Below, piece after piece: positions 1-64,000 of a stretch of DNA of 64,000 bases. The notes beneath the pieces are model-generated. The model worked only from the letters and a program-made list of their open reading frames with translations. It was not told where the DNA came from and ran no database searches. The translations under genes and the position numbers were made by a program. The stretch comes from an uncultured cyanobacterium (GTDB lineage: Bacteria > Cyanobacteriota > Cyanobacteriia > Cyanobacteriales > CAWCAG01). Positions within the stretch are counted from its first letter, which is position 1. Each line of letters starts with the position of its first letter. The stretch covers positions 64,001 through 128,000 of the forward strand of contig CAWDOD010000005.1 in NCBI GenBank assembly GCA_963803805.1, given 5' to 3'.

Positions 1-47
1 CTTAGAAAAGATGTTATATCATCACAAAAGTAGGGATAGGAGCAATA

Positions 48-788
48 GTGATGAAGCAGCAACCACACAAAGAATCTAGTCACAATTTAATCTCCTTTTT
101 GGTGAGAAATTCGTTATTAACTTCTATAGGCAGCGTTGTTTTAGTCTTTCTGATATTTTTTATAGTACTTAAACAATTGGGTTCTGGTTTTTGGGGTAAT
201 ATTGCTGCTTTTTTAAACCTATCTTCGGCTGAACCAGAAGTAGATGTACCAACTTTAGTAGTTAAACAAATTCGTGGTGCTAGTGAGTTGACTACAGCTA
301 TTTTTACCATGGAAGCTGTAGTTCCTACTCGTCAAGATAGCAAGTTAGGACAGGTAGTTGTGGGTACCACTACTCTACTTTATGTGGCCCATGGTGAAGT
401 TAGGGCAGGGGTGGATTTAAGCAAAATTGAGACTGAAGATGTCGCCTATAGTGATGAAACCAAAACAGTAACTATTCAACTACCACCCCCAGAGATTTTA
501 GATAGCAAGATTGATGTAGATCGCTCTAAAGTTTATCATTATGACCGAGGTTTCTTGAATTTAGGCCCCGATGTTGCCCCCCAATTACAAACTTTGGCGC
601 AGCGAGAAACTCTTCAGAAGATTAGGGAAACCGCCTGTGATAAAGGGCTATTGACGGATGCTAATGAAAGAGCAGAATTGACCATAGAGAAGCTGGTTAA
701 TACAGCAGGATATCAGCAAGTTGAAGTTGTGGCTGCACCAGTTTCTCTAGAAGCCTGTCAAGCCCAGGTACAAGGAGTAGGGGAGTAG
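48..788 (+). CDS. DUF4230-like membrane-anchored protein
   Basis: N-terminal TM helix, then LYVAHGEVRAGVDLS and LPPPEILDSKID motifs typical of the family. Confidence 0.75.
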   Translation: MMKQQPHKESSHNLISFLVRNSLLTSIGSVVLVFLIFFIVLKQLGSGFWGNIAAFLNLSSAEPEVDVPTLVVKQIRGASELTTAIFTMEAVVPTRQDSKLGQVVVGTTTLLYVAHGEVRAGVDLSKIETEDVAYSDETKTVTIQLPPPEILDSKIDVDRSKVYHYDRGFLNLGPDVAPQLQTLAQRETLQKIRETACDKGLLTDANERAELTIEKLVNTAGYQQVEVVAAPVSLEACQAQVQGVGE

Positions 789-1152
789 GACGGGTAAGAA
801 GATGAGCAACTATCCCAACCAGGGTATCTCCAAGCCAACAAAAGAAAAAGGCTATGAGTTCTCCTTGATTAATTGAGTTAAGGTTTTGAGAAATGTTAAA
901 ATTCCCTAAGACTTTAAACTTAATTAACATTAAGTAAAATCACGTCAATTAAGCAATCAACTTCGGGATTGACCCTCTTTGGGACTTAAATTCTTTTATT
1001 CAAGGAAATTTCTGCCATATTATTTCACTTGCGCCTTGGAATTGCAAGGGATTTTGGTGTGAATGGCAAAAATCAGCTATCCCAAGGAGGTTTAATTTAT
1101 GAAAACAATATCAATCAGCTCTATAAACTAAGCAAACACAAAAGGAGGAATT

Positions 1153-3682
1153 ATGCGTGCAGTGTTGATGGCTGGTGGGTCTGGCACTAGACTAAGGCCG
1201 CTAACCTGCGATCTACCGAAACCTATGGTTCCGGTTCTTAACCGACCCATTGCAGAACATATCATTAATCTACTCAAAAGACATAACATTACAGAAATAA
1301 TTGCGACTGTTCACTATCTCCCTGATGTTATGCGAGATTACTTCCAAGATGGTAAAGATTTTGGAGTACAAATGACCTATGCAGTGGAAGAAGATCAACC
1401 CCTTGGTACAGCAGGATGCGTCAAAAATATTGCGGAGTGGTTAGATGACACTTTCTTAGTTATTAGCGGCGATGGCATCACCGACTTTGATCTCCAAGAA
1501 GCTATTGAGTTTCATAAGGAGAAAAAATCTAAAGCTACCCTAATTTTAACCCGGGTTCCTAACCCTGTTGAATTCGGTGTAGTTATTACCGATTCTGAAG
1601 GCAGCATTAAACGCTTTTTGGAAAAACCCTCTAGTAGCGAAATCTTTTCCGATACCGTCAATACAGGAACCTATATTCTTGAACCAGAAGTTTTAAACTA
1701 TTTGCCAGAAAACGAAGAATCAGACTTCTCTAAAGACCTATTCCCTCTCTTACTTGATAAAGGGGAACCAATGTACGGTTACGTAGCAGAAGGATATTGG
1801 TGCGATGTTGGTCACTTAGATGCTTGTCGAGAAGCTCAGTATGATGGTTTGCACGGTAAAGTTAAACTAGACCTGGCTTACGAAGAAAAGTCTTCTGGAC
1901 AGTGGATTGGGGAAGATACTTATATAGATCCTTCGGCAAAAATCACCCCTCCAGTCATGATTGGTAGTCATTGCCGCATTGGGCCACGGGTTCGTATTGA
2001 AGCAGGTACAGTGATTGGCGATAATGTCACCATTGGCGCTGATGCTGATCTTAAGCGTCCGATTATTTGGAATGGGGCAATTATCGGTGATGAAGCTCAT
2101 CTAAGTGCTTGCATTATTTCTAGGGGAACTCGTGTAGACCGCCGCGCTCAAGTTATGGAGGGTGCTGTAGTAGGCGCTCTTTCTGCTGTTGGGGAAGAAG
2201 CTCAGATTAGTCCTGGTGTTCGGGTTTGGCCACGTAAGAAGATTGAATCCGGAGCGATTTTGAATATCAACTTGATTTGGGGAAATACCGCCCAGCGCAG
2301 TCTTTTTGGGCAGCAAGGGGTTTCTGGTTTAGCCAATATTGATATTACCCCAGAGTTTGCAGTGAAATTGGGTGCGGCCTACTGGTTCTGTATTAAAACC
2401 AGGCTCTAGTGTGGCTGTATCCAGGGATCAGCGTAGTATTTCCCGTATGGTTAGCCGTTCCTTTATCTCTGGCTTAATGTCAGCAGGCATTTACGTACAA
2501 AACTTGGAATCTACGGCTATTCCTGTGGCTCGAACTATGGTTCCTAATTTGGATGTAGCCGGAGGTATTCATGTCCGCTTACATCCCAACAGACCTGATT
2601 ATATCCTTATTGAATTCTTTGATGATAAGGGTATTAACCTTTCCAAAGCTAAAGAGAAAAAAATTGAAGGAGCCTACTTTAAAGAAGACCTGCGCCGGGT
2701 TCCTATTCAAGAAATTGGTGATGTCTTCTATCCTAGTCAAGTTCTTGATGTTTATAGCAAAAGCTTTGAGGAACACTTAAATGTAGGAGCAGTGCGCAAC
2801 AGCCCTTCTAAGGTTGTCATAGACTACGTTTATGCAGTTTCAGGAGCCATCTTACCTCGCTTGCTAGCTAAATTTGGTTGTGATGCTGTTGTTCTCAATG
2901 CTAGCCTCAGTCAAACAGCCCTTTCTGCTGAAGATCGTGAAGGCTTACTCAATCAACTAGGGCAAGTAGTAGAAGCCCTTAAAGCTAGTTTGGGGGTACA
3001 AGTCTCAGCTAACGGTGAACAGCTTATTTTGGTGGATGAGTCGGGGTTGGCTATACGGGGTGAGATGTTAACAGCCCTGATGGTTAATACCATCCTGACA
3101 GCCCATCCTCGCGGTACTGTGGTTGTGCCTATCCATGCTTCTAGTGCAGTAGAGCAAATTGCCCGTCGTCACGATGGTAAAGTGATTCGGACAAAAGCTA
3201 ATCCTACAGCTTTAATGGAAGCTTCTCAAACTGATCCTAATGTGGTTTTGGGAGGAAGTGGAGATATTGGTTTCATCTTCCCCCAACTTCATCCGGGATT
3301 TGATGCAATGTTCTGCATTGCTAAACTCATTGAAATGCTCACTATCCAAGAGCGTTCCTTAGCTCAAATTCGTACCGAACTACCCCGTGTTACCCACAAA
3401 AGTTACACTATGCGCTGTCCTTGGACAGTTAAAGGTGCATTAATGCGTCATTTGGTTGAAACTCACCCAGCAGAGAAGTTAGAACTCACTGATGGGGTTA
3501 AAATCATTAATCCCCAAAATGATAACTGGGTTTTAGTCTTGCCTGATGCAGGGGAGCCTTTGGTACATATTTATGCAAATGGTGACGACAGAACTGTGGT
3601 AGATAAGGATTTAGCGGATTATCGCAAGCGAGTTCAAGAGTTTATTGATAAAGAAGAAGGTGTAGAGGCAACTACTATGTAA
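1153..3682 (+). CDS. Bifunctional sugar-phosphate nucleotidyltransferase (mannose-1-phosphate guanylyltransferase-like) / phosphohexomutase, split by one frameshift
   Basis: MAGGSGTRLRPLT..PKP NTP-transferase motif, hexapeptide repeats, then a PGM/PMM-like domain in ORF 2372-3682. Removing one T at ~2383 gives ...LGAAY-GSVLKPG. RBS AGGAGG before ATG. Confidence 0.85.
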
Positions 3683-3819
3683 TTAAAATTGCTCAGCATT
3701 TGGGTAAAGGTTAGAGGGTATAAGGGTAAAGGTTATAAAAAATCTCCTTCTCCTTCTCCTTTGCCTCTTACAATAATATTGAATTGATTAATATAATGAT
3801 ATTCATCGAATCTACAATT

Positions 3820-3833
3820 AATACACTTGTACT
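3820..3833 (+). promoter_or_regulatory. Putative cyanobacterial LexA box overlapping the -10 element of ssb
   Basis: AATACACTTGTACT is one mismatch from RGTAC-NNN-DGTWCB and abuts TATGAT (3833-3838). Confidence 0.55.
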
Positions 3834-3884
3834 ATGATAAATAAAACCAGTTTGCAGCAATAAAGAAATTGAGGAGAAAATCAC

Positions 3885-4409
3885 ATGAATACTTGCATAT
3901 TAATGGCGAAAATAATCCGTAACCCGGAACTACGCTATACCCCAGATAATCAACTTGCTATTTCCGAGATGTTAGTAGAGTTTCCTGGTCAAAGGGAAGA
4001 AGATCCTCCAGCTACCCTAAAAGTAGTAGGTTGGGGAAATCTTGCTTCAGAAATTCAAGAGAACTATTCTTCAGGCGATCGCGTCTTAATTCAAGGGAAT
4101 TTGAAAATGAACCTGGTTGATATGCCAGAAGGTTATAAAGAAAAGCGGGCTGAACTTAATGCTTCACGTATTCATAAATTAGGTAGCGACGATTTCAGCA
4201 CTATGGCTGCATCTCAACCAGTAACCACAGCTTCTGCTAATTCTGATAACGTAGTACCTTTTGATTCTTTCAAATCGACTTCATCTGGTTACGAAGATCC
4301 AGCCTTGGGGGTTTCTATAAATTCTCCAAAGCCAGAAACACTTTCTGTTCCTGTTTCTACACCTTTAGCTCCAGATCCAGACCAAGATTTAGATGATATT
4401 CCGTTTTAA
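3885..4409 (+). CDS. ssb: Single-stranded DNA-binding protein (cyanobacterial type with acidic tail)
   Basis: OB-fold start NPELRYTPD..., Pro/Ser-rich linker, C-terminal DDIPF. Confidence 0.85.
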   Translation: MNTCILMAKIIRNPELRYTPDNQLAISEMLVEFPGQREEDPPATLKVVGWGNLASEIQENYSSGDRVLIQGNLKMNLVDMPEGYKEKRAELNASRIHKLGSDDFSTMAASQPVTTASANSDNVVPFDSFKSTSSGYEDPALGVSINSPKPETLSVPVSTPLAPDPDQDLDDIPF

Positions 4410-4444
4410 ATGGCTAATGGCTAATGGCTAGTTGTTAATTGCTA

Positions 4445-5608
4445 TTATCGGTTCCCACCTTGATAGACATCTAAGCATACTTGAACAATACCGGTTGTGG
4501 CTGCTATGGCGATCACGCCGATGGGTAATAAGTTATAACCGGCAATGGCAACAACCAGCATAGTAGCCATTGCTGCTAACCTATGTTTAGTGCGAGCCTT
4601 ACAGTAGAAGATAACTCCAGTGCGATGGAGAATTGCTAAGGAAAAAAAGCACAATGCTACAGAAGCACACAGTAACCAACGTTCGGGAGTGGGTAGGGGA
4701 AGATTGCTAGGGCTAGATAAGGCGTGTTCTACCCCGACTCCTGTGGCGGCTAAACCAATTACTAAAGGAAGATGGATGTAAAGCCAAACTTGTAAAATAG
4801 CAATGCGTTTGGAGTTTTTGACCGCTTGGAGTGCGCTGCCACCGATATTTTCAAAGTAAATCCACCAAAGACTAAAGGCAATGGTGAAACCGCCCACCGC
4901 AGTAAGGGCGCTGAGTCCCTGCCATTCCATTTCTGCTACCCCATTAACTACCGCAATAATTGCTTCTCCTAGAACAATGATGGTAAACAGTCCAAATCTT
5001 TCTGGTAAATGTTCTGTGTGGGGCAGAAGTTGAACTTGAAATTTACCGGCACTTAAGGGTGTCGCAAAATCAATGATTAATCCTAAAACCCAAAATAGGA
5101 ACCGCCAGGGAAGAGGAATGAAAACGGAAATTAGCCAGAGGCAAGCGGCGATCGCAAAACCTTTAGCATAGTAAATTGCCAAACCTCGTGCCTGGGGAAT
5201 GTGCCACCCAGCCCAAAGATATTCAAGTACTAAAACTAATCTAGCGACGGCATAGGCTAAAGCAAAGCCTCCAGAACTAGAACCCAAACCATCATGGACG
5301 TTAACCGCTAAAGCTGCCATAGCTAACATCTGTATGCCAATTAGTAGGCGACGGATGATGTTATCACTATCAAAACGATTAGCATAAAAAGTAGTACCAA
5401 TCCAAGCCCACCATACGGGAATGAAAAGTAAGACAAACTCGAAAAAGCCTTGAGGAGAAATATGTTTGCTGAGGTGATGGGCAAGTTGAGATATAGCAAC
5501 AACAAAGACTAAATCATAAAATAACTCTAGCCATGTTGCATGACGAGGTTCATTTTCTTGCTCTTCGCTGATACGCAGGCGAGGGGGTGGTAGCCAACTT
5601 TTCATCAC
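4445..5608 (-). CDS. Low temperature requirement protein A (LtrA) family membrane protein
   Basis: ATWLELFYDLVFV and HLPERFGLFTIIVLGE signatures; multiple TM helices. Confidence 0.9.
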   Translation of the reverse strand: MMKSWLPPPRLRISEEQENEPRHATWLELFYDLVFVVAISQLAHHLSKHISPQGFFEFVLLFIPVWWAWIGTTFYANRFDSDNIIRRLLIGIQMLAMAALAVNVHDGLGSSSGGFALAYAVARLVLVLEYLWAGWHIPQARGLAIYYAKGFAIAACLWLISVFIPLPWRFLFWVLGLIIDFATPLSAGKFQVQLLPHTEHLPERFGLFTIIVLGEAIIAVVNGVAEMEWQGLSALTAVGGFTIAFSLWWIYFENIGGSALQAVKNSKRIAILQVWLYIHLPLVIGLAATGVGVEHALSSPSNLPLPTPERWLLCASVALCFFSLAILHRTGVIFYCKARTKHRLAAMATMLVVAIAGYNLLPIGVIAIAATTGIVQVCLDVYQGGNR

Positions 5609-5686
5609 AAAATATAATTATTATATGCTGCTAATACTAGGGAATAGGGAACAGGAAGATTTTTAATGAGGTACAGTTGATTGCTT

Positions 5687-6577
5687 TTACTTGACACGGT
5701 TTCCTGTTTCTTGCTTGCTTTCGAGGTTAGTAACTAATTTGACAAACTCTTTAATCTTCTCTTGATATTGTAGACCTGCTACCGTGGCGAGGTCATTATG
5801 GCCGGCGTTAGGAACTAGGTAAAGTTGTTTGGGAACTGAGAGGGCTTCATACAACTCCTCACTCATGGTAGAGGGAATGGTTTGATCACTCGTGCCATGA
5901 ATTACTAGTACAGGCATTTTTAAGTTCTTAACTTTGTCTATAGAGTCGAACTCTTGATGTATTAATACATTGGGAAAGAGGCGGTATTCTTTTCTAACCC
6001 TTGCCATGTCTTTCATAGAGGTGAAAGTACCTTGAACTATTAAACCGGCTATTTCTGGCTGTTTAACCCCTAAATCAATGGCAACTCCACCCCCTAAAGA
6101 ATGACCATAGAGAAAGATATTTTGAGGTTTAATTTGCCTTGTTCCTACTAAATAATCCCAGGCGATTCCTGCATCTTCATAAACCTGGGCTTCTGTGGGG
6201 AAACCCCCTTCACTACGTCCATAACCGCGATAATCAATTAGCAATACAGAAAAACCCATTCGTTGAAAACGCTTAGCGTGTTCTAGATTATCGCTAACGT
6301 TACCACCGTTGCCGTGGAGATAAAGCAAAACTCCTTTAGTTTCAACGTTAGCCGGAAGCCACCAGCCATGAAGACTTTCTCCCTCACCAACTTCTAACCA
6401 AATATCCTCATAAACCAGCCCCAAACTTTTAGGAGTGAAAGAAATGCTTTGGGCAGGAAAAAAAATGAGACGATTCTGCCAAAACAGCAAACCAACACAA
6501 ATTCCTACATAAGCGATCGCTAAAAAAGTACTAATACTGAGTAATAACTTATTCAAAGCAAGTCTCCTCTTGACCAT
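5687..6577 (-). CDS. Alpha/beta hydrolase with N-terminal membrane anchor
   Basis: LYLHGNGG, DYRGYG, GHSLGG nucleophile elbow, HGTSD, AGHND. Confidence 0.9.
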   Translation of the reverse strand: MVKRRLALNKLLLSISTFLAIAYVGICVGLLFWQNRLIFFPAQSISFTPKSLGLVYEDIWLEVGEGESLHGWWLPANVETKGVLLYLHGNGGNVSDNLEHAKRFQRMGFSVLLIDYRGYGRSEGGFPTEAQVYEDAGIAWDYLVGTRQIKPQNIFLYGHSLGGGVAIDLGVKQPEIAGLIVQGTFTSMKDMARVRKEYRLFPNVLIHQEFDSIDKVKNLKMPVLVIHGTSDQTIPSTMSEELYEALSVPKQLYLVPNAGHNDLATVAGLQYQEKIKEFVKLVTNLESKQETGNRVK

Positions 6578-7154
6578 GCAAAGGAGACAATCCCTCCCAT
6601 AACAAAGAGATTGTCTCCTTTACATAGCTGTCAACTTTGGTTTTCGGCGTTCCAATCGTCTCATACAAGGCAATATTATGTAAGTTAGCCAGCAAGACAT
6701 CACCAGCAACAACAACTTTATTCTGCCCAACTCGCCCTAATTTTGATTCCTCAAGGAGATAATCTAATAGTCTCTCTTTAAGTTCCATAGCTGGTACACT
6801 ATGTTTTTCTGAGAAAGTTTCCATATTGAATGATGGATGGCTGATAAGTGTTAAAAAAACTGGCATTACCTCACGGAAGTAATCAATAATCCTCAAACTC
6901 ATATACTCAAGGTTTTCAATTACTGTTGCTTCTCCGACTTTAATAGAGAATATCGCATCAAGTTCCGCCTTGGGTAATTTCATAGCTGCGAAAAAAAAAT
7001 CTTCCTTTGTACCAAAACGTTGATAAATAACAGCTTCAGAAATACCAGCCCCTTTCGCAATATCTCGTGTTGAGGTGTTGATACCCTTGTCCAGAAAGAG
7101 TTTACGGGCTACAGCTAGAATTTCCTCATCAGTTATGGTTTTGTTACGGGGCAT
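6549..7154 (-). CDS. TetR/AcrR family transcriptional regulator
   Basis: N-terminal HTH TSTRDIAKGAGISEAVIYQRFGTKEDF. Confidence 0.9.
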   Translation of the reverse strand: MPRNKTITDEEILAVARKLFLDKGINTSTRDIAKGAGISEAVIYQRFGTKEDFFFAAMKLPKAELDAIFSIKVGEATVIENLEYMSLRIIDYFREVMPVFLTLISHPSFNMETFSEKHSVPAMELKERLLDYLLEESKLGRVGQNKVVVAGDVLLANLHNIALYETIGTPKTKVDSYVKETISLLWEGLSPLHGQEETCFE

Positions 7155-7267
7155 CGGAATTATAGTTAAGAAAGCTCTAATTGCTAGTTGCTAACTCAAT
7201 TGTTTCATACATATAAGCTTTGATGGACTTTTGCTATGCTTATGACCGATAAACTATTGCTTAATAA

Positions 7268-7606
7268 TTAAATGACAATGCCATGTTGATGACGAATTTC
7301 CTTAATTGGTTGCTTTTTAAGTTTTTCAATCTCTTCTAAGGCTAACCTTTTTTTCATCTGTGAACATTTGAGCAAAATGCTGAGAATACGCGGAAAACAG
7401 CTTAACCAAATATTCAGTAATTTTAAGTGGCCGATTCCTGAAAGAACATTACCATGTTCTTGGTTGGCAACAACTTGTTGCATTTCACTCAGCTTTGCAG
7501 TTGTACCAAAAAGCGTCCATATATGCGCTGCAATTTCATCTTCTATTGTGGTGGTACTGCAAGCAAATAACAGATGTACGGCATCGTGTTGTTCAAAACT
7601 GCTCAA
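7268..7606 (-). pseudogene. 5'-truncated protein with HDxxH..E metal motif (Coq4-like)
   Basis: FEQHDAVHLLF...EDEIAA begins within a few codons of a TTG start and abuts an IS630 remnant where the 5' end should be. Confidence 0.5.
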
Positions 7607-7731
7607 GCACGAAGCTATCGGGAGCTTTTAGAAGCTATAGAACGAGGTTTGCAATCCATTTCTTCTACTGATATTCTCCACTGGTTTACACACTGTTGCT
7701 ATTGTCCTTTATGACAACGGAAACTGCTATA
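7601..7731 (+). mobile_element. IS630-family right-end remnant (transposase C-terminus plus terminal repeat)
   Basis: 7601-7714 translates AQARSYRELLEAIERGLQSISSTDILHWFTHCCYCPL*, matching the WFTHCCYC tail of cyanobacterial IS630 transposases, followed by GGAAACTGCTATA ending in TA. Confidence 0.8.
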
Positions 7732-7772
7732 TACAGTTTAAATGCACATCAGCTTAGGACAAAAACTATTAA

Positions 7773-8426
7773 CTATTTCGCTGTTGCCTCACGCTGTTGT
7801 TTAAGATAGGCAAATACTGACTTATCACCAATATCTGGCGGAATAGGTTGTATACTTTTGCGTATAGCAAATACCAGGTAAAGAATAGCCCAGGTAGCTA
7901 ACAAAGTTTGTTCGGCTGCCAGGGGGAACATATTTGACATATGCCCTAGTAAAAGTAAGGGGATTAAAGGAGTAAGAACTTTAGTTTCTAAACGGTTAAA
8001 ACAGAAGGCTTCTTTGAAGAAAATTCCTGTTAAAGCAGCAAAAAGAAAACCAACACCAAAGATTGTTAAAGGATGATTGTATACAAAAGAAGCTAAGGAA
8101 TAATCACTTTTCCAAGCTAATATTCCTGAAGCGATCGTCCCTACTAACCAAAAGCCTTGGAGAAGGCGATGTAAAGGTTTGAGATAAATATGAATAGTCG
8201 TTAAACTAACTCCTAAACCAAGGATGAAAATCCCGAATAATAAATTAGTTATTAATGAGATAGTTGGAGTAATTCCTTGCCACAGTACTAAACCACTACC
8301 CACTGCAAAACTTACAGCAGATGCAATTAAACCACTACGATAAATAATCACTTCCCGGCGATCACGCTCATTAATAGTAAATTCTCCAAATTGCCCCTGA
8401 TATATTTCTGTTTCTAAAGTAGTCAT
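7773..8426 (-). CDS. DUF2301-like integral membrane protein
   Basis: YQGQFGEF, IHIYLKPLH, FKEAFCF, DIGDKSVF motifs. Start moved to ATG 8426 because the upstream extension is a heptamer repeat. Confidence 0.85.
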   Translation of the reverse strand: MTTLETEIYQGQFGEFTINERDRREVIIYRSGLIASAVSFAVGSGLVLWQGITPTISLITNLLFGIFILGLGVSLTTIHIYLKPLHRLLQGFWLVGTIASGILAWKSDYSLASFVYNHPLTIFGVGFLFAALTGIFFKEAFCFNRLETKVLTPLIPLLLLGHMSNMFPLAAEQTLLATWAILYLVFAIRKSIQPIPPDIGDKSVFAYLKQQREATAK

Positions 8427-8433
8427 TTTTTTA

Positions 8434-8461
8434 TTATCAATTATCAATTATCAATTATCAA
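8434..8461. repeat. Heptamer tandem repeat (TTATCAA)x4, STRR type
   Basis: Read directly. Confidence 0.9.
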
Positions 8462-8465
8462 TTAC

Positions 8466-9794
8466 TTAAGCTAGCCAAGCACGAATCTTTTGTACTAGCC
8501 AAATCAGTTCTGCTTCTTTTAATCTTTTACCAAAGTAGTTTTTATTAAATAATTCTGTATGGGATGGGTTAGAGACAATAATAATGCCTCTGGCATTAGA
8601 AGAAGAACTTAGATAGTAAATGGAAACATCCTGAATTGCTTTAGTTATGCCGACTTGTTTACTGAGGTAAAAACCTAGAAACTTCTTGCTAATTGTAAAA
8701 GTGTCTTGGGATAATTCTAGTCTGGTTTCCGCAAACAGGGGTTCTTTAGTCAGAATTAATATTAATAAGACTAAACCTATAGGTGGCGCAACAAATAACA
8801 AACAGGCTAAAACAACAATTGTTACTGGTGCAGGTATTTTATCAAACTTTAAACGTGGAGGAATAATAATCTTTAATTGTTCTGGAGTTTGAGCAATCTT
8901 AATGGTAGTTTTAACAGGGGGAGGCAGTTGACCAAGATTATAGTAGGAAGATGCGGGAATAGCTTCTGTTTCTGCTTCTAGGGCTTGTAAAGCTTGGGTG
9001 GCAGATTGAAAGCGGTTTTCTGGGGCTGGTTGGGTGGCTTTTTCTAACCAACTGATAAAATTGCTGCTCACGCTTTGTTGAGAGAGGCGATCGCGAAATT
9101 GCAACTTTAATTCTTTTTGGGGTATATCTCCTGGGGCAACACCCCCTAAAAGATGAATAATCGTTGCCCCCAAAGCATAGAGATCCGAAGCAGGAATTGC
9201 TCTTCCGCCGTATTGTTCCATAGGTGCATAGCCGTAGGTTCCTACAATCGTAAAAGTTACCCCTTCGGTAGCGGCTTTGTCTTGAACTGCACCAAAATCC
9301 ACTAAATATATTTGGTCATTTTCTCCTAAAATCAAATTACTCGGCTTAATATCGCGATGAAGTAAAATGGGATTGAGGCTATGAAGATAAATGAGAATTT
9401 CTAGAATCTCTTTAGTTATTTGCTGAACTTTAGCTTCAGTTAATCTTTTGCTTTCATTTAATAACTGTTTAAGGGAAGAACCAGGAATATATTCTTGTAC
9501 TAACCCAAACCAAAGAAAGCGATCATCTACAGAAAAGTAATCATAATATTTCGGTATTTGACTATTCTGAAGCTGCTGAAGAATCTTTGCTTCTCTTTCA
9601 AAAAGTTTGAGGTCGTCCCATTGAACATCTCCACCAAAGGCAAGTAACTTCACCACAGACAAGCGTTCAGGTATCTGCAAATCTTCAGCTAACCACGTTT
9701 GTCTTCCGGCATTTTGACCTAACTTTTTAATTAGTTTGTAGCGATTATGTAAGATTTGTTGTGCTGCAAGCATAATATCTAAGCTGTTAGGCAT
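8466..9794 (-). CDS. Hanks-type Ser/Thr protein kinase with C-terminal TM region
   Basis: VVKLL, HRDIKPSN, DFGA, GTYGYAPMEQ, SDLYALG. Confidence 0.92.
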   Translation of the reverse strand: MPNSLDIMLAAQQILHNRYKLIKKLGQNAGRQTWLAEDLQIPERLSVVKLLAFGGDVQWDDLKLFEREAKILQQLQNSQIPKYYDYFSVDDRFLWFGLVQEYIPGSSLKQLLNESKRLTEAKVQQITKEILEILIYLHSLNPILLHRDIKPSNLILGENDQIYLVDFGAVQDKAATEGVTFTIVGTYGYAPMEQYGGRAIPASDLYALGATIIHLLGGVAPGDIPQKELKLQFRDRLSQQSVSSNFISWLEKATQPAPENRFQSATQALQALEAETEAIPASSYYNLGQLPPPVKTTIKIAQTPEQLKIIIPPRLKFDKIPAPVTIVVLACLLFVAPPIGLVLLILILTKEPLFAETRLELSQDTFTISKKFLGFYLSKQVGITKAIQDVSIYYLSSSSNARGIIIVSNPSHTELFNKNYFGKRLKEAELIWLVQKIRAWLA

Positions 9795-9953
9795 TTAGAT
9801 TAGTTATTAGGGTCAGGAAATAGGGAAAAACCTAAGATTCAGTTCTATAAATTATTGATAAACGCTACTATTACCATCATAGTCTATCAATTTAACCAAC
9901 GAGCTAACACTGATAAATGTTTAATATTCAATGATAAATGGTATTAGCTGCCT

Positions 9954-11222
9954 ATGCCAGTCACAGCATTTTTCCAGGGAATTTTGGGTGCATCAAGTCT
10001 TGCCTTTGGAGCCTTTGTTGGGGTTGTTTGGCGACCTCGTAGGTTGTTTTCTGCTGCTATTATGGCATTTGGCAGCGGAACCTTACTCGCGGCGATCGCC
10101 TTTGAAATTTCTCTTCCGGTTTATAAAAACGACGGCTTTTTACCTCTGATTATTGGTTTTATGATCGGGGGAAGTTTATTTGTTTATTTGACTCAATATA
10201 TTGACCAACAAGGTGGTTTCTTGCGTAAACCAGCTTCTAGCCGTCGCTATCTTTACGAACACCGTAGTGATAAACATACCGACGTACTCAGCCGTATTTC
10301 CCACATAGAGGTAATGCAAAACCTCCCCGATGAAGAAAGAAAGGCATTAGCCCCTTTATTAAAAGCTAAAAACGTTCCTGCTGGAGAAATTCTTTGTGAA
10401 GAAGGCCATCCGGGGGAATACTTTTATATGATTGTTAGCGGGGAAGCAGAAGTTCGTAAAGGGCGCAAGGTGTTATCTCATCTAAAACCGGGGGAAGTAT
10501 TCGGGGAGATGTCTTTATTAACCGGAGAACCCCGTTCGGCGACCATTATATCCCGAACTCCTATGGAATTGTACCAATTACACCAAGAACATTTCGGCAG
10601 TGTCTTAAGTTGGTCACCTCATATGGCTTGGGCTTTGAGTCGTTCCTTAGCCCGTCGCTTACGCATTGCTACTGAATCGCGAGTTGCTGTAGAAGATAAT
10701 TTAGATCGTTGGCGACAGCAGTTAATGGATCAAGTTGAACTAGATATTTTAATGCGTGAAGATCCTAGTATCTTGGAAGGATTAGTAGAAAGTTCAGCGC
10801 CTTTAGCCATTATGGTAGGGACTTTAATTGATAATATCCCGGAAGCAGCAACCATCGGGCTGAATGCCGAAAATCCTCATTTAGGTTGGTCTTTTATTTT
10901 AGCTGTCTTTATTTCCAACTTTCCCGAAGCCTTATCTAGCGCTGCTGGGATGCAACAAGCAGGAACCTCCAAGGTACAAATTCTATCTCTTTGGTTAGGA
11001 ATTGTCATCTTAAGTGGGTTTTGTGCTGCTGCGGCTTATTCTGTACAAGGTTATCTACCAGAAACATTTGTGAGTTTAATTCAATCAATCGCCGGGGGAG
11101 CAATCCTCGCCATGTTAGCTAGTACGATGATGCCAGAAGCCTATGAGTTAGGAGGTGGCTATGTTGCTTTTTCAACGATTATGGGTTTCTTACTAGGTTT
11201 TTGGGTTTCTTTCGTCCACTAG
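9954..11222 (+). CDS. ZIP (GufA-like) metal transporter with an inserted cyclic-nucleotide-binding domain
   Basis: TM1-3 (IMAFGSGTLLAAIAFE), cNMP domain (EGHPGEYFYMIVSGEAEV; FGEMSLLTGEPRSAT), then TM4-8 (LIDNIPE, FISNFPEALSS, AGGAILAMLASTMMPEAYE). Confidence 0.85.
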   Translation: MPVTAFFQGILGASSLAFGAFVGVVWRPRRLFSAAIMAFGSGTLLAAIAFEISLPVYKNDGFLPLIIGFMIGGSLFVYLTQYIDQQGGFLRKPASSRRYLYEHRSDKHTDVLSRISHIEVMQNLPDEERKALAPLLKAKNVPAGEILCEEGHPGEYFYMIVSGEAEVRKGRKVLSHLKPGEVFGEMSLLTGEPRSATIISRTPMELYQLHQEHFGSVLSWSPHMAWALSRSLARRLRIATESRVAVEDNLDRWRQQLMDQVELDILMREDPSILEGLVESSAPLAIMVGTLIDNIPEAATIGLNAENPHLGWSFILAVFISNFPEALSSAAGMQQAGTSKVQILSLWLGIVILSGFCAAAAYSVQGYLPETFVSLIQSIAGGAILAMLASTMMPEAYELGGGYVAFSTIMGFLLGFWVSFVH

Positions 11223-11278
11223 ATAATTATTGAGCCTACACTATATCTCAAGTTACACATCACGTAAGCCAGCAGTCT

Positions 11279-11548
11279 TTATATGCGTTTTAGTAACTCA
11301 TCATATTCAGAGTGAGTTCCTATCCAAAACCAATAAATGTGGTTTTCTTCTAACAATCCTAGCGCTCTATAATTGAGACTGACACGAACTGAATAAATAG
11401 GCTGGCGTTGGCTGACTCGCTTAAATTGTAGGCTTCCATGAAATGGGTCGGTTTTCCACAGAGCATATGCTTTATTAGCTTGCTCACGAACAGAGTTTGG
11501 TAGCTGGTTAAGGAGCTTACGAAAATCTCTAGTAGTACTCGATTTCAT
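11279..11548 (-). CDS. RelE/ParE-superfamily toxin
   Basis: 89 aa, basic; DPFHGSLQFKRV, YSVRVSLNYRALG, WFWIGTHSEYD. Confidence 0.8.
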   Translation of the reverse strand: MKSSTTRDFRKLLNQLPNSVREQANKAYALWKTDPFHGSLQFKRVSQRQPIYSVRVSLNYRALGLLEENHIYWFWIGTHSEYDELLKRI

Positions 11549-11775
11549 TGTCCAACTGGGAAAACTTCATCAAGCGGTATAACCTCACCAACCAAAATTT
11601 CCTGCCGTACTAAAGTTGCCATATCATCCCACTGTTTGTCAGTTGTAGCGTCAAAGCAATTTTGCCAAGCTTGCTCGTCTTCTAACTCAGCAAGAAGCCT
11701 TGTTGCGATCGCATCTTGTTGCTCATCTGATAGCTTTGAAATCTTTGTAATAACTTGCTGGAGGAGTTCTGTCAT
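11545..11775 (-). CDS. Putative antitoxin
   Basis: 76 aa, acidic (EQQDAIA..LLAELEDEQAW); 4-nt overlap with the downstream toxin. Confidence 0.75.
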   Translation of the reverse strand: MTELLQQVITKISKLSDEQQDAIATRLLAELEDEQAWQNCFDATTDKQWDDMATLVRQEILVGEVIPLDEVFPVGQ

Positions 11776-11972
11776 AATTTCTTATCTAATAGCTGTACCA
11801 CTATGAGTAAAAGTATATCTAAGATTTCCTAATTACCCATTACCTCTTCCTATAACCCAATTTAAAAGCATAGCAGCTTATCTCCCTCATTCTCTATCTT
11901 CCACAGCTATGCCTTTATCAAAAACATCATTGATAATTGATTATTGATAACTAACCATTAATCTTTAGATCA

Positions 11973-13052
11973 ATGAAAATCGATTACGTTCACTTCTATG
12001 TTGATAATGCTCAGAAGTGGCGAGACTGGTTTAGCACTAAGATGAACTTTTCTACCGTAGCTGGGGGTTATAACCATCACGATTGTACAGAAGTAATCGC
12101 TAATGGGAACGTTGTCTTTGTTCTTTCTTCTCCCACTAATGCGGCTAGCCTAGTAGCAAAATATTTACGACAACATCCTTGTGGAGTAGCGGATGTTGCC
12201 TTCACTACCAACAATTTAGCCGAAGCATTACAACAAGCTATTAACCAAGGGACAAAATTATTAACCGCACCTCAACAGCAAAATTTTCCTCAAGGAACTA
12301 TAAAATGGTGTCAAATTGTCGCTGAATCTGGCTTACGTCATACTTTATACCAAAGAGAAGGTATAACTCCTATTTTTCCAGAATTAGAAAAAGAGCAAAT
12401 CTATCCAACTAATTTTGCTCAAGGAAACTTCACTGGTATAGATCATATTGTCCTCAATGTGGCAGCAGGAGAATTAAGAAAAACCGCAACTTGGTACGAG
12501 AAAGCTTTAGGTTTTCAGCTCCAGCAAAGTTTTAATATTCAAACAGAAAATTCGGGTTTATATTCTCAAGTGATGGTACATCCAGAAAGCGGTGTAAAAT
12601 TTCCCATAAACGAACCTGCTTCTCCTAATTCTCAGATTCAGGAATTTTTAGATGTAAACAAAGGTGCAGGTATTCAACATATCGCTTTGCAAACTCCCCA
12701 TATCCTCCGTACCACTGCCCAATTAAGAGAAGCAGGGTTAGCTTTTTTACCTATTCTAGAAAGTTATTATACTCAACTAGAAAAACGTCTCCCTCCTTTG
12801 AGTTTAGAAGCAGGGGAGTTAGCAACTTTGGCAGCACAACAGATTTTAATCGACTATCAACAAAAAACTAATAATATTAAAAAATCGCCCTTGTTGTTGC
12901 AAATTTTTACTCAACCAATTTTCAACGAACCTACTTTCTTTTTTGAGTTAATTGAACGTCGCGATCGCGCTGAAGGTTTTGGAGAAGGAAACTTTCGTGC
13001 TTTGTTTGAAGCAATGGAACAAGAACAATTTAAGCGAGGGAGTTTGTACTGA
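11973..13052 (+). CDS. hppD: 4-hydroxyphenylpyruvate dioxygenase
   Basis: [51 protein letters not shown]. Confidence 0.93.
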   Translation: MKIDYVHFYVDNAQKWRDWFSTKMNFSTVAGGYNHHDCTEVIANGNVVFVLSSPTNAASLVAKYLRQHPCGVADVAFTTNNLAEALQQAINQGTKLLTAPQQQNFPQGTIKWCQIVAESGLRHTLYQREGITPIFPELEKEQIYPTNFAQGNFTGIDHIVLNVAAGELRKTATWYEKALGFQLQQSFNIQTENSGLYSQVMVHPESGVKFPINEPASPNSQIQEFLDVNKGAGIQHIALQTPHILRTTAQLREAGLAFLPILESYYTQLEKRLPPLSLEAGELATLAAQQILIDYQQKTNNIKKSPLLLQIFTQPIFNEPTFFFELIERRDRAEGFGEGNFRALFEAMEQEQFKRGSLY

Positions 13053-13099
13053 TAGCTAATAACTTAAACCATTTTTAAAATAATTTCTTATATAGCAAG

Positions 13100-13627
13100 A
13101 TGAAAATTATGAATAAATATCAAAACAAAATGGAAACATTAGACCCCTGGCAAGTGGTAGAAACATCAAAAAAACTTACTATCGAAGACATTCTTTCTTT
13201 AGAGAAAGAAATAGGCTATTCTTTGCCAGCAGACTATGCTAACTTCCTTTTGCACTATGGTGGTTTTGGTACTGAAGATTATGTTAGCTTTACCTATCTA
13301 GAAGAAAATCCTAGAGATGATGAAAAAGGATTATTAGATGTATTTTTTGGAATTTTGCCAGGAGATGGATACGATTTAATAAAGAATTACAATTGTTATA
13401 AAGATAGAATTCCTCAAAATTTACTTCCTATCGCAGACTCATGTGGAAATGTTGTCTGTATTTCTCTTGCCGGTGATAATAAAGATTGTGTTTATCTGTG
13501 GGATCATAACGATGAAGAAATGGTAGAAAATCCGGGCTATTCAAATGTCTATCTACTCGCTCATTCATTTGATGAGTTTATCAATTCTTTAGAATTAGAT
13601 GATGAATTGAATGATGAAGATGAATAA
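13100..13627 (+). CDS. SMI1/KNR4 (SUKH) family protein, orphan immunity-like
   Basis: LEKEIGYSLPADYANFLLHYGG, LLPIADSCGN, VYLWDH, LAHSFDEFINSL. Confidence 0.88.
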   Translation: MKIMNKYQNKMETLDPWQVVETSKKLTIEDILSLEKEIGYSLPADYANFLLHYGGFGTEDYVSFTYLEENPRDDEKGLLDVFFGILPGDGYDLIKNYNCYKDRIPQNLLPIADSCGNVVCISLAGDNKDCVYLWDHNDEEMVENPGYSNVYLLAHSFDEFINSLELDDELNDEDE

Positions 13628-13629
13628 AA

Positions 13630-13903
<274 letters not shown>

Positions 13904-13905
13904 CT

Positions 13906-14250
13906 TTATGAAGCTACGGCAAAATCTGTGTACTGTCTCATTTTTGGCTCATGAAATGCTAAAACAATATCTTCTTTAGAAACACCTGCATCAACCAAAT
14001 CATTGGCGATGCCATCTTCAGTCCAATCCTCCTCGATCCAAAATTTACCATCTACAATCCGAACATAGACTGTCATACCAGCAACGCGCTCACCACCCTG
14101 CCAACCAAGATTCATCCAAATGTAATGAGCTTTTAATTCATCGACAATTAAAAACGTCTCTATATCTGAGTTATGATGGCGGTTACTTAGTTCTGTATAC
14201 TCACTCAAAATACCTTTAATTAGCTTAGGATATTCAGTTAGTTTATCCAT
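13906..14250 (-). CDS. xisI: XisI family protein
   Basis: MDKL..Y, GKFWIEEDWTEDGIANDLVDAGVSKEDIVLAFH. Confidence 0.92.
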   Translation of the reverse strand: MDKLTEYPKLIKGILSEYTELSNRHHNSDIETFLIVDELKAHYIWMNLGWQGGERVAGMTVYVRIVDGKFWIEEDWTEDGIANDLVDAGVSKEDIVLAFHEPKMRQYTDFAVAS

Positions 14251-14657
14251 TTTGTGATCTCCTCTGACTCGATGTCTACCACAATGATAGAAAGTTGGTG
14301 TTTCTTCAGAATGAGTTGAGCCACATCTCCGGTAAAGAAAGTTTTGTAAGCTATTTTGCTGATAGCCATATATAACTTTCGCTCTGGTGCTGTTTCCTCC
14401 AAAAGATAACTGTAGATATCATATTGCCCAAGAGCTTCTTTAAAGTCCTGTATTTTCGATGCACCAATAAAGCTTTTGACTTCCACAACTAGCTTTTGTC
14501 CATCTCGTTCAACCCCAATCGGACGTTCAGCACCAAGATCAGCATAGAGTGTTGTCCTTCGATACTTAATGATATAAGGATCATCAGTGATTAACCATCC
14601 GTCCTTAATCAAAGCATTTTTCACCGAATTATGAATACTATCTAGCTTGGGCATCAA
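14238..14657 (-). CDS. xisH: XisH family protein (PD-(D/E)XK fold)
   Basis: HNSVKNALIKDGWLITDDP, DLGAE, VEVKSF, ALGQY; overlaps xisI. Confidence 0.92.
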   Translation of the reverse strand: MMPKLDSIHNSVKNALIKDGWLITDDPYIIKYRRTTLYADLGAERPIGVERDGQKLVVEVKSFIGASKIQDFKEALGQYDIYSYLLEETAPERKLYMAISKIAYKTFFTGDVAQLILKKHQLSIIVVDIESEEITKWIN

Positions 14658-14721
14658 CTACTAGAAAAAAATGATATCTGTATAAACATAGGAATGAAGC
14701 TTCAAATTTGTTGATGTACAA

Positions 14722-15477
14722 CTAACCTCTAATTGCTTTTAAAACCCCTAATTCTGTTTGTATTGGTAAAACATCTAAAATATTCTCTTGAGCGCAATAT
14801 TCTAAATCTGCTCGATTATTTAAACCTAATAAACGCTTACCATGACTAGCAAGTTCAAACATTTTCACTAAATCATTTTGCCATTGGCTATAAAGGGCGA
14901 TCGCTGCTACAACTTCATCATTACCAATAACTTCTACATCTTTAGTATAAAAAACTTTGGCGATCGCTCCCGCACAAACTGTATCTTCTAAGGAATAAGT
15001 TCCTTGCCAGCCAGATCCCACTAACCAAACAGTTTCTGGTTGTTTCTTACGTAGGTAATCAATGACACTTTGGTAATTTACCATTGCGGCTGTCACCACA
15101 GTGGGAGATTTTTCTACCCTTTGTAAGGCACGAGTACCATTAGTAGTAGAAAGAAACAAACGCTTACCTGCCATCAATTCTGGGGTACAGTCCAAAGGAG
15201 AATTACCTAAGTCGCAACCATCTACTTGTTTACCTCCTCTTTCTCCTGCCCGTAGTCGCTTTTGGTCAGGCCAATCAGTACTTTTAGTTATTAATTCTTC
15301 TATATCTCTAAAAGCTTGTACTGCTTCAGCTCCAGCGTCTAAAGCGGTGGCGATGGTAGTTGTTGCCCGTAATACATCAATGACGACTGCACAGTCAGGT
15401 AAGCTGTCTATTGGAGTCAATTCTGGGGTGTGATAAACAAATAGCTTCAAGGTTCTGGCGGGTAGATATGTTGCCAA
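14722..15477 (-). CDS. comB: 2-phosphosulfolactate phosphatase family protein
   Basis: [35 protein letters not shown]; true start probably TTG at 15450. Confidence 0.9.
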
Positions 15478-15579
15478 CCAACCATCCTATCACCTGAGTA
15501 GTTTTTTGTCTATTAACAGAAGAAGGTAATAGGAAATAGTACCATCACTTATTACCTATTACCCATTACCTATTGCTTA

Positions 15580-17208
15580 TTACTCCCACTCAATAGTCCC
15601 AGGTGGTTTAGAAGTAATATCATAAACCACTCGATTAACTCCATCTACCTCATTCACAATGCGGTTAGAGATAGTTTCTAACAACTCGTAGGGAACACGG
15701 GACCAGTCGGCTGTCATGCCATCTTCGCTGGAAATTAAACGTAGGACGATAGGATGGGCATAGGTACGCTGATCTCCCATTACTCCCACGCTACGAACAG
15801 GTAATAGCACAGCGAAGGCTTGCCAAAAGTCATGATACATTCCTTGCTTGCCAATTTCATCCCGGACAATGTAGTCTGCATCCCGGAGGATATTGAGCCT
15901 TTCTGGGGTTACTTCGCCGATGATGCGAATTGCTAAACCAGGGCCAGGAAAAGGATGGCGGCGAACAATCTCTTTGGGCAAACCGATAGAAAGAGCGACT
16001 TTGCGTACTTCATCTTTAAAAAGTTTGCGTAGGGGTTCAACGAGCTTAAAGCGTAAATCTTTTGGCAAACCACCGACATTATGATGGCTCTTGATTTTCA
16101 CTGCAACCCTTTCTCCAGTTTGAGGATCAACGTTAGTATCAGCAGACTCAATTACGTCAGGATAAAGGGTTCCTTGGGCTAAATAATCGAAGGGTCCCAA
16201 ACGCTTAGATTCTTCTTCAAAGACATGGATGAATTCATGGCCGATGCGACGGCGTTTTTCTTCTGGATCGGTGATGCCTTTGACTTTGGCGAGAAATCTA
16301 TCCCTGGCATTGATGTATTCAACAGAGATATGGAAGCGTCTAGCAAAGATGTCCATTAGTCTTTCTGGTTCACCTTTACGCATGAAGCCCTGATCAATGA
16401 ACATACAAGTTAGTTGATCACCAATGGCACGATGAAGTAGAAAGGCGAGGGTAGAAGAGTCAACGCCTCCAGAAAGGGCTAATAAAACTCGTTTTTCCCC
16501 TACTTTGGCACGAATTTCCCGAATGGATTCAGTGACAAAGGTTTCTGTTGTCCAAGTTGGTTCACATTTGCAAACATCATAGACAAAGTTGCGGATCAGT
16601 TCCATGCCGCCGATGGAGTGGACAACTTCTGGGTGAAACTGTACGCCGTAAAACCTTTTTTCGTGGTTGGCAATCGCCGCACAACGGGTATTTTCTGTGT
16701 GGGCGAGAATTTCAAAGCCAGGGGGTAAGGAAGTGCAAGAATCCCCATGGCTCATCCACATGGTTGAGCCGTTTTTGATTTTTTGTAAAGTTATGTTGGG
16801 GTTGTCGATGATTAGGGAAGCTTTGCCATATTCAGCCCGTTGAGCGCGTTCAACTTTCCCCCTAATTGCTTAACCATAAGCTGCATTCCATAGCAAACTC
16901 CCATGACGGGAACTCCTAATTCCCAAATTTTGGGATCACATTGAGGAGCGCCTTTGTCATAAACTGAGTTTGGTCCGACCGGACAAAATGATCCCCGATG
17001 GGTTAAGCTGTTTAAGCTGTTCGGCGGTGGTGCGATAGGAAAGTACTTCGGAGTAGACTTGGGTTTCGCGAATGCGACGGGCAATTAGTTCTGAGTATTG
17101 AGAGCCAAAGTCGAGGATGATCACGATTTGGCGATTGAGGCTGGTTTTCCGAGGAACCTTGGGTAAAGTTTCTACAGGTGGATGCACTTGTTGAATTGAA
17201 ATAGTCAC
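15580..17208 (-). CDS. guaA: GMP synthase (glutamine-hydrolysing), split by two frameshifts
   Basis: ILDFGSQY (ORF 16957-17208), GVCYGMQ (ORF 16812-17084), [21 protein letters not shown] (ORF 15580-16761); indels at ~16977 and ~16855-16862. Confidence 0.93.
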
Positions 17209-17237
17209 GAGATCCTGATGAATTGTAGATGTGAATG

Positions 17238-17271
17238 AAAAATAAAGCCGCTACTACCTTGGGTAGAGGCT
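17238..17271 (-). terminator. Terminator-like hairpin between cbiD and guaA
   Basis: Minus strand AGCC-T-CTACC-CAA-GGTAG-TAGC-GGCT followed by TTATTTTT. Confidence 0.35.
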
Positions 17272-17338
17272 ATGCTCCTATTCGCAGACTAAAATCTACT
17301 TTCAGATGCTTGTTATTCTTGCAAGGAATTGAAAAATT

Positions 17339-18478
17339 TTATATATTCGGTACACAATAGCACATTTTTTTTAAGATTGCTGCACCTAAAAAACTTTTTA
17401 CAATGATTTTTCTTTCTCGATTGAATAATACTGAGCCAACTTCAACTTTGCGGTCGCTATGTTTGCGAATATAGGTTTGAGAACGCAGATCAATAGTAGT
17501 GGCGATCGCACCATAAACTGTTTCTGTCCAATGATTATTGCAGGGATCTAATCTTTGTAAATATTCTAACCCTGCTTCTGTAGTGGGAAGCTCAAATATT
17601 TTTTGTAAGTCTGCTGTGGCTAAACCGGCTTTAGCACAGTGAGCGGTAAAAATTTCTCTCCTACCATCGGCGAGGTGATGGTGGGTATGAAAAATCCCTC
17701 CTGCTAGCTTAATTAGCTTGCCATGATAACCAAAAAGGAGCAGAGATTTAACTCCTTGCAAGGCAGCTTCTACAAGCATTGGCCCCAACCAATTAGCTGT
17801 CTTTATCAATTGCCCCTCTTGCAAACCCAATCTTCTAGCTAAATCTAAACCATTTTCCCCTAAACAAAATACTAAGCTGTCAAACTGGCTAGCTTTTGTT
17901 GCTAATTCTTGGCGATAAATATCTAATTGCCCAGGGGAGCTTAAGGGGTGAGAAATACCAGTAGTTCCTAATAAAGAAAGTCCTTCTACTACCCCAAAAG
18001 CAGCATTAGAAGTTCTTTGAGCTAATTTACGTCCTTCCGGGAGAATAATTGTTACCTCAATTAACTCTCCTGGCTGACATAAGGGTTGTAAATTACCCTC
18101 AAATAATCTTTGAGCGTAATCATAAATAGCTGCCTTTCCTTGGGCTTCTAACTGGCGACCAATACCTTCTCCACCCTTGATAATAACTTGCTGTTGTCCT
18201 GGGCGGGGTTTAACTTCTACCACTGCCCAGATAGGAGTATGGCGAGTTAAATCGAGATTATCTCCGGGATCGCTACGAGTAATAGCTAGGGCTTGATGTT
18301 GTCCTAACTTGGCAACTTGTTCTATGGGGATTTCTACTCTCTCGGCAGGTTCGAGTAAATCTAAAGTTATACTTTCAGGTACTTTTCCTTGCCGGCAACA
18401 GTGCCAAGCTGCCACGGCTGCTGCACAGGCGAAGACTGGTAAAGTATATCCCGAACGGGGCTGATTATTCATGAACAA
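17339..18478 (-). CDS. cbiD: Cobalt-precorrin-5B C1-methyltransferase
   Basis: SGYTLPVFACAAA, SDPGDNLDLT, GGEGIG, RTSNAAFGVVEGLSLLGTTG, GYHGKLIKLAGGIFHTH. Confidence 0.93.
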   Translation of the reverse strand: MFMNNQPRSGYTLPVFACAAAVAAWHCCRQGKVPESITLDLLEPAERVEIPIEQVAKLGQHQALAITRSDPGDNLDLTRHTPIWAVVEVKPRPGQQQVIIKGGEGIGRQLEAQGKAAIYDYAQRLFEGNLQPLCQPGELIEVTIILPEGRKLAQRTSNAAFGVVEGLSLLGTTGISHPLSSPGQLDIYRQELATKASQFDSLVFCLGENGLDLARRLGLQEGQLIKTANWLGPMLVEAALQGVKSLLLFGYHGKLIKLAGGIFHTHHHLADGRREIFTAHCAKAGLATADLQKIFELPTTEAGLEYLQRLDPCNNHWTETVYGAIATTIDLRSQTYIRKHSDRKVEVGSVLFNRERKIIVKSFLGAAILKKMCYCVPNI

Positions 18479-18857
18479 GAAAAAAAGCTGATTAGTTTTG
18501 GTAAAGCTTTAAGATATAGGGTATGTATATGTAATGGTACTTATATCTACAAGTAAGTCATAAGCATCTTTAAATCCTAAACAGGGTTTACTAGGAAGCA
18601 GCATCAGGAGTGTATTGCTATCTATATGTAAATTACTCATCCCTATCAGCGATAGCGCCTATGCTTGTTGTTTACTTTAATTCGAGGCAAATAAAGCCAA
18701 GTCGATACGCTATTTTAGCAGCAATTTTGGGCATAATTATTGGTGCTATTAACTTTGAGCTAACTGAAGAGATTCACTCAGGTTGCCCCTACCTCCTTAT
18801 AAGTCTATATCCAGGTTTGCTAACTAAATATTTAAGTCAACATCGGGAGGCACGATA

Positions 18858-20108
18858 ATGGATAAACCTGTAATTATTTGTGTCGATGATGAAAGAGTTG
18901 TGCTAATCAGCCTCCGGGATCAACTGATTCAACACTTAGGTAACAAATATGAAATAGAATTAGCTGAAAGTGGGCAAGAAGCTTTAGAGATTCTAGAAGA
19001 ATTAACTGAAGAAGGAATTGAAGTTCCTTTAATTATTTCTGATCAAATTATGCCGGCCATGAAAGGGGACGAATTACTCGTAGAAATTCAAGATAAATAC
19101 CCCCAAACCCTAAAAATAATGTTAACGGGCCAAGCTAGTGTTGATGCTGTAGGTAAGGCAGTTAATTTAGCTAATCTTTACCGTTATTTGGCTAAACCTT
19201 GGCAGATAGAGGATTTGAAGTTTACTGTTCAAGAAGCCCTTAATAGTTACTTTCAAAATAAAAAGCTTTCTGAGCAAAATACTCAACTCATAGAACTCAA
19301 TAAAGCTTTATCTCGTTTTGTTCCTAGTCAGTTTCTGCAATTATTAGATAAAGATAGTATTACCGATATTCAATTAGGTAATTCAGTGCAGAAGGAAATG
19401 TCAATACTTTTTGCTGATATTCGTAACTTTACTTCTTTATCTGAAGCCATGACACCGGAGGATAACTTTAAGTTTATTAACGGTTATCTTTCCCGTATGG
19501 AACCAGCTATTATTGACAATAATGGCTTCATTGATAAGTACATTGGCGATGCGATCATGGCTTTGTTTGGAGGCAGTGCTGATGATGCTTTACAAGCAGG
19601 GATTGATATGTTGAAAATTCTCCACATATATAATAAAACTCGCCACAGTCCCAACAGAGAACCCCTTAAAATTGGCATTGGTATCAATACAGGACAATTG
19701 ATGTTAGGAACAATTGGTGGGAGTTCGCGTATTGATAGTACTGTAATTAGCGATGCTGTCAACTTGGCTTCTCGTTTAGAAGGACTAACTAAACGCTATG
19801 GAGTCTCCTTATTAATTACGCAACAAACCTTTCATTTACTTAAAAATCGCCATCAATATGCCATTCGTTTTATTGATAAAGTTCAAGTTAAAGGCAAATC
19901 AGAATTAGTCACCATTTATGAAGTTTTTGAAACAGATGAAGCCAGCATTAAGGAGAGTAAAAAAGCAACACAATCTTTTTTTGAACAGGCTTGGCTACTC
20001 TATAATCAACACTCTTTTCAGGAAGCCAAACGACTTTTTACTACTTGTCTAGAAATAAGTCCTCAAGATAAAGTAGCTCGGTTTTATCTTAAAAAATGCC
20101 GCATTTAG
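18858..20108 (+). CDS. Receiver domain + class III adenylate cyclase + TPR-like tail
   Basis: ICVDDE..ISDQIMP..MLTG..AKPW receiver; FADIRNFT, DKYIGDAIM, TVISDAVNLASRLE. Confidence 0.9.
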   Translation: MDKPVIICVDDERVVLISLRDQLIQHLGNKYEIELAESGQEALEILEELTEEGIEVPLIISDQIMPAMKGDELLVEIQDKYPQTLKIMLTGQASVDAVGKAVNLANLYRYLAKPWQIEDLKFTVQEALNSYFQNKKLSEQNTQLIELNKALSRFVPSQFLQLLDKDSITDIQLGNSVQKEMSILFADIRNFTSLSEAMTPEDNFKFINGYLSRMEPAIIDNNGFIDKYIGDAIMALFGGSADDALQAGIDMLKILHIYNKTRHSPNREPLKIGIGINTGQLMLGTIGGSSRIDSTVISDAVNLASRLEGLTKRYGVSLLITQQTFHLLKNRHQYAIRFIDKVQVKGKSELVTIYEVFETDEASIKESKKATQSFFEQAWLLYNQHSFQEAKRLFTTCLEISPQDKVARFYLKKCRI

Positions 20109-20187
20109 TAAGCTTTTCAGTATTAATAAAAACTTATTGAAATTTAACTAAAAAGCTTTTGTTTATATTGCTCTTTTCTCTACACCA

Positions 20188-23100
20188 ATGCTACAAATCA
20201 AGTCTATCATCACCAACATATCCAGGAAAACTCCCTTACGAACAGTTCTAATTGTTCCCTTTGTTGTCCAAATTTTCGCAGCAGTAGGATTAGTCGGCTA
20301 TCTTTCTTTTCGTAATGGGCAACGGGCTGTTGCTGATTTGGTCAATCAGTTAACCGCAGAAACCAGCGCCCGTATTGAACAGCACGTTATCAATTATCTC
20401 AACAAATCCCAGGATACCCTGTGGCTTAATCAGGGAGCCGTTCAAAGTGGTAACTTAGACCTTAATGACTTTGAAAAATTACGGCGTTATTTCTGGCAAG
20501 TAGTTCATGAAGGGGATTACGAGGGATATCTTTCCTATGGCAATGAACAGGGAGAATTTGTTGGTGTTGAGTATCGCGAAGATGCCACGGTTCAGCTTAA
20601 AATCAGAACCAGTGCCATTGCTCCTCAGCGAGAAACCTATTTATTAGATGAGCGAGGTGAGCCGAAAGAGCTATTAAAAGCTTCTGAATATGACCCCCGC
20701 ACTCGCCCTTGGTACAAAGCAGCTAAGGAGGCAAGAAAGGCTACCTGGAGTGAGATATATCCTTTCTTTTCTAGCAAAAATACCATCCTAGGAATTTCCC
20801 CTGTCTATCCTCTTTATGATGCTCAGGGTAAGCTATTGGGAGTGCTATGTATCAATGTTAGACTGACTAGGATTACGGATTTTATCAATCATTTATCTAT
20901 TAGCCCTAATGGACAAAGTTTTATTATGGAGCGATCAGGTGATTTGGTTGCTGGTTCAGAAATTCCTCAACCTTTCAAAATAATCGGTGAAGAGGAAGAT
21001 AGTGAAATTGAGAGAATTCCAGCCGTTGCCAGTGATAATCCTGTGGTTAAGGCAACAGCTCAACATCTCCTAGAAAGCTTTGGTGGCTTCGGAAATATTA
21101 AGGAGAGTGAACATCTAAAATTTCAAGTGGACGGAGCCTGGTACTATGTTCAGGTGCTACCAATTCAAGATGGGCGTGGCATAGACTGGTTAACAGTGGT
21201 AGTTGTGCCAGAGCAAGATTTTATGGGGGAAATTAATAAAAACGCCCATACAACCATCTTTTTGTGTTTAGCAGCTTTAGCCATAGCCACCAGCGTCGGC
21301 ATCATTACTTCTCGCTGGGTTATTGATCCTATTTTACGTCTCAATGCTTCTGCAAAGGCTATTGCCAAGGGAGAGTGGCAGCAAACCCCTGTTAGTAAAC
21401 GCTCCGACGAGTTAGGGGAACTAGCTACTTCCTTTAATAGTATGGCTCGGCAACTACAAGCTTCCTTTACCACCTTAGAAACCAAAAACCAAGCACTACA
21501 AGAGTTTGACCAACTCAAAGACGAATTTCTTGCCAACACTTCCCATGAACTACGTACTCCACTCAACGGTATGATTGGCATTGCAGAGTCGATGATTGAT
21601 GGTGCAATCGGGGAACTATCCTCACCACAAATGCAAAATTTGGCACTCATTGCTCAAAGTGGACACCGCTTAGCAACCTTAGTTAATGATATCCTCGACT
21701 TTTCCAAGCTTAGGCACAAGAACATTGAATTGCAGCTAAAACCAGTGGGTTTGCGAGCTATTGTTGAAGTTGTTTTGACCCTCAACCAAACCTTGTTAAG
21801 GGGGAGAGATATTCAACTCATCAACTCTGTACCTCTTGATTTACCGGCTGTGAAAGCTGATGAAAATCGTCTGCAACAGATTCTTCACAACCTCATTGGC
21901 AATGCTATTAAATTTACTGAACAAGGTTCTATAGAAGTTGACGCTGAACTCAAAAACGATAACCAAGACATTGCTATTACTATCTCGGATACAGGTATTG
22001 GCATCCCTACCAACAAACTAGACAGCATTTTCAGTTCATTTGAACAAGCTGATGGTTCCACTGCCAGGGAATATGGTGGTACGGGCTTAGGTTTAGCAGT
22101 GACGAAAAAGTTAGTGGAGTTGCATGGAGGGAAAATTTGGGTCAATTCTTCTGTGGGAGAAGGAGCGGAATTTCACTTTACTTTGCCTGTTTCCTCCTTA
22201 CAAGCTCCAGCTTATAGTATTGAATCAGCCTTAGCTACTCGCTTTGTTCCTAAACTACTAGATTCAGAACAGGTAGACATAAACAATAGTCTGCCATCCT
22301 TTCAGCAAAATGGCTTCAAAATTCTCATTGTTGATGATGAACCTGTTAATCTCCAAGTTCTCGTTAATCATCTATGCTTAGAAAATTATGTTATTACTCA
22401 AGCTAATAATGGTCAGGAAGCCCTTGCCGTCTTAGAAAATGGCTTGCGACCCGATGTTATTTTACTTGATGTCATGATGCCCAAAATGACAGGTTATGAA
22501 GTATGTACAGAAATTCGCAAAAAGTTCCCTGCCAACGAACTACCAATTTTAATGTTAACCGCTAAAAATCAGGTTAACGATTTAGTACAAGGATTGGGAG
22601 TAGGAGCGAATGATTATCTGACCAAGCCTATTAATAAAAATGAATTATTAGCACGTTTAAAAATTCACCTCGAACTAGCAAATATTAGCATAGCCTACGG
22701 TCGATTTGTTCCCCATCAATTTCTTGATTTCTTAAACAAAGAAAGTATTGTTGATGTGAAACTAGGAGATGAAGTAGAAAAAGAAATGTCGGTACTTTTT
22801 TCTGATATTCGTAACTTCACAAGTCTTTCAGAAAAAATGACCCCGGAAGATAATTTTAAGTTTATCAACGGTTTCTTTTCTCGCATGGAACCAGCAATCT
22901 TGGAAAATAATGGCTTTGTGGATAAGTATATTGGTGATGCAATTATGGCTTTGTTTAGTGGTTGTGCCGATGATGCAGTAAAAGCAGGGATTTCTATGTT
23001 AGAAAGGCTCAAGGAATATAACTTAACTCGGCAAAGACCAGACAGAGAGTCTTTAAGAATTGGTATTGGTATTAATACCGGTAATTTGATGCTAGGAACT

Positions 23101-23517
23101 GTAGGGGGAGAAAGTAGGATGGATGGGACGGTAATTAGCGATGCTGTTAATTTAGCTTCCCGTGTTGAAAGTATTACCAAAGATTATGGAGTTGCTTTAT
23201 TAATTACTCAAGCAACTTTTAGCCAATTAAAAAATTCTGATGATTATAATATCCGGATTATTGCTCAAGTTCAAGTCAAAGGTAAATCGCAAACTACTTT
23301 AGTTTATGAAGTATTTGATGCTGATCCTCCTCATATTAAAGCCCAGAAAGTAGCAACTAAAGAATTATTTGAAGAAGCGCGATCCCTCTATGAAAATAGT
23401 ACTTGGGGTGAAGCCGCAGAGTTATTTACCCGTTGTTTACAACAAAACCCAGAGGATAAGGTGGCACGAATTTATTTAGAACGTTGTGGGCAAGAGGGAT
23501 TAATAGTTAATAGCTGA
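20188..23517 (+). CDS. Membrane hybrid sensor: Cache-HAMP-histidine kinase-receiver-adenylate cyclase
   Basis: TM, YDPRTRPWY (Cache), DELGELATSFNSM (HAMP), SHELRTPL, NLIGNAIKFT, GGTGLGL, LLDVMMP, FSDIRNFT, DKYIGDAIM, DAVNLASR. Confidence 0.92.
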   Translation: MLQIKSIITNISRKTPLRTVLIVPFVVQIFAAVGLVGYLSFRNGQRAVADLVNQLTAETSARIEQHVINYLNKSQDTLWLNQGAVQSGNLDLNDFEKLRRYFWQVVHEGDYEGYLSYGNEQGEFVGVEYREDATVQLKIRTSAIAPQRETYLLDERGEPKELLKASEYDPRTRPWYKAAKEARKATWSEIYPFFSSKNTILGISPVYPLYDAQGKLLGVLCINVRLTRITDFINHLSISPNGQSFIMERSGDLVAGSEIPQPFKIIGEEEDSEIERIPAVASDNPVVKATAQHLLESFGGFGNIKESEHLKFQVDGAWYYVQVLPIQDGRGIDWLTVVVVPEQDFMGEINKNAHTTIFLCLAALAIATSVGIITSRWVIDPILRLNASAKAIAKGEWQQTPVSKRSDELGELATSFNSMARQLQASFTTLETKNQALQEFDQLKDEFLANTSHELRTPLNGMIGIAESMIDGAIGELSSPQMQNLALIAQSGHRLATLVNDILDFSKLRHKNIELQLKPVGLRAIVEVVLTLNQTLLRGRDIQLINSVPLDLPAVKADENRLQQILHNLIGNAIKFTEQGSIEVDAELKNDNQDIAITISDTGIGIPTNKLDSIFSSFEQADGSTAREYGGTGLGLAVTKKLVELHGGKIWVNSSVGEGAEFHFTLPVSSLQAPAYSIESALATRFVPKLLDSEQVDINNSLPSFQQNGFKILIVDDEPVNLQVLVNHLCLENYVITQANNGQEALAVLENGLRPDVILLDVMMPKMTGYEVCTEIRKKFPANELPILMLTAKNQVNDLVQGLGVGANDYLTKPINKNELLARLKIHLELANISIAYGRFVPHQFLDFLNKESIVDVKLGDEVEKEMSVLFSDIRNFTSLSEKMTPEDNFKFINGFFSRMEPAILENNGFVDKYIGDAIMALFSGCADDAVKAGISMLERLKEYNLTRQRPDRESLRIGIGINTGNLMLGTVGGESRMDGTVISDAVNLASRVESITKDYGVALLITQATFSQLKNSDDYNIRIIAQVQVKGKSQTTLVYEVFDADPPHIKAQKVATKELFEEARSLYENSTWGEAAELFTRCLQQNPEDKVARIYLERCGQEGLIVNS

Positions 23518-23583
23518 TACTAACTTAAACTTTGTACAATATTACTAATACCCTTGTTAAGCCTTGCAAAATATAGAGCAGAA

Positions 23584-25640
23584 ATGATCGAAAATCCTTT
23601 ATTAATTGGTTCGGGACTACCACCTTTTGAGCAAATTACACCAGAACAGGTAGTTCCGGCAATAACTCAACTTTTAACAGAATTAGAAACAGAACTTACT
23701 ACCTTAGAAGCAAATGTTACCCCTACTTGGTCTGGTTTAGTAGAACCCCTTACTCATATTGAAGAACGTTTACGTTGGACTTGGGGCATTGTTGGGCATT
23801 TAATGGGGGTGAAAAATAGCCCCCAGTTACGGGAAGCACAACAGCAAGTTCAGCCGGAAGTGGTAAAGTTTATTAGTCGGTTGAATCAAAGCAAACCTAT
23901 CTACGAAGCTTTTAAAGCCCTTGAAACAGGCAAAGACTTTAAATCTCTTCAACCTGCCCAAAAGCGTATTGTTGAAGCTGCTATCAAGGATGCAGAGCTT
24001 GCTGGCATTGCCTTAGAAGGGGAAAAGCGAAATCGCTTCAATCAAATTCAACTTGAACTTGCGGAGTTGGGGACGAAGTTTTCTAACCATGTTTTGGATG
24101 CCACCAAAACCTTTAGCCTAACCTTAACTACCCCTGAAGAAGTCGCAGGCTTGCCAGCAAGTTTGTTGAGTTTGGCTGCTCAAGCTGCAACCGAAGCAGG
24201 AGTTGAAGCAGCTACAGCAGAAAAAGCCCTTGGCGCATTACTTTAGATTATCCTAGTTATGTTCCTTTCCTTAAATATAGTCAGCGTGGGGATTTAAGGG
24301 AGAAACTATATAAAGCTTTTGTTAGTCGCGCTTCAGAAGGAGAATTAGATAATAATCCTCTGATTCAACGTATCTTGGAGTTACGCCAAGAAAAAGCTAA
24401 CTTACTCGGATTTTCTAGCTATGCTCAATTAAGTTTAAGCAAAAAAATGGCTCCCGATGTAGCAGCAGTAGAAAAACTCTTAGAAGAGTTACGGCAGGTT
24501 AGTTATGAAGCAGCAAAGGCAGAGTTTGCTGATTTGCAAAGCTACGCTGGCAAAGAAGAATTGCATCATTGGGATATTAGCTATTGGGCCGAAAAACAAC
24601 AGGAAGAGAAGTTTGCTTTTAATGAAGAAGAATTACGCCCCTACTTTCCCTTACCCCAAGTATTAGAGGGTTTATTCAATTTAAGTAAGCATCTTTTTGG
24701 TATCACTATTACCCCCGCCGATGGGCAAGCCCCCCTGTGGCACGAAGATGTACGTTATTTTCAAATTGCTAACGAAACAGGAGATGCGATCGCCAGCTTT
24801 TACCTCGATCCTTATAGTCGCCCTAGTGAGAAACGCGGTGGCGCCTGGATGGATGAGTGTTTAACCCGTGCCAAACTCCATGATGGACTACGCTTACCCG
24901 TTGCTTATTTAGTTTGCAACCAAACTCCCCCAGTAGCTGACAAACCTAGCTTAATGACTTTTAATGAAGTAGAAACCCTCTTCCACGAATTTGGCCATGG
25001 TTTGCAACATATGCTCACCCAAGTAGACTATCCGGGGGCAGCAGGGATTAACAATGTCGAATGGGATGCGGTGGAATTGCCGAGCCAATTTATGGAAAAT
25101 TGGTGTTATCATCGCCCTACCCTGTTTGGTATGGCGAAGCATTACGAAACAGGGGAAACCTTGCCAGAGCATTATTACCACAAACTAAAAGCAGCTAAAA
25201 ATTATCGGAGTGGTACAGCAATGTTGCGCCAACTCTACTTTAGTAAGTTGGATCTAGAATTGCATCACCGCTATGAACCTCAAGGTAAAGAAACTCCCCA
25301 AGATGTTAGAAACCGGGTAGCCCAAACTACCACAGTTTTACCTCCTTTACCAGAAGACTCTTTTCTTTGTGCTTTCAGCCACATTTTTGCTGGGGGCTAT
25401 GCCGCTGGGTACTATAGCTATAAATGGGCAGAAGTGCTTAGTTCTGATGCTTTCGCTGCTTTTGAAGAAGCAGGGCTGAGTAATGATAGTGCGATCGCTG
25501 CTATCGGCAAACGTTTTCGAGATACAGTCTTGGCATTAGGAGGTAGCATTCATCCTTTGGCAGTTTTTCAAGCTTTTCGAGGGCGAGAACCTCAAACTGA
25601 ACCTTTGTTAAGACATAGTGGGCTAGTTATTGCCAATTAG
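23584..25640 (+). CDS. prlC: Oligopeptidase A (M3 metallopeptidase), split by one frameshift
   Basis: NPLL start, HEFGHGLQH, ELPSQFMENW, GYYSYKWAE. One extra base at ~24226 restores KGPWRITLDYPSY. Confidence 0.9.
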
Positions 25641-25924
25641 TTGTTTATACTAGAACTAGGCTGGGTTAGTATTTTACCTTTAAACATATATACTTAAGGG
25701 CGAGTTGTTCTCTACAAAAGTTAAGAATTTAGTAAAAGGAGCCTTTTAACTTACCAATCATTTTGGCAAGAGTTGTGTCAAACAGCTAAAGTATGTATTA
25801 ACCTAACTTGTGGGACTGTATTTAATTGGCAATAAACAAATTAGTTAGAAATAATTAATTGATTTAGTAGAGTAGTTACATCTGCTTCTTTCCTCTTTGC
25901 TCCTTTAATCAAAAATAACTTACC

Positions 25925-28900
25925 ATGCAGCCGCGCCCTCCTTCTCCCGCTTTGCCTGCATTAGAAAATCTCATTAACTATAAGGCTTTTGTAGCACTTC
26001 CTACTACTTTAGTAACTGAAGTTTTACCTGCCTTAGCCAGAACAGTTAACGACTCTCATTTAGACTCAAAAGTATTAGAACAAGCGGGCAGTAATTGCGT
26101 TATTGTCCAATCCCAGGAAAGCTTTCTAGGTATTTTGACTGGACGGGATCTAGTACGTCTGGTAACTAGTAAGAAAAATTGGCAAACAGTAGAAATTAAT
26201 GAAATTGTCAGCCAATGTCCAGTTCCTTTTACCTTAACTCCTGGTTGTGATCTCTTTACGATCTTGGCAGTATTGAGCAAAAGAAAAATTCGCCATTTGC
26301 CTGTAATAGAGGAAGATAGGCAGCGGGTAGGAATCATTAGCCTTGATCATCTTTATCCCTTACTTCCATCTGAGTTGATGACAGAACGTAGGGTTACTGA
26401 AGCTATGGTAACTCCATTAGTGACCATATCCCCTACTACTTCTTTGCTTGATATTGCTCAGCTAATGGTAACGAACTTGGTGAGTTCGGTGGTGGTTGTT
26501 GAAGAAAAAGAAGGAGAAAAGATACTTCGCCCTTTGGGGGTAATTACCGAACAAGACTTAACTCAATATCTTCATTTGGGGGTCAATTTCTCAACCCTGG
26601 AAGCCCAAAGGGTAATGAAAACAGCCTCATCTTTTCTCCAGCCCCAAGACTCACTCCAGAAAGCTTACCAAGAAATGCAACAGCAAGAATCCCAGTATCT
26701 GGTAGTGGTGAACGAAGAAGGGGCTTTACAGGGAGTAATTACCCAAATGAGCTTGCTAGGTTCTTTAGAATTTGTTGAAGTTTCTAACTTAGTTGAAGTT
26801 AAGCAAAGTCAAATAGAAGCAATAAATCAACGCTTAGAACAAGAAATAAATCAACGCCAAGCCTCAGAAGCAAACTTCCGCGAACAACAAATTCGCCTGG
26901 AATTAATTAATAGCATCGCCTTGAATGTGACAGCGGATATGTCCTGGGAAGAAATTACGGCTTATACAGTAAAACAAGTTAGCGATTATTTCCCTTATCT
27001 ACGAGTTGACTATTCTACCATTGATCAGCACAACAAAATTACAATCATCAACTCCGCAGGACTAGAAGAGTTGCCACCCATAGTAGGTACTGTGGTTGAC
27101 CTTTCCTTTGCTCCCAAATATCTACAAGCTTTAAAAAACGACGAATTAGTTGCGATCAATAATGTTAGAACTAATTCTCCTTTAGAACCTCTTTTAGAGC
27201 AACTCTGCGCCACAGCCATCAATTCCCTTCTAGATATTCCTATTTTTCATGGTCAAGGCTTAATCGGCTTATTAAGTTTTTCTAGTCCTACTAGCCATTT
27301 TTGGAGTGAGGGAGAAAAGAAAACTCTCCATTCTGTAGCAGATTGGCTAGCATTCGCCCTCAAACAAGCCCACTCTCAACAAGAAAAACAGAAAACAACA
27401 ACTCAACTTAACTCTACTGCTTCTCGACTCACCGCCTTAATTGAAAATCTCCAAAGCGGAATTTTGGTAGAAGATGAATTCAGAAAAATTGCCCTGGTCA
27501 ATGAAAAATTCTGCGAACTATTTGCTATTAATGCTAATCCTCAAGACCTTATTGGTATTGATTGTAGCAATGCTGCCCAAGAGAGTAAACACTCATTTGC
27601 CCATCCAGAACAGTTTGTTGAACGGGTACAACAAATAATTAACCAACGCCAGATTGTAGTTAATGAAGAAATAGCCTTTGCAGATGGCCGAGTAATGGAA
27701 CGGGACTATATCCCTATTTTCATTAGTGATCGCTTCGGTGGGCATTTGTGGAAATACAAAGATATTAGTGATCGCGTCCGTGATCGCCGGGTACTTCAGC
27801 AGCAACTCCAACAAGCTGTACTAATCAAAAATATCACCACAGAAATTCGCCAAAGTTTAGATCCAGAACAAATCTTTCAAATCACAGTTAAGCAAATTGG
27901 TCAAGCTTTTGGAGTAAGTCGTTGTTTGCTCCATACTTATAAAGCTATTCCTAACCCAGAAATTCCTATAGTTGCCGAATACTTAGAGGGAGACTATGCC
28001 TCTTTAGCCCAAACCAAAATTCCTATAGCCAATAATGCCCATGCCCAAGCAGTTTTGGCCCAAGAGGGAGCTATTTCTTCTCCTGATGTTAGTGTAGATC
28101 CTTTACTACAACCCATGCAGCATCTTTGCCAACACCTTAGTGTTAAATCCCTGTTGGCTATTCGTACCTCCTATCAAGGAGAAGCTAATGGCATTTTAGC
28201 CCTTCACCAGTGCGATCGCTTTCGTAGTTGGAGTAATGAAGAAATTAAGTTACTTGAAGCTGTCGCTGCCCAAGTAGGCATTGCCTTAGCCCAAGCCCAT
28301 TTATTAGAGCAGGAAAAACGGCAAAGAGAAATCCTAACAGAACAAAACTTTGTCTTAGAAAGGCTTATTAATGCTGCTGAGCAAGCTAACCGGGCAAAAA
28401 GTGAGTTTCTGGCAATGATGAGCCATGAGATTCGTACTCCCATGAATGCGGTTATTGGCATGACGGATCTTTTACTAGATACCGACTTGACTTACCAGCA
28501 AAGAGACTTTAGCCAAACTATCCGTAGTAGTGGAGAAGCCTTGTTAGGTATCATTAATGATATTCTCGACTTTTCCAAGATTGAAGCAGGGAAACTCGAC
28601 TTAGAAGAAGAACCTTTTAATTTAAGAACCTGTATTGAGGAATCTTTGGATATTGTTGCTCCTAAAGCAGCGAAAAAAGACCTTAAACTAGCCTACCTGA
28701 TTGATCGGGGTACACCAGAAAATATTATTGGCGATATTACTCGTATTAGACAAATTTTTGTCAACCTTTTAGGCAATGCTGTCAAATTTACAGAAAAGGG
28801 AGAAGTAACTATCTCTGTCATTGCTAGAAGGTTGGATACAGGAGTTGATAGTGCTGTTGCTAGCCCAGACGAAGATTTGAGTACCCATAAATATGCCATT

Positions 28901-30379
28901 CGCTTTGAAGTTAGAGATACCGGTATTGGTATCGCCGCAGATCGTTTAGGCAGCTTGTTTAAACCTTTTAGTCAAATTAGTTCTTCCATTAGCCGCCATT
29001 ACGGAGGAACAGGACTAGGGCTAGCTATTTCTCAGCGTTTATGTGAAATGATGGGGGGAAGAATTTGGGCAGATAGTGATGTCGGCAGAGGTTCTACTTT
29101 TTATTTTTCTATAGTTACTGAGTCAGTGGGTGATAATACTTCAACTTCACAAGAAAACTCTTTACTAGCTCAAAAACGCCTCTTAATTGTTGAACCCCAC
29201 CAAATTAATCGAGATAACCTCACTATCCAAGCCCAATCTTGGCAAATGGATACCATCGCTGTTGCCTCAACCGAAGAAGCTTTAGAGCTATTAAAACAGC
29301 AAAAAATTGATGTGGCGGTATTTGATCGACAAATGCCAGGAATTGCTCAGCAAACTTTAGCAGAATCAATTCACCAGCAACCTAAGTATCGCGAATTACC
29401 CTTAATTTTATTAAGCAATATTGCTCAACAAGAAACCCCTGAACTTCAGGTTAATGCTCAAGCCATCTTTTCAGTGATTAAGCCTGTTAAAAAATCCCAG
29501 CTATACTACAGCTTAATTGAAGCTTTTCGCGGTAAACCTCCGGTGGTAAAGAAAAACCCCAAACACTCTTTATATCTTGATGCTGAAATGGCGATTAAGC
29601 ATCCTCTGAATATTTTAGTAGCAGAGGATCACTCCGTTAACCAAAAAATGGCTCTTTTGATTTTACAAAGATTGGGTTATCAAGCTGATCTTGCTGCTAA
29701 CGGACTTAAAGCCTTTGAAGCTGTGATGAAGAAGAGTTATGATGTCATACTCATGGATGTCCAAATGCCGGAGATGGATGGTTTAGAGGCTACTGCCCGC
29801 ATTCGCCAAGAATTACCAGAAGCTCAAATACCGAGAATTATCGCCCTAACAGCAAGCGCCATGCAAGGAGATCAAGAAGAATGCTTAGCTGCTGGTATGG
29901 ATGATTATATTAGCAAGCCCATTAGGATTGAAGAATTAGTTAAAGCTTTATATAAATGTCCGTCTTTTCAAGAAAATTCAGCAATATTACCTGAATCAAG
30001 TAATTCTGCACCAGAATCTGAATCTCCAGTAATTAATGCCGAGGCTTTAGAAGAAATCAAATATATGGCAGGAGAAGATGCTGCTGAGTTTTTGGTGGAA
30101 ATGATTGATTGTTATTTAGGGGAATCCCCTGAATTCATGGCAGCTATTGAAAAAGCTATTTCTGAAGGTGATGCTAAGGCTTTACGCAATGCTGCTCATT
30201 CTTTCAAATCTAACAGTGCTACCCTAGGAGCTACAAAATTAACTCAACTCTGTAAAGAGCTAGAATTGATGGGTAAAGTTGGTACAACTGCTGGAGGCGC
30301 AGATAAATTAAGCCAACTGCAAATTGAGTATGACAAAGCTAAGCTCGCTTTAGAAGAGGAACGGCAAAAATATTCATGA
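25925..30379 (+). CDS. Cytoplasmic hybrid histidine kinase: 4xCBS-GAF-PAS-GAF-HisKA-HATPase-REC-REC-Hpt
   Basis: CBS motifs ([28 protein letters not shown]), [41 protein letters not shown]. Confidence 0.92.
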
Positions 30380-30444
30380 TGAGTATATACCTCTTGTGTT
30401 CCCTAATCTCTATTTCCTATCCTTGAAAGCTAAATTTTCTACCC

Positions 30445-31425
30445 GTGACAAGTACAACTAATCAAAGCCAAAGGCAACCCCTCATCATGGTTGTGGATGA
30501 TGAGAAATTAATCAGGATGCAACTACGCCAAGCTATTCACAGGGAAGGTTATCAAGTTGTTGAAGCTCATAATGGTCAGCAATGTCTTACTATGTACAAT
30601 GAGCTACATCCGGATCTGATTCTTTTAGATGCGATAATGCCGGTTATGGACGGTTTTACCTGCTGTCAAGAATTACAAAATGTTAGCAAGGGTTCCCGAA
30701 CACCAGTGCTGATTATTACTGGCTTAGAAGATCAAGAATCTGTGGATCGGGCTTTTGAAGCAGGGGCTACAGATTTTATTACTAAACCTGTACGCTGGGC
30801 TGTACTACGCCAAAGAATTCGACGCTTGATTAATCAGGCTTATCTTTATCAACAACTAGAAGAAACTAACTACGCTTTAGAACGTTTAGCTTCTTTGGAT
30901 GGTTTAACTCAAATTGCTAACCGCCGTCGTTTTGATGAGTTTATAGAAATAGAATGGCAGAGAATGATGCGGGAACAAAAACCTCTTTCTGTAATTCTTT
31001 GCGACCTAGATTTTTTCAAAGCTTATAATGATATTTACGGCCATCAAGCTGGAGATGATTGTTTACGTCAAGTAGCTCTGGCTTTACAAGATTCTGCTCA
31101 ACGTTCTTCAGATTTAGTGGCTCGTTATGGTGGAGAAGAATTTGCTGTTGTTTTACCAAATACTGATGGACAGGATGCAGTTAAGGTAGCAGAAAAAATC
31201 CGTAGAAAAGTAGAGCAGTTAAAGATTAAACACCAAGGTTCTTCAATTAGTTCTTTTATCACCATGAGTTTAGGAGTCGCAACAACTATTCCTTCTCTAC
31301 AAGCTAACTGGGAGCAAATGTTGCGGGATGCGGATCAAGCTCTTTATCAAGCTAAGGATAGAGGCAAAAATAATGTTGTTTTCCGAACTCCAGTAGTACT
31401 ATTACCAATATCTAATTTGCAATAG
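30445..31425 (+). CDS. Response-regulator diguanylate cyclase (REC-GGDEF)
   Basis: MVVDDE..LLDAIMP..TKP receiver; DGLTQIANRR, RSSD I-site, ARYGGEEF. Confidence 0.93.
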   Translation: MTSTTNQSQRQPLIMVVDDEKLIRMQLRQAIHREGYQVVEAHNGQQCLTMYNELHPDLILLDAIMPVMDGFTCCQELQNVSKGSRTPVLIITGLEDQESVDRAFEAGATDFITKPVRWAVLRQRIRRLINQAYLYQQLEETNYALERLASLDGLTQIANRRRFDEFIEIEWQRMMREQKPLSVILCDLDFFKAYNDIYGHQAGDDCLRQVALALQDSAQRSSDLVARYGGEEFAVVLPNTDGQDAVKVAEKIRRKVEQLKIKHQGSSISSFITMSLGVATTIPSLQANWEQMLRDADQALYQAKDRGKNNVVFRTPVVLLPISNLQ

Positions 31426-32551
31426 TTTTCCCTATGGCTAAAACTGCATTTTGTCCCCCAAAACCAAAACTAAAACATAGGGAGTTTTGAAAATTGCCTT
31501 GCTGTGGTTGAGTTAGTAGATTTAAAGCAAACTCAGACTCCTTTAAACCCACGCAAGGAGGTAAAATCTGTTGTTTTAAAGCGATTAGACTAAAGGCTGT
31601 ACCAATTGCTCCTGAAGCCCCTAAAGTATGGCCAGTAGACCCTTTTGTTGAACTTACTGCAACCCTTTGAGGAAAGACTTTCTCAATCAACCTTGCTTCG
31701 TTGCTGTCATTAAGTTCAGTACTTGTACCATGAGCATGGATGTAATTAATATCTTGAGGAAAAAGATTACTATTGTGCAAACATCGCTTAATGGCAGAAA
31801 TACCGCTACTACCGTCGGGGTTAGGGGCTGAAATATGATAACCATCAGCAGTTAAACCAAAACCTAAAATTGTCCCGTAAACTTTCGCCCCTCTTTCCCT
31901 AGCTAACTTTCCTGTTTCTAAAACTAAAACTGCCCCTCCTTCCCCCAAAGCTAAGCCCTCTCTCAAGAGATCAAAAGGATAGCAACCCGTTTTAGCTAAA
32001 GCACCCATTTTCTCAAATCCAGCGAGGGTTAAGGGGGTAATGGGTGCTTCTACTGCCCCGGCAATAACCCTTTGACATTCCCCAGTTTGAAGTAACTCCC
32101 AAGCCCTGGCGATCGCCCAAATTCCCGTTGCACAAGCAGCCATTGGTGCAAGTACTTGTGCTTGGGAACCAATCTTAATAGCCGTGGCGATCGCAGCTTG
32201 GTGGGGCAAAGTATCTAGCCAGTTACTTAAATCTGGGGATTGCTCTTTGAGTAACTTTTCCCAAACCCCCTGACAGCCACGACTAGAACCCACTACCACC
32301 CCACAGTCTGTTAAAGGAGGAGTAAGTTCTGCATCTTCGATTGCCGCATCAACAATTAACTGAGTTAAAGGAATTAACTGCGCCGGAGTTTCACCAATCA
32401 AACCCAAAGGTAGAGGCCTAATTTCCCGGAAAGGTTGTTGTAGTTTAACTGCACTTTCCCCAGCTAATAAACGCTGCCAACTAGTATTCAAGGAACCTAA
32501 AGCAGAAATTAAACCAATACCAGTAACAACAACTTCCGTTTTTGCCATCAA
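31412..32551 (-). CDS. Beta-ketoacyl-ACP synthase, FabF-like paralogue
   Basis: VVVTGIGLISALG, AACATG catalytic Cys, HAHGTST, KGSTGHTLGA, SFGFGGQN. Confidence 0.88.
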   Translation of the reverse strand: MMAKTEVVVTGIGLISALGSLNTSWQRLLAGESAVKLQQPFREIRPLPLGLIGETPAQLIPLTQLIVDAAIEDAELTPPLTDCGVVVGSSRGCQGVWEKLLKEQSPDLSNWLDTLPHQAAIATAIKIGSQAQVLAPMAACATGIWAIARAWELLQTGECQRVIAGAVEAPITPLTLAGFEKMGALAKTGCYPFDLLREGLALGEGGAVLVLETGKLARERGAKVYGTILGFGLTADGYHISAPNPDGSSGISAIKRCLHNSNLFPQDINYIHAHGTSTELNDSNEARLIEKVFPQRVAVSSTKGSTGHTLGASGAIGTAFSLIALKQQILPPCVGLKESEFALNLLTQPQQGNFQNSLCFSFGFGGQNAVLAIGKTIAN

Positions 32552-32619
32552 TTACAGACTACAAATGCTTAATAAGTAATAAATAATATCTTCTTTACTT
32601 ATTACTTATTACTTCCCCC

Positions 32620-33399
32620 TCACTCCTCACTGCCTGTCTTCAAATTATCCAACCCGGCTGTCACCTCAGCAGACTCAATTTTATCTCCTTGTTGGATTTG
32701 ATCAACCACATCCATCCCTTCAGTGACATAACCAAAGACAGCATAGTTACTATCCAAAAAAGGTAAATCTGCTAAAGCAATATAAAACTGAGAAGAAGCA
32801 GAATCTGGCATTTGGGAACGAGCCATAGCCACAGCACCTCTGGTATGCTTAAGGGCTGGAGGAGTGTCTAAGGTTTTACTATAAACTGGTTCTTCTGCAT
32901 TTTCTGGGGTAATTTCCAAAGGAATATAGCGAGGTTTTCCGGTATCTGGATCTTCGTAACCCCCAGTTCCCAAACGGCTAGTAGGGAAGTTAGGATTCTT
33001 GCTTTGAGGATCTCCTCCTTGGGCAACAAAAGGTTGAGGTTCTTTTACTACTCGGTGGAAGACAATACCGTCATAAAAACCCTTATTGACCAGATCAACA
33101 AAATTACCTGCTGAAACAGGGGCTTTGTCTCCATCAATTTCCATGGTAATTGGTGAACCTTTGACGGTCATTACTACCGTTGCTTTGCCTTCTAATTTAG
33201 GTAATTGAGCCATTTCTTGATTATCTACTTTAGTAGCGTTAATAGATTTTTTAGTTTCTTGAGTTTCTGTTGTTTCTGCTTGGGTAGTTTCTTCTTTTAC
33301 CGAAACATCTTGATCTGGGGTCGCACATCCTCCTAATGTTCCAACTCCAATAATTGCGATCAGAATTAGTGCCAGACAGTTTGATAAATTAATTTTCAT
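32620..33399 (-). CDS. Cyclophilin-type peptidyl-prolyl isomerase, probable lipoprotein
   Basis: LGGC lipobox, [34 protein letters not shown]. Confidence 0.92.
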
Positions 33400-33419
33400 T
33401 ATTCTCGATACTTAGTAGA

Positions 33420-34046
33420 TTACAAACCTTCTAAAGGAACTTGTAAAAAACGAGCTAATTGCGCCCCTTGGTTCTCTAATTCCGTTAAAGAAATAGGTTC
33501 CCCGGCGCGAGTCAAGGGGATTGGCCCCTTGCCTTTGACTCGTAAATAAAGCGCCCGTTTTGGGTTTAAACCTTCTTTAATTTCTGCTTTAACAGATTGA
33601 ACTTCTTCAATTTTGCAATCTATTTCTACACGACGATTTTTCCCAGGAAAATTCCAGCGAAAAATCTCGACAGAGTTGTTTTTTTTGTTAAATTCGTTGT
33701 AGCCTCCTCCCACATCCCACAAGATAACCAATCCTTGATAAAGAGAAAGTAGCAAGCCTGCAACTCCATAAAAAGTTAAGGCTATTCCTTGAGGTATAAA
33801 TTGGAGAGTTGAAGTGTCGCTAACTAAAAGCAAATTCGTATGAAGGTAACTTGAAAGACCTGCAAGGAGAAAACCTAGACCTCCTATAAAAGCAACAACA
33901 GCCCAAAAGTAGTTACTAAGTCTGCGGGAGCCTAAAACCTCTTGACGTAGAATATCACTTCCTGTAGTAGTTGCTTTTGTGTTGATATTCCCCCCTTTCA
34001 AAGAGGAGAGATTCTCACTTCTTTGAGAATCTTTAGGATTAGCCAT
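33420..34046 (-). CDS. ycf4: Photosystem I assembly protein Ycf4
   Basis: GSRRLSNYFWA, FIPQG, FRWNFPGKNRR, LARFLQVPLEG. Confidence 0.95.
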   Translation of the reverse strand: MANPKDSQRSENLSSLKGGNINTKATTTGSDILRQEVLGSRRLSNYFWAVVAFIGGLGFLLAGLSSYLHTNLLLVSDTSTLQFIPQGIALTFYGVAGLLLSLYQGLVILWDVGGGYNEFNKKNNSVEIFRWNFPGKNRRVEIDCKIEEVQSVKAEIKEGLNPKRALYLRVKGKGPIPLTRAGEPISLTELENQGAQLARFLQVPLEGL

Positions 34047-34175
34047 TGATTCGTCCCCCGAAACGGAGCTTACTATTTAGATATCCGCACTGGCATTATA
34101 GTATTAGTTGTTTGGTTGAAGATACTTTTCAAGTATAATTGCTATAGATTTTACGAGAACCCGCTCCTACAACCC

Positions 34176-35474
34176 TTACCTCAAGTTTCGCTTTGGATCA
34201 CCGAGAAACTCTTCCCCACTAGCTACCGAAGGAGCAGGAATGGAGGCGGTTCCCCAGTTTTGAGATAATCTTTGTAAAAGCCAATCCTGTTGGGTACGAA
34301 AGGCGATAGGGCCGATGTTACCGTTATTAATAATGGCGAAAGCAACCATGCCGCGATCGCGCGTAGGAAAAATACCAGCTAAAGCGCTAACTTGATTGAG
34401 GGTTCCTGTTTTAAAAGCTGTTCCGGTGGGTATTTTACGACCAATTACTGTTCCCATTTTGTCTCTTCCTGCCACCGGAAACAGGTCAAAAATGGTTAAA
34501 GGTTCTGATTCTAACTTCTTTTCAATAGCTAACAACATAGCACAGACGGCGCGGGGAGAGATGCGATTTGCTACCCCTAAACCGGAACCATTGATTAATT
34601 GAATTTCTTTCTGGGGTACATCAGCTAATTCTGCTGCTAATTGGGCCACCTCTCCTGCACCACCCACCGATTCAGCTAAAACTTCAGCCATAGCATTATT
34701 GCTATAAATATTCATCTGCTTGAGAATTTGGGCCAAGCTTACAGATTGGTGGCGTAACAGGAGGTTGGCTAGGCTACCTTGTTCTACTTCTGGTACATCT
34801 TTTTTCGTTACTATATTTCCCGCAATTTTCAAATTGGGGCGTTTACTTCCTTCGGGCATTAAAGAGTAGGAATAAGTAGCATCTCGGTTCCAACTGGCTT
34901 GATCAAAAGCAATTTTAAGAGATTCACCAGAAGTTTGGGGGTTAGAGTAATAATTCATATAAAAGTCCCCCACAATGACTAAATTGCCAGCCACCTGACG
35001 AATACCCATTTCATTTAAAATATTTCCTAAAGCGATCCCTTCTTCCCAAACAAAGAAAGGATCACCACTACCTTCAATAATTAGATCCCCTTGTAAAACC
35101 CCATTCTTAATTTCTCCTGTGGTATGAATCAGGGTTTCAAATTGATATTCATAGCCCCATTTATGCAAAGCTGCTAAGGTTGTGGCAATTTTCGTTAAGG
35201 ACGCTGCCGAAAGAGGAGTAGTACCTTGGCGATCTAAAAGCAACTTCCACCCAGACTCCATCCAAATACCTTGGCCATTGGGGTTAGCCCCACTTTTAGC
35301 TAAAGTTTTGAGGTACTCTTCGAGATTTTGCTCTGCTTGAGGATCTGGATCTGTTAAAGAAAACAAAGCTGCTTCGTGCCAAGCAAGCAATCGGGCAGTT
35401 TCCACCTGCGCGGGTTCTTGACCCAATATATTCATTACAAAACTAATCAAACTAGCTCCAACTACTTCTAGCAC
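34176..35474 (-). CDS. dacB: D-Ala-D-Ala carboxypeptidase/endopeptidase (peptidase S13, PBP4-like)
   Basis: SxxK (ASLTK), SxN (YSNN), KTG (FKTGTL), GSGDP. Confidence 0.85.
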   Translation of the reverse strand: MLEVVGASLISFVMNILGQEPAQVETARLLAWHEAALFSLTDPDPQAEQNLEEYLKTLAKSGANPNGQGIWMESGWKLLLDRQGTTPLSAASLTKIATTLAALHKWGYEYQFETLIHTTGEIKNGVLQGDLIIEGSGDPFFVWEEGIALGNILNEMGIRQVAGNLVIVGDFYMNYYSNPQTSGESLKIAFDQASWNRDATYSYSLMPEGSKRPNLKIAGNIVTKKDVPEVEQGSLANLLLRHQSVSLAQILKQMNIYSNNAMAEVLAESVGGAGEVAQLAAELADVPQKEIQLINGSGLGVANRISPRAVCAMLLAIEKKLESEPLTIFDLFPVAGRDKMGTVIGRKIPTGTAFKTGTLNQVSALAGIFPTRDRGMVAFAIINNGNIGPIAFRTQQDWLLQRLSQNWGTASIPAPSVASGEEFLGDPKRNLR

Positions 35475-35706
35475 TCTTAATTTCCTCCAAATCTAGAGTT
35501 AACTTTATACAGGTTTTTGTTCTTTTGGAACATTCTCTAGGTTATGGTTTACCTATCCATAAGCCCTAATCCGTAATTAATCATTGTTTAGCTCATTAAC
35601 TATTCATCATTGGCTTGAATCCAAGGATAATTTTAAATGTTCAATGTTCAGTGGAAGGGTCAAGGGCTTCTGTTAAAATCTTTAAGGTTTATATCAATTT
35701 GATTCA

Positions 35707-36768
35707 ATGGGATCGACTCGCGCAAGAATTGCAGTAGACGCTATGGGGGGGGACTATGCCCCTGACGAAATTGTTGCTGGCGCTCTTAGGGCAGCAGAAG
35801 AGTTGGATGTGGAAGTTATTCTGGTTGGGGAACCGGAGTTAATTCAAGCATCTATAAAGCAACATACCAATTCCAGTCCTCTGGAGATTGTACCGGCTGA
35901 AGGTGCGATCGCCATGCACGAAGAAGCTTTAGTTGGGGTTCGCCGCAAGCCAAAAGCTTCCATTAACGTAGCTATGAAGTTGGTGAAGCAAAAGCAAGCC
36001 GATGCCGTAGTTTCGGCAGGACATTCTGGGGCTGCTATGGCTTCTGCTTTGCTAAGGTTAGGCAGGATTAAAGGCATTGATCGTCCAGCGATTGGGGCTT
36101 TATTTCCTACTTTGAGGGCAGACAAATCTGTAATTGTTTTAGATGTTGGGGCCAATGTTGATTGTCGTCCTAAATACCTAGAACAGTTCGCTTTGATGGG
36201 AACAGTTTATAGCCAATATGTGATGGGAGTAACTGAACCTAAAGTAGGGTTACTCAATATTGGTGAAGAACCTTCTAAAGGCAACGATTTAGCCTTGCGA
36301 AGTTATGAGTTACTAGAGAAAAATCCCCACGTTCCTTTTGTCGGTAATGCTGAGGGGAGGGATGTTCTTTCTGGAGAGTTTGATGTTATTGTCTGCGATG
36401 GCTTTGCGGGCAACGTCTTGCTTAAATTTGCTGAAGCAGTGGGAGATATTGTACTGCAAATTCTTAAAGAAGAGTTACCCCAAGGGCTAAGGGGACAAAT
36501 GGGGGCAGCTTTATTAAAGCCTAACCTGAAAAGAATTAAGCAACGTATCGATCATGCCGAACATGGTGGAGGCTTACTCTTAGGGGTAGCTGGGGTTTGT
36601 ATTATTAGTCATGGTAGCTCCCAAGCCCCGACAATTTTCAACGCCATTCGTCTAGCCCAAGAAGCCATTGAAAATGGAGTTTTAGAGCAAATTAAATCAT
36701 CTCAAGAGAGAATCGTGGGAGAAAATAAAGTTAAGTCGAAAACGGCTTCTAAAAATGAGCCATCATAG
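35707..36768 (+). CDS. plsX: Phosphate acyltransferase PlsX
   Basis: IAVDAMGGDYAP, SAGHSGA, DVGAN, NIGEEPSKG, DGFAGN, SHGSS. Confidence 0.95.
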   Translation: MGSTRARIAVDAMGGDYAPDEIVAGALRAAEELDVEVILVGEPELIQASIKQHTNSSPLEIVPAEGAIAMHEEALVGVRRKPKASINVAMKLVKQKQADAVVSAGHSGAAMASALLRLGRIKGIDRPAIGALFPTLRADKSVIVLDVGANVDCRPKYLEQFALMGTVYSQYVMGVTEPKVGLLNIGEEPSKGNDLALRSYELLEKNPHVPFVGNAEGRDVLSGEFDVIVCDGFAGNVLLKFAEAVGDIVLQILKEELPQGLRGQMGAALLKPNLKRIKQRIDHAEHGGGLLLGVAGVCIISHGSSQAPTIFNAIRLAQEAIENGVLEQIKSSQERIVGENKVKSKTASKNEPS

Positions 36769-36825
36769 GGAATTTTAGAGCTAAGATTTTAAATTTTCTA
36801 TAGCAGCAATCGCAGGAGAAAAGTT

Positions 36826-37833
36826 GTGAAACAAATTGGGGCAGGGATCAAAATAATCGGTAGCGGCTCTGCGGCTCCTCTAACAGCCTTGGACAATGAA
36901 GAACTTAGTCAGATGGTGGAAACCTCTGATGAGTGGATTAAAAGTCGTACAGGCATTGCTAAGCGCTGTTTAGCTACTCCTGAAGAGTCCTTAAGTTCCA
37001 CTGCTGCCCAAGCTGCAAATCAGGCTTTAAATATGGCGGGTATTGGGGCGAAGGAGATTGACTTGATTATTTTAGCCACCTCAAGTCCTGACGATCTTTT
37101 TGGTAGCGCCTGTGAAGTTCAAACTCAAATTGGGGCGACTAACGCTGTTGCCTTTGATTTAACTGCGGCTTGTTCAGGATTTATTTTCGCCTTAATTACC
37201 GCCTCGCAATTTGTTCGTACCGGAGTTTACCAAAATATTCTCGTTATTGGGGCTGACATTTTATCACGGTGGGTAGATTGGTCAGATCGGAGTACCTGTA
37301 TTCTTTTTGGTGATGGGGCTGGGGCTGTGGTGATGCAGGGAAGTACAGAAGGAGATGATTTACTCGGCTTTGAAATGCGTAGCGACGGCAGCCAGAATTA
37401 CACCTTAAAACTAGGTTATCAAGGAACTCCGCAAACTTTGAATGAGCGAGTTTCTGTGGCCCAAGGAGGCTATCAACCTATTACTATGAATGGTCGAGAA
37501 GTATATCGTTTTGCTGTCGAAAAAGTGCCAGAAGTTATTAGTAAAGCCCTATTTAAAGCTAATTTAGAAGCGGCGCAAGTAGACTGGCTTTTATTGCACC
37601 AAGCTAACCAAAGAATACTTAATGCAGTAGCAAAACGCCTGAAGATTAGTCCCGAAAAAGTGATTAGTAATCTGGCGAGTTATGGCAATACTTCTGCTGC
37701 TTCTATTCCCCTAGCATTAGATGAAGCTGTGCGGGGCAATAAAATTAAACCAGGAGATATTATTGCTGCTTCTGGCTTTGGTGCAGGATTAACTTGGGGG
37801 GCGGCAATTTTCAAATGGGGTGGGGGCTTTTAA
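36826..37833 (+). CDS. fabH: Beta-ketoacyl-ACP synthase III
   Basis: ETSDEWIKSRTGI, AACSGF, LFGDGAGA, HQAN, GNTSAASIP, GFGAGLTWG. Confidence 0.95.
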   Translation: MKQIGAGIKIIGSGSAAPLTALDNEELSQMVETSDEWIKSRTGIAKRCLATPEESLSSTAAQAANQALNMAGIGAKEIDLIILATSSPDDLFGSACEVQTQIGATNAVAFDLTAACSGFIFALITASQFVRTGVYQNILVIGADILSRWVDWSDRSTCILFGDGAGAVVMQGSTEGDDLLGFEMRSDGSQNYTLKLGYQGTPQTLNERVSVAQGGYQPITMNGREVYRFAVEKVPEVISKALFKANLEAAQVDWLLLHQANQRILNAVAKRLKISPEKVISNLASYGNTSAASIPLALDEAVRGNKIKPGDIIAASGFGAGLTWGAAIFKWGGGF

Positions 37834-37891
37834 GTAATAAGTAAAAAGATCCTAGGTGTAATTATTGATATTAATCAAACAAAATTCAGCA

Positions 37892-38038
37892 CGTAACGCA
37901 CCATTAAACAAATTAAAGAAGTAAAATTATGGTAGAAGAATCTTGTTAATTTAACCTGTATTTATTCAGAAAACAATCGGTGCGTTACGGCGGATAAAAA
38001 GTTTTTAGTTTAACTCCATTTTATAATGACCACCTAAT
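37892..38038. repeat. REP-like inverted-repeat element, decayed
   Basis: Perfect 11-bp IR CGTAACGCACC (37892-37902) / GGTGCGTTACG (37979-37989), then GGCGG...CCACCTAA. Confidence 0.65.
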
Positions 38039-38204
38039 ATGAAATAAAAAAGGTATGCTACACGTAAATTAAATCAAGCTATTTGCTCTAAGTCACTAGT
38101 AAACAACTTTTTCAACAACGATCCTAAATCTAAATGCGCCCTACCACCAGGTCTATTTACGACGATAGAAAAATCTGGAATTAGCCAGCCAAATCTAAAC
38201 TAAA

Positions 38205-38285
38205 GAAGAGCGAAGCGGTTACGAAGGGGTGTGCGGTCACTGATTCCCCTCTTCACTGGGGGGTTTGGGAGGCTAGTCCCCCAAT
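38205..38285. repeat. GC-rich double hairpin, probable small mobile repeat or terminator
   Basis: GAAGGGG...CCCCTCTTC and TTGGGAGGCTAGTCCCCCAA stems in AT-rich intergenic DNA. Confidence 0.4.
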
Positions 38286-38308
38286 AGAACTAAAACTACC
38301 CTATGGTA

Positions 38309-39226
38309 TCATTTACCGTTAAATATTGTGGGATCTGTTTTAATTAAATAACTTTCAAGATGACTAAAATAAGCACTGTCTAAATGTTGAGTGCGATCGC
38401 CGTTTTTAAAACAGTCCTTAACTTCGGGATTGTTACCTAACCAACTTGACCAACGCCAGATATTTTTCTGTAAACAAATGATCGGATCTTGAGGGTTGGA
38501 AAATAGTCGTAATTCTCCTACTTTCTTGCTTAAACTAGCAATTTTTGTTTCATGTAAAGGACTTCCCATTAAAACTACTTTGAGTTTGCTCAAGTTTAGC
38601 CGAGAATCCAGACTTAAATCTCTAATGGCGGCATCAAGAATCAAGCCCCCTTCACTATGGGCGATCGCAACAACTTCTTCCTGTTGAGAATTGTTTAAGG
38701 CTAATTTCAGTTGCTGTTTGACACTTCTAATAATTGGCTCATTCCCTCGCCCTATAAATCTATTACCAAAACGGTTGAGAAAAGCTTTAGAAAAGTCTCC
38801 TAATTTGCGACAAGAGGAAGTATTCTTTCGACAAGAAGAACCATTATTGATGACAGTCACAGAAGCATTAATTCTCTTAGAAAGCTCTAAACCAAATCTC
38901 TGATTAATATTATCTTTAACTATGCCGTGAATAAAAAATATTTCTTTAGTAGTTTTCAAACTATGATCTGGCAAATTCTCTCCTGGTATTTTGATGACTT
39001 TGCCATCATTGTAGAAAGGAAAATGGGAAAAAACTTGCGTTAATAACACCAGGGTAAAAATCAACTTGAAAAAATGATAAATCCCTGTTTGTAAGCGCCT
39101 TTTAAAAGTAACAAAATATCTCTTTTGTCGATAGTTTAGCTTTGGCTTCCATACCTTAAACTGAGGTTTCCCTTTAGCTATGTAATAATATAATTGCTTA
39201 GGACTAGGGGGATTACGTAGCACCAT
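38309..39226 (-). CDS. Hypothetical membrane-anchored alpha/beta-hydrolase-like protein
   Basis: TM segment, FFIHGI, AHSEGG elbow, LMGSP, NPQDPI, late His (QHL). Confidence 0.55.
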   Translation of the reverse strand: MVLRNPPSPKQLYYYIAKGKPQFKVWKPKLNYRQKRYFVTFKRRLQTGIYHFFKLIFTLVLLTQVFSHFPFYNDGKVIKIPGENLPDHSLKTTKEIFFIHGIVKDNINQRFGLELSKRINASVTVINNGSSCRKNTSSCRKLGDFSKAFLNRFGNRFIGRGNEPIIRSVKQQLKLALNNSQQEEVVAIAHSEGGLILDAAIRDLSLDSRLNLSKLKVVLMGSPLHETKIASLSKKVGELRLFSNPQDPIICLQKNIWRWSSWLGNNPEVKDCFKNGDRTQHLDSAYFSHLESYLIKTDPTIFNGK

Positions 39227-39367
39227 CTATAGACTTGAATCATGATATTTCTTAGCTATATTACTGACTTTTCCCCAATTTTTCTAATTTTGAATAAAAA
39301 TATGATTTTAAAGATATGTAGTTTTTGCTAATGGCTAATGGCTAGTTGCTAATCGCTTATCTGTTCT

Positions 39368-42300
39368 TCAAAAACGAATCTCATACTCAACCACCGCCCG
39401 ACTATCCCCCTGAAAATCCGTTGAACCTCGGAACAAGGTATTTTCGTCGATGCGATAGCGTAAGCCATATTGGGCAGGGCGTTCATCCGTTAATACCTTA
39501 ATCACTGAAACAGATAAATCCCTCGTCACATCAAAAGCCGCTTCTGCCCCAACTCCAATATCACCCCCTGCCCCTTGAGAATTGCTAGCTGAAGAGGTGG
39601 GGAAGAGACGAAACTCACTTAAGCCTAAAGTATCCCCCACAGATCTTTGGAAGTTACCTAAAAGTACTGATCCTGCTAGGTTAGCTAGCCCCACAGTCGC
39701 ATCTTGACTAAAACTATTCAGTACGCTGCCACCTAAGAGGGCCACAATCTCATTTTCACTGCGGCGTGGAATACTAGTTAACTCTAAGTTTTCGTCTAAG
39801 CGACTAGCTGGGCCTTCTACACTAGCGATAACTCTAACTGATTGTAGGGAACCAAAGGTACTGATGGGGGCATCAGGAATTTCGTTGGGGTTGGTTTCGG
39901 TGGGAATGAAAATAGGAGTCCCTTCGGAGACGTTGGCGATTAACTGGACGTTGAGAAAGGGGTCTAGACCTAATTCAGGACGAAATTCTGCTGTTTGAGG
40001 GAAACCTCCTCGCAAACGGAATTGGGTGGTAAACAGGTTTACCTGTCCCCTTTCTAAGGTGATTAAACCATCTGGCCTCGGTTCGTTGAGAGGACCGTTG
40101 AGGAGAAAACTGCCTGTTGCTAAGAAGTTAAGGACAGGGGCTTGGGTGATTTGGATGTCATCGACGAGGATGATTTTCAAGTTGTCAAATTCGGGAGTGA
40201 TGCCGGTTTCTTCCTCATCACCAACTTCTCCTGCCCCTAAGTCTCCTGCATCGCTGTCCCCAGTTAAGTTAGTTGATTGGGCGATGGAAACATTGCCATC
40301 GTTGAGGTTGATTTCCCCACTAATTAAAGGTCTTAGGGCAGTACGGGTAATGAAAACATCTCCCCCGACTCCCCCTTGATAAATACCTTTGAGATTAAAA
40401 TCTAATTCTCTGAGGGCAACGGTTAGGGGGCTTTCTTGGGGAGAGGGTTTGCTGATGGGTAAACTGCCACTGACGGTAACTTCTCCACCACCATATTTAC
40501 CGGTCAAGGTGTTGACTACTTCGAGGGTGTCAAAGTCGAAGATGATTTTACCATCAACATCCGTGAGATTCTCTGTCAGTAATTCGGAACTAATGGTAGC
40601 ATCGCTAATGATCGCACTACCATTGACAACTAAATCTTCAAGTCCCGACTCTTGTTCAAATATGCCTTTGACATCAATATCCACATCCCCTTTACCAGCA
40701 ACCCAACCAAGTTGTTGGCGAGTAAGAATATCTAAGATAGCTAAACCGTCGTCTTTGACTTTGACAGCAAGGGCTAGTTCGTTACTTGCTGGTTCTACGG
40801 TTGTTCCTGGGATTTGGTAAGGAATTTTGCCGTTGACGGTTAAGGGATCATCAGGGGAACCAGCCAAAATAGCGTTGGCTGCAAAGTTAAGGATAGCATC
40901 GTTGTATTGGAAACTACCTTCAGCTTTTTGAACAGGTTGTTGATTGATTTTGGCATCAACTACTTCAATAGTACCGATACTTTGGGGATTTGCCCTGCTA
41001 CCGGAGATGCTAGCTTGGGCATCGACTAAACCACCGAAGCCAATGGCAGGAGGTAATTCAACAAATTCTTGAATTAAGGAGACAGGAACTTGTTTGGCCC
41101 GTAGTTGTCCGGAGAGATTTTCATCTCCTAAGTTACCTGTGAAAGCTAAAGCCCCATTGTTAGCAAGTTCAATTAGTACTGGTTGGAGGGTGATTCTACT
41201 ATTACTAAGACTTCCTTGACTATTAATGCTGCCTTTGGCAACTACTCGTTGGGCTAAATATTCCTCCCATTGCCAGTCGTCTCCCAAAAAGTCAAACTCA
41301 GCTTGCAAAGAAGCTAAGGAACGATTCTGAATAGAAGCGGCAACATCAACACTACCGCTAAACTCTCCTTCGAGTTTTTCTAATTCTGGGAAGGGAGAAG
41401 CTTCTTCCCTGGCAATACGTTGCCGTTGCAAGAGGGTTTCAATTTCTGAGAGTCGCCGCAGTTGAGTTTCAATACTCGTCCCCGGCAACCCTAAGCTGAG
41501 AATGCCAATATCTTCCTGGTTGCCATAGTTGCGATCGCCGCTTCCTCTGGTTAAGTCTTCGAGGTCAAATATTTGTAGGGCATAAAGAACATCTTCAATT
41601 CTGCCTTTTTCTACATCTGCCTTGGCAATGATTTCTGGTCCGGAAACTCCAGGAGATAACCTGGCATCAAGGAAATAGCTGCTTTCTCCTTTTTGTAATT
41701 TCCCTTCATTAAGAACTCCAAAACCATTGGCATAGTTGAATCTGCCTGTGAATAAGTCTCCTTCAAAGTTACCGACAATGGGATCTGTGATTGCAATATC
41801 TCCCGAAGCAGCGAAGGTTTTGAGGTTAACGGCTAAATCACCACTAAGTTGTCCTGCCAAGGTTTGAGAGGCTAGTTGGGGAGGTAGAGGGACGAATTCT
41901 TTGGCAATGCCGATGGGGAAGTTTTCTGTTTCTATGTCGAGGATTTCTCCTCGTCGTCTACCTGTAGCTGTAACTTCAACAAACTCATCCTCTTCAAATC
42001 TGGTAGCAACATTTTGGTCGAAGCGAAGGTAAAAGGAGTTTGGTAGGTAATCAGGGGCTAAGGCGACGCGGATGATGTCGTTTTCGCCATTTAGTTGTAA
42101 GTTAATCCCGGCATCTTGGGAGGTGACATTTCCTGCTAGTAAGGGGTCAAAATCTAAACCATCAAAAATAAAGTCCCTTAAAGCGATGCCGCCATTAACA
42201 TTAGGGGAATTAATTGTGCCAGCAATCTTACCGTCAAAATCAGCAAACCCTCCTAAAGCTACGTTTGCTGCTGCTTCTGGTAACGAAATAGGTAATTCGG

Positions 42301-45287
42301 CAAGGTTTAAACCTTCAGCATTAACGTCAAAGTTATACCGTTCAACAATATTAAGGCCAGAACTAGCTAAATCCAGGTCAGCATAACCACTAGCAAAAAA
42401 TCCTTCTGCTGTTGCTTGGGGAATTTCTAATCTTTTACCAGTCCAGTTGAAGGAAGCGGCTAAGGGTCTGTCGATTAAAGCTAAACCTTGATTAAAGTTC
42501 AAATCTCCCCTCGCCCTAATTCCTGCTGGAGTTAGATTTGCTAAACTTCCTCTGGCAAGAATGTTGCCCCCGACATTACCTTCTAAATCTTTGTTTAAAA
42601 GGGCTAAATTAACCCCATTAATATCTAAATCTGCCTCCCAGTTACCATTCCTAATATCAGCATCAGCAATAACGTTACCGCCACCAAGATTGTTTAAGTT
42701 CCCCTGAACTTTACCCTGCACTGTATTAGGGTTAAAGGAAGCCAAACTACCATTGAGATTAAAGTTACCTGTAAAAGCAGAACCTTGGAGTTGGGAAACT
42801 TGAGGGACAAGTTGCGCCACTTGTAAGTTTCGGCTTAACCCTCTAGCTTGCCAGCGATTGTTGCCTAAATTAATTTGAGAAGCGTTAATTACCCCTCCCC
42901 CATTGGGCAAGGTTAAATTCCCTGAACCACCACCCCTTACTCCCGCTAAGGAGAGGTTGTTGAGGGAACCAACCAGATTTAAGTCACTATTAACAATCCC
43001 CTGAAATTGCCGAGGAACTGAAGCCAGATTCCTAACCCTAATGCCCCTAGCTTGGACATCACTTTGCCAACGTCCCCCTGCTACTCGCACATCATTAGCA
43101 ACCACTGTACCCCCAGCTAAACCGAAATTAGCTGACCCCCTGGCGCGAATGCTATTAAGGTTTAAAGAATTTATATTACCTGCGAGGTTAAAGCTGCCAT
43201 CTAATTCCCCTAGTCGGAATGTGGCAGGTAGGGGAACGATACTTGCTAAATCAATACTAGAAAGCCTGGCGGTACTACGCCAATCCCCCCTTTCTAAGGC
43301 AATATCCCTAAGACTAATTCTGCCCCCAACTGCACTTAAATTAGCTGTTCCTGTGGCCAAAATTGATTCTGGGGAAAAGTCACTTAAACTACCAGAAACA
43401 TTCAGCAAAACCGACTCTAGCTGCCCCCCAGGAATTTGGGGAGGCAATTCAATTAAGCGAGAAAGTTGTACATCACTAGCTTGAATTCTCCCTTGCCAAC
43501 GCCCCCTATTAAGGAGGATATTGTTGATGGCTACATTTTGTCCTGCCAGGTTGGTTTGTGCCGATCCCGTGGCGGTAATATTTTGTAGGTTAATCTTGTT
43601 GACGCTACCAGAAACATTAAACAAACCATTCAAATTACTTTGGCGGAATAGTAAAGGAGAAGTTCCGGTTATTTCGGTAACAATTTGATTAAGCTTCAGC
43701 CCAGAAGTCCTTACTAAACCAGCCCAACGCCCATTCCTGACCTGAATATTCCTGGCGGCAACTATTCCTCCGGCTAAATTCAAGTTGCCATTAATATCTG
43801 CTTGCAGGTTTTCTAATTTCTTCCAAGGGCCAAATAACTTGGCATTCCCCCCTACCAAACCTAAAGTGATAGGTAAATTCAAATCATAAATTCTGGCGAT
43901 CGCCTCTGCTGATAAACCTGTAGCGTTAGCGTCTATGGCGAGGTTTCCCCCTTCTTTAAGATTGACATTGCCCGTCGCTTGAATTTTTCCCCCTACTAAG
44001 GGCAAAACCTCAAAGTTTTGAATCTTTAAATTACTACCTACCAACTCCAACAAGGCACTAAAGTTACCGAAGCGGAGTTTATCAACTTGGATAGTTTTTA
44101 TGCCCCTAGCTTTGACATTTACCTTCGGTTCTTTAAAAGGCCCAGTAATATCTAAGTTAGCGCGAATTTGCCCTTGAAAAGGAACGGGAGTTTTCTTAAC
44201 TCCAAAGGTGGTTAAAACTTTGGTAATCTCTACAGGGAAAGTCTCTGCTTTGATATTTAATCCCTTATCCAAGTCAATTGTTCCCCCAGCCTTAGCGGGA
44301 ACTTGACCAAAAACTGTAGAGATATTTTTGAGTTTAATTTCTGTCCCTTTGGCAATTAAACGGCCATTTGTTTTCCCTAAAGGCTGAGGTAATGCTTCTA
44401 AAGCGACAGTAACATTATCAACGTCAACAATGCCATTTAAAAGTAAAGGCTTTTCCCCATTAATCTCCGCAGCTAAATTAGCATCTAATTTTCCTTTTCT
44501 TAACTCAAAAGGTAAAGGCAACAAGCGACCAATTTCTAAAGCAGTTAACTGCTTCGCCCGCGCCCTTAATTTCGCCCGTTTCGTTTTAGTAAAAAACTCT
44601 CCTCGTAAACGAAAATCACCACTACTTAAAAAATCCCCTGCTAATTGAAAAACTAAATGTCTCCCCTCATCAAGAAGTTCAACCCTACCAGAATCTACCA
44701 ATAAATCTATGGGTTTATATAACTTCCCTTCTTTCGACCGAGGTACTAAAGTTACATCAGCATCCCTGAAACTAACCCGTTCAATTTCTGTTTTAATTGG
44801 CCCGGCTTCTTCATCGGAATTAGGGGGTAAGTTAATCCAAATCCCCTCTTCATCCTGTTCAGCATAAAGTTCTGGTTCTACCAAAATTACATCTAGTAAT
44901 AGCTGGCGATTTGTCAATAACTTGAAAAGATTATTAAACCTAACCTGAACTGCCTCAACAGAAGCACTATCGGAATCACTCGCCGTCGCTGGAATAGAAG
45001 TAGGGCCAAACTCTAACCCTCCTAAGCCTACACTCTCCAACTCGCCCAAATCAATAGGCCTTGCTAAAACTTGGGTAAGTTGTTTTTCTACAAAAGGGGA
45101 CAACTTTTGATGAAGAAGATATCCAACCCCAAGTTAAGCCGCCCCCTAACCCCACCAATACAATCCCCGTCAAACTAAACCACAAACGTCTCCGTCGCCG
45201 ACGAGGAGGCGGAGTTGGCGGAGTCGGTGGAGTCGACTCCGGTTGATTGGATTCTGGTTCATTGTCTGGGTTAGGGGTGTTAGTCAT
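39368..45287 (-). CDS. tamB: TamB / DUF490 translocation-assembly module protein, frameshifted near the 5' end
   Basis: Pro/Arg-rich N-terminus plus TM helix (ORF 45051-45287) continues into the 1911-aa Gly-rich beta ORF ending YEIRF; indel at ~45122. Confidence 0.85.
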
Positions 45288-45717
45288 CTTTAGGTTAGGG
45301 AATTGTAGTCAAAATTAAAAGCTAAAAAATCAAGAAAGCACTCTTACTGTAGGGGACTACTCTCTACTTTTGAAGAGAAAACTAGCTATGAAGTTTCACA
45401 GAATACAAATATCACAATAATCAAATTAATCAAGTCCTATATCGCTTCAGGACAGCAAGAGTTTTGTTCATTTTTTCCTCTACCTGCCCCATAACTATAG
45501 GATACGTAGCATTACGCCTTGATTTTTCCAGAAAATCATCTCAAAGTTTGTAACCAGATTAAACAAGAGTTAACTCTTAGCTTTTTTTCTTAGGGTATGT
45601 CAGAGACATAGTGATTTGACGAAGGGATAAAAGCTACTTATTTTTGGTTGTGAGGGAATTATCATTTAGAATTTTCTTTACATAGTGAGTTCTATCTTAC
45701 AAATAGGGATTATCGCC

Positions 45718-46456
45718 GTGGTCAATGTTGATCGTATTGCAGAAGAACACCAACTAGGAAACTTAGTTGGTGAATTTAGATGGAATAAGTCCAGGGCTAA
45801 ATTATTACTTTATATTTGGCTATTTTTGCTACCTATTATTGCTTTAGCTACTTTCTTTATTACCTCAGAACCTGTAGAGTTAGGTTATGGAATTGGTGGA
45901 ATTGCCTTACTAATCTGCTTGTACTTAGTTTATAGGCAAACGAGGAAGCTGAAAAAGAAGAAAGTCTTGTCTGTTTATGAACAAGGATTGATAGATTCAG
46001 CGTAAAGGCAAACCCAAAGTAATTTCCTTTGAAAATGTCAAAAAATTGTGGTTATCTATTAACCAGATTTATGGTAGAGGTTTAGCTTTATATCTTTATA
46101 CTTTACAAACTGAAGATGGTAAAAAGCACAAATTCAATAATAGCCTATCTAGTATTGAACAACTTGGTTTTTTATTCCAAAATCAAGTCTGGCGTTATCA
46201 ATTTCCTGCTGCTATGGATAAGTTCAAAGAGGGAGAAGAGGTTGATTTTGGCAAAATTAGTTTGAGCAAAGAAGGTTTATCTCTACGAAATAAAACTCTG
46301 TCTTGGTTAGAATTAGAAAAAATTGAGTTGATGGAAGGAATGGTATTTATTCAGGAAAAGCAAGAAGGAATATGGGCCAAGTTACCAGCTTCTGGATTTC
46401 CTAATTTATTCCTTTTCACGGCTATGACTGAGCAAATTAAAAAAGGGAATTTTTAA
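45718..46456 (+). CDS. DUF6585-like membrane protein, split by one frameshift
   Basis: Two TM helices, then VYEQG; removing one T at ~45996 joins IDQRKGKPKVISFENV to VDFGKISLSKEGL and FPNLFLF. Confidence 0.6.
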
Positions 46457-46519
46457 TTGCTAATGGCTAGTTACTAGTTGCTGGTTGTTACTGGTTAATA
46501 TTTAATTAATAACTTAAAA

Positions 46520-47329
46520 ATGTATTGGTATGATGGTCAAGTAATTGACAGTGACTCTATTGAACTTTCTTTAGATAATCCTGGTTTACTTTATGGGGCA
46601 ACGGTTTTTACTACCCTAAGAATTTATCACCAATCTTTAGAAGAGCCTCTCACGAATTGGTTTGCCCACTGGCAACGTCTCCATCATGCTATAGAAACTG
46701 TAGCTTGGCAAGCACCTGATTGGCATAATGTTAAAAAAGGTACAGAAACTTTAATAACCCATTTTCCTGTCCTACGTATTACTCTTTTTCCTGATGGTAA
46801 AGAACTAATTACTGGACGTGACTTACCAAAGGATTTAGCCCAAAGCCAAACCCAAGGAGTTAGGACTTGGTTAGCCACAAATTCAGATTACTCTCGCTCC
46901 TTACCTCACCTAAAAACAGGTAACTATTTAGCACCTTGGCTTGCTTTGAAACAAGCTCAAAAGTTAGGTGCAAAAGAAGCAATTCTTGTTGATATTTACG
47001 GCAATTGGTTAGAAACTTCTACGGGTAATCTTTGGGGCTGGAAAAATGGTTGTTGGTTTACTCCTCCCCTCAAGTCTGGCATCCTACCAGGAACTATGCG
47101 GCAACAACTTCTCAATTGGTTAGAATCTTCCCAACAACCAAAACAAACTACTACTATTTGGGATGAAATTTTTGTTCGAGAATTAGAAGCCGTTGCCTAT
47201 ACAAATAGTGTTTTAGAAGTTATACCTATTCACACAATATTAAGAACCCAAGGCAATCTTAAATATAATCCTCATCATGCCAGCTTAGGGCAGTTGCAAG
47301 ATTTTTTTATTGCTAACAAGAAAATATAA
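46520..47329 (+). CDS. PLP-dependent aminotransferase class IV (aminodeoxychorismate lyase-like)
   Basis: GLLYGATVFTTLR, HWQRL, LKTGNY, ETSTGNLW, GILPGTMR. Confidence 0.85.
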   Translation: MYWYDGQVIDSDSIELSLDNPGLLYGATVFTTLRIYHQSLEEPLTNWFAHWQRLHHAIETVAWQAPDWHNVKKGTETLITHFPVLRITLFPDGKELITGRDLPKDLAQSQTQGVRTWLATNSDYSRSLPHLKTGNYLAPWLALKQAQKLGAKEAILVDIYGNWLETSTGNLWGWKNGCWFTPPLKSGILPGTMRQQLLNWLESSQQPKQTTTIWDEIFVRELEAVAYTNSVLEVIPIHTILRTQGNLKYNPHHASLGQLQDFFIANKKI

Positions 47330-47409
47330 TCTTGTTTTCTCTGCCCTTGACATGATATTATGTACATGGTGAAAAAGGTGCGCTCTTTAAAGCAGTTTTT
47401 AAAGATAAT

Positions 47410-48027
47410 TTAACAACTTATTCCTAACTCTTTCCTCACCTCATCAATAGGACGTTGCCAGTTATCTTCAAAATGGTAATTAAGGAGAAACTGAGCTTGC
47501 TTCCCCAGTAATTTTCCTCGGTGAGCATTGGCAAATATCACTTTAGTTTGTGATGGGGCAAAAAGTGGATAAAGTACTTTAGCTAAGGGAAGAGTAAAAT
47601 TAAAAATCCGATTATATTTCTGTGTCTGAGTAAATGCTAAAACGCCGATTTCTCCTGCTAAACTTGTATCAAAACCTAGCAAGACGTGATGAATATCATG
47701 GGTGGCAATGTAGCGTAGAGGGAAAGGATTATTTTTAGAGTATTCCTTGAAATCAGAACTAATTTCTAAAGGTTGTAGCTGATATTTACGCATATGAGAA
47801 GCATATTCATAACCAAATGTACCTTTTGGCAATTTAATAAGTTCGTCTAAATTTATAGTTGGAGCGTAACCTGCTACTCCTTGCATTCGAGAAACAATCT
47901 CAGCACTTGTACCGGGGATTAGCAATTCAACTTTAAGAAAGGCAATATCGCCTGCTTTGCCGGATTTCCGATATTCCTGTATTGCTTGTAAGAAACGTTT
48001 AAATCTAATCATAGTGAGACTCTCCAT
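47410..48027 (-). CDS. Coq4-family protein
   Basis: LPKGTFGYEYA, RYIATHDIHHVLLGFDTSLAGEIG. Confidence 0.85.
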   Translation of the reverse strand: MESLTMIRFKRFLQAIQEYRKSGKAGDIAFLKVELLIPGTSAEIVSRMQGVAGYAPTINLDELIKLPKGTFGYEYASHMRKYQLQPLEISSDFKEYSKNNPFPLRYIATHDIHHVLLGFDTSLAGEIGVLAFTQTQKYNRIFNFTLPLAKVLYPLFAPSQTKVIFANAHRGKLLGKQAQFLLNYHFEDNWQRPIDEVRKELGISC

Positions 48028-48141
48028 CAGCTTTGATGTTTATACAAAAAAATAGGAGAGATAGAAAATTATAAGACTAATTAAAATACAAGGAAAGCTG
48101 AGATATTTTTCCAGGCTGTAATCGTTTAGATAATTACTTTA

Positions 48142-49605
48142 ATGGTAGACCAAAGCCAACTAGATTTGCTTAAAAGCGGTGTAAACGAGTGGAACGAGTG
48201 GAGAAGAGAAAATCCCAAAGTTCAGATAGACCTTAGTAATGCTGATCTCAGCTATGCTAACCTTGGCGGCACTAATCTCAAAGCTGCCAACCTTAACAAT
48301 GCTAACCTTGGCGCTGTTAACTTAAGAGGAGCCTGTCTTGCTTATGCAAACCTTACTAATGTCAATTTTAAAGACTTGGTGGGGGCTGATCTTAGAGATG
48401 CCAAGCTTAACAGTGCTAATCTCAATGATAGCAATCTCAGTGATAGCGATCTTAGTTATGCAAACCTCTATGGAGCTTACTTGAATGGAGCTAAACTCAT
48501 TAGAGCCAATCTTAGCAATACTAACCTTAGTTATACTAGATTCCTTAAAGCAAACCTAAATGGAGCTAAACTCACTGGGGCTAATCTTAGTTGTGCAAAC
48601 TTAAAAGGGATTGACTTAGAAGGAGCAAATTTAGAAGGATGTCAGCTAGAACAAGTAACATTAGAAAAAGCCAATCTTAAAAAAGCTAGTCTCCAAAAAT
48701 TAGACCTAAGTGGAGCATATCTTAAGCAAGCAGATTTGACAATGGCGAATCTGGAGGGAGCTTATTTAAATGGGGCTTATTTAACTAATACTAACCTCAA
48801 AAAAGCAAAGCTCAATGGAGCAAGTTTAAAAGGAGTTGACTTAAGGAATGCCAACCTGTTGTTAGCTGAAGCATTAGGTACTAATTTTGAGGGTGCAAAT
48901 TTTACAGGGGCTTGTATCGGAGACTGGAAAATTGATCGCACTACTAGCTTGAATTATGTTATCTGCCAGTATGTTTATTTAGCTTATCAAAACAAACATC
49001 GTATTCCTACCAATGGGCAAGAGAATTTTGCTTTAGGAAGATTCAGCCAGTTTGCCCAAAAGTCTCTAGTAATTATAGACCTTTTCTTCCCTCAAGATAT
49101 AGATTGGCAGGCATTTATTTTCTCTTTCAATCACTTACAAGCCCAAGGGAAAGGTAAAGAGTTAACTATCAAAGCTATAGAGAGCAAAAATAATGGGACG
49201 CTTGTCGTGAAAATCAATGTTCCTAGTGAATTAGATGTTAATAAAATTGAAGCATTTTTTTGGCAAAAGTATCAAGAATCTTGTCAGGAAGCCGCAGAAA
49301 CTTACTGTGAACAAATTCAGGTAACAGATATTGAAAACTTAAAAGAAATTGAGCAGAAGGAAACTTTAGCAGAAGTGGCAGTGGTTGTTAAACCGTTTTT
49401 AGGGCAGCTAGAAACCCAAGGATTCAGCCTTCAAGGGGCTAAAAATAAAGTTGCTAGCGAATTAGCAACCCAGGCTAATAATAACCCTTTGTTTAAAAGC
49501 AAACTGGTAGCATGGGAAAAATATTTAGCCGATGCTGCTGTTAATAGTGTTATTCATACAGAAGTTGTAGAAGTAATTCAGTTAGCCTTGGGTTTTATAG
49601 TCTAA
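48142..49605 (+). CDS. Pentapeptide repeat protein
   Basis: EWNEWR start, long A(N/D)Lxx repeat run, ANFTGACIGDW, distinct C-terminal domain. Confidence 0.93.
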   Translation: MVDQSQLDLLKSGVNEWNEWRRENPKVQIDLSNADLSYANLGGTNLKAANLNNANLGAVNLRGACLAYANLTNVNFKDLVGADLRDAKLNSANLNDSNLSDSDLSYANLYGAYLNGAKLIRANLSNTNLSYTRFLKANLNGAKLTGANLSCANLKGIDLEGANLEGCQLEQVTLEKANLKKASLQKLDLSGAYLKQADLTMANLEGAYLNGAYLTNTNLKKAKLNGASLKGVDLRNANLLLAEALGTNFEGANFTGACIGDWKIDRTTSLNYVICQYVYLAYQNKHRIPTNGQENFALGRFSQFAQKSLVIIDLFFPQDIDWQAFIFSFNHLQAQGKGKELTIKAIESKNNGTLVVKINVPSELDVNKIEAFFWQKYQESCQEAAETYCEQIQVTDIENLKEIEQKETLAEVAVVVKPFLGQLETQGFSLQGAKNKVASELATQANNNPLFKSKLVAWEKYLADAAVNSVIHTEVVEVIQLALGFIV

Positions 49606-49650
49606 GAATTATCAAACCAGACAAGGTTTTTAAAAACTTAACTGAATAAA

Positions 49651-52383
49651 TTAAAAACCTTGATTAGCAATCCCGGCTAAAACTTGCTCTTTATGCTCTC
49701 CTGGTTCTAAAGTATTAGCTAATTCTTCAGCTTGTGTCAATACTTCTGTTGCTTGTTGTTTTTGATTGGCGATTCCATATTGTTGAGCAATTCGTCGTAG
49801 GGCAGTAATTTGATAATCGACTCCTCCTGTCGCTAAAGCAATTTTTTGGGCAAAGTCATATTCTTCAGCTTCTAAGGAGGCTTGCAAAGTTTCCCATAGC
49901 TTATCTTCCCAAGCTTGCTGATCTTGAATATCTTGTGCTGCTTCTAAAGCCAGAGTTAGAGTTTGCTCAGAGGCTTGATTGTTTCCTGCTTTAGTATAAT
50001 TAAAGGCAAAGCCTAAAAACATATATGCTTTAGCTTCAGGCTGTAAAATTGCCTGGGTAATGTTAATTATTTGATTGTCATCCCAACCTGGGGCAGGGGC
50101 TGAAAAACCATAACCAGCGTTATCAAAAAAACTTACTTGCTCACTTAATAATCGATCCTTTGCTCCTGTATCTGGTATCTTTTGGGCAGCAGCTAAAGCT
50201 TGATTCAAAGTTTCTGAACTCAGAGAGGAATTATTGAGGCTATTATATTTCTGGGCAAGGGTTAATAACAGACTTGTTTTTTGCTCAGGATCATGAACTT
50301 GCTGCACTACATCCTGAGCAAGTTGAGGACTACTAGCATCAGCCAAGATAGCAACCAAGGAGTTTAGTTGCTGTTTTTTCTCGTAGTCTGATGGCAATCG
50401 GTTGATTTGCTGCAAAGTCTTACTAATTAAAGGCTTTAGCTTGATATTTTCAGCACTAGCATTTTTGTAAGCAGCAATAAAACTAATCGATAAAGATACA
50501 TCTCCCAGTTTTTCTACTTGAGGTGCAGCCTCATCTAAAATTGTGTAGGCAAAGCTCGCTCCCGGCATCGCTTCTTCTTTTTCGCCAACTTCTGCTAACA
50601 AGCTAGCAAATTGTAATTTGGCGTTGATACTCCAGTCTTCTACTGCAATAGTTGAGTTAAGTTGCTGTGCCTTGGCAATAATACTTTTTACCCGCTCAAA
50701 ATTACCGAGGTTTTTTTCTAAACGTGCAATTGCTAGGAAATCGCTAATGCGCTCATAAGGTTCCCCTGGTAAAGTTAGACTTTCTTCCTCAGCTTGGACT
50801 AATAGTATCTCAGCTTGCTCTTTTTCCCCTAATTCAATATATTCTTCAGCAATATACCAAATCCTGTTTTCAGAGTGAAAAAAACCATAAGTACTTGAGT
50901 TTGACAACTGTTGCCGATTAAATTTGTTGATTGACTGAGCCGCAACAGATAAGATTTCTACACCTCGCTGCTTTTGCCCAAACTCAACAAAATCCCTAGC
51001 TAAGGGGATGAGAATTGTGGCATTGGAGTACTGAAAAAACAAACTTCGCTCCGGTACAACATTAACTATTTCAATAGTTTTGGCAATATTGAAGGCGCGA
51101 TCTAATGTTGCTATTGCTTGGGATGAGTTACCATTTTCATGGTAGGTACGGGCAATAGTTTGTAACGCATTTACTTGATCTTCTTTTTTGCTTAAATTGA
51201 GAGCAACTTCTTGAGCAAAAGCAAAGTCTTTTTGTGTAAGAGATTGCTGAATAATCTCAAAAAATAACTCGACTTTAGGATCTGTATATTCAGGCAAAGG
51301 CAGTAAAACGTCGTCAGGAATCAACTTTGCAAATTCAAAAGCTTTCTGATATTTCCCTTGGCTAAGATAAGCGTTAGCTAACAAAGAGCGATCAAAAGCA
51401 GCCTCATTACCATCACCCCTTAACTTAGCTGCAAAGTCTCTAACTTTCTCCTCTTGCCCAGTTGCCAACCATTTTCCTAACCAATGACTAAGGGGAGGAT
51501 CACCCCTTTGTTTACTTAACTCCACGGCTAACTCAACAATTTCCTTCGCTTCTTGCTGTTGCCCTACCGCCAAGTGAGCATCTGCCAAACTTTCTAATAC
51601 TTGTACCCGAAATACTGGGTTAGATATCTTTTCGCTAGCTGCGGTGGCAACTTCATAATAACCAGCCCTAGAAGCATTCTTAGCTAGGTTACTAGCTACG
51701 CTATAAATATTATCTTCATCACTTAAGGTAGAAATAAAAGCCAAAGCTTCTTGATATTTTTTCTTTTGACTATAACTTTGTATAACCGCATCTACCGCCT
51801 GATATTGTTGGTAGTTATTTTCTTGTATAGAAAGAGCAATCTCCTCCGCTTCTACTAGCTTACCTGCTTGACTAAAAGCTGTCACCACTTCCACTAAAGC
51901 ACGGGATTGAGCAGCTTCTAATTCTAAACCACGGGCATATTCTAAAGCTTGTTTGTACTCTTTCGCTGTTAAATAAGCTTGAGTAATCATCACTTCAGCT
52001 TTGATTCTGGCTGCAAACCAACGCTCATCTTCTATTCTGGCATCGTAGCTAATTTGTTTAGTAAGGGCGATCGCTTCTTCGATTGCCCCCACCTTAGCTA
52101 ATTCGGCAATTACTACTACCAAGGTTTCATTTTTGCTTAGTTCGTCTTCAATATCTTCGGCCAAGGTAAAGGCTTGAGTCAATGTTTCTACAGCTTTGTC
52201 TTGCTGATTTTCTCCAGCTAACTGGCGTGCTTTAAAGAGCAACTCCCACACCACATCTAACGGTTGAGAAGGATTTTGAGAAGATGCTAATAGGTTAATT
52301 TGAGACTTGCTGTAAGCAACTTCAGCAAAGGGAACACAAATCAAACAACCTATCACCAAAAACAAAAAATAGTTTTTAATCAC
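49651..52383 (-). CDS. Secreted TPR-like helical repeat protein
   Basis: Signal peptide; repeated helical units (L.QA...A..I, AL..IA..Y). Confidence 0.75.
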   Translation of the reverse strand: MIKNYFLFLVIGCLICVPFAEVAYSKSQINLLASSQNPSQPLDVVWELLFKARQLAGENQQDKAVETLTQAFTLAEDIEDELSKNETLVVVIAELAKVGAIEEAIALTKQISYDARIEDERWFAARIKAEVMITQAYLTAKEYKQALEYARGLELEAAQSRALVEVVTAFSQAGKLVEAEEIALSIQENNYQQYQAVDAVIQSYSQKKKYQEALAFISTLSDEDNIYSVASNLAKNASRAGYYEVATAASEKISNPVFRVQVLESLADAHLAVGQQQEAKEIVELAVELSKQRGDPPLSHWLGKWLATGQEEKVRDFAAKLRGDGNEAAFDRSLLANAYLSQGKYQKAFEFAKLIPDDVLLPLPEYTDPKVELFFEIIQQSLTQKDFAFAQEVALNLSKKEDQVNALQTIARTYHENGNSSQAIATLDRAFNIAKTIEIVNVVPERSLFFQYSNATILIPLARDFVEFGQKQRGVEILSVAAQSINKFNRQQLSNSSTYGFFHSENRIWYIAEEYIELGEKEQAEILLVQAEEESLTLPGEPYERISDFLAIARLEKNLGNFERVKSIIAKAQQLNSTIAVEDWSINAKLQFASLLAEVGEKEEAMPGASFAYTILDEAAPQVEKLGDVSLSISFIAAYKNASAENIKLKPLISKTLQQINRLPSDYEKKQQLNSLVAILADASSPQLAQDVVQQVHDPEQKTSLLLTLAQKYNSLNNSSLSSETLNQALAAAQKIPDTGAKDRLLSEQVSFFDNAGYGFSAPAPGWDDNQIINITQAILQPEAKAYMFLGFAFNYTKAGNNQASEQTLTLALEAAQDIQDQQAWEDKLWETLQASLEAEEYDFAQKIALATGGVDYQITALRRIAQQYGIANQKQQATEVLTQAEELANTLEPGEHKEQVLAGIANQGF
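50546..50566 (-). repeat. 21-nt small dispersed repeat (SDR5-like) inserted in a HIP1-like site
   Basis: Minus strand GCGAT[GCCGGGAGCGAGCTTTGCCTA]CAC; removal gives GCGATCAC and keeps the frame. Confidence 0.7.
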
Positions 52384-52459
52384 AGTTTTAATTTCTAAAA
52401 GTGTAAACTCCTAGACATAAAAACAACCTTCTTTGTTCAGCATTTCCCACAACCTTTGT

Positions 52460-53785
52460 TCATTGCATGGTTACAAACTCCTCTGCCACCGTAGGATGAA
52501 GAGCAACTGTCGCATCAAAATCAGCTTTGGTACAGCCTTTTTTAACAGCGATCGCCACTCCTTGAATAATTTCTGCGGCGTGATCCCCTACCATATGAGC
52601 GCCTAAAACTTGGTCATTCTCTTTGTTAACTACCAACTTCATCATGGTTTTTTCATCACGATGAGCCAAACTATAGTAAGTAGACTTAAACTTAGCGCGG
52701 TAAGTTTTGATCCCTTCCTCGCCATATTGTTCTTGTGCTTCAGCTTCAGTTAAACCTACTGTACCAGCTTCAGGAGTAGAGAATATAGCCGTGGGGATAT
52801 TATCATAAGCCATGGTTTTAGACATCCCACCAAACTCTGTATCAGCGAAAGCCCGTCCTTCCCTAATGGCTACAGGAGTTAATTGTACTCGATCTAAACA
52901 ATCTCCCACTGCATAAATATTTTTTTGTGCCGTTTGCCCATACTTATCAGCCACAACAGCACCATTTTTAATCTCAACCCCAGTATTTTCTAAACCAAGC
53001 TTCTCTAAGTTAGGTGTGCGCCCTGTAGCGGCTAAAACAACTTCTGCTGTAGAATCCCCCACCTTTAATCCTTCCGGTGTCTTAGTAACTTCCTTAGCCT
53101 CTGTTCCTGTGATTAAATTAATCCCATGACTCGCCATTGCTTCAGTAATAGTTAAACGCAAATCATCATCAAATCCCCGGAGAATTTTGTCTCCGCGAAC
53201 TATTTGTGTTACCTGGGTTCCTAAGCCATTCATAATACAGGCAAATTCTGTACCAATATAACCACCACCCAAAATGATCATCTGCTTAGGTTGTTCTTTG
53301 AGGGTAAACATATCATCAGAGGTAATGGTATGTTCTATACCCGGAATATCTGGTGTTTGAGGTTTCCCTCCCACCGCAATTAAAATTTTCTCGGCTGTTA
53401 CCTTCTCTTCACCAATTTCTAGGGTATGGGGATCGAGAAACTTAGCATAACCGCGATAGATTTTAACACCACCTTTATCCAACATCCTTTGATAAACCCC
53501 ATTTAACCGCGTCAGTTCCTTATCAATGGCTGTCACCAGCTTTGACCAATCAAAGCTACTTTCTACTCCACTCCAACCGTAACCTTGCCCGTCATGGAAA
53601 AGTTCAGGAAAATGGGAAGCATAAACCATCAACTTTTTAGGAATACAACCGCGATTAACGCAGGTTCCCCCCAAACGGCTAAATTCCGCTACAGCAACTT
53701 TAGCACCATATCCTGCTGCTCTCCTAGCACAAGCAACGCCTCCAGAACCTGCACCAATAACAAATAAATCATAATCGTAACTCAT
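52460..53785 (-). CDS. gor: Glutathione-disulfide reductase
   Basis: IGAGSGG, GGTCVNRGCIPKK, GGGYIG, LTPVAI, HPTVAEEFVTM. Confidence 0.93.
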   Translation of the reverse strand: MSYDYDLFVIGAGSGGVACARRAAGYGAKVAVAEFSRLGGTCVNRGCIPKKLMVYASHFPELFHDGQGYGWSGVESSFDWSKLVTAIDKELTRLNGVYQRMLDKGGVKIYRGYAKFLDPHTLEIGEEKVTAEKILIAVGGKPQTPDIPGIEHTITSDDMFTLKEQPKQMIILGGGYIGTEFACIMNGLGTQVTQIVRGDKILRGFDDDLRLTITEAMASHGINLITGTEAKEVTKTPEGLKVGDSTAEVVLAATGRTPNLEKLGLENTGVEIKNGAVVADKYGQTAQKNIYAVGDCLDRVQLTPVAIREGRAFADTEFGGMSKTMAYDNIPTAIFSTPEAGTVGLTEAEAQEQYGEEGIKTYRAKFKSTYYSLAHRDEKTMMKLVVNKENDQVLGAHMVGDHAAEIIQGVAIAVKKGCTKADFDATVALHPTVAEEFVTMQ

Positions 53786-53901
53786 AAATTTTATTAACTC
53801 CGTTTTTTATTAATTTGTTTTAGTTAGGAAACAGGGTTAGCGTTAGCCTCGCCGTAAGGTTACAAGGAACAGAGAATAGGATAATCATTGTTATGAACCA
53901 A

Positions 53902-54553
53902 CTAGCCATCAACCTGATTATCTGAAGAACCATTAACCAACCTCGTACGCCCATTACGAATTACCCTTAACATATCCCCTAGTTGCTCTTCTATTTTTGA
54001 CAAAACCGCATCAGCATATTCATCGGCCCCATTTTGAATATCTTCGCACTCATCTAAGGCCATTTGCCGTAATTGTTCAATTTCTTGATGGGCTTGAATA
54101 CGAATTTGCTCAATTTCTGAGAGGGTTTGTTGCTGCATTTGTTCGCATTCTTGTCTCACCCCTTCCCTAATTTGATTAGCCTCAAATTCTGCTTGTCTAA
54201 TAATACCCGTTTCTTCTAAGATTTCTTGGGCCTCTACCCTGGGCTTCTGTTAAGATTTCTTGGGCATATTCTTCCGCATCTAAAAGAATAACCTCTTTTT
54301 GGCGTAGAATTTCCTTAGCTGCCTCAAAAGCATCAGGTAGATTAATACGTACTAAATCTAGCTGATCGAGGAGTTGTTCTTCATCAATCAGGGTACGTTT
54401 AGTTAAAAAAAGGCGAGGGCTATCAAGAATAATTTCTTCAAGCCTGTTTAATTCCCGTTGAATGTCAAAACTGAGGGCAGTAACGGGAATTTGTTCTGAT
54501 TGATTGAACTGATTTAGTTCTGGTTCGATCCGGGATGAGTCTTGGTGTAACAC
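53902..54553 (-). CDS. DivIVA-like coiled-coil cell division protein (Cdv3-like), split by one frameshift
   Basis: [23 protein letters not shown] and [19 protein letters not shown]; directly after coaD; indel at ~54231-54242. Confidence 0.75.
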
Positions 54554-55014
54554 TGGTAGATATCCGTGACAATATTCTCAGGAACCAGGTGATCGACACA
54601 GCCACCGAACCTGGCAATTTCTTTAACTACGCTACTACTCAGAAAGCTATGTTCAGTAGAAGTAGCGAGAAAAACTGTTTCAATTTCTTCTAAGAGAGTT
54701 TTATTGGTATGAGCCATCTGGAGTTCTTTTTCAAAGTCTGAAAGTACCCGTAAGCCCCTTAACAAAACTTTAGCCTCGCGACTTTGGGCATATTCCACCG
54801 TTAAGCCAGTAAAACTGTCAACTTCTACATTAGCAAGATGAGCCGTACATCGGCGAATTTGTTCAACTCGTTTGTTTACCGTGAATAAAGGACTTTTGCT
54901 AGGATTACACAAAACTCCCACAATTATTTTCTCGTAGAGTTTAGCACTACGTTCGATGATATCGAGATGGCCCAAGGTGATAGGATCAAAACTACCAGGA
55001 TAGATTGCAATCAC
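54514..55014 (-). CDS. coaD: Pantetheine-phosphate adenylyltransferase
   Basis: [35 protein letters not shown]. Confidence 0.96.
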
Positions 55015-55291
55015 AAATCGTAGCTAGGATTAAGTTAGTTTGGAATGATTATACCTACCATTGGACTGATGAGGTGATGAAGTGATGGAGAACCAGTAGT
55101 AATAGTTATCAAAACAAAAAACCTTTAAATGCCCTTACTTACATTGTCGGGAAGAATGTCAAGTTAAGACTTGCAAAGTTGAAGGGTAAGTTTTTTTAAC
55201 ATCTAATTAGGGATTGAGGAGCTACAATGCTCAATTGATCCACCAAACTTTGATACTGTTGTAATTTTTACTCTGAATACTCTTTAAAACT

Positions 55292-55474
55292 ATGAACCTC
55301 TGGAAAATTCTAATTGTTTTTGCTATTGCCATTGTTATTGTTAAGTTTGTTGCTTCTTTTTTAGGACGCGGCAATGTTCCGATCCTCAATAATGTGGTTA
55401 CTGCCATTCTTGCTACTTTTGTTTGCTTTGAGTTATTTCAGCTTGGCAAAATCTTACTAGCTTCTGTTTCTTAA
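55292..55474 (+). CDS. Small two-TM hypothetical protein
   Basis: 60-aa ORF with two hydrophobic helices, ATG start, followed by STRR repeats. Confidence 0.6.
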   Translation: MNLWKILIVFAIAIVIVKFVASFLGRGNVPILNNVVTAILATFVCFELFQLGKILLASVS

Positions 55475-55479
55475 ACAAT

Positions 55480-55521
55480 TAGGGAATAGGTAATGGGTAA
55501 TAGGTAATGGGTAATAGTTAA
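55480..55521. repeat. Heptamer tandem repeat, about 6 units of TAGGTAA/TGGGTAA/TAGGGAA
   Basis: Read directly. Confidence 0.85.
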
Positions 55522-55640
55522 GCTCCGTTTTACTTGTTACCTTTCATTCTGTATCCGGTCTTCAATGGTTAAGAAAGTTAATTCATTAAGGGCTTCGTTA
55601 TTATTCCAGATTACTTACATTGTGGAAGCCATATTAAAAA

Positions 55641-56453
55641 TCACCTATCACCTGATTTAACTATCTCAATTTCATATAACTTTGGCCATAGCTTTCCTGT
55701 CACAAATAACCTCTTTTTCTCTCTATCATAGGCAATACCATTAAGTACATCTTGCCCCTTTTTGCCAGCATCGGGATTTAAACCTCGTAAATCCAATAAG
55801 CTTAATACTTCACCTGTGTCAGGAGAAATTCGAGCGATAAAATTAGTCGTCCAAATATTAGCGAAAACTTCCCCATTAATATATTCCAATTCATTTAACC
55901 TTCGTACTGGCTTACCATGATAACGAACTTTGATACTACCTAATTGTGTAAAAGTTTCTGGATCAAGAAAATAAAGATTATCTGTACCATCGCTCATAAT
56001 TAGGCGATCGCCGTCATTAGTAATGCCCCAGCCTTCCGTAGGATAAGTAAATTCCCTTTCTTGGTTAAAGGTTTCTTGGTTATAAACAAAACCAACTTGA
56101 GACTTCCAAGTTAACTGGACAATTCTATTTTGCCAAAGGGCAATTCCTTCTCCAAAATAACGTTGCGCCAAAAGTACTTTTTGGAGGACTTTTCCTGTTG
56201 TCAACTCCACTTTTCGCAAAGAAGATTCACCATACAAACCTGTTCCTTCATAAAGGAAACCCTGATTGTAAAATAGTCCCTGAGTAAAAGCTTGGGAATC
56301 GTGGGGATAGGTATTAACAACATGATAACTGCAAATTGAGGCTGGCACTGACTGATTTTCAACTGAAGTGTTCGCTTTTTTTCCTTGGAACCATACAGTA
56401 CTAATAATTAATAAAAAAATAATTGTAGCAAGGGCAAAAAATTTACTTCGCAA
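55641..56453 (-). CDS. Glutaminyl-peptide cyclotransferase (beta-propeller type)
   Basis: YPHDSQAFTQGL, EGTGLYG, FGEGI, EGWG, LNELE, VLNGIA, VTGKLWP. Confidence 0.93.
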   Translation of the reverse strand: MRSKFFALATIIFLLIISTVWFQGKKANTSVENQSVPASICSYHVVNTYPHDSQAFTQGLFYNQGFLYEGTGLYGESSLRKVELTTGKVLQKVLLAQRYFGEGIALWQNRIVQLTWKSQVGFVYNQETFNQEREFTYPTEGWGITNDGDRLIMSDGTDNLYFLDPETFTQLGSIKVRYHGKPVRRLNELEYINGEVFANIWTTNFIARISPDTGEVLSLLDLRGLNPDAGKKGQDVLNGIAYDREKKRLFVTGKLWPKLYEIEIVKSGDR

Positions 56454-56481
56454 GGATCTCTCCTAAAATTAAGCAATAACT

Positions 56482-56730
56482 TTATCTTGATTTTAAACTA
56501 CTTAACTTATTGCTTAATCTTGAATTAGCCAAAGTTGCTTCCACCCCACCCATACCCGGCATGAGGATATCCATCAATACTACATCAGGGTGAAGTTCTT
56601 CTACCTCCTTAATAGCGACTCCCCCACATTCTGCCTCTCCGACAATTTCTAAAGAATCTTCCTCTGCTAAAAAAAGCTTTAAGGCACGGCGTATCAGAGT
56701 TTGATCATCAACCAGCAAAACGCGAATCAT
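56482..56730 (-). pseudogene. Truncated NarL-type response regulator
   Basis: MIRVLLVDDQ..DVVLMDILMPGMGGVEAT, then similarity ends abruptly; the second half of the receiver and the HTH are missing. Confidence 0.75.
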
Positions 56731-56923
56731 AGGGGAACAGGCTATAGCCTTCAATAATTTCTCACCGACATTATAATTAAGACTAAATGTTTCTTCCGGA
56801 GGATGCAAGAACCATGAGTCCCATTTTTTGTGGTACTTTAGTCCTAAAGAAATTAGGGACTTGCGCCTCATGCAAGAGCTACTAGGGTAATTCTACGATG
56901 TAAAGAGAAAAATTAAGAGGTTA

Positions 56924-57301
56924 GTGGTTGTGAGTAAAATTCTCGTTATTGAAGATAATCCTTTCCAAAGAACAATAATTGCTAAATTTCTTAGTAATAA
57001 TAAGTTTAACGTCACCGTAGCTAATGATGGGGCTGATGCTTTAGAAAAGATTAATTCTAATTATCCTGATTTAGTGCTTTTAGATATTGTTATGCCCCAA
57101 TATAATGGCTACGAGGTGTGTCGCCGCATCAAATCCAACCCAAAAACCAAGGATGTTTTAGTGGTTTTTTGTTCTTCTAAAGTCACTGACGCTGATCGTT
57201 ATTGGGGAATAAGACAAGGGGCTGATGCTTATCTGAGTAAACCTTTTCAACCCGGAGAGTTGTTAATAACAATTAGGCGCTTGTTACAAACCGCTAGTTA
57301 A
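56924..57301 (+). CDS. Single-domain CheY/PilH-like response regulator
   Basis: ILVIEDN, LLDIVMP, CSSK..DRYWGIRQGADAYLSKPF. Confidence 0.9.
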   Translation: MVVSKILVIEDNPFQRTIIAKFLSNNKFNVTVANDGADALEKINSNYPDLVLLDIVMPQYNGYEVCRRIKSNPKTKDVLVVFCSSKVTDADRYWGIRQGADAYLSKPFQPGELLITIRRLLQTAS

Positions 57302-57328
57302 TTGTTGTTAATAGAGAACAAGCACTTA

Positions 57329-58891
57329 TTACTTATTACTTATTACTTCCTGCTTAACGGCATTCGGTATGGTTAAAGTAAACTTCGTACCAATGCCTTC
57401 TTCACTTTCAAGGTTGATCGCACCTCCGTGTAAGTCTAAGCAGTGTTTAACAATTGATAAGCCTAAACCTGTACCTTGAATTTTACTCACGTTGCTGGCG
57501 CGGTAAAAAGATTCAAATAGTCGTTGTTGCTCTTCTTTAGGAATACCAATACCTTGATCTTCAATTTGGAAAACTACTTGAGAAGAACGGCAAACTACAT
57601 CAAATTTAATAGCTTTGCCAGCAGGAGAATATTTAATAGCATTAGAAAGCAAGTTTGTTAGTATATACCGTAGAAGTTTTTCATCTAAGATAGAAGCAGA
57701 TTCACCTTGGTAGTTAAAGATGATTTCCTGTTCTGTCCCCAAGCTTAACTTGATTTCATTGATTAAACTTAAGCAAAACTTTTCTAATTCTAAAAAAGCT
57801 ATTTTAAATCTAAGCTTACCTTCTTCTACTTTACCGATCATCAACATATCATCTAGCAGATTGATCATTCTGTTGATATTGCCTTGAATGCGCGGAAAAA
57901 CTTCTTGTCTTTTTTGTGGAGTTAATTCATTGCCGTATAATTCAAGTATTTGGACTAAGCCAGAAACGCTATTAAGAGGATTACGAAATTCATGGGAAAC
58001 CATAGAAACGAAGCTGGATTTTAGTTCATTGAGTTCTTTTTCTGCTGCTAGGGCTTTGCTCATTTCTATTTCCCCTTGTTTACGTTCGGTAATATCTTCA
58101 ACAACTCCTACTAAACAAGAAAATTTTCCTGCTTCAAAAACAGGAAAAGCACGTCCCCACATCCAACGAATACCTTTATTCGGGTGAATAATTCGGTACT
58201 CTTGCTTACTGAATTCGCCTTGTTTTTCTATTTCTAAAGATGCTTCGACTTGTTGGCGATCTTCAGGATGAACGCTATTTAACCAAGCTAGGGAATTATT
58301 ATAAACACTTTGACAACTCTGTCCCCAAATTTTTTCGTAAGCCTGACTAAGGTAAATAATTTGACTTTTATCAGGGGTACTAATCCAAAACACTTCGCTA
58401 ATGTTTTCAGCTAATTGACGAAAGCGAAGTTCACTTTTCTGTAGGGCAATTTCTGCCTTAATTCTTTCTTGGGCTTCTTTTTCTAGCTTTTGATTAGCTG
58501 CGTTAAGTTGCAGAGACATTTGGCGCGATCGCAATAATACCCTTAACCTAGTTCGTAATAGAGTTTTTTCTAAAGGTGCGTAGATAATGTCGTCAACTAA
58601 ATACTCTAAACTATCAGTGGTAATATCTATTTCTTGATGGGAAGTAATTAAAACAAAGGGCAAATAAACAGGTTTTTCTGCTTCTCTTCTGGTTAATACT
58701 TCTTTTTTAAGTAGTTCTAATGCTGAAAAATCCCCAATACAAATGTCAAATGCTTTAGTTAGTAGCTGTTTAGCTTGAAGAATAAAGTCAGTTTTTGATT
58801 GGGGCAAAATTAACTGGTAAGATCCTGCTAGCAAGTCTGAGAGGAACTTAGAGTTGTTTTGGTTAATTGAAAGCACTAAAATGCGTTTCAT
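57329..58891 (-). CDS. PAS sensor histidine kinase with degenerate N-terminal receiver-like domain
   Basis: RFRQLAENI..VHPEDR..EDITERK (PAS), SHEFRNPL, NLLSNAIKYS, GTGLGL. Confidence 0.9.
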   Translation of the reverse strand: MKRILVLSINQNNSKFLSDLLAGSYQLILPQSKTDFILQAKQLLTKAFDICIGDFSALELLKKEVLTRREAEKPVYLPFVLITSHQEIDITTDSLEYLVDDIIYAPLEKTLLRTRLRVLLRSRQMSLQLNAANQKLEKEAQERIKAEIALQKSELRFRQLAENISEVFWISTPDKSQIIYLSQAYEKIWGQSCQSVYNNSLAWLNSVHPEDRQQVEASLEIEKQGEFSKQEYRIIHPNKGIRWMWGRAFPVFEAGKFSCLVGVVEDITERKQGEIEMSKALAAEKELNELKSSFVSMVSHEFRNPLNSVSGLVQILELYGNELTPQKRQEVFPRIQGNINRMINLLDDMLMIGKVEEGKLRFKIAFLELEKFCLSLINEIKLSLGTEQEIIFNYQGESASILDEKLLRYILTNLLSNAIKYSPAGKAIKFDVVCRSSQVVFQIEDQGIGIPKEEQQRLFESFYRASNVSKIQGTGLGLSIVKHCLDLHGGAINLESEEGIGTKFTLTIPNAVKQEVISNK

Positions 58892-59273
58892 ACTAGCTAG
58901 CCCGTTTAGATTAAAAGATTAGTGCTTAGGAAATTAGGAACAGTTGAAAATTGAGGCAAAATTGATGATTAAGGCTAAAAGCTCAAATTAAAATCTCAGG
59001 TATTGTTTACTTAAAAATCGCAAAATGAACTTTAGGTCTAATCTACAAGTATCGATTAAAATCCTAACTGGTAGCTTTAACTCTGGTGCTAACCACGAGA
59101 GTGCATAATTCAAGCAAAGAGTAGCTATATATCACTAGCAGTATAAGAATTAATTTAGCACTTTCCAATTATCTCTCTTCAGAAAGAGAACAGCCACTCT
59201 TAAAGTATAAGAAATTGTCAGGTAGCATTTCCTACTACAACAAGGGTGGGGAATTGCTTATTGCTTCTGCTAG

Positions 59274-60149
59274 TTATCCTAGAAATTTCCTAATCAAACC
59301 AATCGTCACTCCTGGTAACTCTAACTGGGGCGTTAAACCCACATCTTCTAAAACCAAGAATTGTTTAACTGCTTCAGGATTGAGTGCGGCTAAACGTTTG
59401 CCAACTTCTGGCCCGGTGAAGGCTGATTTTTCTCCCCAGATAATTGCTGTAGGGGTAGTTAACTGCTTGATGTATAAAGCTAAATCAAAACATAAGTCTC
59501 CCCGCACAAAAGATAGTGCCGCATATTCGGCGTTAGGTTCTTTTGCTGATTGTAAGTAAGCAGCAATAATTTCTGGGTAAATGCGTGAAGGTTTGGCAAA
59601 TTGACGACTTTGGAGGAAGTTACTAATGCCACTAGCTGTAGCTACTCCGGTGCGGTAAATGAGTTTATCAACCACAGGAACTTTAAACAACTGGATAAAC
59701 CAATTACTGTTGTAATCTTGGCCAAAATCTGATAAACCTGCTGGAAGAGTAAGAATCAAACGCTTAAATAAATCAGGACGCTGAATAGCAGCGCGAATAG
59801 TCATAGCAGCGGTTAAGGAAGAGGCAACAACGGTAGTAGGCGCTTCGCAAGTGTTTTCTAGAAATTCGATAATTGTGGTGAGATAATCGTCTACTTGATA
59901 ATTACGTTCCGGATGTTCTGAACGTCCCCAACCAATTAAATCTGGTGCCAGGATACGATATTCGTTAGCGAAGGCTGGGTAGACTTTTGACCACTCATAG
60001 GCAGAGGAACCACCCCCAAAGCCATGGAAAAATACCAGGGATGGTTTGTCATCATTTTCCGACCAAGGGGCTTTAGTGGGAGTGTAATAAACCATTCTGC
60101 CCAAGGAAGTCAAAATAGAATCTCTTTCTACACCAATTGGTTCAATCAT
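59274..60149 (-). CDS. Alpha/beta fold hydrolase
   Basis: FHGFGGGSSAYEW, APDLIGWGRS, IIWGE; start set at ATG 60149 because the upstream extension is repeat-derived. Confidence 0.85.
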   Translation of the reverse strand: MIEPIGVERDSILTSLGRMVYYTPTKAPWSENDDKPSLVFFHGFGGGSSAYEWSKVYPAFANEYRILAPDLIGWGRSEHPERNYQVDDYLTTIIEFLENTCEAPTTVVASSLTAAMTIRAAIQRPDLFKRLILTLPAGLSDFGQDYNSNWFIQLFKVPVVDKLIYRTGVATASGISNFLQSRQFAKPSRIYPEIIAAYLQSAKEPNAEYAALSFVRGDLCFDLALYIKQLTTPTAIIWGEKSAFTGPEVGKRLAALNPEAVKQFLVLEDVGLTPQLELPGVTIGLIRKFLG

Positions 60150-60154
60150 TTTTT

Positions 60155-60189
60155 TAGGGAATAGGGAATAGGGAATAGGGAACAGAGAA
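60155..60189. repeat. Heptamer tandem repeat (TAGGGAA)x4 plus one degenerate unit
   Basis: Read directly. Confidence 0.9.
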
Positions 60190-60229
60190 TCAAGCAAGTA
60201 AAAATATTTATTAATTGCTGCTGCATAGC

Positions 60230-61039
60230 CTACTCTCCTGCTGACCAAGGTTTGAGGAAGTCAGGATAGAGAGTTAAGCCACCGTCGGCAAAGATAGTTT
60301 GACCTGTTATGTATGAGGCATCATCGGAAGCTAAAAATGCGGTTATAGCTGCCATTTCTTCGGAAGTTCCTACTCTACCTAAAGGTATATGGCTTTCCAC
60401 TTCTTCTTTCTTTTCTTTGTCTTCAGTCCAACTATTAATGGGGGTAGCAGTTGCCCCCGGTGCGATAGAGTTAATTCTAATACCTTGAGGAGCATATTCT
60501 AAAGCTAGAGTTTTAGTCATATTTTCCATGCCCCCTTTACTAATAGAATAACTAACATAAGTCGGTCTGGGGATGATTTCGTGAACACTAGAGACGTTGA
60601 GAATTATGCCTCCTTGCCCCCGACTCAAAAAGTGTTTAATGGCTTCGCGAGAGCAAAGATAAGCCCCTCGGAGGTTAACAGCCAAAACCTTATCAAAGTC
60701 GTCAGTTTCTACTTGATGGGATTCTGCGGCTATTTGAATGCCAGCATTGTTAACCAAGATATCAAGGCTACCCAATTCTTTAACAACTTTGGCACACATG
60801 GCAATAATATCTTCTTCTTTGGATACATCCCCTTCCACAGGTAATTCCCTGCCACCGCAGCCTTTAACCTGATTGCACATATCATCAATCATCGCTTTAG
60901 TTTCTTCAACTTTTTCAGGGTCATTGCGATAATTAATGGCTACATTTGCCCCCTCAATAGCAAACCGGGCTGCGATCGCCTGCCCAATACCAGAAGTCGC
61001 CCCAGTGACAAGGACATTTTTGCCTTTCAAACCTTCCAT
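60230..61039 (-). CDS. Glucose 1-dehydrogenase-like SDR
   Basis: TGATSGIG, NNAG, SSVHE, YSISK, PGATATPIN, GQTIFADGGLTLYP. Confidence 0.88.
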   Translation of the reverse strand: MEGLKGKNVLVTGATSGIGQAIAARFAIEGANVAINYRNDPEKVEETKAMIDDMCNQVKGCGGRELPVEGDVSKEEDIIAMCAKVVKELGSLDILVNNAGIQIAAESHQVETDDFDKVLAVNLRGAYLCSREAIKHFLSRGQGGIILNVSSVHEIIPRPTYVSYSISKGGMENMTKTLALEYAPQGIRINSIAPGATATPINSWTEDKEKKEEVESHIPLGRVGTSEEMAAITAFLASDDASYITGQTIFADGGLTLYPDFLKPWSAGE

Positions 61040-61202
61040 GAAAAACCCTCTCTGTTCAATGGCCAATGATCAATGATCAATGATCAGTTATTAGTTTTCA
61101 ACGATAAGTAGGTAGGGATTATAGGGTGTAGTTTATACAAAGTTAAATCTCTCTATCGTTAGTTGCCAATTCTCAAAGCTTCCCCTCTTGACTTTTGACT
61201 TC

Positions 61203-62543
61203 TCATAAAGCCCCTGCTGCGGTTTGATCTAAAATACCGGAACCTAGATGGCTAGTGAGGTTGATAGCCTGTAAAACTGGTTGTCCTGTTGCCCCTTGGG
61301 GATAATCGATGACGCTAACTGAACCGTTTCCTTGTTTAACGTTCCAGAAATTGGCTGGTTTCAAACCTAACAAATAACAAAGAATTGCTTTATTAATAGC
61401 ATCGTGGGCAACCACAATTCCCGTTTGCGGTTCGGAAGATTTTTCGCTAATCGCTTTAACCAAATCATCCCAACAAGCAACTCCCCTTTCCCAAACCTGT
61501 TGCAAATTTTCTCCTTCTGGCATTTGTACTGTTTCTGGGGCATCCTTCCATTGTTGCAATAATTCCCCATACTCCGCTTGAATTTCTGCCTCTAGTTTTC
61601 CTTCCCATAAACCGTGACTAATTTCTTTGAGATCCGGTTGTAATTCTAAGTAAGTTTCTGGTTTATTTTCTAAGATAATTTCTGCTGTTTCTTTTGGTCT
61701 AGCCATAGGACTACTGACAGCAAAATCTAGGGGTATGTCCTTAAGAAAATCCGCCGCTTTTTGGGCTTGTTGCTTACCTTTTTCATTTAGGGGAATATCA
61801 ATTTGTCCTTGGAAACGAGAAGCACGATTCCACTCTGTTTCTCCGTGACGAATTAAGAGTAAACGTGGTCCCTGATGGGGTTTGCGGTAGGAAGGTAGGG
61901 ACTTATCTAAATGGGAAGTTTGATTCAATGATTCTAACTGTACTGGATCTCCCCAACTGCCAGTAAAATTCAAAACGCTGATACAACAATTAGACTGTTG
62001 CAACCGGTGATAATGGGAGGGAGGAACCCCAATAGCAGTACCGATTAAACAACGGTTAATGCCATTGTGAGCCACTATTAAAATAGTTTCTCCTTGATGC
62101 TGAGGAAGTATTTTTTGCCAAAACTCCTCAGCTTGCTTATACAAAGAAAGTACAGGGAAATGTTCTTTTTCTGGTGCTAACAGCATCTTAAACTCGTGGG
62201 GACGCTGTTTCCACATCAAATAATCTTCCTTAAAATTCTCCTTAACTTCTTGCTTCCGCATCTTTTCCCACAAGGGTAGATCAATTTCCCTTAACATTTC
62301 TGTTGCTTGACGAGAAGGAGGATTTTGTAAGCAACTTTCAATAACTTCAGCAGTTTGGGTTGCCCGTTTTAAAGGACTATGGTAAAAACCATTAAAACTA
62401 TAATTATTAAGGACTCGACCTGTTTTCAGGGCATCACTACGCCCTAATTCGGTTAAAAAAGATTCATCACAACGACCTTGAATCTTTTGTTGGAGATTAT
62501 AATTACTTTGCCCATGACGAACTATGATGACGCGAGTTGCCAA
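61203..62543 (-). CDS. Tandem two-domain histidine phosphatase (phosphoglycerate mutase family)
   Basis: Two RHG motifs (VRHGQS, IRHGET), each with an SP..R and VAH motif. Confidence 0.9.
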   Translation of the reverse strand: MATRVIIVRHGQSNYNLQQKIQGRCDESFLTELGRSDALKTGRVLNNYSFNGFYHSPLKRATQTAEVIESCLQNPPSRQATEMLREIDLPLWEKMRKQEVKENFKEDYLMWKQRPHEFKMLLAPEKEHFPVLSLYKQAEEFWQKILPQHQGETILIVAHNGINRCLIGTAIGVPPSHYHRLQQSNCCISVLNFTGSWGDPVQLESLNQTSHLDKSLPSYRKPHQGPRLLLIRHGETEWNRASRFQGQIDIPLNEKGKQQAQKAADFLKDIPLDFAVSSPMARPKETAEIILENKPETYLELQPDLKEISHGLWEGKLEAEIQAEYGELLQQWKDAPETVQMPEGENLQQVWERGVACWDDLVKAISEKSSEPQTGIVVAHDAINKAILCYLLGLKPANFWNVKQGNGSVSVIDYPQGATGQPVLQAINLTSHLGSGILDQTAAGAL

Positions 62544-62632
62544 ACTTCTAATCCTCCGATGAATTTTTTATCATTGTTAGATTATGCAATAATTCTTGGT
62601 AAAGATTTTTAAGATTAGGTATCTGAGAACAC

Positions 62633-62791
62633 ATGACTACTTATGTCTGCAATGTTTGCGGTTACGAATACGATCCTGAAAAAGGAGATCCTGATAATGA
62701 TGTACAACCTGGTACTCCCTTTGAAGATTTACCAGAAGATTGGGCTTGCCCAGTTTGTGGGGCGGGAAAGGAGGAATTTGAGGAAGCTTAG
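62633..62791 (+). CDS. Rubredoxin (52 aa, absent from the ORF track)
   Basis: [52 protein letters not shown]; two CxxC motifs. Confidence 0.96.
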
Positions 62792-62799
62792 TTAATTGG

Positions 62800-62895
62800 T
62801 AATGGCTAATGGCTAATGGCTAGTGGCTAATGGCTAATGGCTAATGGCTAGTGGCTAATGGCTAATGGCTAGTGGCTAATGGCTAGTGGCTAATG
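62800..62895. repeat. Heptamer tandem array TA(A/G)TGGC, 13 full units
   Basis: Unit order at the variable base: A A A G A A A G A A G A G. Shorter arrays of the same unit near 4410, 39330 and 46460. Confidence 0.95.
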
Positions 62896-62934
62896 TCTCT
62901 CTCCCCGTACCCTATTTCCTCAACTAAATTTTAC

Positions 62935-64000
62935 GTGACTGAAAAAAATACTTTACAGGTGGTTATAGTTGGTGGTGGGGCGGCAGGTTTTTTTGCGGCG
63001 ATTAACTGTGCTGCAATCCATCTTCAGACTCAAGTTAGTTTGCTAGAAGCAGGGCGCAAACCCTTAGCTAAGGTGCGTATTTCTGGTGGGGGGAGATGCA
63101 ATGTTACTCATCATTGTTTTAACCCTGCCTTACTTATACAAAACTATCCTCGCGGCGGCAAAGCGTTGCGAGGAGCTTTTTTTCGCTTTCAACCCCAAGA
63201 TACGGTAGCTTGGTTCGCTAAGCAAGGTGTGGCTTTAAAAACCGAGGCGGATGGGCGGATGTTTCCGATTACTAATAGTTCGGAAACTATTGTTAATTGT
63301 TTAACTCAAGCTGCTTTAAAAACAGGGGTGAAGTTGTTAACAAATTCTGGAGTTAAAACTATTCAGAGGCTGCCAAAAGGTTTTAGTTTAGGGTTGAAAG
63401 ATGGGAGAGAATTAAACTGCGATCGCTTACTTTTAGCCACAGGAAGTAATCCCGCAGGTTACGCTTGGGCAAGGGAGTTAGGTCATAATATTATTCCCCC
63501 AGTACCTTCTTTATTTACTTTCAAAATCAAAGATCCTCGCTTCCAAAATTTAGCAGGAACTAGTGTTGCTAAAACTTCGGTACGTTTGCAATTTCCAGGC
63601 TTAAGTAAAGAATTACCTCCCCCGCAAACAGGGCCTTTATTAGTTACCCATTGGGGAGTTAGTGGCCCAGCAATCTTAAAATTATCAGCTTGGGGGGCGA
63701 GGATTTTGAGCGATCGCAATTATCATATAGGTTTAATTATTAATTGGTTGCCTGATTTTAATCAAGAGAGTTTACGACAACAATTATTAGTAGTTAAATC
63801 TCAATCACCGAAGCGGAAAGTTATTACCAACTCTCCCTTTGATTTACCAAAGCGATTATGGCAACGTTTAGTTATTGCTGCTGGTATTGCAGATGATAAA
63901 CCTTGGGCAGAGTTGTCAAAAAAAGCCCTAAATAAGTTAGTGCAAGAATTGAATGCAGGGGAATATAAGATTCATGGTAAAGGAACTTTTAAAGAAGAAT
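62935..64000 (+). CDS. HI0933/BaiN-family flavoprotein, runs off the window end
   Basis: GTG 62935: VVIVGGGAAGFFAAI..KVRISGGGRCNVT..EADGRMFP..LATGS..VTHWGVSGPAIL..KEE. Confidence 0.9.
   Translation, partial: MTEKNTLQVVIVGGGAAGFFAAINCAAIHLQTQVSLLEAGRKPLAKVRISGGGRCNVTHHCFNPALLIQNYPRGGKALRGAFFRFQPQDTVAWFAKQGVALKTEADGRMFPITNSSETIVNCLTQAALKTGVKLLTNSGVKTIQRLPKGFSLGLKDGRELNCDRLLLATGSNPAGYAWARELGHNIIPPVPSLFTFKIKDPRFQNLAGTSVAKTSVRLQFPGLSKELPPPQTGPLLVTHWGVSGPAILKLSAWGARILSDRNYHIGLIINWLPDFNQESLRQQLLVVKSQSPKRKVITNSPFDLPKRLWQRLVIAAGIADDKPWAELSKKALNKLVQELNAGEYKIHGKGTFKEE

Follow-up and report, generated by a model that had tools for sequence, protein, structure and literature searches.

The window analysed here, i.e. 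a stretch of 64,000 nucleotides from an uncultured cyanobacterium, contains an open reading frame with an ATG start that codes for a membrane protein of 422 residues (Table 1; motif positions were checked by translation). The protein was colinear with homologs of about 420 residues across 98-100% of its length. As described in the original prediction, three transmembrane (TM) helices are followed by a cyclic-nucleotide-binding domain (CNBD) and then by five TM helices, an order borne out by both the secondary structure of an AlphaFold2 model and Pfam.

Table 1. Features at and around the gene of the predicted ZIP-fold protein (positions are those of the window).
Feature	Position	Strand	Residues	Remarks
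Ser/Thr kinase gene, divergent neighbour	8466..9794	-		
Intergenic region, presumed promoter	9795..9953	.		159 bp, shared with the divergent Ser/Thr kinase gene
Whole gene	9954..11222	+		422-aa protein with predicted ZIP fold, CNBD inserted in the TM3-TM4 loop
TM1-TM3, N-terminal ZIP-fold part	9957..10208	+	2-85	Model helices and alignments
Basic linker from TM3 to CNBD	10209..10289	+	86-112	GGFLRKPASSRRY conserved
CNBD including C-helix	10290..10673	+	113-240	Pfam PF00027, PDB matches, structure
Phosphate-binding cassette FGEMSLLTGEPRSAT	10500..10544	+	183-197	Translation, conservation
Helical linker from C-helix to TM4	10680..10760	+	243-269	Predicted helix, conserved LDRWRQQ
TM4-TM8, C-terminal ZIP-fold part	10764..11216	+	271-421	Pfam Zip, BLASTP
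TM4 motif DNIPE, putative metal site	10830..10844	+	293-297	Aligned to HNFPE
TM5 motif SNFPE, putative metal site	10914..10928	+	321-325	Aligned to QNLPE
TM7 motif MMPEAYE	11127..11147	+	392-398	Aligned to EIIPESH
Class-III cyclase gene	18858..20108			Catalytic domain 19392-19913
Class-III cyclase gene	20188..23517			Catalytic domain 22780-23298

In the model, TM1-3 corresponded to helices 2-25, 30-60 and 62-85 (pLDDT 77-90) and TM4-8 to helices 271-303, 308-335, 340-365, 370-400 and 402-421. When the whole model was compared to the PDB with Foldseek, the matches listed were all CNBD proteins, and the membrane part was resolved by a structural search against 48,161 chains. The transporter BbZIP (7z6m_A) ranked first among them (Z 20.8, rmsd 2.3 A, 201 of 238 residues), with an alignment spanning model residues 1..394 at 19% identity, and was the sole membrane-protein fold among the 50 matches listed. 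The predicted 3 + 5 pattern of eight TM helices, superposable on BbZIP, supports the ZIP fold proposed originally. A profile of TM4-8 searched against PDB sequences with HMMER (E <= 10) returned no ZIP and five unrelated weak matches, so the link to BbZIP is a structural one only.

At the sequence level, the protein's own match to Pfam Zip lay below the gathering cutoff (19.9 versus 35.1 bits, E 4.9e-4) and was confined to TM4-8 (residues 286-418 on profile positions 181-318 of 323). The ZIP identity therefore rests on the fold, on matches within the family and on the alignment to a bona fide ZIP. Pfam Zip was found at E <= 0.01 in 26 of the 28 family members (best 2.2e-9). Several relatives with the same CNBD-split architecture exceeded the cutoff of 35.1 bits (P0183, 57.6; P0178, 55.0; P0197, 51.7; P0218, 46.9), and the N-terminal part of the profile matched relatives over TM1-3 (e.g. 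residues 13-96 of P0145 on profile positions 12-101). The bona fide ZIP is a ZupT/GufA-type protein of the same genome (L081:1183-1956, 257 aa, Pfam Zip 83 bits). BLASTP placed residues 292-418 on its residues 124-248 (E 3e-5) and residues 25-81 aligned to 25-92, i.e. TM2-3 and TM4-8, which flank the insert, were colinear; hhalign gave a probability of 63% (E 6.9e-5). The two proteins share about 26% identity and the TM3-TM4 loop of the protein described here holds some 180 extra residues. Membership in ZupT proper was examined with the equivalog model NF003243 of NCBIfam, which scored 19 bits (cutoff 252); judged by sequence, the protein is not a ZupT ortholog.

The inserted part is a beta-roll domain at about 113-240, followed in the model by a helix at 243-269. 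Pfam cNMP_binding (PF00027) covered residues 139-218 with 78.4 bits (cutoff 27.5, E 4e-22) and was matched by 28/28 orthologs. Sequence matches in the PDB comprised PKG, PKA-R and MloK1 (E down to 1.9e-28), with 32% identity to the CNBD of MloK1 and 28% to PKA-R CNB-B. Among the structural matches listed, 49 CNBD or CRP-family entries were superposed on model residues 101-244 at Z 19.1-13.6, including SpIH (2ptm_A, Z 19.1, rmsd 2.2 A, 136 residues), and Foldseek matches reached E ~1e-8 and a TM-score of up to 0.83 normalised to target. Pfam, the model and the ZIP alignment thus agreed with the original prediction in placing an intact CNBD with a canonical cassette precisely in the TM3-TM4 loop. 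The cassette, which runs from F183 to T197, displays both the Gly-Glu pair (G184-E185) and the Arg-[Ser/Thr]-Ala signature (R194-S195-A196), residues whose roles are described in the PKA and CAP literature. F183, G184, E185, M186, L189, R194, S195, A196 and T197 were invariant in 28/28 sequences and the GE...RSA pattern occurred in 136 of the 139 orthologs retrieved from the cyanobacterial clade (54-79% identity), a conservation that speaks for ligand binding being under selection. The cassette residues alone would be compatible with cAMP as well as with cGMP and would not decide between them.

The segments flanking the domain were also conserved. In the basic linker, G87, G88, F89, R91, R97, R98 and Y99 were invariant (28 sequences); in the helical linker, W253 was invariant and D264 nearly so. 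The pLDDT fell below 50 at positions 87-108, 240-246 and 252-280 (model pTM 0.56). Since the putative signal-carrying linkers are the worst-modelled parts, we infer the coupling geometry proposed below rather than read it from the model. The loop carries no His cluster, as was noted in the original prediction, its 8 His being scattered over residues 86-270 (positions 103, 108, 117, 152, 176, 210, 213 and 223).

The transport motifs were likewise devoid of His, as predicted, and translation located DNIPE in TM4 and SNFPE in TM5. These paired x-N-x-P-E motifs were in register with those of the genome's own ZIP, where HNFPEG, QNLPEG and EEIIPES correspond to DNIPEA, SNFPEA and TMMPEAY of the present protein. 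D293, P296 and E297 of the former motif and N322, F323, P324 and E325 of the latter were invariant in the 28 sequences. D293 occupies the place of the His in HNFPEG, i.e. the TM4 M1 position held by H177 in BbZIP. MMPEAYE was kept in 135/139 orthologs; in BbZIP, H275 and E276 of alpha7 bind metal in the release path, according to the available text of PMC9873690, and the TM7 motif would be the counterpart of these residues.

Searches with the TM4-8 profile retrieved 2,663 representatives, which at the sequence level define a large unnamed His-less ZIP subfamily. Among the top 150 representatives, Asp was found at the TM4 position in 147, whereas the TM5 position 321 was Ser or Ala in 148 (Ser in 107, Ala in 41). 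The subfamily occurs in three forms, i.e. plain (245 aa), with one CNBD and with two CNBDs; 77 of the top 150, proteobacterial and algal ones included, carried CNB domains. A tie between the loss of His and the insertion was not supported: the plain forms display the same His-less motifs, so this loss is a trait of the subfamily and not a consequence of the insertion. The original idea that second-messenger control takes over from direct metal sensing is therefore a conjecture. A TM4 His is typical of many ZIPs without defining the superfamily, and its absence marks a distinct His-less subfamily. The HMM search thus recovered the split architecture anticipated in the original prediction, but this architecture turned out to be neither rare nor specific to cyanobacteria. 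Forms with one or two CNB domains were encountered in Deltaproteobacteria, eukaryotic algae and alveolates, as well as in atlas clusters labelled Pseudomonadota and Bacteroidota. Candidate carriers available in culture include Rippkaea orientalis PCC 8801, Coleofasciculus chthonoplastes, Nodosilinea nodulosa PCC 7104 and Leptolyngbya sp. PCC 6406. NCBIfam, applied to 10 plain and 2 CNBD-containing relatives, provided no curated subfamily name and only a sub-threshold resemblance to ZupT, against whose model the closest plain relatives scored 30-49 bits.

Literature searches found no characterised ZIP regulated by cyclic nucleotides, in agreement with the original prediction, nor any description of a CNBD within a ZIP, though this architecture is common in sequence databases. 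In Synechocystis PCC 6803, slr0842 was considered as an ortholog and rejected, being a cNMP-EAL protein from another family (PMC10124867, as far as available). A second gene of this strain, slr0593, annotated as 'cAMP binding membrane protein' and down-regulated under Fe deprivation in the accessible part of PMC3516471, was not linkable to the CNBD-ZIP family. Among the best 120 matches of a homolog search from a Microcystaceae seed, Synechocystis sp. LKSZ1 was represented whereas PCC 6803 was not, which is not proof of absence. Some database records name orthologs 'protein kinase', a label that seems to have been taken by mistake from 'cAMP-dependent protein kinase regulatory chain'.

The protein was compared to known systems. 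With BbZIP (Bordetella bronchiseptica; PDB 7z6m, 5tsb), the prototype of elevator-type ZIPs, it shares the eight-TM fold and the Pro-kinked x-N-x-P-E motifs in TM4 and TM5; it differs by the replacement of H177 by Asp and by the loop, short or disordered in BbZIP, which here holds a 128-residue CNBD and a helical linker. With MloK1, SthK, HCN and CNG, it shares the CNBD fold (Z 18-19 to SthK and SpIH), a near-identical cassette and the principle that a membrane transport protein and a cNMP sensor are directly fused through a helical connector. Yet, those are six-TM tetrameric channels with a C-terminal CNBD, into which a C-linker leads from S6, whereas the present CNBD is inserted between TM3 and TM4 of a predicted ZIP elevator and its C-helix feeds forward into a TM helix. 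No six-TM voltage-gated-like pore domain was found upstream of the CNBD, and the whole-channel matches listed covered the CNBD only (model residues 99-256). Precedents for a CNBD on a secondary transporter are the sperm Na+/H+ exchanger SLC9C1 (9ydf_A, Z 16.0, rmsd 3.5 A, 130 residues) and the MFS-CNBD fusions mentioned in a review (PMC10710835), whose available text contains 0 occurrences of ZIP and ZupT. Those proteins display other folds and substrates and their CNBD is a C-terminal appendage, in contrast to the intra-domain insertion observed here.

The two cyclases signalled at 8-12 kb in the original prediction were confirmed, with catalytic domains 8.2-12.1 kb past the gene end. A linkage to them, for which the original prediction had claimed no proof, was not supported: with the catalytic domain alone as query, a cyclase domain occurred within +-8 kb in just one of 80 related loci (L015). 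The genome holds 37 class-III cyclase domains in 5.3 Mb, for a chance expectation of 0.17 cyclase domains within +-12 kb (P ~0.15 for at least one). A BLAST cluster of 'cyclase' neighbours (24 sources) was discarded, single linkage having artificially grouped multi-domain GAF, histidine-kinase and REC proteins. No neighbour was conserved family-wide among the 80 related loci. Upstream of the gene (9795-9953), searches for a Zur-like box (TGATAATNATTATCA, up to 3 mismatches) and for a CRP-like box (TGTGA-N6-TCACA, up to 2 mismatches) gave no occurrence, and their window-wide counts were at chance. One weak sigma-70-like site was recorded at 9855-9883, no more than shuffles give, and promoter and terminator sites in general were no more frequent than in shuffled sequences. 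This genome has the capacity for cAMP signalling, as it encodes 17 CNB domains besides the 37 cyclase domains mentioned above.

We consider that the protein is probably an elevator-type divalent-cation transporter with a ZIP fold, belonging to the His-less subfamily and under the control of a cyclic nucleotide, cAMP being the likeliest. In BbZIP, as described in the accessible part of PMC9873690, alpha2/3/7/8 form a static scaffold and alpha1/4/5/6 the moving transport domain, the cytoplasmic TM3-TM4 connection joins the two, and each cycle requires alpha4 to move its cytoplasmic end off alpha3 and alpha7. With TM3 in the scaffold and TM4 in the transport domain, the CNBD would be tethered across an interface that must slide. 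The canonical CNBD in the cytoplasmic TM3-TM4 loop would then act as the sensor, its C-helix continuing into TM4 by way of the conserved helical linker (LDRWRQQ..., about 27 residues); TM4 bears the putative metal ligands D293 and E297. A nucleotide bound at the cassette (G184, E185, R194, S195, A196) would reposition the C-helix or lid, and this motion would reach the cytoplasmic end of TM4 via the linker, freeing or clamping the transport domain and thereby switching metal flux. Here we infer ligand binding and the identity of the ligand, as well as the sign of the regulation, the substrate and the host membrane. Regarding the substrate, the all-oxygen ligand set (Asp, Glu, Ser and Asn for His, Gln and Met) suggests a cation harder than Zn2+, such as Mn2+ or Fe2+ and perhaps Mg2+ or Ca2+, and the original view that it may not be Zn appears reasonable.

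The inserted module could also have no part in cAMP or cGMP signalling and be a constitutive structural or dimerisation element, or a sensor of another ligand (nucleotide, metal or metabolite); the transporter would then respond to this other ligand or lack regulation altogether. Degenerate modules are indeed frequent in the wider subfamily: counted from the HMM alignment, the Gly-Glu...Arg triad was missing in 19/46 single-CNB and 28/31 tandem-CNB proteins, mostly through replacement of Arg by His, so that CNB modules at this site can serve purposes other than the binding of cyclic nucleotides. Likewise, 12 of the 28 family members cross-matched the Pfam model CNBH_CNNM2_C (best E 2.4e-5). 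The CNBH domain of CNNM2 sits on a metal transporter and is not known to bind cyclic nucleotides. CNNM/CorC Mg2+ transporters resemble the present protein in combining divalent-cation transport with a CNB-like fold; however, theirs is C-terminal, their membrane fold is unrelated, and the CNBH of CNNM is not known to have a functional cassette, whereas the cassette is canonical here. The presence of the cUMP-binding CNBD of PycTIR among the structural neighbours (8jsk_B, Z 18.6, rmsd 3.2 A, 139 residues) makes other nucleotides possible. The invariance of the cassette in the cyanobacterial clade (28/28; 136/139) and the matches to cNMP-binding PKG, PKA and MloK1 domains (E down to 1e-28) argue against this explanation, which we hold to be rather unlikely.

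A second alternative retains control by cyclic nucleotides and rejects transition-metal import in favour of a Mg2+/Ca2+ site or a ligand-gated, channel-like pathway, so that cAMP would be connected with cation signalling and not with the supply of trace metals. Consistent with it are the replacement of soft His and Gln ligands by Asp, Ser and Asn, the upstream region without a Zur box in the pattern search, the lack of an NCBIfam model naming the subfamily, and the change of the TM2 Met of the bona fide ZIP (GGGVMLAATAF) to Leu (GSGTLLAAIAF), M99 being an M1 ligand in BbZIP (PMC9873690, in the portion available). Yet, soft ligands are not absent since M392 and M393 are invariant beside the TM7 carboxylates. 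Genes for metal transporters lie directly downstream in a few of the 80 related loci (Nramp in 1, CDF efflux in 4); these are weak hints of a metal role, and they point to transition metals. We know of no ZIP that carries Ca2+ or Mg2+, and we regard this alternative as distinctly unlikely. It is very improbable that the protein is a non-transporting membrane-anchored cAMP receptor or buffer, or a transceptor signalling to partners such as the divergent Ser/Thr kinase: an adjacent kinase domain 63% identical to that of this kinase was found in the Moorena locus (L017), but a kinase lay within +-8 kb in just 5 of 80 related loci, and the invariance of the putative ligands D293, E297, N322, E325, E395 and E398 (28 sequences; Asp in 147/150 at the TM4 position) is hard to explain without transport.

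Starting from a transporter controlled by cAMP, a broader picture can be drawn, in which cAMP directly clutches the ZIP elevator, hard cations are gated, the hinge is a modular socket and tandem modules are repurposed; as a whole, we put it forward as a tentative and doubtful proposal. The protein would be the first recognised ligand-gated metal elevator, its sensor being spliced across the hinge between scaffold and transport domain. It would couple the entry of a hard cation (Mn2+ or Fe2+, conceivably Ca2+ or Mg2+) to cyanobacterial light or carbon signals. Across the large His-less subfamily, the hinge would be a regulatory socket with 0, 1 or 2 CNB modules, repeatedly gained or lost in bacteria and eukaryotic algae. 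Tandem modules, with His in place of the cassette Arg, may have taken on a new role in sensing metals inside the cell.

Post-translational regulation of ZIPs and gating of their elevator are poorly understood, and the TM3-TM4 loop, usually disordered and His-rich, is a suspected regulatory element. In the protein described here, this very position is occupied by a well-understood allosteric switch with a known class of ligands. Such a natural system is tractable, the expected ligand being small and soluble and point mutants providing simple controls, and it lends itself to asking whether ZIP transport is controlled by a restraint on TM4 relative to the scaffold. Cyanobacterial genomes code for dozens of cyclases and few effectors are known; if true, control of a ZIP by cAMP would give cAMP signalling in these bacteria a further direct output that bypasses transcription. 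The arrangement has apparently never been studied and may reveal how metal transport is turned on or off by a second messenger.

The ZIP-CNBD ORF was found exactly where the original prediction had placed it (see table), and its product was colinear with homologs of about 420 aa across 98-100% of its length. A 72-aa ORF in a different frame (9931..10149) overlaps the gene but has no support. Motif coordinates were all verified by translation. Pfam scored the cyclic-nucleotide-binding domain (CNBD) far above cutoff (E 4e-22, 78.4 bits vs 27.5) and the Zip domain weakly (19.9 bits vs 35.1). An NCBIfam scan gave distant resemblance to CRP, Pat and ZupT only; identity as a ZupT ortholog was rejected. 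In the AlphaFold2 model (28 homologs as input; mean pLDDT 73.4, pTM 0.56), transmembrane helices and beta-roll were confident (pLDDT block means 77-90) and both linkers poorly modelled (pLDDT <50 at residues 87-108, 240-246 and 252-280).

Features of the ZIP-CNBD protein and its surroundings (nucleotide positions in the window, or residues of the protein)
Feature	Position	Strand	Remark
ZIP-CNBD gene	9954..11222	+	ATG start, 422 aa
First three helices	residues 2-25, 30-60, 62-85		AlphaFold2 model
Beta-roll domain	between third helix and helix 243-269		AlphaFold2 model
cNMP_binding match	residues 139-218		Pfam
Linker helix	residues 243-269		AlphaFold2 model
Last five helices	residues 271-303, 308-335, 340-365, 370-400, 402-421		AlphaFold2 model
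Zip match	residues 286-418		Pfam
Ser/Thr kinase gene	8466..9794	-	divergent from ZIP-CNBD gene
DUF2301 gene			neighbour of ZIP-CNBD gene
HPPD-like dioxygenase gene			neighbour of ZIP-CNBD gene
ParE-like toxin and partner gene	11279-11775	-	convergent with ZIP-CNBD gene
XisI and XisH gene pair	13906-14657	-	
GMP synthase ORF	15580..16761	-	
guaA region	15580-17250	-	
REC-cyclase gene	18858..20108	+	class-III
dCache-HAMP-HisKA-HATPase-REC-cyclase gene	20188..23517	+	class-III, adjoins REC-cyclase gene
M3 oligopeptidase	23524-25640	+	two ORFs

The protein is a ZIP-fold member of a divergent subfamily. In a structure search independent of Foldseek and covering 48,161 PDB representatives, the top match to the model was BbZIP of Bordetella bronchiseptica (7z6m_A; Z 20.8, rmsd 2.3 Å, 201 of 238 residues, model range 1..394), and all other rows shown were CNBDs. 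Foldseek with the whole model returned CNBD proteins only and was therefore uninformative on the membrane part, and a TM4-8 HMMER profile retrieved no ZIP from PDB sequences, even at E ≤ 10. Pfam Zip was matched by 26 of 28 orthologs at E ≤ 0.01 (best 2.2e-9), and more distant proteins of split architecture exceeded its cutoff (P0183, 57.6 bits; P0178, 55.0 bits). The same genome also encodes a bona fide ZIP of 257 aa (Pfam Zip, 83 bits), to which BLASTP aligned residues 25-81 (to 25-92) and 292-418 (to 124-248; E 3e-5), with HNFPE, QNLPE and EIIPESH in register with DNIPE, SNFPE and MMPEAYE, respectively. Profile-to-sequence hhalign agreed (probability 63%, E 6.9e-5), and both alignments put the insert at the point corresponding to the TM3-TM4 loop. 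The ZIP fold originally claimed was thus borne out by the rank of BbZIP and by colinearity with the genome's own ZIP; likewise, the structure prediction proposed at that time superposed on BbZIP with the CNBD between three and five helices. A ZIP-fold protein carrying an intact CNBD in its TM3-TM4 loop is, in our judgement, almost certain. A third weak Zip match in the genome (L082, G000:C11:681143-681361; 21.3 bits, profile 32-101, 249-aa open frame) could be a further divergent ZIP-like protein.

Searching 1.84 billion cluster representatives with the TM4-8 profile yielded 2,663 proteins at E ≤ 1e-3 (1,137 at E ≤ 1e-10). By length, the best 150 of these 2,663 formed three groups (about 245, 430 and 610 aa), and the profile matched the C-terminus of every one. 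When they were scanned with Pfam (E ≤ 1e-3 or E ≤ 1e-4, tallied by hand), 77 carried cNMP_binding (two domains in 31 of them), 52 had Zip as sole family, 20 had no family and one a different family; the predicted split architecture was hence recovered by HMM. Asp occupied the BbZIP H177 position in 147 of the 150, uniformly over all forms, and the TM5 position was Ser in 107 and Ala in 41; His occurred at neither position among the 150. The transport motifs of the ZIP-CNBD protein, described from the start as lacking His, fit this pattern (Asp at the H177 position, Ser at the TM5 position), and its loop indeed holds no His cluster but eight scattered His. Since plain forms share the His-less signature, it is a subfamily trait that did not arrive with the CNBD. 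Among the named members are Deltaproteobacteria MAG proteins (445 aa), a plain 247-aa protein of Bacillales recorded as 'ZIP family metal transporter', eukaryotic transcripts from MMETSP (695 aa) and a Chromera velia protein (925 aa, UniRef name ZIP11). In a protein atlas, sibling clusters carried the labels Pseudomonadota and Bacteroidota, their proteins being about 430-440 aa long. The subfamily is not represented by any NCBIfam model.

In a tree of the membrane half (101 of 151 rows, 50 fragments or ambiguous architectures being omitted), plain, single- and two-CNBD forms clustered, and the window's clade lay in a supported group made up of 33 plain rows and 8 with one CNBD. Well-supported branches required at least five changes between plain and CNBD-bearing forms. 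Because the tree is small (140 columns) and 53 of its 98 branches are unresolved, we read it as suggesting no more than the lack of a single clean origin. Three insert-sized relatives, P0130 (409 aa), P0222 (690 aa) and P0260 (520 aa), did not match any Pfam family under the thresholds applied; unrecognised domains may fill the same loop site in them.

The phosphate-binding cassette (F183-G-E-M-S-L-L-T-G-E-P-R-S-A-T197) has the canonical form and did not vary among the 28 aligned orthologs, in agreement with the intact cNMP domain expected, and GE…RSA was kept in 136 of 139 retrieved orthologs (54-79% identity). The closest solved relatives were the CNBDs of PKG, PKA-R and MloK1 (E down to 1.9e-28; 32% identity to MloK1). 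In the wider subfamily, by contrast, the Gly-Glu…Arg triad was missing in 19 of 46 single-CNB and 28 of 31 tandem-CNB proteins, mostly through His in place of Arg. Judged by these residues, the clade of the ZIP-CNBD protein seems truly to bind cNMP, which many of its cousins probably do not. The cassette sequence does not tell a cAMP from a cGMP binder; cAMP is favoured in view of cyanobacterial signalling generally. Two-CNB relatives (P0138, P0145, P0146, P0154, P0159, P0164 and others) measured about 605-613 aa and held both domains in the ZIP loop; in the 28 with non-canonical cassettes, the usual change was His for the phosphate-binding Arg together with loss of the Glu (e.g. FGMMAFLTGCPHQTV). 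The loop is normally rich in His and senses metal, and such tandem domains within it may have been adapted to a different ligand.

The distribution of orthologs was patchy: of 401 genomes sampled across the phylum, 11 had one, corresponding to 7 of 156 genera (E ≤ 1e-40). At least 525 of 598 candidate stretches were confirmed as related loci among the matches listed, and 80 were compared, 77 of them with a cyanobacterium in the title. No neighbour was conserved family-wide among these 80. A protein of about 190 aa without Pfam match was encoded divergently at 42, within a single sub-clade, just upstream of the ortholog (L032-L080, e.g. L068:2765-3337 (-) and L063:7340-7918 (-)); its identity dropped to about 36%, all copies belonged to the Leptolyngbya, Nodosilinea and Halomicronema group, and a rhodanese gene intervened at 15 of the 80. 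The 190-aa protein is absent beside the window's gene. The sole metal-related neighbours among the 80 were directly downstream: an Nramp (MntH-like) gene at one locus (268 bp away on the same strand, Tumidithrix L022:2912-4279 (+)) and convergent CDF cation-efflux genes at four (L040:9269-10240 (-), L055, L070 and L074, of Halomicronema/Oscillatoria type). A Ser/Thr kinase occurred at five.

The two cyclases near the window's gene, whose linkage the original prediction had left unproven, gained no support, a cyclase catalytic domain being found at one of the 80 loci. The genome (5.3 Mb) holds 37 cyclase-domain and 17 CNB-domain matches, and with 37 cyclase domains the chance expectation within ±12 kb is 0.17. 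The catalytic domains of the two adjacent cyclase genes in the window are 74% identical to one another, so the pair looks like a tandem duplication. No Zur-like or CRP-like box was found upstream of the ZIP-CNBD gene (9795-9953). Elsewhere in the window, the ParE-like toxin ORF (89 aa) shares 4 bases with the ORF upstream of it, which encodes 76 aa and has no Pfam match; the pair looks like a toxin-antitoxin system. The GMP synthase ORF matched the GATase profile from position 126 of 190 only; taken from stop to stop, its frame ends at 16869, and other frames hold additional open stretches (16812-17084 and 16957-17250). A frameshift or sequencing error in guaA, or a pseudogene, may be the explanation. 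Another apparent frameshift splits the M3 oligopeptidase into TOP_N and then Peptidase_M3 (from profile position 40), in different frames overlapping at 24207-24246.

The architecture is genuine, widely distributed and conserved, and is already visible in domain databases, yet uncharacterised in the literature searched. As originally supposed, a ZIP carrying a CNBD was not described in any paper found by searching full texts, which include few subscription journals, so that an older description is possible. In the parts consulted, a review of transporter regulation mentions CNBD-MFS but not CNBD-ZIP fusions (PMC10710835), the main text of the CNB-domain survey by Kannan et al. contains neither 'ZIP' nor 'zinc' (PMC2246266), and the Arthrospira genome paper gives cNMP-binding architectures with no ZIP among them (PMC2853384). 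Database names of orthologs were restricted to 'cyclic nucleotide-binding domain-containing protein', 'CRP-like cAMP-binding protein' and 'protein kinase', the last being wrong.

In BbZIP, α1/4/5/6 form the transport domain and α2/3/7/8 the dimer-forming scaffold; upon metal release the cytoplasmic end of α4 shifts away from α3 and α7, and an N-terminal helix packed on α3 and α4 restrains movement, its deletion giving a hyperactive transporter (PMC9873690). M1-site ligands include H177 (α4) and M99 (α2) (PMC9873690). The CNBD of the ZIP-CNBD protein is joined to TM3 on its N-side and, by way of its C-helix followed by a conserved linker helix in which W253 is invariant, to TM4, and hence spans the sliding interface. 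Nucleotide binding would drive C-helix movement, which would alter the freedom of TM4 and so gate transport. All the putative metal ligands are oxygen donors, which suggests that the substrate is a cation harder than Zn2+. We hold it somewhat probable that cation transport through this protein is regulated by cyclic nucleotide. The protein is best classed as a variation on ZIP transporters and on CNBD-regulated membrane proteins, both of them known, and does not open a new category.
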